Shown: positions 1-64,000 of the stretch, piece by piece
Layout of the letters: every line of letters starts with the position of its first letter
How positions within the stretch are numbered: position 1 is the first letter of the stretch
From: Candidatus Thalassarchaeaceae archaeon
Lineage (GTDB): Archaea > Thermoplasmatota > Poseidoniia > Poseidoniales > Thalassarchaeaceae
Length of the DNA: 64,000 nt
Direction of reading: 5' to 3'
Assembly (NCBI GenBank): GCA_943841885.1
Contig: CALSZZ010000005.1
Location: forward strand, 63,766-127,765
The notes under the pieces: generated by a model
The model's input: the letters and a program-made list of their open reading frames with translations, nothing else
Told to the model about the DNA's origin: nothing
The model's database searches: none
Made by a program: the position numbers and the translations under genes

Positions 1-1855
1 AGGATTCAGCGACTATACACAATCTTTCGATCTAGCAGTCGCCTATGTTTTTATTAAACAGTCGGAGTCCCCTGGTCACTGCGACCAGCTTATCTCTAAG
101 CTGGCACTCCTTCTCCCGAAGTTACAGAGCTATTTTGCCGAGTTCCTTCACGATACTTTGCCCGTCACACCTTAGGCTACTCACCTTGGGTACCTGTGTC
201 AGTTCTTGGTACGATCACTTCTACGGCTTTTCATGGGACCTAGGCCTCATTCGTCGTTGCTCACGTCTTCTCAATCTTCTCACCATGACGGTTCTCCAAT
301 TGATTATTACGCTTCGACGTCCCATGACAGAGACGTACGAACTAGCCCAAGCCGTTACCATTGTTGTAGAAGGGTATACGAATATTAACGCATTTCCCAT
401 TCGGACATTTCGATTAAGAATGCCCTTAGGATCGACTAACCCTCGGCTGAAAAACATTGCCGAGGAACCCTTACCCCTTCGGTGGTGCGGATTCTCACCG
501 CACTATGCTGCTACTCTTCCCTAGATTCTCATATGTAGACGGTCCACTAGATCTCAAAACCTAGCTTCTACCCGACCACATCGCCGCGCTACCTCATCTT
601 CTTTCGAAGGATCAGCGTATCGGTATTCAGTTTGAGTCCCGTCCATTTTTCGGGCCCGCAAGCTTGACCAGTGATCTGTTACGAACTCTTTCAAGGATGG
701 CTGCTTCTAAGCCCACCTTCTGGTTGTCTTCGACCACGGACGCCGTTTGTGATTAACACTTAACTGAAATTTTGGGACCTTAACGCTGAGCTGGTTTCTT
801 CACCTTTCGTCACGGTAGCTTACCCACCGTGGCTCACTCCCTGCTTCTACGGCGTGCACAACTTCGGAGTTTGACAGCGTACCGAGGAATTGCTCCCCCT
901 AAATACCCAATCAGTGCTCTACATCGCACACTACCTCTACAGAGATCTACCTACGAGTAGTCTCGCGCGGAACCTGCTATTGCCTATCTCGATTGGACTT
1001 TCACCCCTATACCAAGCTCGTCCGAGCGATTTGCACATCAGCAACGGTTTGATCCTCCACCCAACTTTCATCGGGCTTCAATCTGGCCAGGCATAGATCG
1101 ACAGGCTTCAGGTCTCCCACTATTGACTCCGGGCGAGCGCACCCAGTCCCTCACCGCTAATGCGGCTGCGGACCTTTCGGTTTCCCTCCGGCTTCGCAGA
1201 TTAACTGCTTAACCTCGCCAATAATCAGAACTCCCAGGGGCATTATTCGAAACGCAAGAATAAACGCTGCTCATATCATCGCTTTAACGCTTATTCAGCT
1301 TGTTCCCGACTGGTTTCAGGGTCTTTTCACATCCCGCTAAGGATACTTTTCAGCTTTCGCTCACGCTACTTGTCAACTATCGGTCTCGAGTAGTATTCAG
1401 GATTGGAAGTATCTGCCTCCCATATTCACGCGCGATATCCAACGCACGCTACTCTGGATTCATCACTTGATCATATTCAGTACATATACGGGACTTTCAC
1501 CCTCTATGGTGCGCCGTTCCAGGCGACTTCTACTTCCTAAACTTAGATTACAGATGATCCAAACCCCACATCTCTCCAAAGTTTCCTATGGAGATTCGGT
1601 TTGTCCTATTCCGTTTTCATTCGCCACTACTAACGGAATCTCATTTGATTTCTTTTCCTCCCCCTACTGAGATGCTTCAGTTCGGGGGGTTCCCTTTCCT
1701 CATTGAGGAATGACATTAATGTCAGGAGGTCCAATTCAGCTATTCGCGGATCCAAGAGATTCATGCCTCTCCCCGCGACTTATCGCAGCTTGTCACGACC
1801 TTCTTCGGCTCTCGAGCCGAGCCATCCCCCAGTCGGGTTGTAGCATCTTAGATTT
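1..1855 (-). rRNA. rrl: 23S (LSU) rRNA, 5' ~1.85 kb; the gene continues beyond the window start
   Basis: The reverse complement carries conserved LSU motifs. GGGGGAUGGCUCGGCUCGAGAGCCGAAGAAGGUCGUGACAAGCUGCGAUAAGUCGCGGGG is the rc of 1771-1830. CCGAACUGAAGCAUCUCAGUAGGGGGAGGAAAAGAAAUCAAAUGA is the rc of 1641-1685. CUGUUUAAUAAAAACAUAGG is the rc of 43-62 (E. coli ~1770-1790 equivalent). The region is GC-rich against an AT-rich background, and ORFs here are short and overlap on both strands. The mature 5' end was placed by eye relative to the GGAUGGCUCGGC motif, +/-30 nt. A structured leader extends to about 1975. Confidence 0.9.
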
Positions 1856-2015
1856 CTACAATCCCACCTTATGTGAGTCCTCTGGTGTCCAGGCATATCA
1901 ATTCTGGTGTCTCAGATCGCTCCGTCTCCCCGCAGGGCGGAGCAATCTCAACCACTTACCCTGATACCTGAAAGTATCAAAGCGCACTAAAAGCAATTCG
2001 CCGACCTGCCTTTGG

Positions 2016-2027
2016 TATATGAATTAA
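2016..2027 (-). promoter_or_regulatory. candidate TATA box for the 23S rRNA transcript
   Basis: Minus-strand TTAATTCATATA is one mismatch from a TTTATATA-type archaeal box. It lies in the only AT-rich spacer between the rRNA leader and the next gene, about 160 nt upstream of the inferred mature 5' end. The call rests on position and sequence only. Confidence 0.25.
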
Positions 2028-2086
2028 GAGGATAGAAATGAAAAATTAGAGTAGTATAATGTTGACTAAATTTTGAACAGAAAACC

Positions 2087-2338
2087 TTAATTTGGGGCAC
2101 AATCAATACCAAATGGAATTATTGTATAAATGTGATATTGAGGAGCATATTTTACGTCGAATGGAATTAAATTATAATTATCACTTACCGATGAGTCAGA
2201 GGCTCCGGAAAGTAGCACTTTTTCTGATAATTCTTGTTGATTTTTTTTCTGTTCAGATATTGTATCTACAACACCTCCGCAAAGTGTACATATTGAAATA
2301 TTTTCATATTCCATTCCACATATATTACAAGATTGCAT
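2087..2338 (-). CDS. small zinc-ribbon protein (hypothetical)
   Basis: 83-aa ORF with CxxC...CxxC at the N-terminus (MQSCNICG...ICTLCGG). The only competitor is an antisense ORF with implausible composition. Confidence 0.4.
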   Translation of the reverse strand: MQSCNICGMEYENISICTLCGGVVDTISEQKKNQQELSEKVLLSGASDSSVSDNYNLIPFDVKYAPQYHIYTIIPFGIDCAPN

Positions 2339-2409
2339 GTTATGCCGAAAACCATTGTATGTTTTATTATACCTGTCTGTAGAATCATCTGTACTATTAT
2401 AAATATTTA

Positions 2410-4083
2410 TTATTCAGATTCAAAACCAAATTCTTTTGGCGAGGAACTGTTCGATATAGGCTCTCTATCTCTATATACCATAGGAGTAAAAGATAAACTA
2501 GCAATTGCCAGTATTAATATCAATGCTGCTGGAATATATTGTGAAGGCCAATCCATTGCATATCGAATTACGCAATATATTGTAGAAATAAATAATGTCA
2601 AAAGCATTATTGGGAATCCTGTTATGAAAAATCTATTGAAGGAAATATCATTACCAGAGTCTTCAGCGAGCCCTGCGGCTACTACATTAGCTGATGCGCC
2701 TATTATTGTTCCATTGCCACCTAAGCAGGCCCCTAATGCTAAAGCCCATGCTAATGGTCCTAAAGGCAATTGGAGTTCTGGGTCCATGGCAAGTTCAATG
2801 ACTACTGGCACCATAGTGGCTGTGTAAGGTATATTATCAATAAATGCAGATGCTATGGCAGAAACCCACAAAAGTAATAATATTGCGACCATCAATCTAT
2901 TTTCTTCGGATGCTTTGGCAATAGTGCTGGAGATCAAATCAGCAATTTTATCAATTAATCCCATATATTCAAGTCCATGAATCATAATAAATAAACCTGC
3001 AAAGAATATTATGGTAGTCCATTCAACGGAATCCAACTGTTCTTCTACTCTGTGAGGAGAGGTTACCAAGAGCATTATCACTGCACCTGCTATAGCTATA
3101 GTGGCAACTGACAATAAGGGGTGAGGAAAGGCAGAATGGGCAAAAAATCCTAATATAACAATTATTAAAATAATCCCAGATTTTTTTAATAGTTCAAAGT
3201 CTTTTATTCCATATTTAATTCTCAATAAGTCTATATTCCTAATCCTGCTACCTGAAAGTCCTTTGGCTTCTAATTTCTTTAATAACCAAAATGCTGGTAT
3301 CATAGCAATCACAACTGCTGGCGCAACATGAATGATAAAATCACTAAAACCGATACTTTGTGATTCAAGTGCTGTACCACTAAGACTTTGCGAAGAAAGC
3401 TGTGCTCCAATAATTATATTTGGAGGATCACCGATTTGTGTAGCTGCCCCTCCAATATTTGAGAACATTACTTCAGCAATTATCAAAGGTACAGGCTCTA
3501 TTTCTAAAACCTTAGAAATTTGGATAGTAACAGGTACTATCAATAATATAGTTGTTACATTATCCAATAATGCAGAAAAAATGGCGGTAATTGTGCATAG
3601 AATAAATGATAAGCGCCAAATTGAACCCCCGCTTTGTGCATAAGCTTGGACTGCGGCCCACTCAAATAAGCCTGTTTTAGATAATATGTCTACCATGACC
3701 ATCATGCCAATAAGAAGCCCGATAGTTTCCCAATCAATCCAGGTCATTATTGCTGCTAAATCTGGTCCGCTACCTACTACATGTAAAGAGAGTACTGCAG
3801 CGATACCTCCAATAGATGCTGCAAGAGCCCTGTGAACGACTTCAAAAACTATCAATCCATATACCACTACTAAGATGCCAACCGCTACAGGGACCGTCCA
3901 ATTAGGCATATCAGGCGCTACCCAATTTGCTCCAGAGCTACTTGCTGCAGAAACATTTAATGGTAAATACATCAACATTAGAATTAAATTCATGAATAAA
4001 ATAAAATTTTTACTTTGAGGAAGGTATCGAAGTGTGGCGCCCATGATGCCGCGTGACACATTTAACATAAGTATCTCACTCAT
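2410..4083 (-). CDS. ArsB/NhaD-superfamily ion transporter permease
   Basis: 557-aa polytopic membrane ORF with an IGDPPNIIIG motif and a two-lobed hydrophobic layout typical of ArsB/NhaD/YbiR-type permeases. The true start may be an internal Met. Confidence 0.7.
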   Translation of the reverse strand: MSEILMLNVSRGIMGATLRYLPQSKNFILFMNLILMLMYLPLNVSAASSSGANWVAPDMPNWTVPVAVGILVVVYGLIVFEVVHRALAASIGGIAAVLSLHVVGSGPDLAAIMTWIDWETIGLLIGMMVMVDILSKTGLFEWAAVQAYAQSGGSIWRLSFILCTITAIFSALLDNVTTILLIVPVTIQISKVLEIEPVPLIIAEVMFSNIGGAATQIGDPPNIIIGAQLSSQSLSGTALESQSIGFSDFIIHVAPAVVIAMIPAFWLLKKLEAKGLSGSRIRNIDLLRIKYGIKDFELLKKSGIILIIVILGFFAHSAFPHPLLSVATIAIAGAVIMLLVTSPHRVEEQLDSVEWTTIIFFAGLFIMIHGLEYMGLIDKIADLISSTIAKASEENRLMVAILLLLWVSAIASAFIDNIPYTATMVPVVIELAMDPELQLPLGPLAWALALGACLGGNGTIIGASANVVAAGLAEDSGNDISFNRFFITGFPIMLLTLFISTIYCVIRYAMDWPSQYIPAALILILAIASLSFTPMVYRDREPISNSSSPKEFGFESE

Positions 4084-4110
4084 ACCAATATCATGTCAAC
4101 GCGAATATAT

Positions 4111-4395
4111 TCACTTAGAGCGCCAATATACTGCCACATTTCCTCTTTGAAATATTAGAGATGAATTTGTGGAATTAGCTAAATCTAAGAAAACAGTATT
4201 TCTCTGTTCAGAAGATCCTAATATTTGTTTATTGGCTTTTAATTTTATAATATTTTTACTTCTTAATTGAGCATCTAATTCTTTAATCAATGAATTGGTT
4301 ACTCCATCTTTTCCTATACGCAGAGAGACTAGTAAATCCCTATTTTTTGCATATTTAATTACATATGGTGGAGGTTTTATCATTATATTTCTCAC
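4111..4395 (-). CDS. YhbY/CRS1-type RNA-binding protein
   Basis: 94-aa ORF with the LRIGKDGVT...LIKELDAQL pattern characteristic of the CRM/YhbY domain (IGKxGvT). The likely start is Met5 at 4383. It overlaps the 3' end of the upstream Rpp21 gene. Confidence 0.65.
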   Translation of the reverse strand: MRNIMIKPPPYVIKYAKNRDLLVSLRIGKDGVTNSLIKELDAQLRSKNIIKLKANKQILGSSEQRNTVFLDLANSTNSSLIFQRGNVAVYWRSK

Positions 4396-4720
4396 TGTCC
4401 TGATTATCTAGTCTAAACCTATATATTCTCTGGCAAGTCATACATGTATTTAGAATAAAGCCATTAGAAATTCTTATTCTAGAAGATTTACCCGGAATCA
4501 TGGATGATTGACAAGTCCTACAGATTTTATTGTATTTGTTCTTTTTTGCCCTTATTCCATGTCTTTTTCCTAAGCGTATAATGGATTTTGCAACAGAATC
4601 AGCAAGAGTAGTTTGTGTGAAGTTTCTTTCGTTTAGAATATTAGATAGAAAAAGCATTGCTTTAGAAGCATTTTTTTTCTTATTTTTAGAATATTTATTT
4701 TTTGCTTTAGAGTTAGACAT
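4355..4720 (-). CDS. rnp4: RNase P protein component 4 (Rpp21/Rpr2 family)
   Basis: 121-aa basic protein with a Lys-rich N-terminus, then CRTCQSSMIPGKSSRIRISNG...CMTCQ. This matches the Rpp21 zinc-ribbon signature (CxxC...PG...R[IV]R...CxxC). Confidence 0.7.
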   Translation of the reverse strand: MSNSKAKNKYSKNKKKNASKAMLFLSNILNERNFTQTTLADSVAKSIIRLGKRHGIRAKKNKYNKICRTCQSSMIPGKSSRIRISNGFILNTCMTCQRIYRFRLDNQDSEKYNDKTSTICN

Positions 4721-4730
4721 AAATTACATC

Positions 4731-5357
4731 TCACATTTGTAAAAGAAATTTTTCAATATTTTCCCCAACTTCTTCAATCGTACGGTTACCATCTACTTTG
4801 AACAAAAGTCCTTTGTCTGAATACCAACTAGATAAAGGAAAAGTTTCTTGATGATAAGCAGAAAGTCTTTTTCTTACTGTCTTTTCATTATCGTCTTTAC
4901 GTTGTATAAGTCTATTCTCTATTTCTTTTGGAGGTGGTTTAAATTTTATATGATATATTTCACCTGAATCTGGATCCATCCTCCGTCCAACTATTCTCTC
5001 TATTATTTCTTCATCATAAACTTCTATCGATATTACAGAAGAAATATTGACAATCGAAGATAGTGCTTCTGCTTGCTTGAGAGTACGTGGGAATCCATCA
5101 AATAATACTCCTTTAAGTGCATCTTTTTCCTTTAGTCTCTCTGAAATCAATTGAATTATTAAATCATCAGGAACCAGAAGGCCAGATTCCATGTAATGCT
5201 GAGCTTTAAGTCCCAAATCTGTTTTTTTAGATACGGCGCTTCTTAACATATCTCCTGTAGATATTTGTGGTTTTCCTGTAATCTCTGATATTCTTACTGC
5301 CTGTGTTCCTTTACCTGCTCCCGGAGGTCCAAATAATATTATTGAAGAGTTCATCAA
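4731..5357 (-). CDS. adk: adenylate kinase (bacterial/eukaryal Adk type, Cys-less lid)
   Basis: P-loop LFGPPGAGKGTQA, TGDMLR, GFPRT and the RxDD lid motif, in 208 aa. Confidence 0.9.
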   Translation of the reverse strand: MMNSSIILFGPPGAGKGTQAVRISEITGKPQISTGDMLRSAVSKKTDLGLKAQHYMESGLLVPDDLIIQLISERLKEKDALKGVLFDGFPRTLKQAEALSSIVNISSVISIEVYDEEIIERIVGRRMDPDSGEIYHIKFKPPPKEIENRLIQRKDDNEKTVRKRLSAYHQETFPLSSWYSDKGLLFKVDGNRTIEEVGENIEKFLLQM

Positions 5358-5396
5358 TATACTCCAAAGGGACTTTAGAAATAAGTAAATCGCTCA

Positions 5397-8300
5397 TTAT
5401 GGTTTATTTTGGTCCCACCACATTTGTCCATATGCAACCCACTGATCCATAGTCCATCCCTCTGGCAATCCACTTAATGGCAAAGGTGGAGCTCCTTCAG
5501 GTGCTTTTGCTAGAGATGGTAATGAAGATTCAAGGGCTGCTTTAATTTCATCTTCTGACACCCCTCCCGAAAGTACTTCTCCTGCAGATGATGTATCAAG
5601 AGCGGCGATTCGCCGTTCAGAATTAGAACCAGATAATAATGCAGATCCTTTAGGTATTAACTCTTCATCGGGCCTGGACATTAATGAATTACGTCTTAGA
5701 TTTAATCCAATGTAGGTAACACTTCCCAGAAGCGATAGAAATAATATTGGTAAAATCCATGAAGGAATGCCTAGATTTTGAAATATCTCGGTAATCCCAC
5801 CAGTATTGTCTGCTCTGGCCTTACTAACTTTAAGAGTCAAAGGACTAGTAGTGACAAATAATTCTTCAGAAGAGGGTGAATCTGCTACAATAGTAAATTC
5901 CATTAAGCCACTAGAAGACCCTGAATTAGGAGAAGCGCTGACCAATATTGAGACTTCACTACCGGGTTTCAAATTATCAATTGAATCTGTATCTGAAGTA
6001 ATCTTCCAATTTTCTAAGTTTGACAGACTGATATTAACATTAGCTTGGCTATTACCCTTGTTTGATAAAATAACAACAAAGTTTGAATTTCCATTAGATT
6101 CTATATCTTCTACTTGAGTTATCTCAGAATCTAGTGTTAGCCATACTGATGGAAGTACTGTTACAACAACATCAACCGTGAATATAATTGATTCTTGATT
6201 GGGAGTATTTGCTTGAACTATAATAGGTATCTTATCTTCTAAAATACCAGGATTGATATTCTCTGGCAAAAATGCACTAACGATTATGATTGCTTCTCTG
6301 TTCATATCCATAGTAAAGAAATTACCAGATAAGAATCCTACTTCCCAATTTTGAGAAATACTACCTATACTAAGACTAATTATTAGAGGTATATTACCAG
6401 TATTTTTTATATTTATCTCAGAAACTCCTGAATTACCAAGAGCGACGTTCATATTAACTGTTTCAGATAGTGCCAAGGTAGCAATTTCTTTTACAATTAA
6501 TCTTGTCCCATTATTCACCAAAACATTTTCATCTGAGGTAGTTTTAATGGTTATAGTATTGATATCACCTTTTTGAGAAGAAAGTGGAACAATAGTATTG
6601 ATTACTACATTAGAACTACCTCCTGGATAGATAGAAATGGAAATAGTATCAACAACATTGATTGGTATACTATCTTCACTTTCGTAAATTTGTATGGGCC
6701 AGGTATTTAGAGAAGAATAAACCTGAATATCAAAATTAATGATGACGTTTCCTAAATTTGTTATAATTAGATTAGTCGATATAGTATTACCATTAATTAC
6801 AGGACGGTCTGGAGATATTGCTAATGGCCCAAGAGAAGATTCTTCAGAATCAATTAGTTCTGTAGAAAATAATTTACTTTCTAAGACTTCAACTGTAGCT
6901 AATTCTATTGTGTAAATTGATGAATCGAATACAGACATTGTGATACAAGTGACTTGTTCTATTACCCCTGCTGCAGGTTGTTCATCTAAAGATTTAGGGA
7001 CTTTAACATTTATGAAAAGTGGCAAATACTGTAATCTGCTTAAGGGGTCTAATGTTAATTCTGAAGATTCAGAATTACCTATATGGATGACCCAACGATT
7101 AGGAGATTCACAACTAATGGTATATTGAGTTGGCCCATTTCCCACATTCCTTATTGAAAGGGAAAATGTAGCGTAGTCACCCGGAATGGCCCCTAAATCA
7201 TTTTCTCCTGCAATTACTGTAAACAATCCCTCCACTCTATCGACTGCTGTAGTGAGTCGTACGGAATGAGTGATAGTAGGTGAATTCTTATCAAATAAGA
7301 CTAGATCTGTTACATAATCCCCAGGTAAAGAATAACGAATTAGTGCATTATTAGTTAAGTCTGCGTCTAGATTTGATAAATTCAAAGATATAATTATTCT
7401 ATCACCATCATCTCCACTAGGATTTAATGTCCATGGACCACTTTCACTGAGAACTTTTGACCATTCGTCTTGTGGTTGATTCAAAATCCCGTCTTGACTA
7501 ATAATTTGAACTGGAGAAACTGTCAAATCAACAGTTATTTGAGACGTACCCTCATTTTTTAATTCAAGTTCAAATAAAATTGATGTTTGAGTTCGTGGAT
7601 CAAAATCACGTATTTTTGCCAATAGTAATTCCTCATATGAAGTTGGAACAGAACTATCTGGCAATAAAGGAGTCAATCTAACGCCTATTTGAGATACATT
7701 GAATGAAAAATTAAAAATATTATTATTAATGCCAAAAGATTCATCATTTAATTCATCTACTTCTAAGAGATAATCTAATTTAAGTTGTAAAATATGTAAC
7801 CCTGTAGTTTCAAAAGAATGGGTAAAAGAAAGTGAATCAATCTGACCTCCTTCTAAAGAATTTCTTTGTGATGTTTTGATAATTGTATCATCAAATAAAT
7901 CTTTTATAGAGATAGAATAATCCCCTGTTGGTAAAGATGCTCGATTAGACCATTTGGCATTTATAGAAATCAAATCACCTTGAAGAGGATAGGTATTTAT
8001 TGAAGATATAGAATCAGGAATAACTGATAAATCTGATTCTGAAGTTTCCTCAGCGATTGCGGATATTACTAAAGAATAGTCCTGTGAATTTCCTCTAGCA
8101 TTTCCAACTTCAACCATCCAAATACCAATTTCTAGAGAGTCTATTTTCACCCTTTCAACATTATTGATTGTATCTGTATAATCTCCAGATATACTTAAAC
8201 CAGATATAAAGTTATTACCATTATAAACTAAACCTGAGGGAGATGTGATTTTTAAGTCTAAATCATTCACAAGACGGGCATGAGTTTGATTACCTGTAGC

Positions 8301-10172
8301 TGATCCTTCTTTATCATTCCATACTAAAGTAGCATCCAACATGGAATCTTCAGTTACATCAAAAGTATAAACAAAACTGTGACCAGGAAGTAGAGAACGT
8401 GAATAATCTATATGAACATTTGAATTTTGATTATTATATTTAGGATACAGGCTTTGACTAACATTTATTTGGCCCCATCCTTCCATTGGATTAGGTATAT
8501 TAGAATCTCCTAAATCCATGGCCCCATTGATTAAAATAGCTTTAATTAGATCAGAACGAGGTTCTGAGATATTCATTTCTTCACGAAGAAATTGTCTTGT
8601 CATAGCTGAAGCACCCGCAGCAACAGAAGTTGCCATAGAAGAACCACTCAAAGTCATATAAAGTGGATTTTCACCATCTTCATGGAGCTCCTCAGAACAA
8701 GAATCTCCAGATGTAAATTGTGCCTCTTGAGCCCTTGCAGAGCAAATCATTACCCCTGGTGCTACTAAATCTGGTTTTATACGCCCATCTTGAGTATAAC
8801 TAGAAGAAGAGCTGTTGTAAACTTGGCCTATTTCTTGACTAGAGTAAGCACCAGTCGTTGATGCTCCTACAGTCAAAACATTTTTTGCCGTCCCAGGAGA
8901 ACTAATTCCACCAGAACCTGAATCGCCAGCCGAAAATAAGACTAAGAATTTCGGATGATCTTGTACGAAAGAATCTGCAGAGTGAGAATCTGAAGTATAT
9001 TCGCCCAATAAGTTTGATGAACCCCAACTATTAGTTTGTATTTTTGCATCTCTTTGCCAAGCATGAGAAAACATAGAGTACAAAGAATCCCAACGTGCAA
9101 ATATTCCAGAACTGTCAACTTCTAATTGATAGAAAATAAATGTTGACTCTGGGACCATTCCGGTGGCTTTTGAATCTCCAGAACCATCTCCCAAAAGTGT
9201 TGCCGTAACATGAGTTCCATGACCGCTATTTGCATCTGCACCAGAATTATCAGGGCCGAAGTCATTGTAAACTGGATTTCTTAACCTTCCTTCGAAATCA
9301 CCATGGTCAGAATCAAGTCCAGTATCTGAAATAGCAATAACCTCACCAGTTCCGTTGAGTATATTATCCGATAAGAATAAAGCATTATCAATACCAGAAA
9401 GTTCGCGTGCATTATTATTATGAGGAATTAAATTTGGAGCATATTCTATCTTAATTATCCTATCATCGGCTGCAATTATAGGCAGGAATAACCGGTTTAA
9501 ATCTTTGATCTGACATAAGGAAAGACTGCATAAAATATTTTTAGAATTTGTGGGAGAAAACTTCGACAAGTCATTGTTTAATTCATTTAACTGATTAATA
9601 TTAAGGTCATTAGTAGGCGAGATAATGACATCAATAAGATTATTGTTATCTAACGTGTTGTAGATTAAATCTTTAGAGAGTTTCCATGCTATCGGTAGTT
9701 CTCCGATCCATCTTACTTCAGAAAATTTACTGATCTCTGTAAATTTTTGAAATTTATCTTCACCTGAAATCCTAATTATTAATGAATCATCAGGAATAGA
9801 ATCAAGTATAGAAATATTATTTTCTTTGTTTAGGACATCTGTCAATGAAGTCATATCAGAAGACTTAGATTGAATAATTGCCATTCCTGTTTTTGAGAAG
9901 GAGTTGAAATCGATAAAATTTTCAGGACCTAGTGGAATTAAACCCTCAAGAGGATCAAAAGAGCCTAATGGAGAATGTATATATCCTGAAGATTCTGACA
10001 AAGTATATGTATTCAATGTAGCATTTTGGATTACGAACCATTCCCCATCTGAGTTGCCTAATACTGAAATTTCTACATTATTCGAATCTGAAGTAGATGC
10101 CTCTGTGAATACAGAAAATGGAGAAAAAATTATCAATGCGACAATCAACATTGCCGATTTAGGAGGCGACAT
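5397..10172 (-). CDS. giant membrane-anchored subtilisin-like (S8) serine protease
   Basis: N-terminal signal/anchor. S8 catalytic triad motifs are AISDTGLDSDHGDF (Asp), GHGTHVTATLLG (His) and SGSSMATSVAAGASAM (Ser). About 900 aa of repeated beta-sandwich modules follow, with NxGN signatures (IRNVGNGPTQY, ITNLGNVIINF, IKNTGNIPL, LSNKGNSQANV). One C-terminal TM (ILPILFLSLLGSVTYIGL) and a ~97-aa tail close the protein. Confidence 0.9.
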   Translation of the reverse strand: MSPPKSAMLIVALIIFSPFSVFTEASTSDSNNVEISVLGNSDGEWFVIQNATLNTYTLSESSGYIHSPLGSFDPLEGLIPLGPENFIDFNSFSKTGMAIIQSKSSDMTSLTDVLNKENNISILDSIPDDSLIIRISGEDKFQKFTEISKFSEVRWIGELPIAWKLSKDLIYNTLDNNNLIDVIISPTNDLNINQLNELNNDLSKFSPTNSKNILCSLSLCQIKDLNRLFLPIIAADDRIIKIEYAPNLIPHNNNARELSGIDNALFLSDNILNGTGEVIAISDTGLDSDHGDFEGRLRNPVYNDFGPDNSGADANSGHGTHVTATLLGDGSGDSKATGMVPESTFIFYQLEVDSSGIFARWDSLYSMFSHAWQRDAKIQTNSWGSSNLLGEYTSDSHSADSFVQDHPKFLVLFSAGDSGSGGISSPGTAKNVLTVGASTTGAYSSQEIGQVYNSSSSSYTQDGRIKPDLVAPGVMICSARAQEAQFTSGDSCSEELHEDGENPLYMTLSGSSMATSVAAGASAMTRQFLREEMNISEPRSDLIKAILINGAMDLGDSNIPNPMEGWGQINVSQSLYPKYNNQNSNVHIDYSRSLLPGHSFVYTFDVTEDSMLDATLVWNDKEGSATGNQTHARLVNDLDLKITSPSGLVYNGNNFISGLSISGDYTDTINNVERVKIDSLEIGIWMVEVGNARGNSQDYSLVISAIAEETSESDLSVIPDSISSINTYPLQGDLISINAKWSNRASLPTGDYSISIKDLFDDTIIKTSQRNSLEGGQIDSLSFTHSFETTGLHILQLKLDYLLEVDELNDESFGINNNIFNFSFNVSQIGVRLTPLLPDSSVPTSYEELLLAKIRDFDPRTQTSILFELELKNEGTSQITVDLTVSPVQIISQDGILNQPQDEWSKVLSESGPWTLNPSGDDGDRIIISLNLSNLDADLTNNALIRYSLPGDYVTDLVLFDKNSPTITHSVRLTTAVDRVEGLFTVIAGENDLGAIPGDYATFSLSIRNVGNGPTQYTISCESPNRWVIHIGNSESSELTLDPLSRLQYLPLFINVKVPKSLDEQPAAGVIEQVTCITMSVFDSSIYTIELATVEVLESKLFSTELIDSEESSLGPLAISPDRPVINGNTISTNLIITNLGNVIINFDIQVYSSLNTWPIQIYESEDSIPINVVDTISISIYPGGSSNVVINTIVPLSSQKGDINTITIKTTSDENVLVNNGTRLIVKEIATLALSETVNMNVALGNSGVSEINIKNTGNIPLIISLSIGSISQNWEVGFLSGNFFTMDMNREAIIIVSAFLPENINPGILEDKIPIIVQANTPNQESIIFTVDVVVTVLPSVWLTLDSEITQVEDIESNGNSNFVVILSNKGNSQANVNISLSNLENWKITSDTDSIDNLKPGSEVSILVSASPNSGSSSGLMEFTIVADSPSSEELFVTTSPLTLKVSKARADNTGGITEIFQNLGIPSWILPILFLSLLGSVTYIGLNLRRNSLMSRPDEELIPKGSALLSGSNSERRIAALDTSSAGEVLSGGVSEDEIKAALESSLPSLAKAPEGAPPLPLSGLPEGWTMDQWVAYGQMWWDQNKP

Positions 10173-10235
10173 TCCTTGTAAGCGTGAATAGTTCTCCTTT
10201 TGACTATTAACATCTTGTGTACCTTAAATGAGTCA

Positions 10236-11270
10236 TTAAATACCGTTATATCTTGAAATGGCCTCATCAGTAATTGAAACAGAATTTTTCCAATCAGAAT
10301 TTGTCCCCATCAAAGCCCTAATACAATCAATGTTCTCTGGTATAACATCACTTTCTTGGTGTACAGCTTGAAAATAGTATAATTTATTACCCTTCAAAGA
10401 AACAGCTTCTTCCCATACAAATATTTCATGAAGATCTCCCCATTTTCTACCAATATCCCTAGATAATTCCATTACTTCTGCAGTTGTTGGGATGCGATTC
10501 TCAGTACCATTCATAACAATAACTCTAGGTTGTTCTTTCCAAAGTTTAATCACCGATTCAGTAGTTAGACCATGATTAGACGGTAATTCCACTACTAAAG
10601 AATGAACGTGCATTAAAGTCGTCGGAACGGCTACAGCTAGACTATTTATTTTAATTTCAGGTTTAACTGTCATAACATCAATTCCATGGTGACTAGGTAC
10701 TTTCAAAACTGGTTTAATCGCATTAATTGGTCCTCTTTGTGAATCTCCAGGGTCTGCGGCTCTTCTGATCATAGTACATTCTACGCTTATGCCCCCACAA
10801 TAATCATGTAGTGGGACTAAGGTTCGAGAAAGTCCTGTTGTGTTACATGACACTACACGCGCCCCATTAGCATTAAGGGCAGATTTATGGTTTGCGCATG
10901 ATGTATATGAAAGCCCGGTTAACTCATGTTTTTCCCCTCCTTGAAAAATATGTTTAATTCCGGCACTTCTGTATTTCTCAAGATTCATTTTACCCATTTT
11001 TCCTGGAGAACAATCTACAACAATATCTGCTAATTCTAATAATTTTGAAATACCGCCATGGCACTCGTAACCTTGTTCCGAAAAAAGATTTATTTTTTCT
11101 TCTTCGTCAGATGTACAATAAAGGGGATATTGTTTTTTCACTGCAAGTTGACAGCCAAAATTAGGACCTGTTTTGGTAACTCCTATTACTTCCATATCAT
11201 CTTGGGCATCCACTGCGTCGGCAACTCTTTTTCCAATAGTCCCATAACCATTTATTGCTACTTTTATCAT
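10236..11270 (-). CDS. gap: glyceraldehyde-3-phosphate dehydrogenase, archaeal type II
   Basis: MIKVAINGYGTIGKRVADAV N-terminus, active-site VSCNTTGL, about 344 aa. The start was chosen at the Met preceding the Rossmann motif. The longest ORF extends to 11300. Confidence 0.9.
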   Translation of the reverse strand: MIKVAINGYGTIGKRVADAVDAQDDMEVIGVTKTGPNFGCQLAVKKQYPLYCTSDEEEKINLFSEQGYECHGGISKLLELADIVVDCSPGKMGKMNLEKYRSAGIKHIFQGGEKHELTGLSYTSCANHKSALNANGARVVSCNTTGLSRTLVPLHDYCGGISVECTMIRRAADPGDSQRGPINAIKPVLKVPSHHGIDVMTVKPEIKINSLAVAVPTTLMHVHSLVVELPSNHGLTTESVIKLWKEQPRVIVMNGTENRIPTTAEVMELSRDIGRKWGDLHEIFVWEEAVSLKGNKLYYFQAVHQESDVIPENIDCIRALMGTNSDWKNSVSITDEAISRYNGI

Positions 11271-11430
11271 TTTTACACAACGCCCCCGTAGGTTTCTCAA
11301 TTAGTTGGAATTGAACGAACTCTATCAACATAACCTCAAATAAAATAATATGATTATAGGATATCCTTTTTTCTAAGTCTATTCTCGGACAGCATGCAAG
11401 TAGATGCTTAAACGAGAGGTGGATTGATAA

Positions 11431-12975
11431 ATGCGTGAAATCACAGATAAAAGTGTTAAACTTAATAGACAACTTGATAAATTACTTATTGAATCTATGA
11501 AAAAAGATTTACTTGTTAAAATAGGGTGGGGCAGAGACCAAGATGAAAAACCCAGAAATGGTGAAATTGGAGCAATAACTCACCTCCCTGATAAATCTAA
11601 GGTGTTACTATTAGGAGATTTAGGAGAATGTGCTGGTGCAATGAATAGAGGAGGAATATTTACCTTACAAGGTTCAGCAACATCAATGTTAGGTGCTTTT
11701 CAAAAGTCTGGAAAAATAATAGTTGAGAAAGATGTAGGAGATAAAATTGGCTATCATATGGAAGGTGGAGTGATTATAGTCCAAGGTTCTGTGGGAAACG
11801 AGGCTGGAGGAAAAATGAGAGGAGGCAGTATTATTGTTAGAGGTCATGCCGGAGATAAGTTAGGTTCTAAAATGAGCGGAGGAGTTGCAATAATATTAGG
11901 ATCTACAGGCTCCGAACCTGGCCTTGGCATGGTTGGAGGGAAGTTGATAATAGCAGGAAGTTGCCCCCCTCCTGGCGAAGATGTATTGATGCGTTCTATA
12001 AACGAAGAAGAAATAGAATATTGTAAAGAATATTTAACTCCTATTGGCTTAACAATCAATGAGGATGCATTAGTATTAGAATCCGCAACCAGTAAGAAAG
12101 TACAAGATGTAAATAAGCCCATAAAAAATATAACTGAAGGATTAGAAAATATAATTTTAGTACCAGATAATAATGAGAGAATACCTGCCCATAAAACAGT
12201 AGATAATTACACATTAATTCTTCCAAAAAATCCAGATTCTGAAGGAATTTTATTTAAGGTCCCATGGCTTATTGAATGTGAGACTGCTCAAAAATGGAAA
12301 GGTAGTCATGCATCGAATCAACCTGCATTAGTTTATGAAAATCCTAGAGAAATAGATTTTTTGGAAGTCAATGAGGAAAATTTAATAAATTCTATGGAAC
12401 ATATCGACATGTGTGCAGGAATAATAATTGATTTAGCCCGAATGCCATATCTTAACGATGCTGAATTAGAAGCAATAATAGTATCACTGGTGAGCAGAAT
12501 GAAAGAATCGTCAATGGTATTCCTAAAGAATCATGTAAATAGAGTTAAAGAATTGTTTAGATTGGTTATTGAACTTAAATTAGATGGTGCGATAGTTGAT
12601 GCATCAGCCCCTGGAGGAAGTAGAGTTGCTGCCTGTTTACCTACAATTGGTTTGGCAATTAAGTCTTGGAGTTTTGTAGAAAATAATCTAAAAGTTTTCA
12701 TGAAGATCGATAAGCAGCCAACAGTAGAAGATATGCTTATTTCGGTAGCATCAGGATGTGTAGGAATAATTGGACCGATAGAAGAATCAAAGATTAATGA
12801 AAATATTCAAATTAAAGAATTAGAATTAAAAGAATGGATGTATGAACTTGGCATTGATGGATTAGAAAAAATAGGTAGAAGGAACTTAAGAGCTATTAAT
12901 TTTGATACAGCAGCAATCTCAGGTCTTCGTTTGATAGGATATAATAAATCTTTACCTATGTGGCTAGGGAGTTGA
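11431..12975 (+). CDS. GXGXG-motif protein (glutamate synthase domain-3 / FwdC-like) with a degenerate GltS FMN-domain-like C-terminal half
   Basis: Repeated right-handed beta-helix glycine motifs: GYHMEGGVIIVQGSVGNEAGGKMRGGSIIVRGHAGDKLGSKMSGGVAIILGSTGSEPGLGMVGGKLIIAG. The C-terminal DGAIVDASAPGGSRVAACLPTIGLA...ISVASGCVGIIG resembles the GGTGA / G-L-P / LGA segments of the GltS TIM barrel. GAGGTG Shine-Dalgarno lies 7 nt upstream of the ATG. Confidence 0.6.
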   Translation: MREITDKSVKLNRQLDKLLIESMKKDLLVKIGWGRDQDEKPRNGEIGAITHLPDKSKVLLLGDLGECAGAMNRGGIFTLQGSATSMLGAFQKSGKIIVEKDVGDKIGYHMEGGVIIVQGSVGNEAGGKMRGGSIIVRGHAGDKLGSKMSGGVAIILGSTGSEPGLGMVGGKLIIAGSCPPPGEDVLMRSINEEEIEYCKEYLTPIGLTINEDALVLESATSKKVQDVNKPIKNITEGLENIILVPDNNERIPAHKTVDNYTLILPKNPDSEGILFKVPWLIECETAQKWKGSHASNQPALVYENPREIDFLEVNEENLINSMEHIDMCAGIIIDLARMPYLNDAELEAIIVSLVSRMKESSMVFLKNHVNRVKELFRLVIELKLDGAIVDASAPGGSRVAACLPTIGLAIKSWSFVENNLKVFMKIDKQPTVEDMLISVASGCVGIIGPIEESKINENIQIKELELKEWMYELGIDGLEKIGRRNLRAINFDTAAISGLRLIGYNKSLPMWLGS

Positions 12976-12984
12976 GGTTTCAAA

Positions 12985-14739
12985 ATGCCAACAATCACTC
13001 TAGAACATGAATTATTGAGTTATATCCAAGGAATAAATGGCATTAAACATAAATCGAAGATATGGGATAATTGGTTAACTGAAATTGGTTGCCCTGTAGA
13101 AAGTAATAATGAAGAACAAATAGACATCGAGGTTTTTCCTGATAGACCTGACCTGTTAAGTCATGAGACTTTGGCAAAAACTGCGCGTGCTTTCTTGGGA
13201 GAAAGGAAAGAGAATACAGTAATGGATGTGAAAAAAGGAAATTGTGTTGTATATGTGGAAAAGAGTCTCGAAAATGTACGTCCAATAATAATGTCTGCTA
13301 TTGTCAGAGGCGTAAAAACTGGAAATAATATCCAAGAGAAAGAGAAATTTATTCAATCATTAATGGATCATCAGGAAAAATTACATCTAACTCTAGGGAG
13401 AAAAAGAAAATTATCCTCAATAGGAGTTCATGATTTAGAAAAAATAAAACCACCATTTGAGGTTAAGACGGTTAATTCTTCATTTAGGTTTGTTCCTTTA
13501 TCGGAGAATACGGATATGAGTATTGCAGAAATCTTAGAAAGGCATCCAAAAGGAATTGAATATTCCCATCTTATGAAAGACTATGATATTTTTCCAGTGA
13601 TATTAGATTCAAATAATGATGTGGTTTCTTTTCCCCCCATAATTAATGGGGAAAAAACTACAGTTACGAGTAGAACTAAGGATTTCTTTATTGATGTAAC
13701 AGGATGGGATAGAAGATCATGTGAAGCATGTCTATTGTTAATTTGTTTGGCACTTGGAGAAAGAAACGGAATTATTGAAAATCTAGAAATAAAATTTTCT
13801 GATGAAAAATCATTAATTACACCCGATGGAACCGCGATAAATCATAGAATACCAGATAAGTTAATTGAAAAAATACTCGGTTTGAGATTAAGTAATTCAG
13901 AAATCAAAGAGTCTATAGCTAAAATGGGCGGAGAATTGTTGGAATCTAGGACAGTTACTGACGGCCCCAATAAAGCTGAAAGATGGTCTGACTGTGTAAT
14001 TGGAGAGATTGAGCATATTATTTCAATGCCCAGATGGAGAAGTGACATAATGCATCCAATAGACATTGTTGAAGATATAGCAATAGGTTTTGGATATAAT
14101 AATTTACCTGAACAGATGTCTTCAATACATCTAGATTCATTGCCACTAAAATCTGCCCAGATGAATAGGAGAATTAGAGCTAGTTTACGTGCACTAGGAT
14201 TACAAGAAGTACAAAGTTTAACACTGTCCAATGAACGAGATCAATTTGAAAGAACTAGGTGGGAGAAAAAAGGACTAGTAACGAGTATTTCTAATCCAAT
14301 TAGTACAGAACACACAATACTTAGGCAGTATATACTTCCTTCATTATTACAAATTTTAGCCGCTAATAGACATCAAGAGTTACCACAGCGTATCTACGAA
14401 CTCGGGCATGTAGTTAATGATTCTAAGAATAGTTATTCATTTTCTTGGTCATGTGCAGAAGTAGGCGGAGGGTTCACTTCAGCCAAAGGGTATGTACAAT
14501 CGATCATCAGAGACCTAGGGATACTTAGTGAGGATGTAAAATATAAACCAATTAAAGAAAAAAAATCTCCTTGGCTCTATGGAAGAGGTGCTAAAATAAT
14601 GGTTCGAGATATTGAAATTGGTCAATTTGGAGAAATAGACCCTCGGGTAAGCGAAAAATATGGCCTAAAAACTCCGATACATGCGGGAGAATTTAGCATT
14701 ATCGAGATAAATAAAGTAGCATCTGATCCATTGATTTGA
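12985..14739 (+). CDS. pheT: phenylalanyl-tRNA synthetase beta subunit (archaeal type)
   Basis: 584 aa. N-terminal MPTI...L...EVFPDRPDLLSHE pattern, B3/4 and B5 region and class II-like C-terminal fold (ISNPISTEHTILR) typical of archaeal PheT. Confidence 0.85.
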   Translation: MPTITLEHELLSYIQGINGIKHKSKIWDNWLTEIGCPVESNNEEQIDIEVFPDRPDLLSHETLAKTARAFLGERKENTVMDVKKGNCVVYVEKSLENVRPIIMSAIVRGVKTGNNIQEKEKFIQSLMDHQEKLHLTLGRKRKLSSIGVHDLEKIKPPFEVKTVNSSFRFVPLSENTDMSIAEILERHPKGIEYSHLMKDYDIFPVILDSNNDVVSFPPIINGEKTTVTSRTKDFFIDVTGWDRRSCEACLLLICLALGERNGIIENLEIKFSDEKSLITPDGTAINHRIPDKLIEKILGLRLSNSEIKESIAKMGGELLESRTVTDGPNKAERWSDCVIGEIEHIISMPRWRSDIMHPIDIVEDIAIGFGYNNLPEQMSSIHLDSLPLKSAQMNRRIRASLRALGLQEVQSLTLSNERDQFERTRWEKKGLVTSISNPISTEHTILRQYILPSLLQILAANRHQELPQRIYELGHVVNDSKNSYSFSWSCAEVGGGFTSAKGYVQSIIRDLGILSEDVKYKPIKEKKSPWLYGRGAKIMVRDIEIGQFGEIDPRVSEKYGLKTPIHAGEFSIIEINKVASDPLI

Positions 14740-14742
14740 AAC

Positions 14743-14934
14743 TCATTCTTTAGATTGATCTAAAATTTTAAGAGCATTTAAAAAATTTTTATTCTTTAAA
14801 TGACTATTGTCATCTTTTTTAGAATCTTTTTTTGTAGAGATATTTCTTTCATATTCAACAATATTTTCTGTATAATCATATTTTCTGAGTCGTGATTTGC
14901 GGTTTTTTTTCTTGAAGGGCCAAAAAGGAGACAT
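14743..14934 (-). CDS. small basic hypothetical protein
   Basis: 63-aa Lys/Arg-rich ORF filling an otherwise empty gap, with no recognisable motif. Confidence 0.3.
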   Translation of the reverse strand: MSPFWPFKKKNRKSRLRKYDYTENIVEYERNISTKKDSKKDDNSHLKNKNFLNALKILDQSKE

Positions 14935-15025
14935 GTTGGTTCATATTAACCAGTTACCATTAAGTCTTCGTATTTTTGAGTCGAAAAATAGTATAAATGA
15001 ATAATTATCACCCCGGCAGAGGAGC

Positions 15026-15760
15026 ATGGCTAACACCATAATTGGAGTAGATGAAGCCGGAAGAGGGCCAGTCATAGGGCCTTTAGTAGTAACAGCATTA
15101 AGAATCCCAAAAAGAGATATTAAATTACTCGAAGAGATGGGTATTGAAGAATCTAAAAAGGTCAGTAAAAATAAAAGAATTTATTTGTATGAAGCGATTA
15201 TTGAAAATTGTAATAAAAGAAAATGGAATATTAGAACAATAATATGTCCTCCTTGTGAGATAGATTTGGAAGTGGAAAGAAATAATCTAAATAAATTAGA
15301 AGTTAAACTATTTTCAGATGTAATAAAAAAAACTGGTTTTTCTTTAAAAATTGAACAAATTAATTTAGATGCTTGTGATGTTAATGAGGAAAGATTTGGC
15401 GCAAATGTAAGAAGCAATTTGGGAGAAAAATGGAAAAAAACAAAAATAATCTCAAAACATAAGATGGATGATATGGATTTGGTTACGGGAGCAGCGAGTA
15501 TAATAGCAAAAGTTACTCGAGATTTTGAAATAGAAAAGATAGATAAAAATATGAGTTTTAGCATTGGCTCAGGATATCCATCTGATCCAGTAACTAAAAT
15601 TGCAGTAGAAAAAATGATCTTAGGAAATTTTCCTCATGAACAATTGAGATGGAGTTGGAAAACTGTAAAAGATAAATGGGTAAGTGTTCATAAAATGCCT
15701 GCTCCACTAAGAAGTGAATATGACGCAAATATCAAACAAACTTCACTAGATGAATGGTGA
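15026..15760 (+). CDS. rnhB: ribonuclease HII
   Basis: IGVDEAGRGPVIGPLVV catalytic DEDD N-terminal motif, ASIIAK and GSGYPSD motifs. GAGGAG SD lies upstream. Confidence 0.9.
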   Translation: MANTIIGVDEAGRGPVIGPLVVTALRIPKRDIKLLEEMGIEESKKVSKNKRIYLYEAIIENCNKRKWNIRTIICPPCEIDLEVERNNLNKLEVKLFSDVIKKTGFSLKIEQINLDACDVNEERFGANVRSNLGEKWKKTKIISKHKMDDMDLVTGAASIIAKVTRDFEIEKIDKNMSFSIGSGYPSDPVTKIAVEKMILGNFPHEQLRWSWKTVKDKWVSVHKMPAPLRSEYDANIKQTSLDEW

Positions 15761-15806
15761 AATGAGAATGGTGAAATGTAAGATATATCTGAGAGAGTAA
15801 TGTAGT

Positions 15807-17537
15807 ATGGCAGAAGAAGAGGAATGGGGAGTCGAAATTGAAAATATCGTTAGAAAATATGCTCTTCAAAATTCCTTGGAATACAAAGGCAAAGGAGTCC
15901 CAGGGAGTGTATTAGGAAGGATAATGTCTGAAAGGAAAGACTTACGAAGTAAGGCTAAGTTACTGAAGACCTATGTTGAAAGTGAAGTGAATAGTGCCAA
16001 CAATCTTGCAAAAGAACATGGTATTGAATATGTAGAGGAGTTACTTGCTAAAGAAAATCCAGACGCATTAATAAGAAAAAAACAGAAGCGTAGAGTAGGC
16101 CTTCCTGATTTAATTAATGTTGAAAATGGAAAGGTTGTACTTAGATTTGCCCCTAATCCAAATGGCCCATTGACAATAGGACATTCAAGAGGAGTCGTAG
16201 TAAATTCTAAATTTGCTGAAAAATATGAAGGAAAATTAATCCTAAGATTTGATGATACAGATACAAAAGTCAAACCTCCATTGTTAGAAGCTTACAAATG
16301 GATAGAAGAAGATTATGAATGGCTAACCGGAAGAAAGCCAGATATAATAATTAAGGCAAGTGAGAGAATGCCGATTTATTTGAGATATGCCCATGAAATG
16401 ATTTCCAAAGGATTTGGATATGTGTGCAGATGTAGTTCGAAAGATTTTAAGAAATTAAGAGATAATAGAGAAATTAGTCCTTATCGTGAAAGAAGTATCG
16501 AAGACAACCTAGCGGACTGGGATAAGATGATTAATGGTGATTTAGAAGAAGGAGAAGCAGTTGTACGTGTTAAAACGTCCATGGACATTCCAAATCCTGC
16601 ACTTAGAGATTGGCCTGCTTTAAGGATTCAACACGGAAAACACCCAATTGTTGGTGAAAAATATAAAGTCTGGCCATTATTAGATTTTCAAAGTGCTATC
16701 GAAGATCATGAACAAGGTGTCTCCCACATAATCAGAGGGAAGGATTTGATGGATAGTACGAGAAAACAAAAATTACTATATGAACACTTTCAATGGAAAT
16801 ATCCAGAAACTTTGTACTGGGGGCGTGTTAAAGTATTCGAATTCGGAGGTTTTTCCACTTCTGGGATGAAAAATTCAATACTAAGAAATGAATATTCTGG
16901 ATGGGACGACATAAGATTGCCAACAATTAAATCATTGAGGAGGAGAGGATTTAATGCTAGTTCATTAAATGATTTTTGGATAGATTTAGGACTTTCACAG
17001 AAGGATATATCAATTTCGATGCAAACAATTGAGTCTTTTAATGTTAAAAAGATAGATTCCATTACTGCACGGCGGTCATTTATCAGAAATCCAATCGAAA
17101 TTAATTTAAAAATAGAGGAATTCGGTCCTATAATATTGAAAATTCCAAATCATCCAGAAAATTTTGTTGAAGGCCATAGAGAATGGAAAATAGATGAAAA
17201 TAATAGTAAAATTTATGTTGAAAGAGAAGATGTAGAAAAAAGTCACAAGATCAGATTAAAAGATTTTGCAAGTATAAAAATAAATAAAAATGAGGGAGAT
17301 ATTGAATCCACAGATATCATAGATAAAAGACCAATAGTACACTGGATAACAAAAAATAATTCAAGGGATGCAATACTCTATATTCCAACTGAGAAAGATG
17401 TATTGATCCAAGAAGGTTTATTGGAAATGAATGATATTTCAGAAGGAACAATATATCAATTAGAAAGAGTAGGATTTGCTAAGATAGAGAAAATACCGAA
17501 CATAGGGCCGGTGGAGATGGTTTGGCTACATGGGTGA
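15807..17537 (+). CDS. gltX: glutamyl-tRNA synthetase (archaeal/eukaryal type)
   Basis: Class I HIGH-type motif RFAPNPNGPLTIGHSRG, LRFDDTD, HIIRGKD and a KMSKS-like FSTSGMK, in 576 aa. Confidence 0.9.
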   Translation: MAEEEEWGVEIENIVRKYALQNSLEYKGKGVPGSVLGRIMSERKDLRSKAKLLKTYVESEVNSANNLAKEHGIEYVEELLAKENPDALIRKKQKRRVGLPDLINVENGKVVLRFAPNPNGPLTIGHSRGVVVNSKFAEKYEGKLILRFDDTDTKVKPPLLEAYKWIEEDYEWLTGRKPDIIIKASERMPIYLRYAHEMISKGFGYVCRCSSKDFKKLRDNREISPYRERSIEDNLADWDKMINGDLEEGEAVVRVKTSMDIPNPALRDWPALRIQHGKHPIVGEKYKVWPLLDFQSAIEDHEQGVSHIIRGKDLMDSTRKQKLLYEHFQWKYPETLYWGRVKVFEFGGFSTSGMKNSILRNEYSGWDDIRLPTIKSLRRRGFNASSLNDFWIDLGLSQKDISISMQTIESFNVKKIDSITARRSFIRNPIEINLKIEEFGPIILKIPNHPENFVEGHREWKIDENNSKIYVEREDVEKSHKIRLKDFASIKINKNEGDIESTDIIDKRPIVHWITKNNSRDAILYIPTEKDVLIQEGLLEMNDISEGTIYQLERVGFAKIEKIPNIGPVEMVWLHG

Positions 17538-17593
17538 AAATAAAATATGAAAAAGGGCTTTAAATTAGTTTTCTAAGCGGCGCATTCAAGGAC

Positions 17594-18541
17594 ATGATAA
17601 CAATCAGCGAACAAATGATGACTCGTGAAAGAGGCAATGCTTTATTTTTGGGCGCACTTCTAATCGTGATTATACTATCTCCGATGAGTGTAAACGGGGA
17701 AGAATCAGAACAGTGTTGTTCAGAAACAGAATTCAATTTATTTCTATTAGGAGAATCCGACGACGGAATTATGTCTCCATTTTATTCCGATTTAGAACAA
17801 GACCCAATAGAAGAAATAGTGACCTCATCAATAGGAGGAGAGGTGAAGATAGGAACATGGGAAGTTATTTGGAGAAGTGAGGGAGAATATTCAGATGAGA
17901 TTTGGAACTTTGTGATACCTTATGAGTTACAAGAAGCTGCTGGTTTTACAATCAATGCCACACTAGAAGTAAAAGTTGGAGGAAATACCTACCAAGGGAC
18001 TTTGAGTATGCCTGAATTAATGCTCACAGGGCAGGGAGAAATCCAAATTCCCGTCAATATTGGTCAGGGAGTATTATCAGAAGGAGATTTGATTGAGGTA
18101 ACATTAAATGTACAGAATTTAATATTTTCTAACCCAGGGGATGAAAATACTGGTGTAAAATTTCTTTGGGGTTCTGAAGAATATAATGCTCACATAAGTG
18201 TTAAACTCCCTTTATTAGAAATAATTATGAAAGATGCGAGTGTATTAGGAAATTTAGCATATTTTCCAGTTTTGATTAAATCGGGATTTGAAGACAGGAT
18301 GTGGTCCGGATCAGATGGTAAAGCTAAGGTACAAAATTTAGAAATAAGTGATAGCCCCATTGCAATACTCAGAGAAGAAGGAGTAGAAGTCACTTTTGTT
18401 TGGGAGATACCAGATAACCTAAATGGTGAAATTAGATTTGATTTTGAATTGATACCTCAACCCGGTTTAATATTAGAATTGAATAAAACTCATGATATAA
18501 CAATAGGAGGAGGCACCGGGGGAAAACGATTGGTATCCTGA
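17594..18541 (+). CDS. secreted/membrane hypothetical protein, N-terminal part of a probably frameshifted gene
   Basis: N-terminal TM/signal (ALFLGALLIVIILSPMSVNG). The ORF ends just after a G5A4 run. The next frame is open from 18507 and runs into the downstream ORF. Confidence 0.55.
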   Translation: MITISEQMMTRERGNALFLGALLIVIILSPMSVNGEESEQCCSETEFNLFLLGESDDGIMSPFYSDLEQDPIEEIVTSSIGGEVKIGTWEVIWRSEGEYSDEIWNFVIPYELQEAAGFTINATLEVKVGGNTYQGTLSMPELMLTGQGEIQIPVNIGQGVLSEGDLIEVTLNVQNLIFSNPGDENTGVKFLWGSEEYNAHISVKLPLLEIIMKDASVLGNLAYFPVLIKSGFEDRMWSGSDGKAKVQNLEISDSPIAILREEGVEVTFVWEIPDNLNGEIRFDFELIPQPGLILELNKTHDITIGGGTGGKRLVS

Positions 18542-18647
18542 AAATGAGCCTTTAAGGAGTGGAGGGACGGAATTAGAAATTAATATCGATGCAACGTTCA
18601 AAGGGAATTTAGTAGAACGGCAAATTTCAATAGAATTTGATGGTTCA

Positions 18648-19622
18648 ATGTCCCAATGGATAAGATGGGGACTAGATAACATAGGAAATAATACCTTAGA
18701 TTCGAATAGTTGGTGGAAAAATCTTAATGAATATTCAAATTCAATAAAATCTTCTGAGAAACATAATGGTAAGGTAGATGATTCAGAAATATTAGCCTTA
18801 CAGAACCATTTGATAGGCTCTAAATCTGACTTAAAGTCATTCTTTGCAAATGGGTTATTTTTAGAAATTGAATCAATAATTGGCGTTGATCCAGTTGAAC
18901 TAGGACCAACCAAAATAGATATCAATATGGGTAGATCGAGAGCTTTTAGCTCTGAAGAAATAATAATTACCATAGAATCATCTTATAGAATTGAAGAGGG
19001 ACAAAGACAGCTGTTGGTAGAAAATTTTGTTAGACCGTCGGCAGAGAAATACTGGACTGAAATTTCATTAGTAATTGGGATGAAAACAAATATGTTAACA
19101 GGATTAGGTGACATATATGCTGATGAAATGAATTATGATCTAAGAAGATGGATTATTATGGAAGTAATTACGGTTGAAGACAACGATATTGATTCAGATA
19201 CTGAATTCAGAATTGAATTCGTCCCCCCCAACTCATTTTTGTTTAGTCCGCTAGTTTCTGCGATGATGTCAGTTTTAGCACTATCAATTTCTCTTTTGAT
19301 TGGGATGGCGCTTACTAAGAGAAGAGCCAGAGTCCCTACAATGGTAACAATTCTAGTCCTCGGTTCTCTAGCATTTTCTATTTATTGGATGGGTTTGCCA
19401 ATGCAAATTGTTTTAGGAATTGTTTCAACAAGTATTTTACTAGTCTTTCCAATATCTTTAGTTTCACCATCATCAGGTACAATCGAGAAAATTAGTAAAA
19501 AAATAGGAGGACCACATGTAAAATGTCCTTCTTGTGGTAAGTCCAATCAAGTTCAATCTAATGTGAGACCACTGAGAATACCGTGCTCAGAATGTAATAG
19601 CATACTAAGGATTGAGGCTTAA
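18648..19622 (+). CDS. membrane protein with C-terminal cytoplasmic zinc ribbon, C-terminal part of the same gene
   Basis: The frame is open from 18507 (first ATG at 18648). Two C-terminal TM helices are followed by KCPSCGK...IPCSECN. Confidence 0.55.
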   Translation: MSQWIRWGLDNIGNNTLDSNSWWKNLNEYSNSIKSSEKHNGKVDDSEILALQNHLIGSKSDLKSFFANGLFLEIESIIGVDPVELGPTKIDINMGRSRAFSSEEIIITIESSYRIEEGQRQLLVENFVRPSAEKYWTEISLVIGMKTNMLTGLGDIYADEMNYDLRRWIIMEVITVEDNDIDSDTEFRIEFVPPNSFLFSPLVSAMMSVLALSISLLIGMALTKRRARVPTMVTILVLGSLAFSIYWMGLPMQIVLGIVSTSILLVFPISLVSPSSGTIEKISKKIGGPHVKCPSCGKSNQVQSNVRPLRIPCSECNSILRIEA

Positions 19623-19626
19623 TAAA

Positions 19627-20103
19627 TCAAACATCAAGAACGACCTGGGCGACCCACCCTGGTCCTTCAAACGCGGGAATTGAAACTTCTGTACTATTCA
19701 ATATCTCGTTTTTATACATTTCTTTGAACATTAATTCATGCATAGTAACAGCTTTAATTTCAATCTCCCTTGATACTAATTTTGAATCTACCCAAGACAC
19801 ATATGCATCTATTGTTAAATCAGAAATTTTAAATGAGACGTCTATTAACCATTTATCTTCAATTGAACCCCTAAAAAGTACTTCTTCAAGCCATAAAACT
19901 AATCCTCTTTCTAAATCTTCATCAATAAGTGGTATAGACCATTGGCCCGTGTGATGATTCAATGTTGTTATTTTATCATTCCCTTCATCCGATAATTGAA
20001 TTTCTTGAAAACCAAAAGTAACTTCTCTTAGTAAATCTAAAGGGTTACTAGAAAAAGCCCTTATTCCTATATCTGCAGTTGTTGGGAGTATCCACCACGA
20101 CAT
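19627..20103 (-). CDS. archease (RtcB activator)
   Basis: N-terminal PTTADIGIRAF (archease hTADigvrAyG motif), C-terminal IKAVTMHEL...VVLDV, 158 aa. Confidence 0.8.
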   Translation of the reverse strand: MSWWILPTTADIGIRAFSSNPLDLLREVTFGFQEIQLSDEGNDKITTLNHHTGQWSIPLIDEDLERGLVLWLEEVLFRGSIEDKWLIDVSFKISDLTIDAYVSWVDSKLVSREIEIKAVTMHELMFKEMYKNEILNSTEVSIPAFEGPGWVAQVVLDV

Positions 20104-20138
20104 ATTTTCAACTACCTTAAATGAGAAATTTATTATAA

Positions 20139-23100
20139 TTAATCATAGTTATCACAAAGTTCACCTTGAGAGGGGAAACTAAGAGGATCTTTAGGGTTAG
20201 TATTCCATTTATTTTCACATTTGTTGATATAACCATCGCCATCGGAATCTATTGCAGCATCTGAAGCATCATATGGATCAAAATTGAAAAAGTATTCCCA
20301 ACCTGACCACATGCCATCTCCATCTTGATCTTGGTGATATACCTCAGAACCATCAGACCAACCGTCTGGGCAGTTAGAACCATCGGCACACAAATCAGAA
20401 TCAGTTAATATTGGATTGGTACCATTCTGATATTCTTCATAATTAGTGAAATTAGCAAGATCATTGTAGAATCTTGCACCACCCCCATACGGATCAATAT
20501 GACACTCGGAATTCTGAGGATCTTCCCAACCAGGACAATATCGATTTTTGAGATATGTGATATTTAATCCATCACCATCAAAATCTTCTTGTCCATCATC
20601 AATTCCATCTAGATCTGAATCAGGCATTCTAGGATCCATTGGCCCACGAGAACCCAATGCACTTAGGGAATTTTCATCCACTAGCCCTAATGTTAGTGCT
20701 TGTTCTGTTTTTGTTACTTCCCATCCATCTGGTAATAAATCTCCATCACTGTCATGATCAACTGGATTTGTATTCCACCTATCAGGGGCTTCTAATGAAT
20801 TCTGTAAAGTGTCATTATCAATATCGTAAATGGAATCTTGTAAAATACTCGATGGGTTGAGTGCCCATCTGCCTTGTTCAGGAATTGTAAAATCAGTCAG
20901 ATTCATTTCGTGTAGGAAATATTTTGGATCCATTACTCCATCTCCATTTCTATCTCCGGAAGTTGAAAATCCAGTGTTGAAATTTGACCATACCCAACCT
21001 CCTGGCCCCAATCCACATTCTATGAGTGATTCACAATTTGGAGGGAGCCAAGGAGTGGTGGAAATCCAGAGACTGTGACTATTAGTATTCTGTTGTACAG
21101 AAAAAATTTGCATTTCCCAACCATCTGGCTGTCCATCGCCATCAGTATCATTATTCAATGGACTAGTAGGGCTTTGCCATGGCCGAGGTATGTACAGAAC
21201 TTCGCCTCCGTCATTGAGACCATCATCATCGGTATCGGCATTATTTGCATGAGTAACATAAGTATCCACTCCACCTATGACCTCTTCACCATCTTCGAGA
21301 CCATCATTATCAGTATCAAAAGCAGATGCGTTAGTGAAATAATGTACAGTAGAACCATTTATCTCAATATAATGTCCGGTTATTGATTCTCTGTAATCTT
21401 CCAAACCGTCTCCGTCCGTATCTCTATCTGTCGCATTTGTAAATGTATCATAATATTCTACGGAATCACTTAGGCCATCACTATCACTATCATAGGAACC
21501 AGGATCACTTCGGACAATTACGTCCCTAACTCCATCATCAACAATTCTAATTAGCCAACCCATAACTTCTATTCCGTCAATTAATCCATCACTATCCGTA
21601 TCTTCATTCAAAGGATCTGTAGATCTTCCATCTACAATTCCATCTTGATCTCTGTCTCTAGCGTTATATTCATTAAAGTTAGTAAATCTCTCATTTTCTT
21701 CTAGTACTACTACTAAATCTTGTAGTCTACTAGTCACTTCTTCATTGATTTCAATATTTATGTGATATACATATCCAGCTATCTGAGTTTTTATAGGTAT
21801 ATTGACGTAGTTTCCATCCTGTACTGTCTGTACCCAAAGTATCGCTTGATTTTCAACTACGTAATCACCTTTTTCGACCAAAATTGATTGGACTGTACTA
21901 ACTCCAAGCATTTCTGAATACCTCACTCCTCCATCGCCATCAATATCATATCCATCATAATCAGGATCATCATCAGCATTACTTCCATCAGCAGGGTGTA
22001 TTCCGCTAAGGTATTCCCAACCATCTGGCATACCGTCGTTATCCGTATCTGCATCTAGTGGGCTAGTGAAATTTGATTCACCCCATATATATGAAACCTC
22101 AAATTCTTCCACATTATTAAGACCATCATCATCATTATCTCCATATGCATCTGTAGAATTTGAAGGATTTAGTAGTTCATTGTAACAATATTCGAAGCCA
22201 TCAGGCATACCATCTCCATCAGTATCCCAGTCCCCTGGGCCGTTAAGTCTACCATCTGAGTCCATATCTTGTTCAAACCAAGTTAAGTCACCTGGTGCTG
22301 TCATTTTATCTGTATATGGTGCATCAATAGATAAAGTACCAAAAACTGGAACACCACAATGAACATCAAGAACTATGGAACCAAACGCAATTTCATATCT
22401 ATCATCTATGAGATCGTTATCACTATCCTCAGCGAGAGGGTTTGTATCATATCTTTCCTCGACAAAATTCCTCAAGGTATCTGGCTCAGGTTGTTCTAAA
22501 TCAAGTACAGCATCACAAGAATGTCCAAATTGATTACCCATTTCTTCCCATTCAGTAGAACCAATATCTAACTCTATTTCAGCACGAACAGTAGCGGAAA
22601 GAAGAGGGCAATTCCAATTTCCATCTAAAGGGTCCAAGAGAGTAATTGGCCCTTGAGATGTTACAATTTCATATGTATATTGAGATTCCCATCGGTCATT
22701 TAGTCCGTCTCCGTCACTATCTTTTAGGTTGGGATTTGTACCAAGTTCTGATTCTTCAAGATTGGTGAGGCCATCCCTATCTGGATCTCCTAAAGGACCA
22801 TTGTCAGGATTAGGGAATGTTTCATTTTGCTCACCAGTTTCTTGTTCAGTATCTACAGAATTGATGGGTATATCTTTACAATCACCTTGATCAATATCTA
22901 CGAAAGATATGCACGGTTCCCCAGTATCTAGGGGATCTAAGCCATTGTCTATTTCCCAACCATCTTCGAGGCCATCTCCATCCGTATCAGCTTTCTGCCA
23001 ATTAGTTCCATAGAGAGTTTGTTCCATCCTATCTGGTATTCCATCACCATCCCAGTCGCAACCAACTGTCGCAACATCTTCTGGGCATTCTTTAGGATTT

Positions 23101-23252
23101 TCATCTTCAGTGATAAAAATATCTCCTACGGCAGAATCAAAACCACCTGTATCTGTACTAGAAATTGCGGCACCAATAACAGTATAAATTCCCGCCAAAC
23201 ATAGTGTAGCGGCAATTGCTGCAACTGCATATTGGTTATGATTTAGAGCCAT
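20139..23252 (-). CDS. secreted thrombospondin type-3-repeat (calcium-binding DxDxDG) protein
   Basis: N-terminal signal anchor. More than 15 copies of DxDxDGxxDxxE-type loops, for example DTDGDGLEDGWE, DSDGDGLNDRWE, DTDNDGMPDGWE, DTDSDGLIDGIE, DTDGDGQPDGWE. Confidence 0.85.
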   Translation of the reverse strand: MALNHNQYAVAAIAATLCLAGIYTVIGAAISSTDTGGFDSAVGDIFITEDENPKECPEDVATVGCDWDGDGIPDRMEQTLYGTNWQKADTDGDGLEDGWEIDNGLDPLDTGEPCISFVDIDQGDCKDIPINSVDTEQETGEQNETFPNPDNGPLGDPDRDGLTNLEESELGTNPNLKDSDGDGLNDRWESQYTYEIVTSQGPITLLDPLDGNWNCPLLSATVRAEIELDIGSTEWEEMGNQFGHSCDAVLDLEQPEPDTLRNFVEERYDTNPLAEDSDNDLIDDRYEIAFGSIVLDVHCGVPVFGTLSIDAPYTDKMTAPGDLTWFEQDMDSDGRLNGPGDWDTDGDGMPDGFEYCYNELLNPSNSTDAYGDNDDDGLNNVEEFEVSYIWGESNFTSPLDADTDNDGMPDGWEYLSGIHPADGSNADDDPDYDGYDIDGDGGVRYSEMLGVSTVQSILVEKGDYVVENQAILWVQTVQDGNYVNIPIKTQIAGYVYHINIEINEEVTSRLQDLVVVLEENERFTNFNEYNARDRDQDGIVDGRSTDPLNEDTDSDGLIDGIEVMGWLIRIVDDGVRDVIVRSDPGSYDSDSDGLSDSVEYYDTFTNATDRDTDGDGLEDYRESITGHYIEINGSTVHYFTNASAFDTDNDGLEDGEEVIGGVDTYVTHANNADTDDDGLNDGGEVLYIPRPWQSPTSPLNNDTDGDGQPDGWEMQIFSVQQNTNSHSLWISTTPWLPPNCESLIECGLGPGGWVWSNFNTGFSTSGDRNGDGVMDPKYFLHEMNLTDFTIPEQGRWALNPSSILQDSIYDIDNDTLQNSLEAPDRWNTNPVDHDSDGDLLPDGWEVTKTEQALTLGLVDENSLSALGSRGPMDPRMPDSDLDGIDDGQEDFDGDGLNITYLKNRYCPGWEDPQNSECHIDPYGGGARFYNDLANFTNYEEYQNGTNPILTDSDLCADGSNCPDGWSDGSEVYHQDQDGDGMWSGWEYFFNFDPYDASDAAIDSDGDGYINKCENKWNTNPKDPLSFPSQGELCDNYD

Positions 23253-23324
23253 CCAAACACCTGCCCCCTACCTGAGAACGCTCCATTGAATTTGAGTTCG
23301 GATATAATGTTTCACAGTACAAGA

Positions 23325-24428
23325 TTAATATTGAGGGTTTAAGTCATCAAGAGAGTTAGAAATTTTTACAAAAAAATAATTTTTATCCGAGTTTAAAATT
23401 AGTTTACCTTTCATACCATATGCTCGCTCCCAGCATGCCAAAAGGATTCCACATGAAAGTGAAAGATGGAAAGATGTTTCTAGTTGAAAAATTATTCCTC
23501 CTGATTTATCTACTGATTCAGCATGAGTTATATTACCAAGTCCGTACATACTAAGATGTTTCTGACCTACTTTTTTCCAGTCAGAATCTTCCCTTATCAA
23601 AATATGATAAGAAGATGCAATAAATAACTCTCTAGCTGAATCTGCTGAAGCGGACCACCATAGAGACTTCAGTTCATCTTTAATACCCCAATCATAATTA
23701 CTTAAGCCGACAAAGTCTATTTTCTTTAAAGATGGCATACATTGTTCTTCAAACCTAAAGAATAAATCTCTTGAGACTATCATTTTACGTGAATTTTGAA
23801 CATACCATGCTCCATCATCCTCTATGGAAAGCATATCCCATAATTCAGAATTATGTGTTTTTTTGAAATCAGAAAAATTATAATCAAAATTATTAGATTT
23901 AGAAGGATAAGGAAAAAACTGATTTGTTGGTTCGAAAATTAATAATATTGATGTCTCAGAATCATTCCAATGAAATTTATATCTTGCACCATTAATGTAT
24001 TCAAAGGCTGAAGAAAGATAACCTATAGTAATGTATAAATTAGCATAATTTGTAATCAGAAATTTGGTGGTTTTAGAGTCTACGGAATATAATGAAAATT
24101 TTCCAAAACTTCTATACATCCAATCCTCATGTAATTCTTTCCAACTTCCTATATCTTTATTTTTTGGTATCTGGGCTTTATTAAAAATTAGTGAATATTC
24201 GAATGAATCTGAGGATGCTTGAATTAATCTTTTACCCAATATTAATCCCAACCTTTCTTCAACGCCAAAAAACCACTTTTCAAACCAATTAGAATCTGTA
24301 ATCCAAATTGATTGGTGATTATCCGCCTCATCCAATATAAGTCCATTAGAGAAATGAATCCATCTTTTTGAAGGGTTGAAATCCTTGGTTTTATGTTTAT
24401 TATTAATAATATTCGAAAACCAAGACAT
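23325..24428 (-). CDS. hypothetical protein, possibly two V4R-like domains
   Basis: 367-aa ORF counted from the ATG at 24428; a GTG at 24437 would overlap the upstream stop. The two halves look similar, and the C-terminal SLSCGILLACWERAYGMKG resembles the Cys-containing V4R small-molecule-binding pattern. The functional call is weak. Confidence 0.55.
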   Translation of the reverse strand: MSWFSNIINNKHKTKDFNPSKRWIHFSNGLILDEADNHQSIWITDSNWFEKWFFGVEERLGLILGKRLIQASSDSFEYSLIFNKAQIPKNKDIGSWKELHEDWMYRSFGKFSLYSVDSKTTKFLITNYANLYITIGYLSSAFEYINGARYKFHWNDSETSILLIFEPTNQFFPYPSKSNNFDYNFSDFKKTHNSELWDMLSIEDDGAWYVQNSRKMIVSRDLFFRFEEQCMPSLKKIDFVGLSNYDWGIKDELKSLWWSASADSARELFIASSYHILIREDSDWKKVGQKHLSMYGLGNITHAESVDKSGGIIFQLETSFHLSLSCGILLACWERAYGMKGKLILNSDKNYFFVKISNSLDDLNPQY

Positions 24429-24433
24429 TGTAA

Positions 24434-25654
24434 TCACGCAAGAAATTCAGATATTCTATCAAAAGCCTCCTTTAGAATATTTATTGAAGGTAGACAAACC
24501 ATCCTAAAATGACCATTACCGAATTCTGATGAAAATCCAGAACCGTGAACGACTAGAACATGTTTTTCATTAAGTAAATCAAGGACAAACTTCTTGTCGT
24601 TTTCAGATAGATTTGGATCTTTAATTTTTACAAATAAATAAAAAGCAGCACCGGGAGGTTCACATTCTAATCCTTCGATTTCAGAAATTCTTTTTAGACA
24701 ATAGTCTAATCTTTTTTTTATCTTAGATTTATGTTCATCTAGCCATTTTGAATCACCATTTAAACCTGCTAAGAATCCATATTGAGCAGGAGTCGAGGCA
24801 CATAGACGGCTACGAAGCAGCCTCTCCATGCCATCTCTTACTAAGTTAAGATTACCAGATGGATCATGTAGAGCCATATATCCAACTCTCCAACCTGGGG
24901 CAAAATATATTTTAGAAACACCGTTAAGGACTATTACAGGAGTTTTTAATGATCTAGATGCAACAGAGCATATTTTTCCTGTAAAATCAAGAGCGTCATA
25001 TATTTCATCGGCTATTATCGTACATTTAGGCCATTCATTAGCAATTTCCAATAATGAATCTATATCCTTTTTTGTAGCCACATTTCCCGTTGGATTATTT
25101 GGATTTATTAGAACTAGTAATCTAACTTTATTATTCATCTTAGACTTTATGTCTTCCAAATCAATTTTCCAACTATCATTAGGATTTAGTCTGTACTCCA
25201 CAGTTTTAGCACCATACATTTGAGGATATGCAACATATGGAGGATAATGAGGACCTGGGGCTAAAACTATGTCTCCTTTTTGGAGGAATGCTGCGAATAT
25301 TATTTGTAATGCTTCCGTAACTCCGTGAGTAACATAAACATCATCAGAAGAACAATTCCAGCCTTTCTTTGATTCAGATAATGCAATCGCAGATCTCAAA
25401 ATAGGCAGACCATATGAAGGACCATATCCATTATCTTGCCTGTCTAGAGCTTTTTTGAATTCTTCAATCATGTGAGAAGGAGTAGATAATCCTTCATATG
25501 CCAAAGGATCGCCAATATTTAACCTAATTATTTCATGCCCTTCTGACTCTAATTTAACTGCTGGTACGACTACATCGCGAATTGCATATTCAATATTAGA
25601 TGCCCTAGGAGCAACATCAACTTGGTCCACCATGATGTTGCGGGTACCAATCAT
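24434..25654 (-). CDS. PLP-dependent class I aminotransferase (alanine/aspartate aminotransferase-like)
   Basis: NPNNPTG motif, PLP-lysine context GVSKIYFAPGWRVGY and a C-terminal FRMV-type motif, in 406 aa. Confidence 0.85.
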   Translation of the reverse strand: MIGTRNIMVDQVDVAPRASNIEYAIRDVVVPAVKLESEGHEIIRLNIGDPLAYEGLSTPSHMIEEFKKALDRQDNGYGPSYGLPILRSAIALSESKKGWNCSSDDVYVTHGVTEALQIIFAAFLQKGDIVLAPGPHYPPYVAYPQMYGAKTVEYRLNPNDSWKIDLEDIKSKMNNKVRLLVLINPNNPTGNVATKKDIDSLLEIANEWPKCTIIADEIYDALDFTGKICSVASRSLKTPVIVLNGVSKIYFAPGWRVGYMALHDPSGNLNLVRDGMERLLRSRLCASTPAQYGFLAGLNGDSKWLDEHKSKIKKRLDYCLKRISEIEGLECEPPGAAFYLFVKIKDPNLSENDKKFVLDLLNEKHVLVVHGSGFSSEFGNGHFRMVCLPSINILKEAFDRISEFLA

Positions 25655-25707
25655 AACAAGAAGTCAACGGAAAAATAAACTCAGATAGGATATAAAATAT
25701 TGATTTA

Positions 25708-28617
25708 TTACTTATCTAAACCGATAATTTTTCGAGCCTCGATAAGGGCATTTTCTATTCCGTCTGGATTTGAACCTCCTCCTTGAGCAAATGACGGTTT
25801 TCCCCCTCCTCCTCCATTGATATATTTAGAAATATTATTTAATATTTCAACAGCATTATATTTTTCAGATACCAAAGAGTTTTCGGTCAAAGCGATTATT
25901 AGTTTTCCTCCTTCTTCTCGGCTTCCCAATACAGCAAGAGTTGGTTTTTCTGGGTCCCTAGTTAATTCAGACATCATTGCCATCATTTGTTTTGAATTAC
26001 CAGAAACTTCCATTATCACATACCTAATTCCGTTTACTTCTATTGCTTCATTACTATTGCCACTTGTTCTTAAGCGTATTATTTCTCCTTCTAGTTCTTC
26101 TATTATTTTTTGCTGTATCTTCCATTCTTCGAAAAAACGTGAAACTGTTTTAGGCAAATCTTGATGGCTGACACCTAATAATTTAGATGTTTCATTCAAA
26201 ATTTGTTCTTGTAATCGTGCATATTCACGTGCCGTCTCTCCTGCCACAATTTGGAGACGCTCTACCCCGTCTTGTACTTGACTGGTCCTAACTATCCTAA
26301 TTTCACCAATTTCAGATAAACTGTCATGGTGCGTGCCTCCACATGCCTGAATATCAAAATCACCAATTTTAATTATTCTGATTTCATCATGCTTCGGAGG
26401 TCCTCCTTGATAAATCTCGAATCCAAATTTATTATCCGCATCAGCCCTAGATAAAACTAATTTTTCTATTTTTAAGTTACTATTTATAATTTCATTTGCT
26501 TTGTCTTCAATCGTATTCAGTAATTTACTATCTATCCTGGAGTGATGAGTTACATCTATTCTAGCATAATTTGCCCCTTTATTTGAACCGGCTTGCCAAA
26601 TATGAGGACCTAGTAATTCTCTAGTGGCGCCACCGACTACATGAACTGCTGTATGATGATCCATTAGCTGCTTACGTCTATTCCAATTAATACGGCCTCG
26701 GACATTACCGATTTCTAAAGGGGCATCAGTAAAGTGAAGTACAACTCCCTCCGAAATTTTTGTATCAAGGACTTTTGCCTCAGAACTAAATTGCCTAAGC
26801 GCCCCTTGATCTCCAAGTTGTCCACCTCCTTCTGGATAAAATAAAGTACGATTGAGTATTATGATATACTTGGGAACACCATTAACTTCATTTGAAAATG
26901 TAAATGATTCTGCATCAGATGTTGATAATTTATTTACAAATAATACTTCTGCTGAAAAATCCGTCAAAGTAGTATCTTCATAATAATCAAGTAAAGTAGG
27001 CTTTACTGGATACTTTTTTGTAGTTTTTGATTTATATTTTTCTTTAGATTCCTCCTTTGTAATTTGAGCGTTTCTAGCAGCCATCTCTGCTGCAAAACCA
27101 ACTCGGACTGATAATTTATCCCAACCCAATTCATTAGATATTGATATAGCCATTTCTGGAGTCAGTCCTCTTTCTTCGGAAAGTCGATATAATATCTCAT
27201 CTGGAACTTGTAAAGAATTTTTATCAATATTTTTAAATGCAGTTTTAACAGCAGAATTTCCCTTTCTAATCATTTCATAATATTTCATTTCCTCAGAGTT
27301 TAAAATTTTCATTATTCCCTTCTTATTCTGAATAAAGGAATTAGTATCTAGGTAATATTCAATATGTTTGTAAGCTAAATCGGATAAACTAACTGAAATA
27401 TTTAGACTATCTTTCATCCTACAAACCCTTCTTAAAAGCATTCTTACCAAATAACCAGCTTTGGAATTACTTGGTACCAGTCCATCTCCGAGCATATTAC
27501 ATATAGCATGCATGTGATCAGGTATTGCATAAATTGAAGAAAGGGGTTCAGTAATTCTCTTTAGATGTTCAAGTGTTATATCATACCCAGAATCATTAAT
27601 TTTGGATATTAGAATATCATATAAAGAGCCTACATCGGTTCCTACATCAATATTTAAAATTCCAGATAATCTTGATATTTCTGATAACAGTAAATCTAAA
27701 TCAACATCTATTTCTAGAGAATTAATTAAATCGTGATAACCTGAAAGATTTTTTAACCAATTAACTATTTCTGGATAAATTGCCTCATAAATATTTGGAG
27801 TACCAGCGGCTGCCCAACAAAATCTTTCAAGTCCATATCCTGTATCTATTATTTGTAAATCCATTTCTTTGTATTTTAATCCCTTGATAATAATTTCTCC
27901 ATCTTCATGCTCTTCTAGATTCATAAAAACTAAAGTTGCTAATTCTAAACCCCCAACAATTACCTCAAGAGCAGGTCCGGCATTACCTCCTCCAGACCAA
28001 GGGTTTTCTACATAAGTAATATCTTTAGGTGAAATTCCGAAGGTTTCAATTAACATTTCATCACAATAACGAACACATTGATCTATCCAGTAAACTACAT
28101 CATCTTCATTTGGTCTGTTAAATGCATGATGGGCCATCATTTCAAAGGTAGAAAGATGTCTTCCTGAACGTCCAACTGCTGCCACATCTGTTAATCTAAT
28201 ACATGGTTGACTGATTGCTAATGGATTGGCAGGAGGAGGTACTTTTCCACTGGTAACATGCGGTTGAAAATCAGCAATACTTGCTATAGTGAGGTGTATA
28301 TCGTCACGCCATCTGGCTACAACTGGATATGGAGATATAATCTCATGACCACGTTTCTTAAAATAATCAAGAAATGTTTGCCTCATTCTATCTTTCAACT
28401 CCTTACCTTTCATAGGAAATCCTTTGATCAGAGGATTACCAATAAATGTGTAAGAATCAGAAGTTGAGTCTCCGCATGTTATTCTTTCAGAGTCCCTAGT
28501 CCAGAAATTCAATTTAGTTACAACACACTCTTTTCGAAATTGATTAGAATCATCCCAAAATGGGATATGAATATCTCCAAAGGCCAATGTATCACGTACC
28601 ACTATTGAGTCTTCCAT
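25708..28617 (-). CDS. alaS: alanyl-tRNA synthetase (archaeal type)
   Basis: FWT...TCGD...YTFIGNP N-terminal element, RWRDDIHLTIASIADFQP, class II core, editing-domain HHTAVH and CGGTH motifs, and C-terminal DHHA1-like GGGGKP. The start was set at Met16; the longest ORF reaches 28662. Confidence 0.9.
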   Translation of the reverse strand: MEDSIVVRDTLAFGDIHIPFWDDSNQFRKECVVTKLNFWTRDSERITCGDSTSDSYTFIGNPLIKGFPMKGKELKDRMRQTFLDYFKKRGHEIISPYPVVARWRDDIHLTIASIADFQPHVTSGKVPPPANPLAISQPCIRLTDVAAVGRSGRHLSTFEMMAHHAFNRPNEDDVVYWIDQCVRYCDEMLIETFGISPKDITYVENPWSGGGNAGPALEVIVGGLELATLVFMNLEEHEDGEIIIKGLKYKEMDLQIIDTGYGLERFCWAAAGTPNIYEAIYPEIVNWLKNLSGYHDLINSLEIDVDLDLLLSEISRLSGILNIDVGTDVGSLYDILISKINDSGYDITLEHLKRITEPLSSIYAIPDHMHAICNMLGDGLVPSNSKAGYLVRMLLRRVCRMKDSLNISVSLSDLAYKHIEYYLDTNSFIQNKKGIMKILNSEEMKYYEMIRKGNSAVKTAFKNIDKNSLQVPDEILYRLSEERGLTPEMAISISNELGWDKLSVRVGFAAEMAARNAQITKEESKEKYKSKTTKKYPVKPTLLDYYEDTTLTDFSAEVLFVNKLSTSDAESFTFSNEVNGVPKYIIILNRTLFYPEGGGQLGDQGALRQFSSEAKVLDTKISEGVVLHFTDAPLEIGNVRGRINWNRRKQLMDHHTAVHVVGGATRELLGPHIWQAGSNKGANYARIDVTHHSRIDSKLLNTIEDKANEIINSNLKIEKLVLSRADADNKFGFEIYQGGPPKHDEIRIIKIGDFDIQACGGTHHDSLSEIGEIRIVRTSQVQDGVERLQIVAGETAREYARLQEQILNETSKLLGVSHQDLPKTVSRFFEEWKIQQKIIEELEGEIIRLRTSGNSNEAIEVNGIRYVIMEVSGNSKQMMAMMSELTRDPEKPTLAVLGSREEGGKLIIALTENSLVSEKYNAVEILNNISKYINGGGGGKPSFAQGGGSNPDGIENALIEARKIIGLDK

Positions 28618-28691
28618 TAGATGATTGGTCTTGAAGGCAATGTCCAATAATGCCCCGGCCATTTGAAATGGTAGTGATATTGCGTATTACC

Positions 28692-30164
28692 ATGGGAGCA
28701 GAGTGGAGAGAATATCTAGAGCCTTTTGGCCCAGGAAGAATGCGCATTAAGAAGCATGGAAAAATGCTTACTGATGCATTTATGGTAGCAAATGAGAAAC
28801 ATATACAAGAGCATAAAGATGATCGATCTCCTAATCAAATTATCAATACCGCTTCTATGTTTGGAATAGTCGGAAATGCATGGGCCATGGCAGACTGGCA
28901 TTTTGGCTATGGATTTCCAATTGGAGGAGTAGTAGCAACAGATACAGAAGCAGGAGAACAGGGAGGTTCAATTTCTCCAGGAGGAGTGGGTTTTGACATT
29001 AATTGTGGTGTTAGATTATGTTCACTAGACATAACTATCTCGGACATAAATATCAAACAAATTGCTTCGGAATTAGCCTTAAGAATTCCAGCAGGAGCAA
29101 CAAGAAAAGGCGGATTAAATTTAGATCGGACGCAACTTGATTCCATCCTTTCGGGTGGCGCAAGAACTGCTGTTGAACTAGGATGGGGCGAAAGTAGAGA
29201 TTTGATGAGTATAGAATCTAATGGAATATTAGAGAGTAAAGAAAGAAATTTGAGCGACCGCGCAATGAAGAGGGGAGAAAAAGCACTAGGAACATTAGGA
29301 TCTGGTAATCATTTTCTAGAATTACAAGTTGTTGATAAGATAGTAGATAAAGAGGCAGCACAGTCATATGGATTGAGTGAAGGGCAAATAACAGTAATGA
29401 TACATACTGGATCTAGAGGTTTAGGGCATCAGGTATGTTCTGAACATGTAAACGCAATAGAATCTAATTATAAAAAAAATAATGGTATATGGCATTCTCC
29501 TAAATGGGGCATAGAAGTAACCGACAGACAGTTAGCTGCAGCGCCTATACATAGTAGAGAAGGGCAGGAATATTTAGATTCTATGAATGCAGCAGGAAAT
29601 TATGCTTTTGCCAATAGATCTGCATTAACACAAAAATTGAGAAGTGTACTTAGAGATATTTTAGGCCGTGATAGTAATTTAGATGTCATATATGACGTTA
29701 GTCATAATATTGCAAAAATTGAAGATCATAAAGTTCATGAAAAAAACTGTAAATGTTGTGTGCATAGAAAGGGTGCAACTAGGGCATTAGGAGGGGACCA
29801 TGTGGAATTATCTGAACGTTTTAGAGGCATAGGTCAACCTGTCCTCGTTCCCGGAGATATGGGGACAGCATCTTGGATTCTTGCAGGACCGAAAAAAGGT
29901 TCTAATGATGCTTTTTCATCGTCTTGTCATGGAGCAGGAAGAAGAATGTCGAGAACGGCAGCGAGAAATACTATTGACTCGATGAAACTTAGGAGTGAAT
30001 TAGAAGAAAGAGGTATATTCGTACATTCTAAGACACCTAATATACTTTCGGAAGAAGCACCGGATGCCTATAAAGATGTAAACGAAGTTGTTCAACTAAC
30101 TCAAGAAGCGGGTTTGGCAAGACCCGTGGCCCGTTTGAGACCTCTGGCAGTAATTAAAGGGTGA
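28692..30164 (+). CDS. rtcB: RNA-splicing ligase RtcB
   Basis: MADWHFGYGFPIGGV, GGVGFDINCGVR, GSGNHFLE, HTGSRGLGHQV and SSCHGAGR motifs. Length is normal, so no intein. The longest ORF starts at 28650. Confidence 0.9.
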   Translation: MGAEWREYLEPFGPGRMRIKKHGKMLTDAFMVANEKHIQEHKDDRSPNQIINTASMFGIVGNAWAMADWHFGYGFPIGGVVATDTEAGEQGGSISPGGVGFDINCGVRLCSLDITISDINIKQIASELALRIPAGATRKGGLNLDRTQLDSILSGGARTAVELGWGESRDLMSIESNGILESKERNLSDRAMKRGEKALGTLGSGNHFLELQVVDKIVDKEAAQSYGLSEGQITVMIHTGSRGLGHQVCSEHVNAIESNYKKNNGIWHSPKWGIEVTDRQLAAAPIHSREGQEYLDSMNAAGNYAFANRSALTQKLRSVLRDILGRDSNLDVIYDVSHNIAKIEDHKVHEKNCKCCVHRKGATRALGGDHVELSERFRGIGQPVLVPGDMGTASWILAGPKKGSNDAFSSSCHGAGRRMSRTAARNTIDSMKLRSELEERGIFVHSKTPNILSEEAPDAYKDVNEVVQLTQEAGLARPVARLRPLAVIKG

Positions 30165-30168
30165 TTAA

Positions 30169-30792
30169 ATGAAAAATTTAGCTCCAGAATATTGGGAAGA
30201 AGGAAAGAAGAATCTAATGGAAGTTGATTTTAAAATAAAAGAAATTATTGATAAATATGAATATCCATCCCTAACAACTAGGGACGATATGTTTTTCACC
30301 CTAATTCGTTCAATAGTAGGCCAACAAATATCTGTAAAGGCTGCAGACACAGTATGGGAAAAATTAGTAAATAAGGCTCAAGAAATAAGGCCTGAAATTA
30401 TCTTTGGAATGGATAAAATAGAAATGCGTAATTGTGGCTTATCAGAAAGGAAAGTTGAATATATGAAATCTGCCTCAGAAAAATGGATTAATGGCTACGA
30501 TGAAATAGATTGGAATAATCTATCTAATGAAATGGTCATTAATAAGTTGATTGAAATTAGAGGAATCGGCATATGGACAGCAGAAATGATTCTTATATTT
30601 ACATTGATGCGACCAGATGTTTTTCCAATGGGCGATATTGGTGCAATAAGAGCGTTAGAAAAAATTTACAATAAAGGAGAAAGAATGACTAAGAAAGAAA
30701 TAGAAGAAGTGGCCATAACATGGAAACCATGGAGGACTATTGCTACTTGGTACCTATGGAGAAGCATAGATCCTGAGCCAGTTCAATATTAA
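30169..30792 (+). CDS. HhH-GPD family DNA glycosylase (AlkA/3-methyladenine glycosylase II-like)
   Basis: Helix-hairpin-helix LIEIRGIGIWTAEMILIF followed by FPMGDIGAIRA (catalytic Asp region). Starts 4 nt after the rtcB stop. Confidence 0.7.
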   Translation: MKNLAPEYWEEGKKNLMEVDFKIKEIIDKYEYPSLTTRDDMFFTLIRSIVGQQISVKAADTVWEKLVNKAQEIRPEIIFGMDKIEMRNCGLSERKVEYMKSASEKWINGYDEIDWNNLSNEMVINKLIEIRGIGIWTAEMILIFTLMRPDVFPMGDIGAIRALEKIYNKGERMTKKEIEEVAITWKPWRTIATWYLWRSIDPEPVQY

Positions 30793-30966
30793 TTACATGC
30801 AATATCCACGCCTAGGATGATCAGTAAGAGAAGGGGCAGCTCCACTTTGAACGCCATCTGCTTCTTCCATAATTATCGTCAAAAGAGTATTAACAAGAGA
30901 TTTTAAATCCTCTAATTCATTTCTTAAATCATCAACTTCTTTAACGTCGTTCTCTCTTATCTGCAT
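30793..30966 (-). CDS. 57-aa coiled-coil-like small protein (hypothetical; below the ORF-track cutoff)
   Basis: Manual translation of the minus strand gives MQIRENDVKEVDDLRNELEDLKSLVNTLLTIIMEEADGVQSGAAPSLTDHPRRGYCM, 58 codons including the stop. It is the only ORF in a 300-nt gap, and a TATA-like CTTTATAATTTATAG lies about 60 nt upstream. Confidence 0.3.
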   Translation of the reverse strand: MQIRENDVKEVDDLRNELEDLKSLVNTLLTIIMEEADGVQSGAAPSLTDHPRRGYCM

Positions 30967-31092
30967 CCAAATCCCATCTAGAAAGATAATTCTTTCTGTA
31001 TTATGTCAACATCTATTAGTCTATAAATTATAAAGGTTAAATGTAGTCCCAGAGGCAGATAATAGAGGTTAAGATAAAATTCGGAATTCTAA

Positions 31093-34000
31093 TTAATCTT
31101 CATCATCGTAGTAATCATCATCATCATAGTAATCTTCTCCCCTTCCTCTCATTACAAATACTAACACTCCTATGGCTGAGAATATTATTATTCCTGAACC
31201 AATGAGCCATATTGTTGAGCCCCCAGAATCAACTGCAACAGGTTCATCGACATTTATTCCTATAATTTCTTCTTGTAATCCGTTGACATTATCAAAGTCC
31301 CCATCAACAATTATAACCAAATAGGGAGATCCTACTTGCCATGTATCGTATTCAAATGAAGCTAGAACACTGGAACTACCAGATTCCAAAATAACTTCTT
31401 GGTCTCCGAATTTTTGTGTAGTTAGAGAAGGTTTCCAACTTCCATCAGGTAGTTTCTCCCATAATCCTAATGAAAAAGTACCATCAAGTGTACCAGGATT
31501 TTCCCAGTATGTAACTATAGTTAATCTATCTCCTATGGCAGGATACTTTGTTGGAGTTGTTATTTCTCTGGTATATTGACCTAAAAATTCAATTATTCTA
31601 AGATTTGGAATTCTTGGAGTTTCTTCACTACCTAATCCTATAAGCGGGTTTCCAGCCTTATCTTTTGAATCAATCCAAACGGCTATTTGATCTGTAGGTA
31701 TGAAAGTTAACTCTAGCATAGGAGTGAAGTCTATTCTACCTTGATAAATACTAATTCCTTCAGCAAATGAGATTAAAGGGAGTTCGCCAGAATCCTGAGT
31801 TCCGACAATTGGCCCTCCTGCCCGTAAAAATTCCCAAGAAATCATTAATGGACCATCTTGCATACCAAATTCATCAACTATAGATATAGTAATTAGTACA
31901 TTGTTAAGAGAATCTGATCCCAGTGAGGCGAGTGAAGAATCAGGATAAATATCTTGATTAAAACGTGCAGTAGGAGAATCTCCATCTACAGTTACGGAAG
32001 CTTCTGAGTTATCCATAGAAGAAGATAACCCTGGGAGATTTATGACTTCAGTAGTAATTGGCATTATTGGATTAGAAGGTGTTCTAGAAGGTAATTGTAA
32101 AGACAAATTAAATGAGCCATCCTCTTCTACTGATGATTCTGAAGTAAGTTCTTCGGAACCATAAATTAGTTTTATTTTAGCCCCTAAATCATCATTTATA
32201 GAAAGTAATCTTTCCCCTGAACCTGCATAGTATAAAGTTCCGGAAACTGAGAATTTATCACCTTGTTTTAGATACAATGCATTATCCATAGAGTCCATAA
32301 TTGGAAGAGTTAAATCATATACTCCTTCTGGAATAGCAGAAATTTTATTATCTAATTCCCAAGATAAAGCGCTCAAAACATCAGATTCGGCCACGGTAAT
32401 GAGATTGTCATCAACAGTTACTCTGGGCTTGCATGCGACAGTATCATCATCCCAAGGAAATTCCCAAGATAGTTTAAAGCTCAAGTGAAGTTTAGTAACA
32501 GAATTGGTAATGAATTCCGTTTGATAGTTAATTGGAGTGACCATACTATCTTCTGGGGCCCATAACTCTCCAGAATAAGGGGCGAGTGTAAATAAACCTA
32601 AATTAGTCCCATATCCACATAACATTACAGTGATATTATCCAAGGTATGAACTCCATTAGGATCGTCAATTTGTATGCTAAATGTATGCAACACATCTGG
32701 TAAAAGATAGAATGCTACATTGTCATTGGTCCTTCGATCTAAATTGAAAGCAGCATTTTGACCTTGCCCAATGCCTATACTATCTCCGGCAAACTGTGTT
32801 GGTTCATCTACAGCAATTATTACGCGAGCCCAGGAGTTATTTACACCTGGTCCACCGCCTGTCTCTCCATCGGAATAAGTAAGTCCCGCCCAATCGCTAC
32901 CTTCTACATAGAGTAATATTGGTTCATTATCTAAACTAGAAACGTCAATTGAAGAGAATTGAATCTGTTGTTCTCCGGTCAATCCGGGAGTCAGTGATTG
33001 GGATTGAGAATTATATTCATTTTCGGATGCAATTCCATCGCCATTTATATCATCTACTCCTGTACGCCAGTATTTTAGAGTCACAAAATCTCCTCTAGCT
33101 TCACTCTCACTAACTGTGATATATGGCCTAAAAGGTGTTGTAGGGTCAGAGACCATTCCATCTGCCAATTGTAACCCAATAGGAGTATTAATTTGCAAAG
33201 GTCCTGCTAAGGGAGGATTATTATCTATGATAATATCAATCATAGGTGGCTGACCGGTTACATCATTTGCACCAAATGATCCAGTGGATGGTCCTATAGA
33301 AATAATTATTGGAGATAGAGTAATATCACTTTTTCCCATAGGTGAATTTATTATTCCTGAAAATTCTCCTTCAGAATTAGAATTTAGAGGATATACATCT
33401 CCGGACAAATTTAATCCTACAATAAAGTCACTACTGAGGGGCCTATGATTGGATGAATCTTGGAATCTTATTTTTCCAGATATATTTAATTCACTACCTT
33501 CCAATATGGGGAATGGGTAAAATAAATTATCATAAATATTTGATATTAGACGACCATTTGAATCATATACTTCAAAATAATCAATCTGTAAATCATTTTC
33601 TACCGCCTGAGCGCCAGACCTACCACTAAATTGTTCTGCTGGCCAAATCGTATCGCCATTGGCATCATTGGCTCGAGAAATCCAATGTATTTCATCTACA
33701 TCATCCCAATACCATGATATGTCAAAAATCCAATTAACGGCAACGTCCACTCCCCCATCATTATTATCAACTAATTCCACATAACTTGATGATAGATCCA
33801 AAGGGGATTTATCAGAACCTGAAACTTGAGAAAAGACAACTGAATTAGCCCCTGAACCCCATAACCCATCAATACTATTTTCAACTTTGAAGAGAATTAT
33901 ATTGCCATCTGAAGAAATTCCCTTGAGAGTTATTTCGGATAGTTCAGAATTATCATAAAGATGGTGATGCTGTGTAGTTATTTGTACTGAATCACCGTTC

Positions 34001-37000
34001 GGGTAGAAGGTATTAGGTACGGAAAAATCTCTGTTTTGGATTAAGAAATCATAGATTATATCTCCATCTACAGAAATAGACCCTATGTCTGCGGAAAATG
34101 TCACAGGAATCTCTACTTCTTCAAATTCTGGGTATAAATCCATAATTGACTCATGATACTCAGAAATATCTGTATCTAAGTTAGAAATATTCTCAAATAG
34201 TAAATAATTTATGCCAAGTCTAGAGATGGAAATAGTTTGTTCTGAATTTGAATCTAATGATACAGGTATATCTCGCCATAATCTTCCTGTATCTACATCA
34301 GTATGCGTCCCAGCAATAAGAGAAATTCCAGAAATCTGAGATGAACTGATTGTATTATAAAAAATACTATTTCCAGAAGGGCCGATTTGAGATGAACCAG
34401 CTAAGGTAAGTGTGATGGGAGATTCAAAGCCATCTGAGTCAGGAGAAATTGCAATTACCCCTGAACTTACGGATGCATCTGCAGGAATAAGAATTGAAGT
34501 ATATTGAGGATTAATTCCATCTAATTCAAATGTTTTACTGATTACCTGTTCATCGGAAGAATCAGAGTCAAAGAGAGTAGATTGCCAGCCATAATGGCCG
34601 TAATAATTACCCCGAGGGAAAGACCAGTCCGAAGTACCATCATTTAGAACATCAACGACGGGATTACTTGCAGGTTCTGCAAACACGGCTGTAACTATAA
34701 GCCTATCAATCCATCCATTTGTGGGAAGATTAACAGATAGTCCAAAACCTGCTTGGATATTAGAAAATACTATTCCACCACCCTTTGAAGCAGAGCCTAA
34801 TGATCCTCCATATTTATTCAAAGCGGTTACTGTTATCCCATTAGAAATATTACCCCCTATATTTAGAGATTTTATGGGCCTAGATGAATGAGTAAAATCA
34901 GAAATTAATGTTCCGGATATAAGTGTTGCATTTAGTAATCCATTTACCACTTCTACTCCTGAACTATATGTCCACCCATTATCTCCAGAATCAGCATTCA
35001 AGAATCGCTTGCCTCCAATACTAATTTTACTAATAGAAGGAGTCGCCTCAGAATCAGTAGTAGTTAGATGTAGTCTTAATTTAATTTGAGGATGATTCGC
35101 CGAATCAATTCCTGCAAGAGAGAAAGGCAAAGATACATTTGCATATCCCGGGAGTAATAAATTAGTAGAAGCATCTATCAAAGAAGCTTTAATTGAGGTA
35201 TTTTCTGGTATTATAGCATCCAAATCCACTATTCCAAGATTAAAATCATCATAATCACCTATTGAAAAAGAGGGGCTGACCCAGTCTCCTGGGTTACCAT
35301 AATTGGCTATCTTTACGCCAACATTATCTATAAACCAACCACCATAATTTACATATCCATCAGTTCCCATAGAGAACTTAAATTGAATTGTATCTCCTTG
35401 ATAATTTAATAAACTTGCTTGCATGTTTTTCATACCTCCATTTGCTGAGGATTGAGAGGCAAAGGTATCATAGCCATACAAATTATGGTAGTTATAACTG
35501 ACTTGACTATCATACCAATTACCTGGATCAAAATGCTGCCATGAGCCGTTATTCACCTTAATGAAAACTGCCCCCCCGTCCCAAGTTGGCTCCATGTAAG
35601 CCCAGTGATCAAAAGTCAAAAATGCATTACCATTAGCAGGTATTTGATAAGAAGGTGAGAACAATCTTGCTTCTTGAATATATGATGAGTAACTTCCTGA
35701 GAAGGCCACACCGTAAGCATAAGGAAATGAGGCTACATCAGACGGCCCAGAGTTAGGATTTATTTTATTTAATGTCCATTTACATGTGTCTCCTGAACAA
35801 GATCCAGAACTCATAGAATTAGTCCTTGACCATCCTGGTGCATCTGAAACAGATGGTGCGCTCGCAGTAGAATCTTCAAAGCCCATCCTAACAGATTGTG
35901 CACCCCTCAATAGCACTAGATGCTGCCAATCGTCTGCTGTAGCGCCAATGGAAGTGTGCGTCATTGTAGAAGGTGTTTCCAAATCATCTAAAAATAGCAT
36001 AGAGTTACTAGAATCTACAACTCTAATCTCATCTACAGTAAGTCCTTCCCTTGGGTCTAAAGACCCTCCATAATTATTATAATAGTCCGTATCTACAATA
36101 ATTCTGAGATAAACAGATGATTGATCTAGAAACGAGTTGGGTATAACGAGTTCTATTGTTCTCGTTCTACCACTTTGGTCACCATAAGTTTCACCATTAG
36201 ATGCAGTATAACCTCCACTTGGTATCGCACCATTTCTTGCAGCACAATCGGAAGATGTAGAAGTTGTTCCAGTTGAGGAAATATCATACCAAGTATTTTG
36301 ATTCAGAGAAACTTCGATACAGGCGTTATCAACTGTAGAGCCTTCTAAATCCCATTCTAAATCAATTTCTATTTTAGAAGTAGAATTAGTACCGGATAAA
36401 TCTATAATACGTTGTAAAGAAGCATAGGCATTAGCAGAATAGTAACAAGAATTTGAAGTTTGAGTATAGCAACCATGGTGCCATGCGCCATAACTAATTC
36501 CATCATTATTGAAGAGAATATTATCTATAAACCAACCCGGACGTTCATTTTCCGAGTCTGGATGAGTCCAAATATGGAATCTGAACTGGATATCGGAAGA
36601 GTTTGCATTAACTAGTGAGTTTAGGTCAAAAGTACTTGTAACCCAGCCACTATGAGTAGACGAAGCAAATACTGGGACCGCTCCCGATGGTGCTCCATTG
36701 GGCTTATGTGAATCTGTTGACATGGTACTAGGGTAACCTGAATTTGGAGCAACATATGTCCAACTACTCCAATTTCCTGAATCTTGGACGCGATATTCAA
36801 CCCATGCACCATCGCCATCGCCAGAAGAAGTACTATCTACATGATACCAATGATCAAATGACATGAAATAATTATTATGATCAACAAGTAGGGGGACTGA
36901 AACTGAAGGCAATAAGAAAGAGCTATTTGTTCCCGCGGCAAGTGGAACTCCTGGAGTGGTTCCAATAGCAACAACTCCACTGGGCGCTTCAGAAGGTATT

Positions 37001-38268
37001 ACCCCATAACTCATATTTTGTTGATTTCCATATATGGTTCCGTTTAAACCGGTAAAAGTTGTTGCCTGCCAGGTTTTAATATTATTACAAATATACTCTT
37101 CATTTTGAATTTCATCATTACCTAAATTACGATTACCATTGTAATCCAAGCCACTTTCTACGATATATCCTCCATATTGACAATATGAATTTCCTGCACT
37201 TAATGAACTGATATCCAATTCATATTCAAAGTAAGCACCTAGAATGGCAGATATACTTCCTCCTGTTCCTGAAGAATCACTAATGACTATTGTAGGCGTA
37301 GTGGAATAATTCGAGCCTTCATCAATTATTTCAGTTGAGTGTATTATCCCAGTACTAAACAAATTAACATCTAGATTTACTCCACTGCCACCTGTACTAT
37401 TTATTGAAACAAAAATTGTATCATCGGCAGTATATCCTGCACCAGCATCGTCAACTGTAATACTAGTAATTGAGCCACTACTGTCGACAGAAGAAATTGA
37501 TGCATTTGCATTTTCACCGACGCACTGTGCACACATTATTGTTAAAGAATCACTAGAATCATATCCTGAACCTCCATTATTTATAGATATTGAATCTATA
37601 CCTGTACTAATAATATAAGTTCCAGAAAAGTCTTCTCCGTCACCACCGGTAGCAGAAAGATTACCACTAGAATAACCATCCCCTGAAGAATCAATAGTTA
37701 ATTGCTGAATTGTATCTTCTTTTGAAAAGGTATCACAATAATATGAAGTGGATAGAATTTCTATATCATCAAGATTCGAATTAAAATCATTATCAAAGCC
37801 GTATTCAAGTAATTTACCATCTTGTCCATCGCAATCCGAAATATTGGCCATAGAATTTAAACTATAAACAAGTTTCCAACCTGGAGTATATTTGTATTTT
37901 GAATTCATAATAACATTGATATTTCCTACATCAAAAGTACTTAGATTTGATCTAGAGCCATCATCTTTAATTGTTATATGTTCATTTTCATCTATAAATG
38001 TTCCAAATTTTGTACCAGTATCAAAGTCTGAACCTTCCCAAATTATACCATTGTTTAATGAGGTTGCCATATCGGAATTAGTTACATGCATCCAACCATC
38101 CATGATTGTAGAATTGCCAGGAACTTCAAAACCTCTCACAGTGATTGAAGTACCATTAGTATTGATATTATTAGAGGCATCCCAACTTGCAACTCCGGCA
38201 TTCGCCAAAGGTGCTCCAATCATGAGTAATATCAAAGATATCGCAAGCCTTCTATTGGAGTAATTCAT
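31093..38268 (-). CDS. giant (2391 aa) surface protein, C-terminally membrane-anchored
   Basis: Signal peptide (LAISLILLMIGAPLANA). GxGY-type short repeats near the N-terminus. Two large modules end in GWFIDNILF and GGWFIDNVGV. C-terminal TM (IWLIGSGIIIFSAIGVLVFV) and an acidic Tyr-rich tail RGRGEDYYDDDDYYDDED. Confidence 0.85.
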   Translation of the reverse strand: MNYSNRRLAISLILLMIGAPLANAGVASWDASNNINTNGTSITVRGFEVPGNSTIMDGWMHVTNSDMATSLNNGIIWEGSDFDTGTKFGTFIDENEHITIKDDGSRSNLSTFDVGNINVIMNSKYKYTPGWKLVYSLNSMANISDCDGQDGKLLEYGFDNDFNSNLDDIEILSTSYYCDTFSKEDTIQQLTIDSSGDGYSSGNLSATGGDGEDFSGTYIISTGIDSISINNGGSGYDSSDSLTIMCAQCVGENANASISSVDSSGSITSITVDDAGAGYTADDTIFVSINSTGGSGVNLDVNLFSTGIIHSTEIIDEGSNYSTTPTIVISDSSGTGGSISAILGAYFEYELDISSLSAGNSYCQYGGYIVESGLDYNGNRNLGNDEIQNEEYICNNIKTWQATTFTGLNGTIYGNQQNMSYGVIPSEAPSGVVAIGTTPGVPLAAGTNSSFLLPSVSVPLLVDHNNYFMSFDHWYHVDSTSSGDGDGAWVEYRVQDSGNWSSWTYVAPNSGYPSTMSTDSHKPNGAPSGAVPVFASSTHSGWVTSTFDLNSLVNANSSDIQFRFHIWTHPDSENERPGWFIDNILFNNDGISYGAWHHGCYTQTSNSCYYSANAYASLQRIIDLSGTNSTSKIEIDLEWDLEGSTVDNACIEVSLNQNTWYDISSTGTTSTSSDCAARNGAIPSGGYTASNGETYGDQSGRTRTIELVIPNSFLDQSSVYLRIIVDTDYYNNYGGSLDPREGLTVDEIRVVDSSNSMLFLDDLETPSTMTHTSIGATADDWQHLVLLRGAQSVRMGFEDSTASAPSVSDAPGWSRTNSMSSGSCSGDTCKWTLNKINPNSGPSDVASFPYAYGVAFSGSYSSYIQEARLFSPSYQIPANGNAFLTFDHWAYMEPTWDGGAVFIKVNNGSWQHFDPGNWYDSQVSYNYHNLYGYDTFASQSSANGGMKNMQASLLNYQGDTIQFKFSMGTDGYVNYGGWFIDNVGVKIANYGNPGDWVSPSFSIGDYDDFNLGIVDLDAIIPENTSIKASLIDASTNLLLPGYANVSLPFSLAGIDSANHPQIKLRLHLTTTDSEATPSISKISIGGKRFLNADSGDNGWTYSSGVEVVNGLLNATLISGTLISDFTHSSRPIKSLNIGGNISNGITVTALNKYGGSLGSASKGGGIVFSNIQAGFGLSVNLPTNGWIDRLIVTAVFAEPASNPVVDVLNDGTSDWSFPRGNYYGHYGWQSTLFDSDSSDEQVISKTFELDGINPQYTSILIPADASVSSGVIAISPDSDGFESPITLTLAGSSQIGPSGNSIFYNTISSSQISGISLIAGTHTDVDTGRLWRDIPVSLDSNSEQTISISRLGINYLLFENISNLDTDISEYHESIMDLYPEFEEVEIPVTFSADIGSISVDGDIIYDFLIQNRDFSVPNTFYPNGDSVQITTQHHHLYDNSELSEITLKGISSDGNIILFKVENSIDGLWGSGANSVVFSQVSGSDKSPLDLSSSYVELVDNNDGGVDVAVNWIFDISWYWDDVDEIHWISRANDANGDTIWPAEQFSGRSGAQAVENDLQIDYFEVYDSNGRLISNIYDNLFYPFPILEGSELNISGKIRFQDSSNHRPLSSDFIVGLNLSGDVYPLNSNSEGEFSGIINSPMGKSDITLSPIIISIGPSTGSFGANDVTGQPPMIDIIIDNNPPLAGPLQINTPIGLQLADGMVSDPTTPFRPYITVSESEARGDFVTLKYWRTGVDDINGDGIASENEYNSQSQSLTPGLTGEQQIQFSSIDVSSLDNEPILLYVEGSDWAGLTYSDGETGGGPGVNNSWARVIIAVDEPTQFAGDSIGIGQGQNAAFNLDRRTNDNVAFYLLPDVLHTFSIQIDDPNGVHTLDNITVMLCGYGTNLGLFTLAPYSGELWAPEDSMVTPINYQTEFITNSVTKLHLSFKLSWEFPWDDDTVACKPRVTVDDNLITVAESDVLSALSWELDNKISAIPEGVYDLTLPIMDSMDNALYLKQGDKFSVSGTLYYAGSGERLLSINDDLGAKIKLIYGSEELTSESSVEEDGSFNLSLQLPSRTPSNPIMPITTEVINLPGLSSSMDNSEASVTVDGDSPTARFNQDIYPDSSLASLGSDSLNNVLITISIVDEFGMQDGPLMISWEFLRAGGPIVGTQDSGELPLISFAEGISIYQGRIDFTPMLELTFIPTDQIAVWIDSKDKAGNPLIGLGSEETPRIPNLRIIEFLGQYTREITTPTKYPAIGDRLTIVTYWENPGTLDGTFSLGLWEKLPDGSWKPSLTTQKFGDQEVILESGSSSVLASFEYDTWQVGSPYLVIIVDGDFDNVNGLQEEIIGINVDEPVAVDSGGSTIWLIGSGIIIFSAIGVLVFVMRGRGEDYYDDDDYYDDED

Positions 38269-38378
38269 AGTTCCCTGTATATTAGGTAGATTATCAACTT
38301 AATTACTTCAGGTTTAAAATCTACACAAAAAAAAAATTGGTTTCTATAGAAAAATCAGAAAGAGATATCATGAAAGTA

Positions 38379-38453
38379 TGGAGCCACTGGGGAGAATTGA
38401 ACTCCCGACCTTCCCATTACCAATGGGATGCTATACCCCTAAGCCACAGTGGC
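38379..38453 (-). tRNA. tRNA-Thr (anticodon GGU), CCA encoded
   Basis: Manual fold of the reverse complement: acceptor GCCACTG/CAGTGGC, anticodon stem TCCCA/TGGGA with loop TTGGTAA, T-arm GGGAG-TTCAATT-CTCCC, discriminator T plus CCA. 75 nt. Confidence 0.85.
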
Positions 38454-38549
38454 GCTGTTTAGTCCAAACCAATTTACAATTTAATCACTACGGATATAAA
38501 AATAATACAACAAACTCAAAACTAATGCTTCGTTAGGAAGAACTGCCTG

Positions 38550-38635
38550 CCGAGATCGCATAGCCTGGTATTGCGCATGACTGGAAATCATGTGGGATTT
38601 TCCCTCGGGAGTTCAAATCTCTCTCTCGGCGCCAT
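38550..38635 (+). tRNA. tRNA-Ser (anticodon GGA), class II with long variable arm, CCA encoded
   Basis: Acceptor GCCGAGA/TCTCGGC, anticodon stem CATGA/TCATG with loop CTGGAAA, 14-nt variable arm TGGGATTTTCCCTC, T-arm GGGAG-TTCAAAT-CTCTC, G plus CCA. 86 nt. Confidence 0.85.
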
Positions 38636-38714
38636 AATAACGAGACAAAAGAATTGATTATTTTAATAATCATCAATACGCGGAATTTATTCAGTGTTAC
38701 TACTTCGCCTAGAC

Positions 38715-39878
38715 ATGGAGGAAGAAAATTCACATATTTCCAATGATTTAAAAAATGATGAAAACCTAAGACTTAGTCAAATAAAATTAGATTATAAGTT
38801 TTCAGAAATTAATGAAAAATTAAATTATTTTGATGAAATAAGAAAAGAAATGCTCTTTCAAAAAACTTTAATTAGGAATAAATGGGGTATTAAAGAGTTA
38901 ACAATTATCACATTGGCCATTCTATCATTCATCCTTGGGACATGGGATTTTGGCATTGGAGAATTATCTAGTGGAGGAGACTATAACAGGTATGGAATAT
39001 TTGGAGATGATAGTGGCTTTTTGCAAGTTTCAGATTGGACTCTTATGTTATCATTACTCTCTATTATCTGTTGGCTAGGAATGATATTCTCTCTTTGGTC
39101 AGAATATCCGATAATGAGAGAAAATTTAGCTTATCTATTAATTGGTTCATTCGCCGTTCAATATGGATATATGTCAACACACGCAAGTAATCCTTCATTC
39201 CCTTTTGATTCCAAAATAGCTGATTTTGGGGCAATAATTTTGGGTAATCTAGTACTTTTCTTCTTATCGATTATCGTAGTCCATAGGGCAGTCAGAGAAA
39301 CTAGAGATGTCCATGTACAAGAAAGACATGCTCACCCCGATCCCCGAGTAGTACAAGAGGCCTGGGAAGATCATAGTCTGAAGGCTTGGGACTTAGAAAT
39401 GGGAGGATTAATTATTATGCTTAATATTATGTCATGGTCTGGTTCTCATGCCATAGCAACTAGAATGAATATCGAATCTGAGAGTTTAAATTATCTATTA
39501 ATTCTATTATATATTGGTTCAGGAATAGTTACAATACTTTTACTACTAATAATAATTTGGTTTCCACACTTCATGTTAGGAAGCGCTGAAGAGCGTATCC
39601 AATCAGTAAGAGCTAGAGAAGTAGCAGGAGAATCAGTAATTAAAAAACCAATTGTTCAACAAGGTAGATGTCCAATTTGCAATATAGAAACAACTGCAAA
39701 AAAATACTCGTCAGGTAAAATTGAAATTATGTGCACAACAAACGATTGCGGAGGAAAAGGGAGTATCGGTAGCATGTGCGAAATTTGTGAAGAAATATTG
39801 CCAACAAGATTGAAATGTAGAAGTTGCAATTCGAATACACCTGTAGAAAGTCATTTTAGTGATGAAGAGACATGGTAA
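38715..39878 (+). CDS. polytopic membrane protein with C-terminal double zinc ribbon (hypothetical)
   Basis: Charged coiled N-terminus, about 6 TM segments, then CPICN...MCTTNDCGG...CEICEE...CRSCN. The stop overlaps the start of the downstream subtilase (ATGGTAA). Confidence 0.6.
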   Translation: MEEENSHISNDLKNDENLRLSQIKLDYKFSEINEKLNYFDEIRKEMLFQKTLIRNKWGIKELTIITLAILSFILGTWDFGIGELSSGGDYNRYGIFGDDSGFLQVSDWTLMLSLLSIICWLGMIFSLWSEYPIMRENLAYLLIGSFAVQYGYMSTHASNPSFPFDSKIADFGAIILGNLVLFFLSIIVVHRAVRETRDVHVQERHAHPDPRVVQEAWEDHSLKAWDLEMGGLIIMLNIMSWSGSHAIATRMNIESESLNYLLILLYIGSGIVTILLLLIIIWFPHFMLGSAEERIQSVRAREVAGESVIKKPIVQQGRCPICNIETTAKKYSSGKIEIMCTTNDCGGKGSIGSMCEICEEILPTRLKCRSCNSNTPVESHFSDEETW

Positions 39879-41032
39879 AAAGTAAGTGGATTGAAATGGA
39901 AGAAGAAATAGTAGATGAAAAGGAACAAACCTTTGCCTCTGCTAATTATGGGGATGCTTTTCTAATGGTTACAGCAATTGTTACGATATTGGTAGCATTA
40001 CTGCTAATTTCAATATCACTTGTTTACCTATTGCCGGGTGTTGGTAATATAGGGTCTGCTGGACCATCGGGGGCATTAATAACCTGGGAAAATGAGTATA
40101 GAGAAATTACAGGGTTAGATGAAATTCAGGGCCTCGATGGAACAGGAGTAATATTGTGTATTGTAGATTCTGGGATAGATATGAAGCACCCCGGATTTGA
40201 AGGAATGGAAATATATGGTTGGAAAGATTTTGTTAATCAACAGTCTGAGCCTTATGATGATGAAGGCCATGGAACAGCGATGGCCGGAATAGTAGTTTCA
40301 AATAACGGCCTAATGGGCAATGCTCCGGGAGTATCACTATTAGTTGCCAAAGCGATTAGTAGTGAAGGCACTGGTAGTGATCAGATGATATCAGAATCCG
40401 TTGACTGGTGTGTAATTAATAATGCAGATATAATCTCGTTGAGCTTAGGAGGGGCGCAAGGTTTTGGTTCAGGGATATTTACTACTGATTCATTGGAACG
40501 GTCAGTAGAGCAAGCCCTAGATCAGGGCATCTATGTTGTTGCTGCAGCAGGAAATGATGGAGAAGATGATGACGGAGATGTGGAGTCGCCCGGTTCCGTT
40601 GAAGATGTAATTTGTGTTGGAGGAATAACTAGAAATGGACAAGTTTGGAAGGGTAGTTCGGTGGGTGACAATAATGGTAGATTATGGCCTAATCCAATTT
40701 TACCAAGAAATAATCCAGATATGAAACCTGAAGTAGTAGGACCGGCTCAAGAAGTTCCAATACTTATGGCTAGCGGAATAAGTAATGAGAACTGGTGGGG
40801 ATGGTCTAGTGGCACTTCAGCAGCAACAGCATGGATTTCAGGTTCTTTGGCATTATTATTAGAAAATAATCCTGAACTTCAACATGAAAATTCCCAAGGT
40901 AGAGACAGTATAAATGAAGTTAAAGATCTTATAATGTTTAATTCAGAAATGCAAGAAGGACAAACTGAGCATGACGATTATTATGGATATGGAATATTTA
41001 GAATAGATGTATTAATTGATGCCAAGAGTTAG
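39872..41032 (+). CDS. membrane-anchored subtilisin-like (S8) serine protease
   Basis: N-terminal TM. Catalytic motifs are CIVDSGIDMKHPGF (Asp), GHGTAMAGIV (Ser-protease His) and SGTSAATAWISG (Ser). 386 aa. Confidence 0.85.
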   Translation: MVKSKWIEMEEEIVDEKEQTFASANYGDAFLMVTAIVTILVALLLISISLVYLLPGVGNIGSAGPSGALITWENEYREITGLDEIQGLDGTGVILCIVDSGIDMKHPGFEGMEIYGWKDFVNQQSEPYDDEGHGTAMAGIVVSNNGLMGNAPGVSLLVAKAISSEGTGSDQMISESVDWCVINNADIISLSLGGAQGFGSGIFTTDSLERSVEQALDQGIYVVAAAGNDGEDDDGDVESPGSVEDVICVGGITRNGQVWKGSSVGDNNGRLWPNPILPRNNPDMKPEVVGPAQEVPILMASGISNENWWGWSSGTSAATAWISGSLALLLENNPELQHENSQGRDSINEVKDLIMFNSEMQEGQTEHDDYYGYGIFRIDVLIDAKS

Positions 41033-41072
41033 TTTAAATGGAAAATATTTCAAATAATATTCTGAAAAAATA

Positions 41073-41855
41073 CTAATCAGACCGCCTTAGGATAGCTAAT
41101 GAACCACCATTTAGCTCTATAAAACTCAGTGAATTTTTTTTACTAAAACCAGTAATTGCTTTAATCCACTTATTAAAATATAATACTTTTTCTTGAGCTT
41201 TTGTGATTTCCATATCGTCATTTATTTCTCCAACATCTCCAGTAGGAACTTCTGGTTCTTTGATAATTATTATTCCCCCTGGTGATAGTAAATCAAAAGA
41301 GGAAATTAAGGCATCGATGCGTTCATTTTCAGGTAAATCTATTATAATAAGGTCGACAGGTAAAGGCATCAAAGAAAAAGGGGTAATATCAGAAGTTGCA
41401 GCATTGGACGCAAACCAAGAAGTACTTTCAGCAGATATTTCATTCCATGGTTTAACAATAACTTTAGACCACGAATCTGCCTCATAACGAGTAATTAATC
41501 GATTTAATATAATCCCAAATTTCCCTCCTTCTTCAATTATTGTAAAAGATTCTGGAGATGAAGCATTAGATTTTTCATTAGAACACCATAAATCGAAAAG
41601 CCATGCTGAAAGATGGCCAATACCACCTCCAACTAATATAACATTTTTAGCAGGTATCCTAGAACATATATCTCTTATCCTAGCACGAATGGTCCTTGAC
41701 AAAGGCCTGAGTCCCATATGAATCATCTGTTCGCCTATATTTGCAGCTATTTCAGGTTCATCAGAAGTCATATATTCGTCTTCTGAAAGTAGCATTTCGA
41801 ACATTTCACGTTCTGACATCTGTGGCAGACCAAAACCTTCTCCGGGCTCATTCAT
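41073..41855 (-). CDS. class I SAM-dependent methyltransferase-like protein
   Basis: Rossmann-type VILVGGGIGHLSAW glycine motif and later DLIIIDLP and LLSPGGIIII segments, resembling O-methyltransferase family 3 layout. Substrate unknown. Confidence 0.5.
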   Translation of the reverse strand: MNEPGEGFGLPQMSEREMFEMLLSEDEYMTSDEPEIAANIGEQMIHMGLRPLSRTIRARIRDICSRIPAKNVILVGGGIGHLSAWLFDLWCSNEKSNASSPESFTIIEEGGKFGIILNRLITRYEADSWSKVIVKPWNEISAESTSWFASNAATSDITPFSLMPLPVDLIIIDLPENERIDALISSFDLLSPGGIIIIKEPEVPTGDVGEINDDMEITKAQEKVLYFNKWIKAITGFSKKNSLSFIELNGGSLAILRRSD

Positions 41856-41930
41856 GTTATCCGCTCGGAATTCAACTATTCAATTAATTCATTGGATGGT
41901 TTGAATAGAAGTAGGTCTTGCGAAAAGAGA

Positions 41931-42536
41931 ATGGTGTTTGAAGATAACAAAAATGATGATGCTGAAATTTTTGATGTTTCGGAATGTCCGCAATGCGTAG
42001 ATATTACAGAACACGATATTTTAAAAAGGACAAATAAAGGTGATGGAGAGGATATTTTAGCAAAATGTTCGGAATGTGGTTATGTTCATTTAATCGAATT
42101 AAGACCGCCTAATCCAGTATTTCTTAATACAACATTTTCTGAAGGTAAGAAGAGTTTCGCAGGTTTAGTTGAAGTCGATAATGACGAAGTGATATCAGTA
42201 GGAGATATTTTTCAGTATGAAAATTCAGATTGGACAGTAACAAGAATAGATAATGAAATATCAAAACCATTCAAAAAATTAGAGGCATCTAAAATATATG
42301 CAATGTGGGCAGTACGTGTAGATAAAAAAATAATAAAAATTACAATGACTGAGGCAGATATCAGTATCCCATCTAGCATAGAGAGCCCACCTGATCGAAT
42401 ATTTTCTTGTGGTACGATAATAGAAATTGATGGACAAAAATGGAGAATTAGGGCCATCCACACTGGTAAAGGGCGTACCCTTAGAGGAAAAAGAGAGGCA
42501 TCAGAGATAAAAAGAATGTATTTACATTCTATATAA
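41931..42536 (+). CDS. zinc-ribbon protein with duplicated small beta-domain (hypothetical)
   Basis: CPQC...CSECGYVH ribbon followed by two similar segments (VGDIFQYENSDWTVTRID and CGTIIEIDGQKWRIRAIH). ATG at 41931; the ORF track begins at a TTG at 41892. Confidence 0.5.
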   Translation: MVFEDNKNDDAEIFDVSECPQCVDITEHDILKRTNKGDGEDILAKCSECGYVHLIELRPPNPVFLNTTFSEGKKSFAGLVEVDNDEVISVGDIFQYENSDWTVTRIDNEISKPFKKLEASKIYAMWAVRVDKKIIKITMTEADISIPSSIESPPDRIFSCGTIIEIDGQKWRIRAIHTGKGRTLRGKREASEIKRMYLHSI

Positions 42537-43511
42537 TTATCTTCTGTTAGTCCAAGGTAAAAAGAATGCTTTAGCTACATGCATAGCAATTTCAGGGTTT
42601 TCTCTTAATCGGCGCATACTATATTCATACCAACGTGAACCATATGGCAAGTAAATACGAGTCAGATGACCATCAGAAGATAATTTTCGCCTCTCATCCC
42701 CTCTAACTCCTAAGAGAAATTGAAATTCATAACCGTTTCCTTTACCATTTCTATTACTCCCAGAGTTTTCTCTAGGATCGTCTTTTCCTGCACCCATTTG
42801 AATTCTTGCCAAAGAATCTAGTGAATGATTTATCACAGAAGTATCATGAGATGCAATTGCAACATAAGCACCTTTTTTCAGCATAGAATCTATAGACAAA
42901 TTAGTTGCTTCTACTATATCTTGATAATCTGTAAATGCTATGTCGTTGGACTCCAAATAAATGCCCTTACAAATCCTAAAGTCAGCGTTAGGCCCTAATT
43001 TTGTACAGATATTATTTATATCTTCAGGAGTCCGAAATAATCTTGCTTGAAGAACCGTACCTACATTTTTGTACCCTCTACTGTGCATTTCATAGATTAA
43101 ATCTATAGTGGGCTGAGTTACACGGGTATCTTCCATATCTAATCGGACGAAGATATTACTTAACTCGGCCTTTTTTAGAAGATTTGATAGATTTTCTTGT
43201 GCTTTATGTTCATCTAGTAGCAAACCTAAAGCCGTTGGTTTAATTGATATATTAGCATCTATATTATTCTCAATTATTAAGTCCAAAAGATTGTTATATT
43301 CATTGATAAAGTAGGATGCTTCGGAAATACTATTTATTTCTTCACCTAGTACATCTACTGTAAAACAAGTATTCTCAGATTTCATAGACTCCATAACTTT
43401 AATTGCATCACTAAGATTCTCCCCTGCTACATATCGCTTTGAAATCCACCTAACAAAAAACTTTGGCATCAAAGGTAAGAATAAGACAATACTACGCCCG
43501 ACAAACCTCAT
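42537..43511 (-). CDS. proline dehydrogenase (monofunctional PutA-like)
   Basis: TIM-barrel PRODH pattern with ICKGIY, LLGVRG and the C-terminal YLPYGSRWYEYSMRRLRENPEIA motif (vPyG..w..Y..RRl.Erp.N). Confidence 0.75.
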   Translation of the reverse strand: MRFVGRSIVLFLPLMPKFFVRWISKRYVAGENLSDAIKVMESMKSENTCFTVDVLGEEINSISEASYFINEYNNLLDLIIENNIDANISIKPTALGLLLDEHKAQENLSNLLKKAELSNIFVRLDMEDTRVTQPTIDLIYEMHSRGYKNVGTVLQARLFRTPEDINNICTKLGPNADFRICKGIYLESNDIAFTDYQDIVEATNLSIDSMLKKGAYVAIASHDTSVINHSLDSLARIQMGAGKDDPRENSGSNRNGKGNGYEFQFLLGVRGDERRKLSSDGHLTRIYLPYGSRWYEYSMRRLRENPEIAMHVAKAFFLPWTNRR

Positions 43512-43516
43512 TACTA

Positions 43517-44488
43517 CTAGCCAGAGACGTTAGAACTTTTATGCTTGTGGAGAGACATTATTTCTTTACCTCTATATACTGGAATTTTTCTATCATTCAA
43601 ATAAGATATTATCATATTTCTTTGCCAACCTTTGAATGATTTTCTATCTAAATGAGCAAAAATATCCCCTCCTGGAAAAGAAATTCTTGTAGCATTTAAA
43701 GCCGCATCTATCGCTTCTTTCCATTGATCGGATATTTCCTCTTTTTTTTCTTTAAAATCAAAAATTATAGAATAGTTAGCCAAAATATGACCAACCCAAA
43801 TCTCAGTCTGTGATATTATTGATTGGTGCCTAGGTGCATAATGTCCGCCTCCTAATCCCAGCATTACACTACCATTTCCTTCCCATACCCCCAATGGTTC
43901 CTGCCCCTCTAGCCCTAGGCAACGAGATATTGTTAATGCCCAGACATTAGCAACATCTTTACGTATCCATTGTGAATGAGTCGAGCCGATTTCTAGGTAT
44001 GCGGTTGGTTTTGTGAGTGAAGGACCATGATGAGTTGATTCAATAGTTATATCAAACTCAGAATCTAAGCCTTTTTCTGAAGAAATATCACATAATGTTC
44101 TAAAAAGTGTCCCAAAACGAGGAGATGGAGGTACTACATGGCCCTTATGACCTCCATATTGTCCTATTTCACCCAGAGGTTTTTGACCTGGTAGACCAAT
44201 AAAATGAATTGCCAATGCAGGTATTTTTGATTTTGACGCATGCTTTGATAAAACTAAAACCTCATCCACTTGTACATTTTTCACTTCTTCATGTATAACA
44301 TCTATCCCGTCTGCAAAAATATGATGGATATCATTTATCATCAAAAGATGGGCTTTGTTAGAAAAATGCTCGTGTACAATGCCGTGAGCCATTTCAGTTC
44401 CTTTATGCCAAATAGAATTATCTAAAATTGCATGATATAGATTCAAGGATGCTGGGTCTTCGGAAGAAGCCAGTAACAATGTAACCAT
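43517..44488 (-). CDS. dtdA: D-aminoacyl-tRNA deacylase, archaeal DtdA (DTD2) type
   Basis: MVTLLLASSEDPASLN N-terminus, IESTHHGPSLTKPTAYLEIGS motif and GGGHYAPR motif. The start was set at Met17 of the longest ORF (44536). Confidence 0.75.
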   Translation of the reverse strand: MVTLLLASSEDPASLNLYHAILDNSIWHKGTEMAHGIVHEHFSNKAHLLMINDIHHIFADGIDVIHEEVKNVQVDEVLVLSKHASKSKIPALAIHFIGLPGQKPLGEIGQYGGHKGHVVPPSPRFGTLFRTLCDISSEKGLDSEFDITIESTHHGPSLTKPTAYLEIGSTHSQWIRKDVANVWALTISRCLGLEGQEPLGVWEGNGSVMLGLGGGHYAPRHQSIISQTEIWVGHILANYSIIFDFKEKKEEISDQWKEAIDAALNATRISFPGGDIFAHLDRKSFKGWQRNMIISYLNDRKIPVYRGKEIMSLHKHKSSNVSG

Positions 44489-44563
44489 GATATCCGAAAT
44501 ACGTATAGGATTCAAACTTGACGGACACACATTCAAACATAAAGACTCAATCCTGAAGTTAAG

Positions 44564-45475
44564 ATGACACTAAACTTCACACCTTCAATGGTAAATATGA
44601 ATGGTGAAAGCATCATTATAATTGGTAGTTCAGGAGAACTAGTTAAAATGAATTCTGATTATAAACAAATAGGTCAACAGACAAAACCTTTTCCTACATC
44701 AATAATGTCCGGAGTTTTATTTGATGAAATATGGATAGGAATATGGATAGATAGGGAATTACAAGATGTGAGGATGGCCGGAATTCCTCTAAAAATAGAT
44801 TGGGAAGATGGAATAGGAAGAGACGCATTGAGAGTTTCCTCAACCAATAATGATTTAGATATAATTCCAAAAAATGCAATATGGCAAAAAATACTAAACT
44901 CTGAGCCAATGGGATTAGGGAAAATTGGAGAAAATATTGTATTTACGACCATAAATAAAGGAATTTACATGATAGACCAAAAAGGAGAAGAGATATGGAG
45001 AGATTATTATCCAACATGGAGAGGTTTAGATATAGCGCCAGAAATGAATCCAATAGTTTCCATAATCGAAAATGATAATGGAATGGTGATATGGTCTGCA
45101 GCAGGAGGAATAATGGAATTAGACCATGAAAGAACTATGAAAAGAAGTAATATCATTAAACTAAAAGATAAAATATCTAATGTAAAATATTCTAAAGAGG
45201 GTGGTTGGTTTCTAATGATGCATGGTAAAACAATTGGAATTATGCGCGATATAGATACTAAACCTTTGTTCATCGAAACTCCCGGGCCTGTTTTAGATGC
45301 CTATTTTGACTCTACTGAAAACTCCTGGAAATGGACGGGTTGGAGGCATGATGGTAAATCACAAATAGAAAATAATATTTTCTCCTTTAAAAGCAGGGAA
45401 AATATTGGAGTGCATATTTCAAATTCTAAGGTACTAAATAATGACGGCAAGTGGGAAGATTATTCTTCCTCGTAA
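44564..45475 (+). CDS. hypothetical protein, possibly beta-propeller (PQQ-like repeats)
   Basis: 303-aa ORF with recurring G-x-I/V-x-x-x-D...G...W segments (GIYMIDQKGEEIW, GMVIWSAAGGIM). No catalytic motif recognised. Confidence 0.5.
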   Translation: MTLNFTPSMVNMNGESIIIIGSSGELVKMNSDYKQIGQQTKPFPTSIMSGVLFDEIWIGIWIDRELQDVRMAGIPLKIDWEDGIGRDALRVSSTNNDLDIIPKNAIWQKILNSEPMGLGKIGENIVFTTINKGIYMIDQKGEEIWRDYYPTWRGLDIAPEMNPIVSIIENDNGMVIWSAAGGIMELDHERTMKRSNIIKLKDKISNVKYSKEGGWFLMMHGKTIGIMRDIDTKPLFIETPGPVLDAYFDSTENSWKWTGWRHDGKSQIENNIFSFKSRENIGVHISNSKVLNNDGKWEDYSSS

Positions 45476-45660
45476 ATACTTCTCTCAATCTTTGGAGGAT
45501 CGGAATAGCCACATTTTCCACAAACTTTTCGATCGTTGTGAATCCCCAAAAAAACGCCTGGACCACATATAGGACAAAAAATTCCCTTGCGGACTAGAGT
45601 ATCTCCTTCTACTGAATATTTTGTGTGCTTGGCTTGGGGATTTGGACTTCCATCAGGCAT
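45460..45660 (-). CDS. rps27ae: ribosomal protein eS31 (S27ae)
   Basis: 66 aa with CPICGPGVFLGIH...CGKCGY zinc ribbon. Overlaps the S24e stop by 1 nt (TAATG). Confidence 0.85.
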   Translation of the reverse strand: MPDGSPNPQAKHTKYSVEGDTLVRKGIFCPICGPGVFLGIHNDRKVCGKCGYSDPPKIERSIYEEE

Positions 45661-45959
45661 TATTCATCTCCTCCATCAGATTCTTCAGTTATTTTATGTC
45701 TTGATTTGATAAAGTCTGGTTCTAAACTAGCATCATTTTCAGAATCATAGATCAAAGCTAAACCTGTAGTTCGAGGCATACCAAATCGGGTATTAACATT
45801 CTTGATAAAAATTAATTCCCTTTTTGAACCTGGTTCTAGTTTCATAACCATATCTATCATTTCGGATAGAGATGGAGTTGGAGCGTCGGCATGATTCAAA
45901 GTAAAGTTTATTTCCACTCTATTTAGTAAATGATTTTCTTTTCTCTTAATTATTTCCAA
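45660..45959 (-). CDS. rps24e: ribosomal protein eS24 (S24e)
   Basis: MEIIKRKENHLLNRVEINFTLNH...TPS N-terminus typical of S24e, 99 aa, conserved cluster position. Confidence 0.85.
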   Translation of the reverse strand: MEIIKRKENHLLNRVEINFTLNHADAPTPSLSEMIDMVMKLEPGSKRELIFIKNVNTRFGMPRTTGLALIYDSENDASLEPDFIKSRHKITEESDGGDE

Positions 45960-45970
45960 ATTATCATCTC

Positions 45971-46174
45971 CTAACGAATATTAACCTTTAATGCGTAATT
46001 TCCTGGTGCTGAAACATTGAGTCTTTTTGCTATTTCAGATCGAGAAGGGTGAAGAATGACGACAAATCCTTGCCAATCTGTGGTAACTGGTGCATTTGGA
46101 CAATGATTACACTGAGAAATACCATCATCCAAAATCCTATTACATTCACCACATGCAAATGGTACTTTTACCAT
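45971..46174 (-). CDS. spt4: transcription elongation factor Spt4 (RpoE'')
   Basis: 67 aa with CGEC...CNHCP zinc ribbon followed by W.G.V.I..P..SEIAKRL, immediately downstream of rpoE'. Confidence 0.8.
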   Translation of the reverse strand: MVKVPFACGECNRILDDGISQCNHCPNAPVTTDWQGFVVILHPSRSEIAKRLNVSAPGNYALKVNIR

Positions 46175-46176
46175 TT

Positions 46177-46725
46177 TTAATCACTCTCAGATAACCAATC
46201 GAAACAACCCAATCCGTCCATTTTACAATTAAGTCCAATCTTACTAGAACGAGGGTCATTTTGATTTATTGCTTTAGAAACTATTCTGGACCTTACAAAG
46301 GAACCTTCAGTCAGTGCCTTACCAGTTTGTGAACCTTCTATTCTACGTATGCCAAGATTAACCTGAATTGGTTCATCAAGAATCTGAGATTTATGTAATA
46401 GCGCCTCTATAGGGCCAATTCTAACGAACGCCCCATATTCTGAGACTTCCGAAACTGCACCATCTACTACTTCATTATTTTCCATAGTAAAGACTAACGC
46501 AGTAAATTTAACACTTTGATATATTGCCCCATCGCCATGTATTATTTTACCTCTTCCAACAGCTTCATGATTGAAAGTAACGAGAGTGTAATGCTCATTT
46601 TCGTCAAATCTACCCTCAAAGGCTTCATGTGCCAGTTCATCAATATGTTCTTCTAATTTACGACCACGGCGAATATATTCCGCCGGTATACGTATAGTAT
46701 CTTCTCTAGTAACAATCCTATACAT
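46177..46725 (-). CDS. rpoE: DNA-directed RNA polymerase subunit E' (Rpo7)
   Basis: MYRIVTREDTIRIPAEY N-terminus and S1 domain (VVDGAVSEVSEYGAFVRIGPIEALLH). The start was set at Met26 of the longest ORF (46800). Confidence 0.85.
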   Translation of the reverse strand: MYRIVTREDTIRIPAEYIRRGRKLEEHIDELAHEAFEGRFDENEHYTLVTFNHEAVGRGKIIHGDGAIYQSVKFTALVFTMENNEVVDGAVSEVSEYGAFVRIGPIEALLHKSQILDEPIQVNLGIRRIEGSQTGKALTEGSFVRSRIVSKAINQNDPRSSKIGLNCKMDGLGCFDWLSESD

Positions 46726-46970
46726 TTTTTTCAACCTCAAAATCAGCCCCATCCTCAGATTTGTAAGAAAGGAACAGAGGAAAATCCTCTCGTCCCTCAT
46801 CGGCTACGCCTCTAGAGGAGAGGTCAATTGGACTCCGCGACCGGCACATCTCGTATAAGCGCAACGGCCAATAATACTTCTTGGCATTTTGAATAGTGTG
46901 TGCAGATCTAAGCATTAGTGTACGTTTAGTGCGAATGTTCAAGAAGATTCCCTAGACATGTTATTTTCTA

Positions 46971-47765
46971 ATGGTAGCGGGTCTTTTGTCCAAACAATCC
47001 GGCGGCAACCGGAAAGCATCAATTACCATTGGCATAATAATCATGCTTGTGATTACTCCATTAGTGAGTATCCACAGTAATATAGACTCAGTGACAAATA
47101 TCAAAATTAAGTCCGACACCTCAGATGGGGCTACTGAAGTATGGACGGATGGAGAACAACCATGGCCTCAATTTGGGAGAACTAGTGATAGAATTAGCGA
47201 TGCTCCCTTACATAGTCCAACTGGAGGCGCAGGATTTGATTCGCCATCAAATGCCACTGAATTAATGTCAATAGTTAGTCCAGAAATAAATTGGCAATAC
47301 GAAGGATATGATATTGGCACTGATTCATTAGGAACTCCAATAGCGAATTTAGAAAATTCAATTACAAAAAGTGTAGAAGCAGAAGAAAGATGTGGAAAAT
47401 CATCACTATTTACAATCCTGATACAAACTGAAGATAATTCAGGAACAGATCACAGTATTCTAAAAATAATAGAAGGAGAAGATGCGGATGTTGCTTGGCA
47501 AGTTGATTTGGGCCCTACTAAAAAGATAAAAACATCACCAGTGATTGTAGATATTGATGATGATGGCAAACAAGAAATTATACTGGCCTATGATGCAGGA
47601 AATTCAGTTTTTGTTGAGGTTTATGCACCTCGTTTGACTTGCTCAGTTACTGGATGGACAGTGAATGGTCATTCATCAGAGTTATTGTGGACATGGAATG
47701 ATGAGAATCTTAGAATAACTAGTGATGAAGGGCCTTACACAAGTAATTTATTTGGAGGCCCATAA
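46971..47765 (+). CDS. fragment 1 of the disrupted adhesin: signal anchor plus first FG-GAP-like blade
   Basis: TM ITIGIIIMLVITPLVSI, then SPVIVDIDDDGKQEIILAYD. Ends at a stop that the +1 frame reads through. Confidence 0.5.
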   Translation: MVAGLLSKQSGGNRKASITIGIIIMLVITPLVSIHSNIDSVTNIKIKSDTSDGATEVWTDGEQPWPQFGRTSDRISDAPLHSPTGGAGFDSPSNATELMSIVSPEINWQYEGYDIGTDSLGTPIANLENSITKSVEAEERCGKSSLFTILIQTEDNSGTDHSILKIIEGEDADVAWQVDLGPTKKIKTSPVIVDIDDDGKQEIILAYDAGNSVFVEVYAPRLTCSVTGWTVNGHSSELLWTWNDENLRITSDEGPYTSNLFGGP

Positions 47766-48318
47766 TCCTACTACTCAATTATTACTTGCTGATTTGGATT
47801 TGGATGGCGATGCAGAATTGGTTCTTTCACTAATAGATAAGATTTCGGAAGACCCCGTAGTTTTAGCGCTTCCCTTACCAGCAACTAATGTCCCGAGTCC
47901 TATTTGGCAAGTTAGTTTAGATAAGGGAAGTCATCCCTCGGATCCTGCATTTGCTCAAACCGATGATTCAACAGGATATGTATTACTTACTACAATAGAG
48001 GCTAACAGTGGAAGTATGTGGGTTTGGAAAATAGAATCGGATACTGGAGATTCTAGTTGGGATGGAGGATTGAATCTAAATAATCTTGATGGGGACAATG
48101 ATGTACCTCATATTAGACTTCCAGGTCCAATTATCACTAATCTAGATTCCGACGATGTCCCGGAGATGATTATTACAATACCTACTGATGCTGACGGATC
48201 TGCAAGTGCAGATGGTGCGGAATATAGAGGTTTAGAGATTAGTGATGGAGATGAAATTTGGAGTTTTAATGCTCGGAAATGGTTATGCCGATGCGCCTCC
48301 GACGTCTTTAGATACTGA
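47722..48318 (+). CDS. fragment 2: FG-GAP-like blades
   Basis: LLLADLDLDGDAELVLS and GPIITNLDSDDVPEMIITIP. Confidence 0.5.
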   Translation: MMKGLTQVIYLEAHNPTTQLLLADLDLDGDAELVLSLIDKISEDPVVLALPLPATNVPSPIWQVSLDKGSHPSDPAFAQTDDSTGYVLLTTIEANSGSMWVWKIESDTGDSSWDGGLNLNNLDGDNDVPHIRLPGPIITNLDSDDVPEMIITIPTDADGSASADGAEYRGLEISDGDEIWSFNARKWLCRCASDVFRY

Positions 48319-48766
48319 TGATGATGGCATATTTGACAGAGTTTGTTGGGTGACATGGTGGCAAACCACTACAGCTAGGCATGGTGAAGTTGGATGTCAT
48401 GATGTTAGTGGGACCTTTCCAAACCAAATTTGGAATAGAGACTTAGAACAAAGTAGCGGCACTCCGAATGATGAAATAGCAGTTAGTTCAGTAGTCGGAA
48501 TGGACCTAGATGGAGAAGACATACAGGATATATTAGTTGCTTTCGGGAGATCTTTATGGGCTTTTGATGGCGAACAGGGCACCTCATCAGCCATAAATAC
48601 GGAATGGTCAAATGAAATCAATCTTGATTACAGGACATGGTCATCTCCTTCTTTAGCAGATATAGATGGAGATGCAACTCTAGATTTAGTAATAGGTAAT
48701 ATGGTAATTTCAACAAGTAAATCTGACATTAGACCACTAGTAGATGGTCGAAAGCATAGAATTTAA
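48242..48766 (+). CDS. fragment 3: FG-GAP-like blades
   Basis: APPTSLDTDDDGIFDRV, VVGMDLDGEDIQDILVAFG and SPSLADIDGDATLDLVIGN. Confidence 0.5.
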   Translation: MMEMKFGVLMLGNGYADAPPTSLDTDDDGIFDRVCWVTWWQTTTARHGEVGCHDVSGTFPNQIWNRDLEQSSGTPNDEIAVSSVVGMDLDGEDIQDILVAFGRSLWAFDGEQGTSSAINTEWSNEINLDYRTWSSPSLADIDGDATLDLVIGNMVISTSKSDIRPLVDGRKHRI

Positions 48767-49364
48767 CCCCAGTGCACCTGAACCAGGAGAAGTTGTTACA
48801 GTTACGGCTTTCTTTGAAAATGCAGGTACAACAGAAACAGAAGAGGGAGTAGATGCGGTACTATATGCCGATGGGAGTGAAATCGGAAGATATCGGTCAG
48901 ACAATATGCAACCTATCAATCCTACCAATTCAGGAACATTTGAAAGTTTTGATGTAGAATGGACTGGTGATTTGGGAGAGCATGAATTTGAACTAAAACT
49001 AGATCCATACCGAAATATTTCTCAAACGCGATATGATAATGACGTGCAGAAAAAAATATTATCAATTGTTCCTACATATAATGCCACTTTTGAGATTTCT
49101 ACAGATCCCCTTAGAGTCGACCCAGGTGAAAGTGCTGTTAGCAAACCAACTGTAAGATCGACAGGTAGACTTGCAGGAACATGGAGTTTGGAGATAGATT
49201 CTACTAATCTTCCTGAAGGATGGAGTTGGAGTGTAGATTCCAATAGCATAACAGGAGTTGAAATTGCAGTGGGCGAATCTTGGAATCCTGAAATAACTAT
49301 AATTGCACCGAGCACGGCGTTGGGTTCAGATTCAGCGATTTTTAATTTTAGAGCTATTTCTTGA
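48744..49364 (+). CDS. fragment 4: CARDB-like module
   Basis: FNPSAPEPGEVVTVTAFFENAGTTE...VLYADGSEIG. Confidence 0.5.
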   Translation: MVESIEFNPSAPEPGEVVTVTAFFENAGTTETEEGVDAVLYADGSEIGRYRSDNMQPINPTNSGTFESFDVEWTGDLGEHEFELKLDPYRNISQTRYDNDVQKKILSIVPTYNATFEISTDPLRVDPGESAVSKPTVRSTGRLAGTWSLEIDSTNLPEGWSWSVDSNSITGVEIAVGESWNPEITIIAPSTALGSDSAIFNFRAIS

Positions 49365-49683
49365 TGATGATACGAATATTAGCGTCACAACAACCTTGCC
49401 AATAGAAGCAAATAGAACTAGAGGGTTATCACTTAGAGGGCCTGATGGGACTGCTTTTAGTGAAGGTTATGGATTATTAGGGAGTAAGGCTTCTGCTTGG
49501 ATAATTATAGAGAATGTAGGAAACGCTCCAGAAAATCAAATAGCAATTTCTTGGGATAGTACTGATTGGGGATCTAATCTAGAGATATATGATTCACAAG
49601 GAAATGAAGAAAATGCGATAGTACTTGGACCTGGAGAATCAAAGGATATGACTGTGCGTTTACCCCAGTTCCAAATAATGTAG
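49303..49683 (+). CDS. fragment 5: NxGN beta-sandwich module
   Basis: The meaningful part starts about 49360 (DDDTNISV...IIIENVGNAPENQ...LGPGESKDMTV). Frame 0 continues through 49653-49790 as FTPVPNNVDYGESVNTPLIMCVGSGSEEIC. Confidence 0.45.
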   Translation: MHRARRWVQIQRFLILELFLDDDTNISVTTTLPIEANRTRGLSLRGPDGTAFSEGYGLLGSKASAWIIIENVGNAPENQIAISWDSTDWGSNLEIYDSQGNEENAIVLGPGESKDMTVRLPQFQIM

Positions 49684-49728
49684 ATTATGGTGAATCAGTA
49701 AATACTCCACTAATAATGTGCGTCGGAA

Positions 49729-50472
49729 GTGGATCTGAAGAGATATGTCAAAACAATTCAGTTGACATTTGTTGCTTCTGGCGTGATTGTTGAAACGAAC
49801 CATCAAAGATCGGCCCCTGCAGATGGATTAGAATGGACTTTGACTGCTGATTTACCAAATGATAAAGAATACTTGAATTGGTCCCTTGTCGATTCAGGAA
49901 TGCAAAAAGAAGATTGGAATTGGAGTGCCACAGGTCAAATTACAATAGACGGAAATACCATAAGTATTTTTGGAAGTCCGGGATCAAGAGTTTCTGGGAC
50001 TATTAATTTACAATTACCCGACGATGCACCGCCTAAATTTCATCAATTTGAACATGAAGATGATTCTAATGAGTATAATATGAAATTTTCCCTTGAAGTT
50101 CTTCAAATTCATAGAGCTAGTTTGGCAATAATATCGCCTACGGAAACACCAATATCTGTAGAAATTGATGAAGAATCAGTAGTTATATTGAGACTTGAAA
50201 ATTTAGGAAATGGAGTTGATTCTTACTATTTATCGCATAAATTAATGTTGAATGATAACATAACTTCTGATCCTGGTATTTTAATTACATTCTCCAATAA
50301 TCCTATCTCGTTAGGGGCAGGTAGCCTAAGAACAATACCGATTACAATAATAATACCTGAATCAACGCCTGCAAGAGTAGATTTAGAAATTGAATTGACC
50401 ATTGAGTTCAATAGGAAATACAGATGTGAAAGATTCCAAAAATATAATAATTCAGGCAAAACAAGACCATGA
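49729..50472 (+). CDS. fragment 6: beta-sandwich modules
   Basis: GTG-started ORF. Contains LRLENLGNGVDSYY and the IPESTPARVDLEIELT pattern. Confidence 0.45.
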   Translation: MDLKRYVKTIQLTFVASGVIVETNHQRSAPADGLEWTLTADLPNDKEYLNWSLVDSGMQKEDWNWSATGQITIDGNTISIFGSPGSRVSGTINLQLPDDAPPKFHQFEHEDDSNEYNMKFSLEVLQIHRASLAIISPTETPISVEIDEESVVILRLENLGNGVDSYYLSHKLMLNDNITSDPGILITFSNNPISLGAGSLRTIPITIIIPESTPARVDLEIELTIEFNRKYRCERFQKYNNSGKTRP

Positions 50473-50680
50473 GTGGGAAATTAATGCATTTGTCGACGGA
50501 GTCGACTTAAAGCAAGAGACGTATAATATATCTACAAGTGAAATATTAGAAATTAATGTTTTTGCGACAAATATAGGAAATATGATTGATGATTTATCAC
50601 TAGAAACCTCGATAGAAATAGAATTACACCCTGACGACCTTTCATCTGGATGGTCAGCAATTGGAGATTCAGTAAAATAA
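50402..50680 (+). CDS. fragment 7
   Basis: VFATNIGNMIDDLSL module. Ends at an A-rich run (gtaaaataa). Confidence 0.4.
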   Translation: MSSIGNTDVKDSKNIIIQAKQDHEWEINAFVDGVDLKQETYNISTSEILEINVFATNIGNMIDDLSLETSIEIELHPDDLSSGWSAIGDSVK

Positions 50681-50705
50681 TGTTGAAATTAATGAAACTG
50701 CTGTA

Positions 50706-50933
50706 TTGAATGTTAACTCTACAGTACCCGAAGGAGCATTAGTAGGATCTAAAATGGTTGTAACAGTATTTGTAATTGCGCTAGAGGAGGAAGTAATGAG
50801 ATTTGTTTATGAAGTTGGAGTAGTTCATCAACCTGGATGGAAATTATTTGCTGGAGAGGCCAACTTAGAAATTGATAATAATGGATCAGAAATTGAATTG
50901 ACAGTTTTTCAAAACGGTAATTTGGAAAACTAA
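50706..50933 (+). CDS. fragment 8
   Basis: The frame is open from 50676 (NNVEINETAVLNVNSTVPEGA...). Ends at ggaaaactaa. Confidence 0.4.
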   Translation: MNVNSTVPEGALVGSKMVVTVFVIALEEEVMRFVYEVGVVHQPGWKLFAGEANLEIDNNGSEIELTVFQNGNLEN

Positions 50934-50994
50934 GCCATATGTATCCGTATGGATCGTTGGTGAAAATGGATGGAGCATCGAATTATCTGAAGAA

Positions 50995-52653
50995 ATGCCA
51001 ATGATTAAACCAGGAAATAGTGCTCCCCTTTCACTCAATATAACGCCATCTCAAAACTCTCAATATGGTAACCCTGTAGAGCTTCACGTCAGAATTAGAG
51101 AAGGAGATGCAAGTGCCGTAACCGAAGTGACACTTCCACTTAGAGTAGCAAAAATAAATGATTTTATGATGTCAAATTATGGAAATTGGGAAATATCAAA
51201 AAATGGAGGAAAATCACTAATCACTCTAGAAAATTTAGGCAATAGCCCTACCACAATTACTTTACAGGTGTTGAGTTTACCTGATGGATGGGTAATAAAT
51301 GGGAAAGATAAGATGGTACTATCTGCTGGTCAAAAAGCAGGCATTCCAATAGATATTGTACCTTCAGAAAATTGGAATGGAGACATTAAGACGATAAGGA
51401 TACTAGCACAAGACCCGGAAGGAAATCAGAGAGAAATACTAATTGAAACTAAGTATGTACAATATTCTTGGTCCAGCTCCCCCGTAATAATTTCTATTGC
51501 TGAAGATTATGCACTCATAAATATTCATGGAGCTTCTAATGGCGATAATGTTATTGATGAAGAAGGAAATAATTTAGATTGGACAGAAAACGGTTGGCTG
51601 TTACCTACAGCGAAAAATGGATTTGGAAATATAACAATTAATCAAAATAATAATCTCATGTACTTGATGGAAATATATCAGCCAATTCTAAGAAATGTTT
51701 CATGCCAAATATCTGGACTTTTTGAAGAAATTAATTCTTCCTGTTCAATAGAATCTGGAAATGAAATTTTTGGTTACACAGTATTATTAATCGACGATAT
51801 GGGCAATGCAATAGACTCGTATTTTGGCACGTCTGGAGTTAATAGCGAATCCATTACCATCAACCTCAGCTCAGATAATTGGGACCCCCTGCCTGGAATG
51901 AGAAAATTAACAATAAAAATATTTGATCAATACGGGAGAGAAATGACAAGTGCTGAAAAAAACTTTGAAATCAGGAAGAGTAATTGGAATATTGGACTGA
52001 CCTCAGTAGATTTATCAGGAACAGGAGATAATCAAATAATTGAGATTACTGCAGAAAGATTTGGGCATGGGCAACTTATTGATGCAGAATGTAAAATTTC
52101 TTTGAGCGGAGGAGATTACGAATCTGTACAAAAAATAGATATGAGCACGAGAGTTATTCTGACACCTAAACCAAAATTTGATAGGCCCTTAGAAATAGAA
52201 GATGGAACTGAAATAAGAATCAAAATTGAATGTCTTTTTCCTTGGGATATTGATTCAAATCCAGCAGATAATGAAATAAGAAAAGTCTTAACAGGAGGAG
52301 AAGTTAGTGAAGAAGGATTTAACACACTAGAAAGTATTATTTCAGCTATTGCAGTGATATTAATTTCATTATCTTTGGCATGGATTAATAAGAACAGAAA
52401 GGAAATGAAAGAATTTGAAGAAATAACTAAGCAAACAATACAACGTAGAGTTAGTGAACAGAAAAATGCTGATAAGAGTATTAAAATAAAAAATGATGAA
52501 ATAACTGAAAATATAAATGAAAATAATAAAAAAGATGATGCATATGTAGATGATTTACCAAATGAAGATATAGAACCAGAAGTGGAAAATAAAGATGAAG
52601 AAGTATTGGATGATTTTGAACGTAGATTGAGACGAATTCGCCGAAATGATTAG
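50995..52653 (+). CDS. fragment 9: C-terminal modules, TM anchor and charged tail
   Basis: The frame is open from about 50932 (KPYVSVWIVGENGW...). Contains LENLGNSPTTI, TM IISAIAVILISLSLAWI and a Lys/Glu-rich tail. Confidence 0.5.
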   Translation: MPMIKPGNSAPLSLNITPSQNSQYGNPVELHVRIREGDASAVTEVTLPLRVAKINDFMMSNYGNWEISKNGGKSLITLENLGNSPTTITLQVLSLPDGWVINGKDKMVLSAGQKAGIPIDIVPSENWNGDIKTIRILAQDPEGNQREILIETKYVQYSWSSSPVIISIAEDYALINIHGASNGDNVIDEEGNNLDWTENGWLLPTAKNGFGNITINQNNNLMYLMEIYQPILRNVSCQISGLFEEINSSCSIESGNEIFGYTVLLIDDMGNAIDSYFGTSGVNSESITINLSSDNWDPLPGMRKLTIKIFDQYGREMTSAEKNFEIRKSNWNIGLTSVDLSGTGDNQIIEITAERFGHGQLIDAECKISLSGGDYESVQKIDMSTRVILTPKPKFDRPLEIEDGTEIRIKIECLFPWDIDSNPADNEIRKVLTGGEVSEEGFNTLESIISAIAVILISLSLAWINKNRKEMKEFEEITKQTIQRRVSEQKNADKSIKIKNDEITENINENNKKDDAYVDDLPNEDIEPEVENKDEEVLDDFERRLRRIRRND

Positions 52654-52678
52654 GTATAGGTAATTAGTCTTAGTTAAT

Positions 52679-53293
52679 ATGGCAACCAGTGCTTTCTTTA
52701 CATTTGACCCAATGAGAATAGATGCTGAAGAATTGATAGAACCCATCATCAAGAGTATTGGCGGAGAACATGAAGAATTACTGCAACTAATTAATAATGA
52801 AGATTCATTTCCTTCTTTAATAGAAGGTGAGAATGCAAGATTTGATCAAGCAACCATGCTTTTCATATCATCATTAGATTGGAAAGAAGGAAGAGGGATT
52901 CCCGAACAACTATGTAAAAGTAATATCAGAGAAAAGATTGGTAGATTCCCAACCTCAGATGGTAATTCGATAAAATACCTTATACAAAATACGTCCTCTG
53001 ATAACGATATAAACAGATTACATGAACTATTATTCAAATTGATGGATGGTTTATCTGAAAAAAACTTAGGACATTCTGGCTTTCAAGAAGGAGTAGGGGG
53101 CATGGAGCTAATGGGTTGGATAAATCATAAAGAAGTTACTGAATTGATAAAAACCATCAAAAAAGGAGAGTGGGCAATATCTGCAGATGAGATTTTCGAT
53201 GGCGGAGTTCAAGAGATAATTAGGCATTTAATGATGTTGTTATTGACTGCTGAGAGAAGATCATGTGGCATCTTGATGAGACGGCATATCTAA
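52679..53293 (+). CDS. hypothetical cytosolic protein
   Basis: 204-aa ORF with ordinary composition and no recognised motif. Confidence 0.5.
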   Translation: MATSAFFTFDPMRIDAEELIEPIIKSIGGEHEELLQLINNEDSFPSLIEGENARFDQATMLFISSLDWKEGRGIPEQLCKSNIREKIGRFPTSDGNSIKYLIQNTSSDNDINRLHELLFKLMDGLSEKNLGHSGFQEGVGGMELMGWINHKEVTELIKTIKKGEWAISADEIFDGGVQEIIRHLMMLLLTAERRSCGILMRRHI

Positions 53294-53295
53294 AA

Positions 53296-54207
53296 TCAAA
53301 AATCAGTTCCAGTAAGTCTCTCAAACATACTAACATATAATTGAGTGGTTTCTTCAATCACGTGTTTAGGTAATTTTGGGATCGGAGGTTCTTCTAAATT
53401 TTCTTGTCTAGCCTTGTACAAATCTGCATGATGACCAGTGTCAAGATAATGCTGCCTAACAAATTCCTTTGATAATTGTACAATTTCACCATTTTCATAA
53501 GATTCAAGGTCCCACCATCTATCCTCGTCAAGTGTGCCAAATGAATCAACTAATACAGGTACTCTATCTTTACCTAATGCAAATTCTTTCTTCCCATCTA
53601 CATGGATTAATCCTCTTAAAGATGCTTCTCTGTTAATTATTTCATCAATTCTTACAACGATTGATAAAATATCATCAAATTCATTTTCAGATAAATTAGA
53701 AATTGATAATGCTTCTTCTCTATCCAATAAACGATCAAATTTTTCAAACTTTGTTGACACTTCAAGATAAGGATTTGGTAATTTTATTCCTTCGTGTAGT
53801 ATTGTTCCTGGTTCAAAACCAAATTCTTCTGCAGGAGCATCTCCTCTCTCATATCTTCTCCAGCCTGAACCAGCGAGATAATGTCTACAAATAAACTCCA
53901 AAGGCACAAAAACGTTTTCTTTTTCCCTAGAAATTGCCCCTGGTTCTCTAATCACTTCAAATTTACGAGCCAAAATTCTATCAGGTGCATTTACTTCAAT
54001 GACATGTGTTTCACAAATTCCTTCTTTTTCTACAAGATTAAACCAATGAGCAGAAGTACGATTTAGGGATTCACCTTTATTTGGTATTAAACTAGGGATA
54101 ATTTGGTCGAAAACACTAATCTGATTGGTATACCTAAACTCTATGACATCAGATGATTCTGTGCTCCAAACTTCTTTTACCTTACCTTTGTATAATAACT
54201 CGCCCAT
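53296..54207 (-). CDS. purC: phosphoribosylaminoimidazole-succinocarboxamide (SAICAR) synthase
   Basis: LLYKGKVKEVW N-terminal motif, VPLEFICR and IHVDGKKEFALG (DtKfEfG-like) motifs. The start was set at Met18 of the longest ORF (54258). Confidence 0.8.
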   Translation of the reverse strand: MGELLYKGKVKEVWSTESSDVIEFRYTNQISVFDQIIPSLIPNKGESLNRTSAHWFNLVEKEGICETHVIEVNAPDRILARKFEVIREPGAISREKENVFVPLEFICRHYLAGSGWRRYERGDAPAEEFGFEPGTILHEGIKLPNPYLEVSTKFEKFDRLLDREEALSISNLSENEFDDILSIVVRIDEIINREASLRGLIHVDGKKEFALGKDRVPVLVDSFGTLDEDRWWDLESYENGEIVQLSKEFVRQHYLDTGHHADLYKARQENLEEPPIPKLPKHVIEETTQLYVSMFERLTGTDF

Positions 54208-54312
54208 ATGCCTCACAAGAGAAATAGGAACATGAACATTACTGATGATGATACACAATTTTTAAATTTCTTCATACGTGGGTTCTATATTCTATGTACT
54301 AATCGCGGTACA

Positions 54313-56670
54313 GTGAGTATCTTGTTAAGGAGAAATCAAGAAACTCCAGTATCTGGAAAAAAACCTTTGAGGACAAATATAATAATATGCTCAATAATTT
54401 TTATATTGATTAATATTTCTTCGGTGAGTGCACAAACAAGTATAACAAGCGGCTGGGAAATAATAGATACAGATTTTGATGAAGATATATTCAGTATTAT
54501 CTCAACAGAAGGAGATGAATTATGGGGTTTTGGAGAATCGGGGCTTATTATTAACAGTAATGATAATGGAAATAGTTGGATGAAATTAGAAACAATAGTA
54601 GAAGAGGATTTGATATCGTCTGATTACTTGAACGGAGTATTACTGGTCTCTGGAACTAATGGGACAGTGATTCACAAAGTGCAAGAAGAGGGTTGGAATG
54701 AGATAAATATTCCAGATAAAAATATTAATATTGCAGAGGTGGCAATATCCTCTACTGATTCTTATTTCGTAGTTGGGAGCAACGGTTTAATTTGGCATTA
54801 TAATGGTTTAAATTGGGAAAATAAAACTTTTGATAATGAACATAACTATAATTCGATATCCTTTAATGATCAAAATGGATTAGATGGGATAATAGTTGGC
54901 GATGATGGAATTATTCTATCCACTTTGAATGGAGGGGTTAATTGGGAAAGAATAGAAACTCCATCATTTGTTGAAGATAATAATATAGTATCTCTACAAC
55001 TGATTAGTGATTCTCGTGCATATGCAGTTACTGAAGAGGGTTACATATTAGTATCAAGAGGATTGGATACTAACATAGGTTTTGAATGGGAATTAGTCAA
55101 TAATGAGCTTTCTTTGAATATGGATGATGTTGGAGTAAATAATATAGAAGTTGTTAATTCAATAAAAATTATTGTCTCTGGAGAGAATAATTTTATTGCA
55201 ACAAGTAAAAATGGAGGAAATGCATTTGAGAGGCATAATCTATCATTATTAACCCAAGGTGAGAAAATTATCATTCATGACTTAGCGATGATTGATGGTT
55301 TTTGTGGCGTTGCTTCAGGAAGTAATGGTACAATACTAATTACGACATTAGATGAGAATGGATATTGCTCAGAAGGATTAGATCAGTACTTAGGATTTCA
55401 AATAGAAGATTTTAATGATTTTGGACAATTTGTCGGAAAATACTCTGGATGGATGCTTGAAGGACTAATTGCTACTATGAAAATTGTCGTGTTTGGGATA
55501 ATTTTTGGATTTGCGATAGGAATAACTCTTGCTATATTCAAAACCGCACCTACATCTCTCAAAGATATGATAGAAAGCCATCTCGAAAAATTATTATTCA
55601 CTACTTGGTTCATTATTCCAATATCAATAATTATTTCTAAAACTAGTGATAGTAAATTAATTGGTATTTTATCATTCTTTTTTCTATCTATAATATTATT
55701 TATTTTACAAATAATTATTAATAGAAAAGGAGATAATTCAGGAGATAGAGATGGGTTACTAGGAAAAAAAGTTCCAGAACGATTTAGATCTTTAATGATA
55801 CGTTTATTTGGTTTATCACTACTTATCGGGCTACCGATTGGAGAATATGAAATTAGAGGATCATTATTTCTGATAACAGAATCATTGATATCATTTTCTG
55901 AATTAAATTTAGAAGGTATGGAAAATATTTTTGCACCAATAGGAAATACGAGTGCATTTTTGGATTTATTGTTAGGAATAATGGTTTTGATTCCTGGTTG
56001 TATGTTTATACTAAATAATGGTAATTTTAGTGAAATCAAAATTCCTTATTCAAAAAATAATAATATAAAGATTAATCCTTGGAAATTAAGGCCTTTAAAC
56101 TCGATTGCAACCATATACACAGATATCTTCAGGAATACTCCTCTAATTGTACAATTTCTATTTTTACACTTTGGCATCCAAATTGGAAGAATAATAGAAG
56201 AATCTACTTCGGAATTTTTTCTGGAAATACCATTATTAGCAGATTTTTTTAGTGATAGAATATATTTGAGTGCAATATGTGCCCTCGCATTCAATTCAGG
56301 TGCGTATCAATGCGAAACATTGAGAGGGGCGATAGCTGCAATCCCTTCAGGCCAAATGGAAGCCGGAAGAAGTATTGGCCTGACATATCTACAAACTATG
56401 AAATTAATTATTATCCCACAAGCAATAAGAATATGCATACCCCCTCTAGGAAATGAAATGGTCAACTTGGTACTAAATTCATCTTTAGCAATGGTAATAG
56501 GATATACAGAATTAACAAGACAGGGGAAATTAATTAATGCCATTACATTCCAAATAACCTGGACATGGGGCATGGTAATGATATCATATTTTGTAGTAAC
56601 TTGGACTTTGGCCCTTATTCTAAGAAGAATTGAGGCGAAAACAAGAATCCCAGGGTTAGGTATTTTATGA
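54313..56670 (+). CDS. fusion protein: signal anchor + BNR/Ycf48-like beta-propeller + polar-amino-acid ABC transporter permease (HisM/GlnP family) with extra TM insertion
   Basis: Asp-box-like repeats (SNDNGNSW, STLNGGVNW, TSKNGGNAF) recur at regular spacing. The permease signatures are YTDIFRNTPLIVQFLFLHFG and the EAA loop MEAGRSIGLTYLQTMKLIIIPQAIRICIPPLGNE. A GTG at 54313 gives a plausible signal anchor. The ORF is open from 54208, which would abut the purC start. Confidence 0.7.
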   Translation: MSILLRRNQETPVSGKKPLRTNIIICSIIFILINISSVSAQTSITSGWEIIDTDFDEDIFSIISTEGDELWGFGESGLIINSNDNGNSWMKLETIVEEDLISSDYLNGVLLVSGTNGTVIHKVQEEGWNEINIPDKNINIAEVAISSTDSYFVVGSNGLIWHYNGLNWENKTFDNEHNYNSISFNDQNGLDGIIVGDDGIILSTLNGGVNWERIETPSFVEDNNIVSLQLISDSRAYAVTEEGYILVSRGLDTNIGFEWELVNNELSLNMDDVGVNNIEVVNSIKIIVSGENNFIATSKNGGNAFERHNLSLLTQGEKIIIHDLAMIDGFCGVASGSNGTILITTLDENGYCSEGLDQYLGFQIEDFNDFGQFVGKYSGWMLEGLIATMKIVVFGIIFGFAIGITLAIFKTAPTSLKDMIESHLEKLLFTTWFIIPISIIISKTSDSKLIGILSFFFLSIILFILQIIINRKGDNSGDRDGLLGKKVPERFRSLMIRLFGLSLLIGLPIGEYEIRGSLFLITESLISFSELNLEGMENIFAPIGNTSAFLDLLLGIMVLIPGCMFILNNGNFSEIKIPYSKNNNIKINPWKLRPLNSIATIYTDIFRNTPLIVQFLFLHFGIQIGRIIEESTSEFFLEIPLLADFFSDRIYLSAICALAFNSGAYQCETLRGAIAAIPSGQMEAGRSIGLTYLQTMKLIIIPQAIRICIPPLGNEMVNLVLNSSLAMVIGYTELTRQGKLINAITFQITWTWGMVMISYFVVTWTLALILRRIEAKTRIPGLGIL

Positions 56671-56680
56671 GGCGATAAAT

Positions 56681-57415
56681 TTGAATGATGAAATATTAAA
56701 TGTTAAAAATTTACATAAAATATATCCTGGCGGAGTACATGCTGTAAGAGGAATTTCTTTTAAAGTTCATAAAGGCGAATCGGTGGCGATAATAGGATCT
56801 TCTGGAAGTGGTAAATCAACTGTTCTTAGATGCATTAATAGGCTGATTGAACCAACAAGTGGTGATGTAATACTAAAAGGAAAGAAAATAAATACTCCTT
56901 CTGCAGATATTAATGAAATTAGATCAAGAATCGGAATGGTATTTCAGTCATTTGAATTGTTTGCACACCTAAGAGTGATACAGAATATTTCTCTTGGATT
57001 AATTCACGTCAGAGGAATGAAAAATGATGATGCAGAAAAGTTGGCACTTGAAGTCTTAGAAAAAGTCGATATGTTGGATAGAAAGGATGCATATCCTGGT
57101 AACCTATCGGGAGGTCAGAAACAAAGAGTAGCAATTGCTAGGGCTTTGGCCATGAAACCAGAAATACTTCTATTTGACGAGCCAACAAGTGCTCTAGATC
57201 CCGAATTAATAGGATCTGTATTAGAAAATATTCGCTCTCTAGCAGATGAGGGCATGACTATGATAATTGTAACCCATGAGATTGGATTTGCCAGAGATGT
57301 TGCTGATAGGGTAATATACATGGATCAAGGAATCGTTGCAGAGGAAGGGAAGTCATCTATAATCGATAGTCCTGAAACTGAGAGGATGCAAAAATTCCTA
57401 TCTACTTGGGACTAA
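56681..57415 (+). CDS. polar amino acid ABC transporter ATP-binding protein (GlnQ/HisP family)
   Basis: Walker A GSSGSGKST, Q-loop, signature LSGGQKQRVAIARAL, Walker B ILLFDEPTSALD and H-loop. TTG start 10 nt after the permease stop. Confidence 0.9.
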   Translation: MNDEILNVKNLHKIYPGGVHAVRGISFKVHKGESVAIIGSSGSGKSTVLRCINRLIEPTSGDVILKGKKINTPSADINEIRSRIGMVFQSFELFAHLRVIQNISLGLIHVRGMKNDDAEKLALEVLEKVDMLDRKDAYPGNLSGGQKQRVAIARALAMKPEILLFDEPTSALDPELIGSVLENIRSLADEGMTMIIVTHEIGFARDVADRVIYMDQGIVAEEGKSSIIDSPETERMQKFLSTWD

Positions 57416-58741
57416 TCAGCAACTTTCGGTAGCTGTCCAAGTTTCTTGAGTCCCACCGCCACCTTGCTGCGGCCCGTTGTCTTTGACTTCCTCTTCTGCA
57501 TAGATGTAGTAAGATGTATGAGAAATTATCTCATTAGTATCTGACCATGGTTCTGATTGAGTCACATCTACTGTAAAATAATAACACCCGAAATCCGCTT
57601 CTTCCCATTGATCTTTAGGAATATACTTGAATCCTCCTAAACCGGGGTCAATGACAGACCCTTCGAGAGGTAATTCAGCGCCCACAGTACCTATGTCATA
57701 TTGTCCAGAACCATAATCTCCCGAGTTAGAATCCCAAGTAGCGATTGCTTTGTCCACATAAACATCTGGATAATCTATTGCTATATTCCCGGTTTCATAA
57801 TATAATGTTGCTGAAAGATTGTATTCAGCCATAGGAAGACTACCTGGCCGATCATTGGAATTTAATCCTGCCCAAGCAGTAAGAGATACGCCGATTACAC
57901 AATCATTAGTAGAACCACAATTGTCATCACTATCGCTTAAAACAGCAGATACTAATGATTGTACATCGTTAATGGTCCTAGATAAATAATTACCATCCAG
58001 TACGGTAGACATGACATTATCATCTACTGTTATACTGAGTAAATAATCCGTATCAGGTAAAGAGTTACCTGTGTAGATATCTGCAATTTTAATATTTAAT
58101 TTTCCATAATCTCCTAGGCCGTCGCTTTTATCAATTTTTAACGACATTGACTGGGCCCAAGGGCCAACCTCAACAAGAGCATTGACTGAAGATGAAGATC
58201 CTCCATTTTGCCTAATTTTTATCTCTAGTTCGGTCCCATCATCGCTCATCTCAACCTCTCCTAATGACATATCACCAATAAATAAAGTTCCTAGAATAAC
58301 AGGTAATAATAACATAGATAAGTAAGAAAATGCAACAATTATTGCTGGTACGACAGAAACTCCGGTTCCAACAATCCCTCCAACTTTAATTTTGGCCGGT
58401 AGACCGATACCAAGATAAATCCAGACTCCGATTAAAGAAGCCGAGGTAACTAATGGAGTAACTAGTGTAATAGGAACTACATCTGGTATCAGATAGACTC
58501 CAAACCACATCATCACAACGGTAGGCAGTAAGCCTCCAATACCAAGAGCCAAGAATATTTTTTTTAATGAAATATCTTTTGAATTGGATTTATCGTCTTT
58601 TGAAACTACTGCAATGGGAATAACTGGTATGTCCTCGTTATTGTGTTGTGATTCTTGTTGTTCCATTGCTTTCTGAAGAAGTCCACCATTACTCATTTGA
58701 TATGCCTCGTAATCTACCTCAGGCCACCAACTAGTTATCAA
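57416..58741 (-). CDS. membrane protein with large extracytoplasmic C-terminal domain (hypothetical)
   Basis: 441 aa with about 4 N-terminal TM helices, then a Ser/Asp/Gly-rich domain ending in Cys. Confidence 0.55.
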   Translation of the reverse strand: MITSWWPEVDYEAYQMSNGGLLQKAMEQQESQHNNEDIPVIPIAVVSKDDKSNSKDISLKKIFLALGIGGLLPTVVMMWFGVYLIPDVVPITLVTPLVTSASLIGVWIYLGIGLPAKIKVGGIVGTGVSVVPAIIVAFSYLSMLLLPVILGTLFIGDMSLGEVEMSDDGTELEIKIRQNGGSSSSVNALVEVGPWAQSMSLKIDKSDGLGDYGKLNIKIADIYTGNSLPDTDYLLSITVDDNVMSTVLDGNYLSRTINDVQSLVSAVLSDSDDNCGSTNDCVIGVSLTAWAGLNSNDRPGSLPMAEYNLSATLYYETGNIAIDYPDVYVDKAIATWDSNSGDYGSGQYDIGTVGAELPLEGSVIDPGLGGFKYIPKDQWEEADFGCYYFTVDVTQSEPWSDTNEIISHTSYYIYAEEEVKDNGPQQGGGGTQETWTATESC

Positions 58742-58786
58742 CCCGTTGCCAAATTAGGTCAATAAAATATTGAATTACTAACACAT

Positions 58787-59731
58787 TCAGAATATCCGTG
58801 AGTCGAGAGGAATTAGTTCTTTATCTCGATCATCATTATGTCTAATTTGGTTCTGATTTGCTCTGCCAGCTAAAGCTACTGCCGCAAAGGCTGTAATCAT
58901 CATAGTACCGGCTATTTCAAAACCTGGGAGATAAATTCCTCTAATATATACAGTCATTGATTGAATTTGGTAATTAGGTATTCCTTCAGTCCTTATTGAA
59001 AATTCTGAAGTTGCTTTAAATTGTAAATTATAATACTTATCGGTCCATCCTTGATTCTTTGGAGTACGCATTTGGACTCTAAACTTAGTAGGAGGTGCTA
59101 AAGAATCTATTTCATCAGTTAGGAGAGGAATACTTAGTTGGAAACCTGCATCGTTTAATTCATCAAAATTTGAAACTTCAACGTTAAACTTATCTCTTGC
59201 ATTACCGTCATTATATACGTCGAATTGGAGCATATAGTCAACCTTCGGCCTAAGTTGCAAGAATGCTAACTCTGAACCTACTCTAAGTCTACTGAATTGT
59301 TTGTATACTGCTAATACTTTACTCTCCACAGGTTCAGATACTCCACTTACCGGTCCTCCGCCCCATGTTATCACTTCTGCTTCAATAGTTACAACTTGTT
59401 GCCCCTCAGGGGCTCTTAATTCTGCCCTAAGAGCAACTTCAAAACTTGCACTACCTTGACCTGATACTGATTTAGAACCAGGTCCTGCAACACCTAAAAC
59501 TCCTCCAGAATAGGTTAACTTTACAGTTTCAGAAAATGCTGTCGGATTTGATAGTGTACAATATACTATACTTGTCCTTGTTGATCCGGGAAAAACATCA
59601 ATTGCATTAGGTTGTTGACAATCTAATGAAATCTCCGGAGATGTTTGGGCTTGTACCATAGCAACACCTGTCCATGTGCTAATGAAATAGACACCAATTA
59701 ACATCAAGGCTGTTCTAAATGAAGAACTCAT
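58787..59731 (-). CDS. secreted beta-sandwich protein with PGF-like C-terminal anchor (hypothetical)
   Basis: Signal peptide (ALMLIGVYFISTWTGVAMVQA), NxGN-type module (VYNDGNARDKFNV), and a C-terminal LPGFEIAGTMMITAFAAVALAGR TM plus 24-aa tail. TATA-like GTATAAAATAAG lies about 30 nt upstream. Confidence 0.6.
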   Translation of the reverse strand: MSSSFRTALMLIGVYFISTWTGVAMVQAQTSPEISLDCQQPNAIDVFPGSTRTSIVYCTLSNPTAFSETVKLTYSGGVLGVAGPGSKSVSGQGSASFEVALRAELRAPEGQQVVTIEAEVITWGGGPVSGVSEPVESKVLAVYKQFSRLRVGSELAFLQLRPKVDYMLQFDVYNDGNARDKFNVEVSNFDELNDAGFQLSIPLLTDEIDSLAPPTKFRVQMRTPKNQGWTDKYYNLQFKATSEFSIRTEGIPNYQIQSMTVYIRGIYLPGFEIAGTMMITAFAAVALAGRANQNQIRHNDDRDKELIPLDSRIF

Positions 59732-59810
59732 CGACCTTTGGCTTTCCCGAATCTTATTTTATACTTCTCATCAGATGCACAAAAAAATGATAATATTTGT
59801 TAGTTATGAT

Positions 59811-59887
59811 TGGTGGACCCGACCGGATTTGAACCGATGACCACTCGGTTATGAGCCGAGCGCTCTAACCAACTGAGCTACGGGTCC
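59811..59887 (-). tRNA. tRNA with CAU anticodon (elongator Met, or Ile2 after agmatidine modification), CCA encoded
   Basis: The reverse complement is GGACCCGTAGCTCAGTTGGTTAGAGCGCTCGGCTCATAACCGAGTGGTCATCGGTTCAAATCCGGTCGGGTCCACCA. Acceptor GGACCCG/CGGGTCC, anticodon stem CTCGG/CCGAG, loop CTCATAA. Confidence 0.85.
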
Positions 59888-59975
59888 TATGAGGTTGCCC
59901 AGTATCAATGTGAAATGAACTTTATCTTTTTCAAGAAGATTTAAAATTTCACATCAGGTGTTGATAACAACACCA

Positions 59976-59992
59976 ATATTTATGCATATAAC
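59976..59992 (+). promoter_or_regulatory. candidate TATA box upstream of the CD36-like gene
   Basis: ATATTTATGCATATAAC lies 31-47 nt upstream of the ATG at 60023 and immediately follows a perfect palindrome GTGTTGATAACAACAC (59958-59973). Confidence 0.3.
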
Positions 59993-60022
59993 AATACCCG
60001 AAGTAGCAAAGAAGGTGCATGT

Positions 60023-62824
60023 ATGAGCGAAGATGAAGGACCATTTAATACAAAAAATATAGCAGTTGCCTGTGTGATAATAGGACTATTACTTCCATTA
60101 TTGAATTTAACCGTAGTATCAGGAATAGTTTCAGATGAAGTAGCAGATGGCGTACAAGATATATTAGCGGATGATAGAGATGAATTAAGTGATTGGGAAG
60201 ATCCAGATTGGCTAGTATCATCAAGTGAAAGAGCATACTTTGCAAACAGTATTACTAACCTTGAAAATCTAGAAGATGGCATTGATACTTTACCAACTCT
60301 GGAAAAGATGGGGCCATTTGTATACAATGTTACAACAACAAGAGATATTATTGATTTTGATGAAGAAGATGGGACAATAACATATTCAGAATATGATGTT
60401 TTCGATTGGTGTTCAACATGCACTTGGATAGATGAAAATGGAGATGAGCATGCCTCATTGGACGGAAATACAGAAATATCACAAATTAATATTCTTTGGA
60501 ATACTCAAAAAATTGCTGGAGTAGGCACAGGCATTGAATATGGAGAAATTTTTGCTAAAGCAGGATTTGGCAATAGTATGATTCAAAATGACTTAATTAA
60601 TAGAGCACCAAGTATTTGGGCTTCCGAAGAAATTTCATCACAAGCAGCTCTAATGGGTTCTGAAGAATTACTCAATGCAACTTATGTAGGATGGAATAGT
60701 ACTTATTCTTTAGGGACTATGGATCCTAGTTTCTCATCCTCTTTTGCTATGATAATGGATGATGCTATTGATCCTTCAACAACATCCTGTATTGCACTGA
60801 AATGTGATTTAGGCCCTATGATCGTAGCAGGAATGGGTGAACCTAGTGAAACGACTACAGAAGTTAGATCTACATTATATGGTTACTCCGATATATCAGA
60901 ACCAGAAAGAACCCATATAGACTGGACAGTATACTCACTTGCTGGAAATATGTTTGTGCAAATGGGAGGCGGAACAGATGATTTGAGAAATGAATCTGAC
61001 CTAAGAGAAAGGCTTTCAGAGGTTTCAGGAGTAGATATTGCTAATCCCACAGTCTTAGATGATACATTATTTGGCATAGATGAAACTACTGGTCTAGCCG
61101 CTGGACTTATTGCTGTAGAAGACTTTGGAGGAATTCCACTACATGGCCTAGCATTATTCCTACTTGGTGCCCAATCAAGTCCATACGATACCATGACCGC
61201 GTATGGACTGGGATTGACCCAAGTAATTTCTTTGGCTGATTACGCGGGCGGTTGGAGTGGTTTAATCCTCCCCTCGACAGATTTCGAAATGATATTACTA
61301 GGAGGAGCAGGAACAATGAATTCAGATAGTTGGTGGCAAACTGCTTTCGGAGGAGAAGAGCCATTAAATGGAGGTTATCTTTCAATTGGATTAAACAGAG
61401 GATCATATGAAGGATTGGTCGATATAGGGGCAGAAAAGGCTAGTGAGATACTTTATGGAGATGAATATGGACTATTAGGTTCTTTTTCTACTGCTTTCGT
61501 TTACGGAGAATTAAGTGGATTGAGTCTACCAACTGATCCAAATGGATATGGTCAGGTTGAGTGGACGGATTCGTATGTTGCTGGTTTGTATGACATATCT
61601 GAAAGCGATGCTGCTGCATTAAAAAGTTGGATTTTGGACTTTATGTTTCCACAAGTAGTTCCTGCACTCCTTAGTTTTCAATATGGCGCTAGTGCATACA
61701 CGACACAACCAATGAATAATTGGTTATACGGATGGAGTGACAGTGTCTTAGAAGGACTCTACAGCCCTGAAGAAAGTTGGGTTAAACTTGAAACTAATGC
61801 TACATACTACGGATCGAGCACAATGGACCAAGACGGAGATGGTTTACCAGATTACTTAGAGATTGAGTGTGGATCAAATCCTTCAACATCTATCTCAACA
61901 CAAGAAGATTGGAGTGACCCTAATTGTAATCCTCAATTTGATGGATTAAGTACAGGAGATTTTACGGTATATATGATGAGTACGGGTACTGGAAATAATA
62001 ATGCCGATAATATGGAACATGGATTACAAAGAGGTTTTATTAATTCAGATGGAGATGGATTATGTGACTTTAAACTGGATACAGATGGAGTTGCTACATA
62101 TGATGTACCTTGTGAAGTTGGTGAAATATACGGCATGACCGAATATTTACCATGGAGGGCCCCTCACAAGGAAGCCTCTACTTTGGGATTATTGACCGAA
62201 AATGTAGGAAATTCAAATACAGTGTGGGCTGGAACAATTGGAGGAATAGCCGATGCTAAAGAATCTTTTAATGTCAATCTTGCAGGATATTCAATCGCCC
62301 CAACTGTAGTTGGAAGCGAGGCCGATTACAAAGAAATACCGATGGTAGATCACAGCATAACCCTAGATCCTGCAGAAAACCAAATTCAAGGAAAATTGAT
62401 TGGAAGTGGCACATATGTAGATGCGATACCAGGTGCTTTGCCAGTTTATTTCGGCTCTAATGTTGATATAAAAGTAGAGCCAGTAACTAATGCGGCAATG
62501 TATGCTAAAGGTATATCCACATTCTACTTTGATTACAGGGGGCCAGGGAGTATCGACCCTGACTTTGGAGCCGAAACAACCAAAGCTGTATTCGAAATTC
62601 ATACCTTTAGTGAAATATCAGATGACGATGCACGAATATTCAAAGGTAAAGTTCTTGATCACATGGGGCCATTCTTCTGGACTGATTTCGGAGGATCTGG
62701 AGATACAGAATTAGAGCCAGTTAGAGTTGTTTCATATATTTCTGCTGCCATGTACATAGGAGGATTGGCATTGATGGCTATTGGAGCAAATAACTTAAGA
62801 AAGAAAGATAATGATTTAGAATAA
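60023..62824 (+). CDS. hairpin (N- and C-terminal TM) membrane protein with CD36/LIMP-2/SR-B-like ectodomain motifs
   Basis: 933-aa intact ORF. N-terminal TM IAVACVIIGLLLPLLNLTVVSGI and C-terminal TM VVSYISAAMYIGGLALMAIGA. Family-like motifs: AYFANSITNLENL...EKMGPFVYNV...DGTITYSEYDVFDW, NNWLYGWSDSVLEGL and AVFEIHTFSEISDDDARIFKGKV. The CDS call is firm; the family call is by eye. Confidence 0.8.
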   Translation: MSEDEGPFNTKNIAVACVIIGLLLPLLNLTVVSGIVSDEVADGVQDILADDRDELSDWEDPDWLVSSSERAYFANSITNLENLEDGIDTLPTLEKMGPFVYNVTTTRDIIDFDEEDGTITYSEYDVFDWCSTCTWIDENGDEHASLDGNTEISQINILWNTQKIAGVGTGIEYGEIFAKAGFGNSMIQNDLINRAPSIWASEEISSQAALMGSEELLNATYVGWNSTYSLGTMDPSFSSSFAMIMDDAIDPSTTSCIALKCDLGPMIVAGMGEPSETTTEVRSTLYGYSDISEPERTHIDWTVYSLAGNMFVQMGGGTDDLRNESDLRERLSEVSGVDIANPTVLDDTLFGIDETTGLAAGLIAVEDFGGIPLHGLALFLLGAQSSPYDTMTAYGLGLTQVISLADYAGGWSGLILPSTDFEMILLGGAGTMNSDSWWQTAFGGEEPLNGGYLSIGLNRGSYEGLVDIGAEKASEILYGDEYGLLGSFSTAFVYGELSGLSLPTDPNGYGQVEWTDSYVAGLYDISESDAAALKSWILDFMFPQVVPALLSFQYGASAYTTQPMNNWLYGWSDSVLEGLYSPEESWVKLETNATYYGSSTMDQDGDGLPDYLEIECGSNPSTSISTQEDWSDPNCNPQFDGLSTGDFTVYMMSTGTGNNNADNMEHGLQRGFINSDGDGLCDFKLDTDGVATYDVPCEVGEIYGMTEYLPWRAPHKEASTLGLLTENVGNSNTVWAGTIGGIADAKESFNVNLAGYSIAPTVVGSEADYKEIPMVDHSITLDPAENQIQGKLIGSGTYVDAIPGALPVYFGSNVDIKVEPVTNAAMYAKGISTFYFDYRGPGSIDPDFGAETTKAVFEIHTFSEISDDDARIFKGKVLDHMGPFFWTDFGGSGDTELEPVRVVSYISAAMYIGGLALMAIGANNLRKKDNDLE

Positions 62825-62884
62825 TTTATTTTTAAAGATATTTTTGTAAAGAAAGATTGAATCATAATACCCCCAGGTGGGCTC

Positions 62885-63961
62885 GTGAGACATAGGCTAC
62901 GCCATATAGATCAAATCAGAGCAATTGCAGTACTTTGTATGGTTGAAGTTCATACGGCTGCCATATTACCCCCTCAAGGCATCACAGTAGGGCATCCTGC
63001 AGCATTTTTTGCAGCAGCCTTTGGAGGGATGGCTGCTCCCATGTTTATTACATTATCAGGATGGGGGATATATAAAAGTGGAATGATAAATGCGAATGTG
63101 AATGATCAAAGTGATAAAAATTGGTTCAGGTGGATTTCTACCAGAGTAATAATACTTATTGTATGTCAAATTCTTGTAAATATATTATTGAATATAGAAA
63201 GAGGAGGCAGATTCTATTGGCAAACTCCAGGAGTTCTGAGTCTGTTAGCGATTGCAGCCATGATTACCCCTATTCTTCTGAGAATGTCAATGTCACTACG
63301 ATTAGGAATATTTTTTCTGTTATTATTATCTCCAACCATAATTGGAGAATATAGCGGTTTGAGTTGGTCTTGGGAAGAAAGGGTAAATTCTATTGGATAT
63401 ATAGAATGGTTTGAAAGACTTCTTTTGAATGGTACTTATCCGGCTATTCCTTGGCTGAGTTATATATTTCTTGGAACTCTTATTTATGACTTTAGAACTG
63501 AAATAAAGATTAGAGATAATATAATCATAGTAGGATTAATAGTTACATTAATCTCAGTTTTAATATCTATTTTTAGAGGAGAAAATTGGGCATTAACATC
63601 TGGAGAAGCAGTATTGACATTTTTTCCTGCCAATACATTCTTTATCATAGTCTCAGGAACAATGGTGATATTCGGAATGAGAATACTAGAAGGTGATGAA
63701 GTATTAGGAGGCAAATCAAGATATGAGGAAAAATTATCTATGTTAGAGGCAACTGGAAAAATCTCATTAACAATATATGTAGTTCATTTTGCTGTTCTAG
63801 GTTTTGCGGCAATTATAATGGAAAATAGACCTAGATTAGGAATATTAGAAGCTTTTACTCTAACTATAGGTCATACTCTAATTTGGATACCATTGTCTAA
63901 CTGGCATCAGAAAAATATTCCAAATATTTCTTTTGAAAGTTTACTTAGAAAAATGAATTAA
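62885..63961 (+). CDS. DUF1624 / heparan-alpha-glucosaminide N-acetyltransferase (HGSNAT)-like membrane acyltransferase
   Basis: GTG start. N-terminal RLRHIDQIRAIAVLCMVEVHT matches the R..xD..RG.a...M...H opening of the DUF1624 family. About 9-10 TM helices, 358 aa. Confidence 0.6.
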   Translation: MRHRLRHIDQIRAIAVLCMVEVHTAAILPPQGITVGHPAAFFAAAFGGMAAPMFITLSGWGIYKSGMINANVNDQSDKNWFRWISTRVIILIVCQILVNILLNIERGGRFYWQTPGVLSLLAIAAMITPILLRMSMSLRLGIFFLLLLSPTIIGEYSGLSWSWEERVNSIGYIEWFERLLLNGTYPAIPWLSYIFLGTLIYDFRTEIKIRDNIIIVGLIVTLISVLISIFRGENWALTSGEAVLTFFPANTFFIIVSGTMVIFGMRILEGDEVLGGKSRYEEKLSMLEATGKISLTIYVVHFAVLGFAAIIMENRPRLGILEAFTLTIGHTLIWIPLSNWHQKNIPNISFESLLRKMN

Positions 63962-64000
63962 TTTATTTAGTTATTAGTATTCCAACTTATCGGCCCAAAC

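Follow-up and report, generated by a model that had tools for sequence, protein, structure and literature searches.

In the GlnPQ importer of Lactococcus lactis, the permease carries two binding domains fused at its N-terminal end, whereas the Art(QN)2-ArtI system of Thermoanaerobacter tengcongensis combines its permease with a separate substrate-binding protein (SBP) of the SBP_bac_3 family. In the maltose importer of Escherichia coli, the P2 loop of MalF works with the binding protein. We know of no beta-propeller that acts as the receptor of any ABC importer. Likewise, non-photosynthetic Ycf48-like propellers are very widespread and, to our knowledge, have no known function. Ycf48 itself uses one of its faces to sit on a five-helix membrane protein, at the extracytoplasmic surface, and wraps around the C-terminal tail of that protein; the arginine patch that binds D1 comprises R180, R196, R215, R219, R220 and R237 (PMC10403576).

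Here we analysed a stretch of 64,000 nucleotides (hereafter, the window) from a marine planktonic archaeon of Marine Group IIb, in which a core gene of undescribed design fuses a Ycf48-like propeller to an amino-acid permease. Full-text literature searches returned nothing on the fusion of Ycf48 or a propeller to an ABC permease, nor on this system in Poseidoniales, and the importer is apparently undescribed, though its two domains are already annotated by database pipelines. The findings presented below make it fairly probable that the system is a polar amino-acid importer that depends on a binding protein and carries the propeller as an accessory ectodomain instead of as a receptor, with a domain encoded elsewhere in the genome as its likely partner.

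A single ORF joins a signal peptide, a propeller and a permease

The fusion and the ATPase gene that follows it present these features:

54208..56670, plus strand: maximal ORF of the propeller-permease fusion (ORF listing; homologues begin at the signal peptide, e.g. P0008 starts MNIIICLIIF)
54367..54435, plus strand: signal peptide with basic n-region, hydrophobic core IIICSIIFILINISSV and SAQ cleavage motif (sequence, hydropathy, alignment)
54445..55347, plus strand: seven-bladed Ycf48-like beta-propeller with Asp-box motifs, residues ~80-380 (Pfam, PDB sequence matches, AlphaFold2, Foldseek)
55348..55548, plus strand: conserved linker (VGFEIxDFNDFGxFV) and first transmembrane helix (TM1) of the permease, residues ~381-447 (alignment, hydropathy, long helix in the model)
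55549..56082, plus strand: insert that separates TM1 from the permease core and varies by lineage, residues ~448-625 (alignment, hydropathy, model)
56083..56667, plus strand: HisM/GlnP/ArtQ-type (HEQRo) permease core (Pfam, NCBIfam, PDB sequence match)
56681..57415, plus strand: GlnQ/HisP-type ABC ATPase, starting 10 nt past the permease stop codon (NCBIfam, Pfam)

An earlier note, made from the sequence, had read signal anchor, propeller and permease in one ORF, and this architecture was recovered by Pfam, NCBIfam and AlphaFold2. The ORF stays open for 820 codons. Since ATG 54208 abuts the start codon of purC, the true start probably lies further downstream, either TTG 54322 or TTG 54367 being the probable one and GTG 54313 a possible one. 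From the two TTG codons, the protein would measure about 767-782 aa and carry a normal signal peptide, in which KKPLR is followed by IIICSIIFILINISSV and SAQ and whose hydropathy peaks at residues 58-76 of the ORF. The only run labelled metatranscriptomic, X20, contained contigs of 4-11 kb carrying genes of both strands and hence gives no guide to transcription or its start.

An assembly error or a frameshift that joined two separate genes has next to no chance of explaining the fusion. Contigs from four independent public runs cover positions 53200-58800 and differ by substitutions only, with zero indels. Besides, more than 460 database clusters present both Pfam domains (propeller and BPD_transp_1) in one protein, and 64 genomes carry the same single ORF.

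The assignment of the permease to the HisM/GlnP type also stood. BPD_transp_1 (PF00528) matched residues 628-806 (E 6.9e-15, 55.7 bits, cut-off 26.4) and the HEQRo signature TIGR01726 reached 46.0 bits (cut-off 42.2), with the insert splitting the first helix from the rest of the signature. The NCBIfam matches were of the GlnP (3.8e-33), cystine, HisM and ArtQ types, and the closest solved chain was ArtQ (4yms_D, E 1.3e-29). FRNTPLIVQF was located at residues 641-650, the EAA loop (EAGRSIGL...PQAIR) at residues 718-741 (56359-56430), and the C-terminal tail KTRIPGLGI was invariant in the alignment. None of the named permease equivalogs (GlnP NF007028, HisM, ArtQ and TcyL) passed, the highest score being 115 bits (cut-off 303); judged by these profiles, the window permease belongs to the family and is orthologous to none of the named permeases. 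The ATPase, already recognised as GlnQ-type, gave 294 bits with the NCBIfam GlnQ model (7.3e-88), which is a family-level match only because the equivalog cut-off is 379, and 6e-38 with Pfam ABC_tran. Its gene was found directly 3′ of the fusion in every relative examined. On the strength of these matches, the fusion and the ATPase are components of a type I polar amino-acid (PAAT/HEQRo, TC 3.A.1.3) importer encoded by a two-gene operon. We infer that two propeller-permease copies would form the channel as a homodimer, because there is a single permease gene and its closest solved relative, ArtQ, is homodimeric; two copies of the GlnQ-like ATPase would power it.

The linker and TM1 contain invariant alignment columns (G390, G396, F397, F405, F408 and G419-K445). 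The insert that follows varies among lineages. In the window it adds four hydrophobic helices, and a conserved loop, LxLxG..IFxP(I/V)G, precedes the last of them; the number of such helices is two to six in other Marine Group IIb genera and zero in the shorter Marine Group III fusions (588-610 aa). Given the signal peptide and a TM1 that runs out-to-in, the propeller would lie outside the cell, where each subunit would expose one, held directly above TM1 by the short, highly conserved linker.

The ectodomain is a seven-bladed Ycf48-like propeller

The propeller had been described as BNR/Ycf48-like, and the Ycf48 part of this description was borne out. PSII_BNR/Ycf48 (PF14870) matched residues 158-344 (E 3.9e-15, 56.3 bits, cut-off 27), a PDB sequence search retrieved the Ycf48 entries 5ojp and 2xbg at 1e-8, and the AlphaFold2 model showed seven blades of four strands each (28 strands) with a pLDDT of 85-90, whose best Foldseek matches were Ycf48 (TM-score 0.70-0.76, E ~1e-13). 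The full-length model had a pTM of 0.47, and the packing of the propeller on the membrane domain is not readable from it. In contrast, no BNR/sialidase Pfam family matched the fusion at E up to 0.01, although the sequence has Asp-box motifs at residues 117-124 (SNDNGNSW), 238-246 (STLNGGVNW) and 332-340 (TSKNGGNAF), and the F510_1955 glycosylhydrolase model gave 28.8 bits against a cut-off of 175. The window protein gave no match to the ten-bladed Sortilin/Vps10 family either (PF15902, cut-off 33 bits). PF25852 is listed for some homologues in a precomputed table; our Pfam search did not reproduce it.

The propeller is not Ycf48 proper, the photosystem II assembly factor. It gave 64 bits with the Ycf48 equivalog NF010237 (cut-off 326), and the six-arginine patch has no counterpart: the R of VSSRGS in 2XBG is aligned with E, and only two arginine columns reach 80% in the family, one of them being Ile in the window. 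The residues that are conserved in the family alignment are mostly structural (Gly, Trp and Asp-box), and no obvious ligand-pocket signature was seen in it.

The propeller may hold something other than a binding domain, namely peptides or protein tails, an extracellular peptidase or the S-layer, and in this way couple proteolysis or surface anchoring to uptake. The way in which Ycf48 docks on a membrane protein and wraps the C-terminal tail of D1 (PMC10403576) fits this possibility, as do a sub-threshold similarity to Sortilin-Vps10 in the Marine Group III fusions (18-25 bits) and the peptidase genes near some loci (S8 in L016, M28 in L018 and M60-like in L011 and L012). However, the arginine patch through which Ycf48 binds is not conserved, with 4 Arg in the 306 aa of the window propeller, the peptidase neighbours vary by locus, and no partner was found. 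We consider such a target unlikely; it would be compatible with a transport step that depends on a binding protein.

The fusion coexists with an adjacent binding protein in relatives

A survey of relatives showed that the same fusion recurs. It was present in 64 out of 121 genomes of the family, distributed in six genera and nearly always in a single copy, and within these six Marine Group IIb genera the importer was found in nearly every sampled genome; Marine Group III also carries it. Two sets of apparent relatives were set aside. The propeller matches of f15/g69, another family of the phylum, resembled short fusions and were weak; the protein inspected among them (G120, 534 aa) lacks a permease and is a surface protein that combines a propeller with Ig-like parts. 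The Bipolaricaulota loci, which a pattern scan returned as the nearest bacterial permease relatives, are ordinary systems with two permease genes, without a fused domain in L034.

In the window, the ORF listing and the Pfam matches of the neighbours revealed no binding-protein gene adjoining the fusion and the ATPase, as previously noticed. The gene on one side is purC (minus strand, 53296-54207) and that on the other is an unannotated minus-strand gene (57416-58741). Relatives differ in this respect. In Marine Group III, a divergent SBP_bac_3 gene encoding a C-terminal TM anchor adjoins the fusion at every locus with upstream sequence (3 out of 3 metagenome contigs and 8 out of 8 genome loci, and also L102/L103). 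Sixteen Marine Group IIb genomes, about a quarter of those with the fusion, have a diverged SBP-like gene between purC and the fusion (PF00497, 30 bits, cut-off 26.4), which comprises all sampled fusion-bearing g7 genomes and some of those of g4 and g113. This copy is degenerate, and its TEER motif has lost the canonical Arg. In Marine Group III, a canonical SBP gene stands next to the fusion, and the fusion predates the loss of the adjacent SBP gene.

These observations bear on the proposal, made in the earlier note, that the propeller replaces the SBP as the receptor. An adjacent SBP gene is missing from the window and from most Marine Group IIb genera, the propeller is N-terminal and extracellular like the binding domains of GlnPQ-type fusions, and the retention of an SBP-like gene without the TEER arginine suggests a relaxed dependence on that protein. 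The propeller could thus have become the substrate receptor once the adjacent gene was lost, or the importer could work without a binding protein. Nevertheless, at the family level this transporter does have a canonical SBP gene beside it, in Marine Group III, where it accompanies a fusion that predates the loss. Moreover, the conserved propeller residues are mostly structural, without an obvious pocket signature, and a beta-propeller receptor would have no precedent that we know of among ABC importers. Together with the homologue kept by the window genome, described below, this leaves the replacement unsupported, and we regard a receptor propeller or a transport step without a binding protein as quite improbable.

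A candidate binding partner lies elsewhere in the genome

Screening the rest of the genome for SBP genes yielded a candidate domain and an orphan protein. In the window genome, the SBP that partners the fusion in Marine Group III has a single homologue, the N-terminal domain of a lipoprotein of 1,067 aa (G000:C1:5780-9043; hereafter, the C1 lipoprotein), which consists of SBP_bac_3 (75 bits) followed by two Peripla_BP_6 (LivJ-type) domains. This N-terminal domain is circularly permuted, shares 41-47% identity with the Marine Group III SBP over both halves and keeps the TEER..F..YY and GDxP motifs. Such motifs typically bind the amino-acid backbone. A reverse search against 5.8 billion proteins identified SBPs of 318-323 aa as its closest complete stand-alone relatives; P0424, the one of these whose locus was inspected, and P0267 are both beside propeller-permease genes. 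The predicted structure of the domain had a pLDDT of 68 and, because of the circular permutation, a Foldseek TM-score of only ~0.3, but all top matches were amino-acid-binding proteins, the first being a glutamate-binding protein. This model supports the family assignment and is not proof of a complete closed fold.

The C1-type N-terminal domain and the fusion also go together across genomes. The domain was found in 65 out of 121 genomes, 60 of which have the fusion; in G228 and G272, both less than 90% complete, the three-domain lipoprotein was present and the fusion was not detected. The LivJ lipoproteins of genera without the fusion lack the N-terminal domain, with ~395 aa and one LivJ domain in g5 and ~785 aa and two LivJ domains in g114. 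This homology and co-distribution make the C1 domain the most likely binding partner of the importer, and a motif-intact SBP homologue that tracks the fusion further argues against a receptor role for the propeller. The co-distribution may, however, reflect one event of shared ancestry in one clade. The C1 lipoprotein gene is located in a Liv (branched-chain type) transporter operon, and its N-terminal domain might serve the Liv system instead.

The orphan is an AapJ-like lipoprotein with a coiled-coil stalk of ~190 aa (G000:C4:233014-234657). It is a complete SBP_bac_3-class protein without transporter genes alongside, and a stalk of this length could reach over a bulky ectodomain. That this protein serves the importer, or that the importer shares the AapJ of the AapQMP system, is nonetheless highly improbable. 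The long-stalk form is confined to g1 and g9 and absent from the other four fusion-bearing genera, the protein and the AapJ adjoining AapQMP on C2 are close paralogues (57% identity), and genera that lack the fusion (g5, g114 and g115) have AapJ-type genes too. Conversely, G207 and G211, which are fairly complete, have the fusion and no AapJ-type match. AapQ and AapM, whose own AapJ gene is beside them, are the only other HEQRo permeases in the window genome.

Discussion

Few heterotrophs of the surface ocean are as abundant as Marine Group II archaea, for whose ecology the uptake of amino acids and peptides is central. Relatives pair the propeller-permease fusion with an ordinary SBP and the window genome keeps a copy elsewhere, so the propeller appears to be an add-on and not a replacement receptor. 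In the working scheme that we favour, transport would still proceed through a classical Venus-flytrap binding domain. The ancestral set, kept in Marine Group III, would use the SBP_bac_3 protein that is anchored in the membrane by its C-terminus and encoded divergently next to the fusion. In the window lineage, where the adjacent gene is gone, the lipid-anchored three-domain C1 protein would supply the binding domain. The preferred role of the propeller is perhaps that of a platform that docks and positions the tethered binding domain at the mouth of the translocator, by analogy with the P2 loop of MalF. An alpha-amino acid is the probable substrate, possibly one of the glutamate type, since Marine Group III and several Marine Group IIb genera have a glutamate dehydrogenase gene near the fusion and a glutamate-binding protein was the top structural match of the C1 domain.

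Under this scheme, non-photosynthetic Ycf48-like propellers would gain their first functional context, here as a covalent part of an amino-acid importer whose transport also relies on a tethered binding protein. If confirmed, the C1 lipoprotein would carry the binding domains of two ABC systems on one polypeptide, which is unusual. A joint proposal goes further and is, in our opinion, rather unlikely while still worth stating. According to it, the propeller would be an obligatory dock and one three-domain lipoprotein would feed two importers, its SBP_bac_3 domain the propeller importer and its LivJ-type domains the Liv system; in a bolder form, the propeller would capture amino acids or peptide ends where the adjacent SBP was lost. 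If true, that capture would represent the first receptor of a type I ABC importer not to be a Venus-flytrap domain.

Compared with known systems, the window propeller shares with Ycf48/HCF136 (PDB 2XBG, 5OJ3, 5OJP and 8AM5) the seven-bladed fold, the Pfam family and the extracytoplasmic face of the membrane. Whereas Ycf48 is a free lipoprotein that serves the photosystem, the window propeller is covalently fused to a transporter, has no photosystem context and is not an orthologue. The likeness to the MalF P2 loop of MalFGK2-E is one of function only: in both cases, an accessory extracytoplasmic domain would stand alongside the binding protein without replacing it, but the folds are unrelated, the P2 domain interrupts a loop where the propeller is N-terminal, and MalF is from another transporter family. 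Art(QN)2-ArtI (PDB 4YMS-4YMW) provides the closest solved subunit and, with its separate SBP_bac_3 protein, resembles the Marine Group III gene set; ArtQ is a five-helix homodimeric permease with neither ectodomain nor TM insert, and the window fusion has both additions. With GlnPQ, the importer has in common a single permease gene and a GlnQ-type ATPase gene, a signal peptide, an N-terminal extracytoplasmic domain on an HEQRo membrane domain and an implied homodimer. It departs from the GlnPQ/OpuA type with a fused Venus-flytrap domain in that the propeller is the only extracytoplasmic domain of the fusion (no SBP family matched the protein at E up to 0.01), in the insert of two to six helices after TM1 and, as we propose, in a binding domain provided by a separate, tethered protein.

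A propeller-permease fusion followed by an ATPase gene

The earlier note had described a permease fused to a Ycf48-like propeller in one three-part ORF, with a GlnQ-type ATPase gene after it. ORF reading recovered both genes.

54208-56670, plus strand: propeller-permease ORF, 820 open codons
56681-57415, plus strand: downstream ATPase ORF, 244 codons, GlnQ/HisP-like

All the quoted motifs were found, and the single ORF carried PSII_BNR (Ycf48 family; residues 158-344, E 3.9e-15) and BPD_transp_1 (residues 628-806) in Pfam. Using NCBIfam, the last 190 residues grouped with GlnP, cystine, HisM and ArtQ-type permeases, the HEQRo signature TIGR01726 exceeded its cut-off, and the ATPase gave a GlnQ/HisP-like match with E 7e-88. 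The closest PDB sequence to the permease was ArtQ of Art(QN)2 (4YMS, E 1.3e-29). The upstream neighbour is the minus-strand purC, whose start codon at about 54207 abuts the ATG at 54208. Since GTG 54313, TTG 54322 and TTG 54367 stand in frame ahead of a normal signal peptide, and homologues begin there in the alignment, the predicted product is closer to 770-780 aa.

The window corresponds to positions 63766-127765 of contig C5 in G000, the studied genome, whose assembly measures 1.49 Mb and is 80% complete. Over 20 public marine runs, drawn from more than ten studies, contain the window stretch near-verbatim, and contigs from four of these runs spanned 53200-58800 with substitutions only. A protein search for the fusion returned more than 460 clusters. 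These indel-free contigs and the number of clusters exclude an assembly or frameshift artefact, confirming that the fusion is real. G+C content is about 33%, even along the whole gene. Among the matches listed, 120 of 120 had PF14870 together with PF00528 in a single chain (570-940 aa). Homologues were labelled Euryarchaeota, Thalassarchaeum or Thermoplasmatota, and their pipeline annotation includes "YCF48-related protein". Both domains are already displayed by annotation pipelines; our literature searches found no description of a propeller-permease fusion.

The propeller part was present in 64 of the 121 sampled genomes of the window's family (Marine Group IIb), comprising nearly all members of six genera and nearly always as one copy. 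No member of the other seven genera in this sample yielded it. In the phylum sample it was absent from the sister family and rare elsewhere. All Marine Group IIb loci inspected had an operon of fusion and ATPase, flanked on one side by purC and on the other by glutamate dehydrogenase and an HD protein or, as in the window, by two unannotated secreted proteins. The latter pair lies beyond the ATPase gene on the minus strand (57416-58741 and 58787-59731); it encodes secreted or membrane proteins without a Pfam match and recurs with a CD36-like gene in two relatives (L011, L012); the glutamate dehydrogenase and HD-domain genes hold its place in other genera. Upstream of purC, an FG-GAP/CARDB giant surface-protein gene (49729-52653, plus strand) is broken into several ORFs, the same position in relatives (L005, L007, L011 and L012) being occupied by a single gene of 1,854-1,895 aa.

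Structure and kinship of the propeller

In an AlphaFold2 model built with 66 homologues, the propeller showed 28 strands in seven four-stranded blades (pLDDT 85-90); the membrane part was less confident, and with an overall pTM of 0.47 the domain arrangement is unreadable. Ycf48 ranked first when the propeller was compared with the PDB using Foldseek (5OJ3, 5OJP, 5OJ5, 2XBG, 8AM5; TM-score 0.70-0.76 on target, E about 1e-13), generic WD40 propellers ranking lower, and also appeared in the PDB sequence search (E 1e-8). No sialidase/BNR model of Pfam or NCBIfam was above threshold for the propeller, and it did not reach that of the Sortilin model. Together, profile and fold checks upheld the Ycf48-like assignment. 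Orthology to Ycf48 was rejected, the score of 64 bits falling below the NCBIfam equivalog cut-off of 326. Whereas Ycf48 contacts D1 via six conserved arginines (PMC10403576), the fusion family has just two columns with at least 80% arginine in the 66-sequence alignment, one of which is isoleucine in the window protein. The window propeller contains 4 Arg and 50 Asp/Glu per 306 residues. Conserved polar positions (R270, Y272, T275, S283, E300, E314, K320, S333-N338 and T379) lie in blades 5-7, beside the linker, and this cluster would fit a conserved contact to the membrane domain or to a docked partner.

The last blade runs into permease TM1 through a conserved linker, VGFEIxDFNDFGxFV. TM1 is separated from the FRNTPL segment by an insert, which has four hydrophobic helices in the window protein, two in relatives of 704-712 aa and as many as six in those of 860 aa, with a conserved loop LxLxG..IFxP(I/V)G ahead of its last helix. 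The topology of five-helix HEQRo permeases is known; because an even number of inserted helices keeps it, we infer that the propeller would be outside the cell and the EAA loop in the cytoplasm. At the permease C-terminus (56620-56667), a cytoplasmic tail K-T-R-I-P-G-L-G-I was invariant in all aligned Marine Group IIb homologues; Marine Group III permeases keep it as K-I-P-G-L-G-F, and it was not seen in the closest bacterial permeases.

Binding-protein genes beside related fusions

The earlier note had reported no substrate-binding protein (SBP) gene next to the fusion and had proposed that the propeller may replace the SBP. The first point holds in the window, where purC abuts the fusion; the survey of relatives did not support the second. 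The propeller alone, used as query in an exhaustive HMMER search, returned about 11 clusters with E no higher than 1e-30 and, lower in the list, three proteins of 588-610 aa that matched the entire propeller. In all three, the propeller is joined to a simple five-helix permease that lacks the insert, and their genes lay between a divergent SBP_bac_3 gene and the ATPase gene. When 185,000 species genomes were scanned by pattern, this short form turned up in Marine Group III/Poseidoniia assemblies and a few bins with other labels, and an SBP homologue was located immediately upstream, on the opposite strand, in 8 of the 8 genome loci with upstream sequence. These partner SBPs start with a signal peptide, end in a C-terminal TM anchor and match SBP_bac_3 over a complete domain (91-130 bits). 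Thus, the fusion coexists with a dedicated classical binding protein, and the propeller did not originate as its replacement.

Within Marine Group IIb, a gene of 328-334 aa was found between purC and the fusion in 16 genomes, comprising every sampled g7 genome that carries the fusion and parts of genera g4 and g113. It was always divergent and adjacent to the fusion, and was absent from the window's genus, in which the fusion directly borders purC. Its product has a signal peptide, a C-terminal TM anchor and an SBP_bac_3 match of 30.1 bits (Pfam threshold, 26.4), shares just 25% identity with the Marine Group III partner, and carries a valine where the canonical TEER arginine aligns. This SBP-like gene (L013:5068-6054 in G161, and orthologues) may encode a degenerate or repurposed binding protein.

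Candidate binding partners in the window genome

SBP_bac_3 matches were obtained at three loci of G000.

G000:C2:261697-267276: AapJ-QMP-type operon
G000:C4:233014-234657, minus strand: orphan AapJ paralogue, lipoprotein
G000:C1:5780-9043, plus strand: three-domain lipoprotein (1,067 aa, lipobox AGC), SBP_bac_3 and two Peripla_BP_6/LivJ-type domains

Owing to a TGA codon and a shift of frame, the AapJ gene of the C2 operon lacks an intact reading frame in this assembly. The operon, just downstream of an ORF-free region resembling an rRNA gene, has two unusually long permeases, their open frames spanning 604 and about 578 aa. AapQ and AapM are the only other HEQRo-type permeases in G000. The C4 paralogue carries a coiled-coil stalk of about 190 aa with heptad-like repeats (NQDLNTENQDLNEENQDL...) between lipobox and binding domain. 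It is a poor candidate, since the long-stalk form was restricted to g1 and g9, two of the six fusion-bearing genera, and AapJ-type genes are also present in genera without the fusion.

The C1 lipoprotein gene precedes genes for a 1,316-aa fused LivHM-like permease and two Liv-type ATPases. Its N-terminal SBP_bac_3 domain (75 bits) is circularly permuted, retains the TITEERDATIDFTTAYY and GDAPVL motifs conserved among orthologues, and is the sole G000 homologue of the Marine Group III partner SBP, with 41-47% identity over both halves. A reverse search of a 5.8-billion-protein collection returned mostly fragments of the same lipoprotein as top matches; the closest complete stand-alone relatives were SBPs of 318-323 aa (41-44% identity, including P0267). 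P0424, the one examined in its gene context, is encoded divergently beside a 606-aa propeller-permease and its ATPase. In the related stand-alone SBPs of Marine Group III, the permutation falls at two or more other points (P0267 versus P0268), a pattern that suggests duplication and truncation of tandem domains.

The C1-type domain was present in 65 of the 121 family genomes, 60 of which carry the fusion. Among the exceptions, G246 has a truncated fusion, while G290 and G300 belong to the window's genus and are incomplete. This leaves G228 and G272 (each less than 90% complete), with the domain and no fusion detected, as exceptions. Fusion-free genera keep LivJ-type lipoproteins without SBP_bac_3, of about 395 aa (g5, one LivJ) or 785 aa (g114, two). 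Homology, the reciprocal hits, co-distribution and elimination of other loci together make the C1 N-terminal domain the best candidate partner; the co-distribution could reflect one ancestral event.

Discussion

We propose that the operon would encode a binding-protein-dependent polar amino-acid importer, with a homodimeric membrane domain bearing two external propellers and a binding domain tethered to the membrane through a lipid anchor in the window genome and through a TM anchor in Marine Group III. A weak hint of a glutamate-type substrate comes from the glutamate dehydrogenase gene that recurs near the fusion loci of Marine Groups IIb and III, and from the binding-domain model, whose best structural match was a glutamate-binding protein. 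A live alternative, compatible with docking, is that the propeller holds peptides, a peptidase or the S-layer. The fusion is of moderate interest for transporter mechanism, Marine Group II ecology and the function of non-photosynthetic Ycf48-like propellers. As its preferred role, the propeller would position or dock the tethered binding domain, a role for which the P2 loop of MalF offers an analogue in logic.
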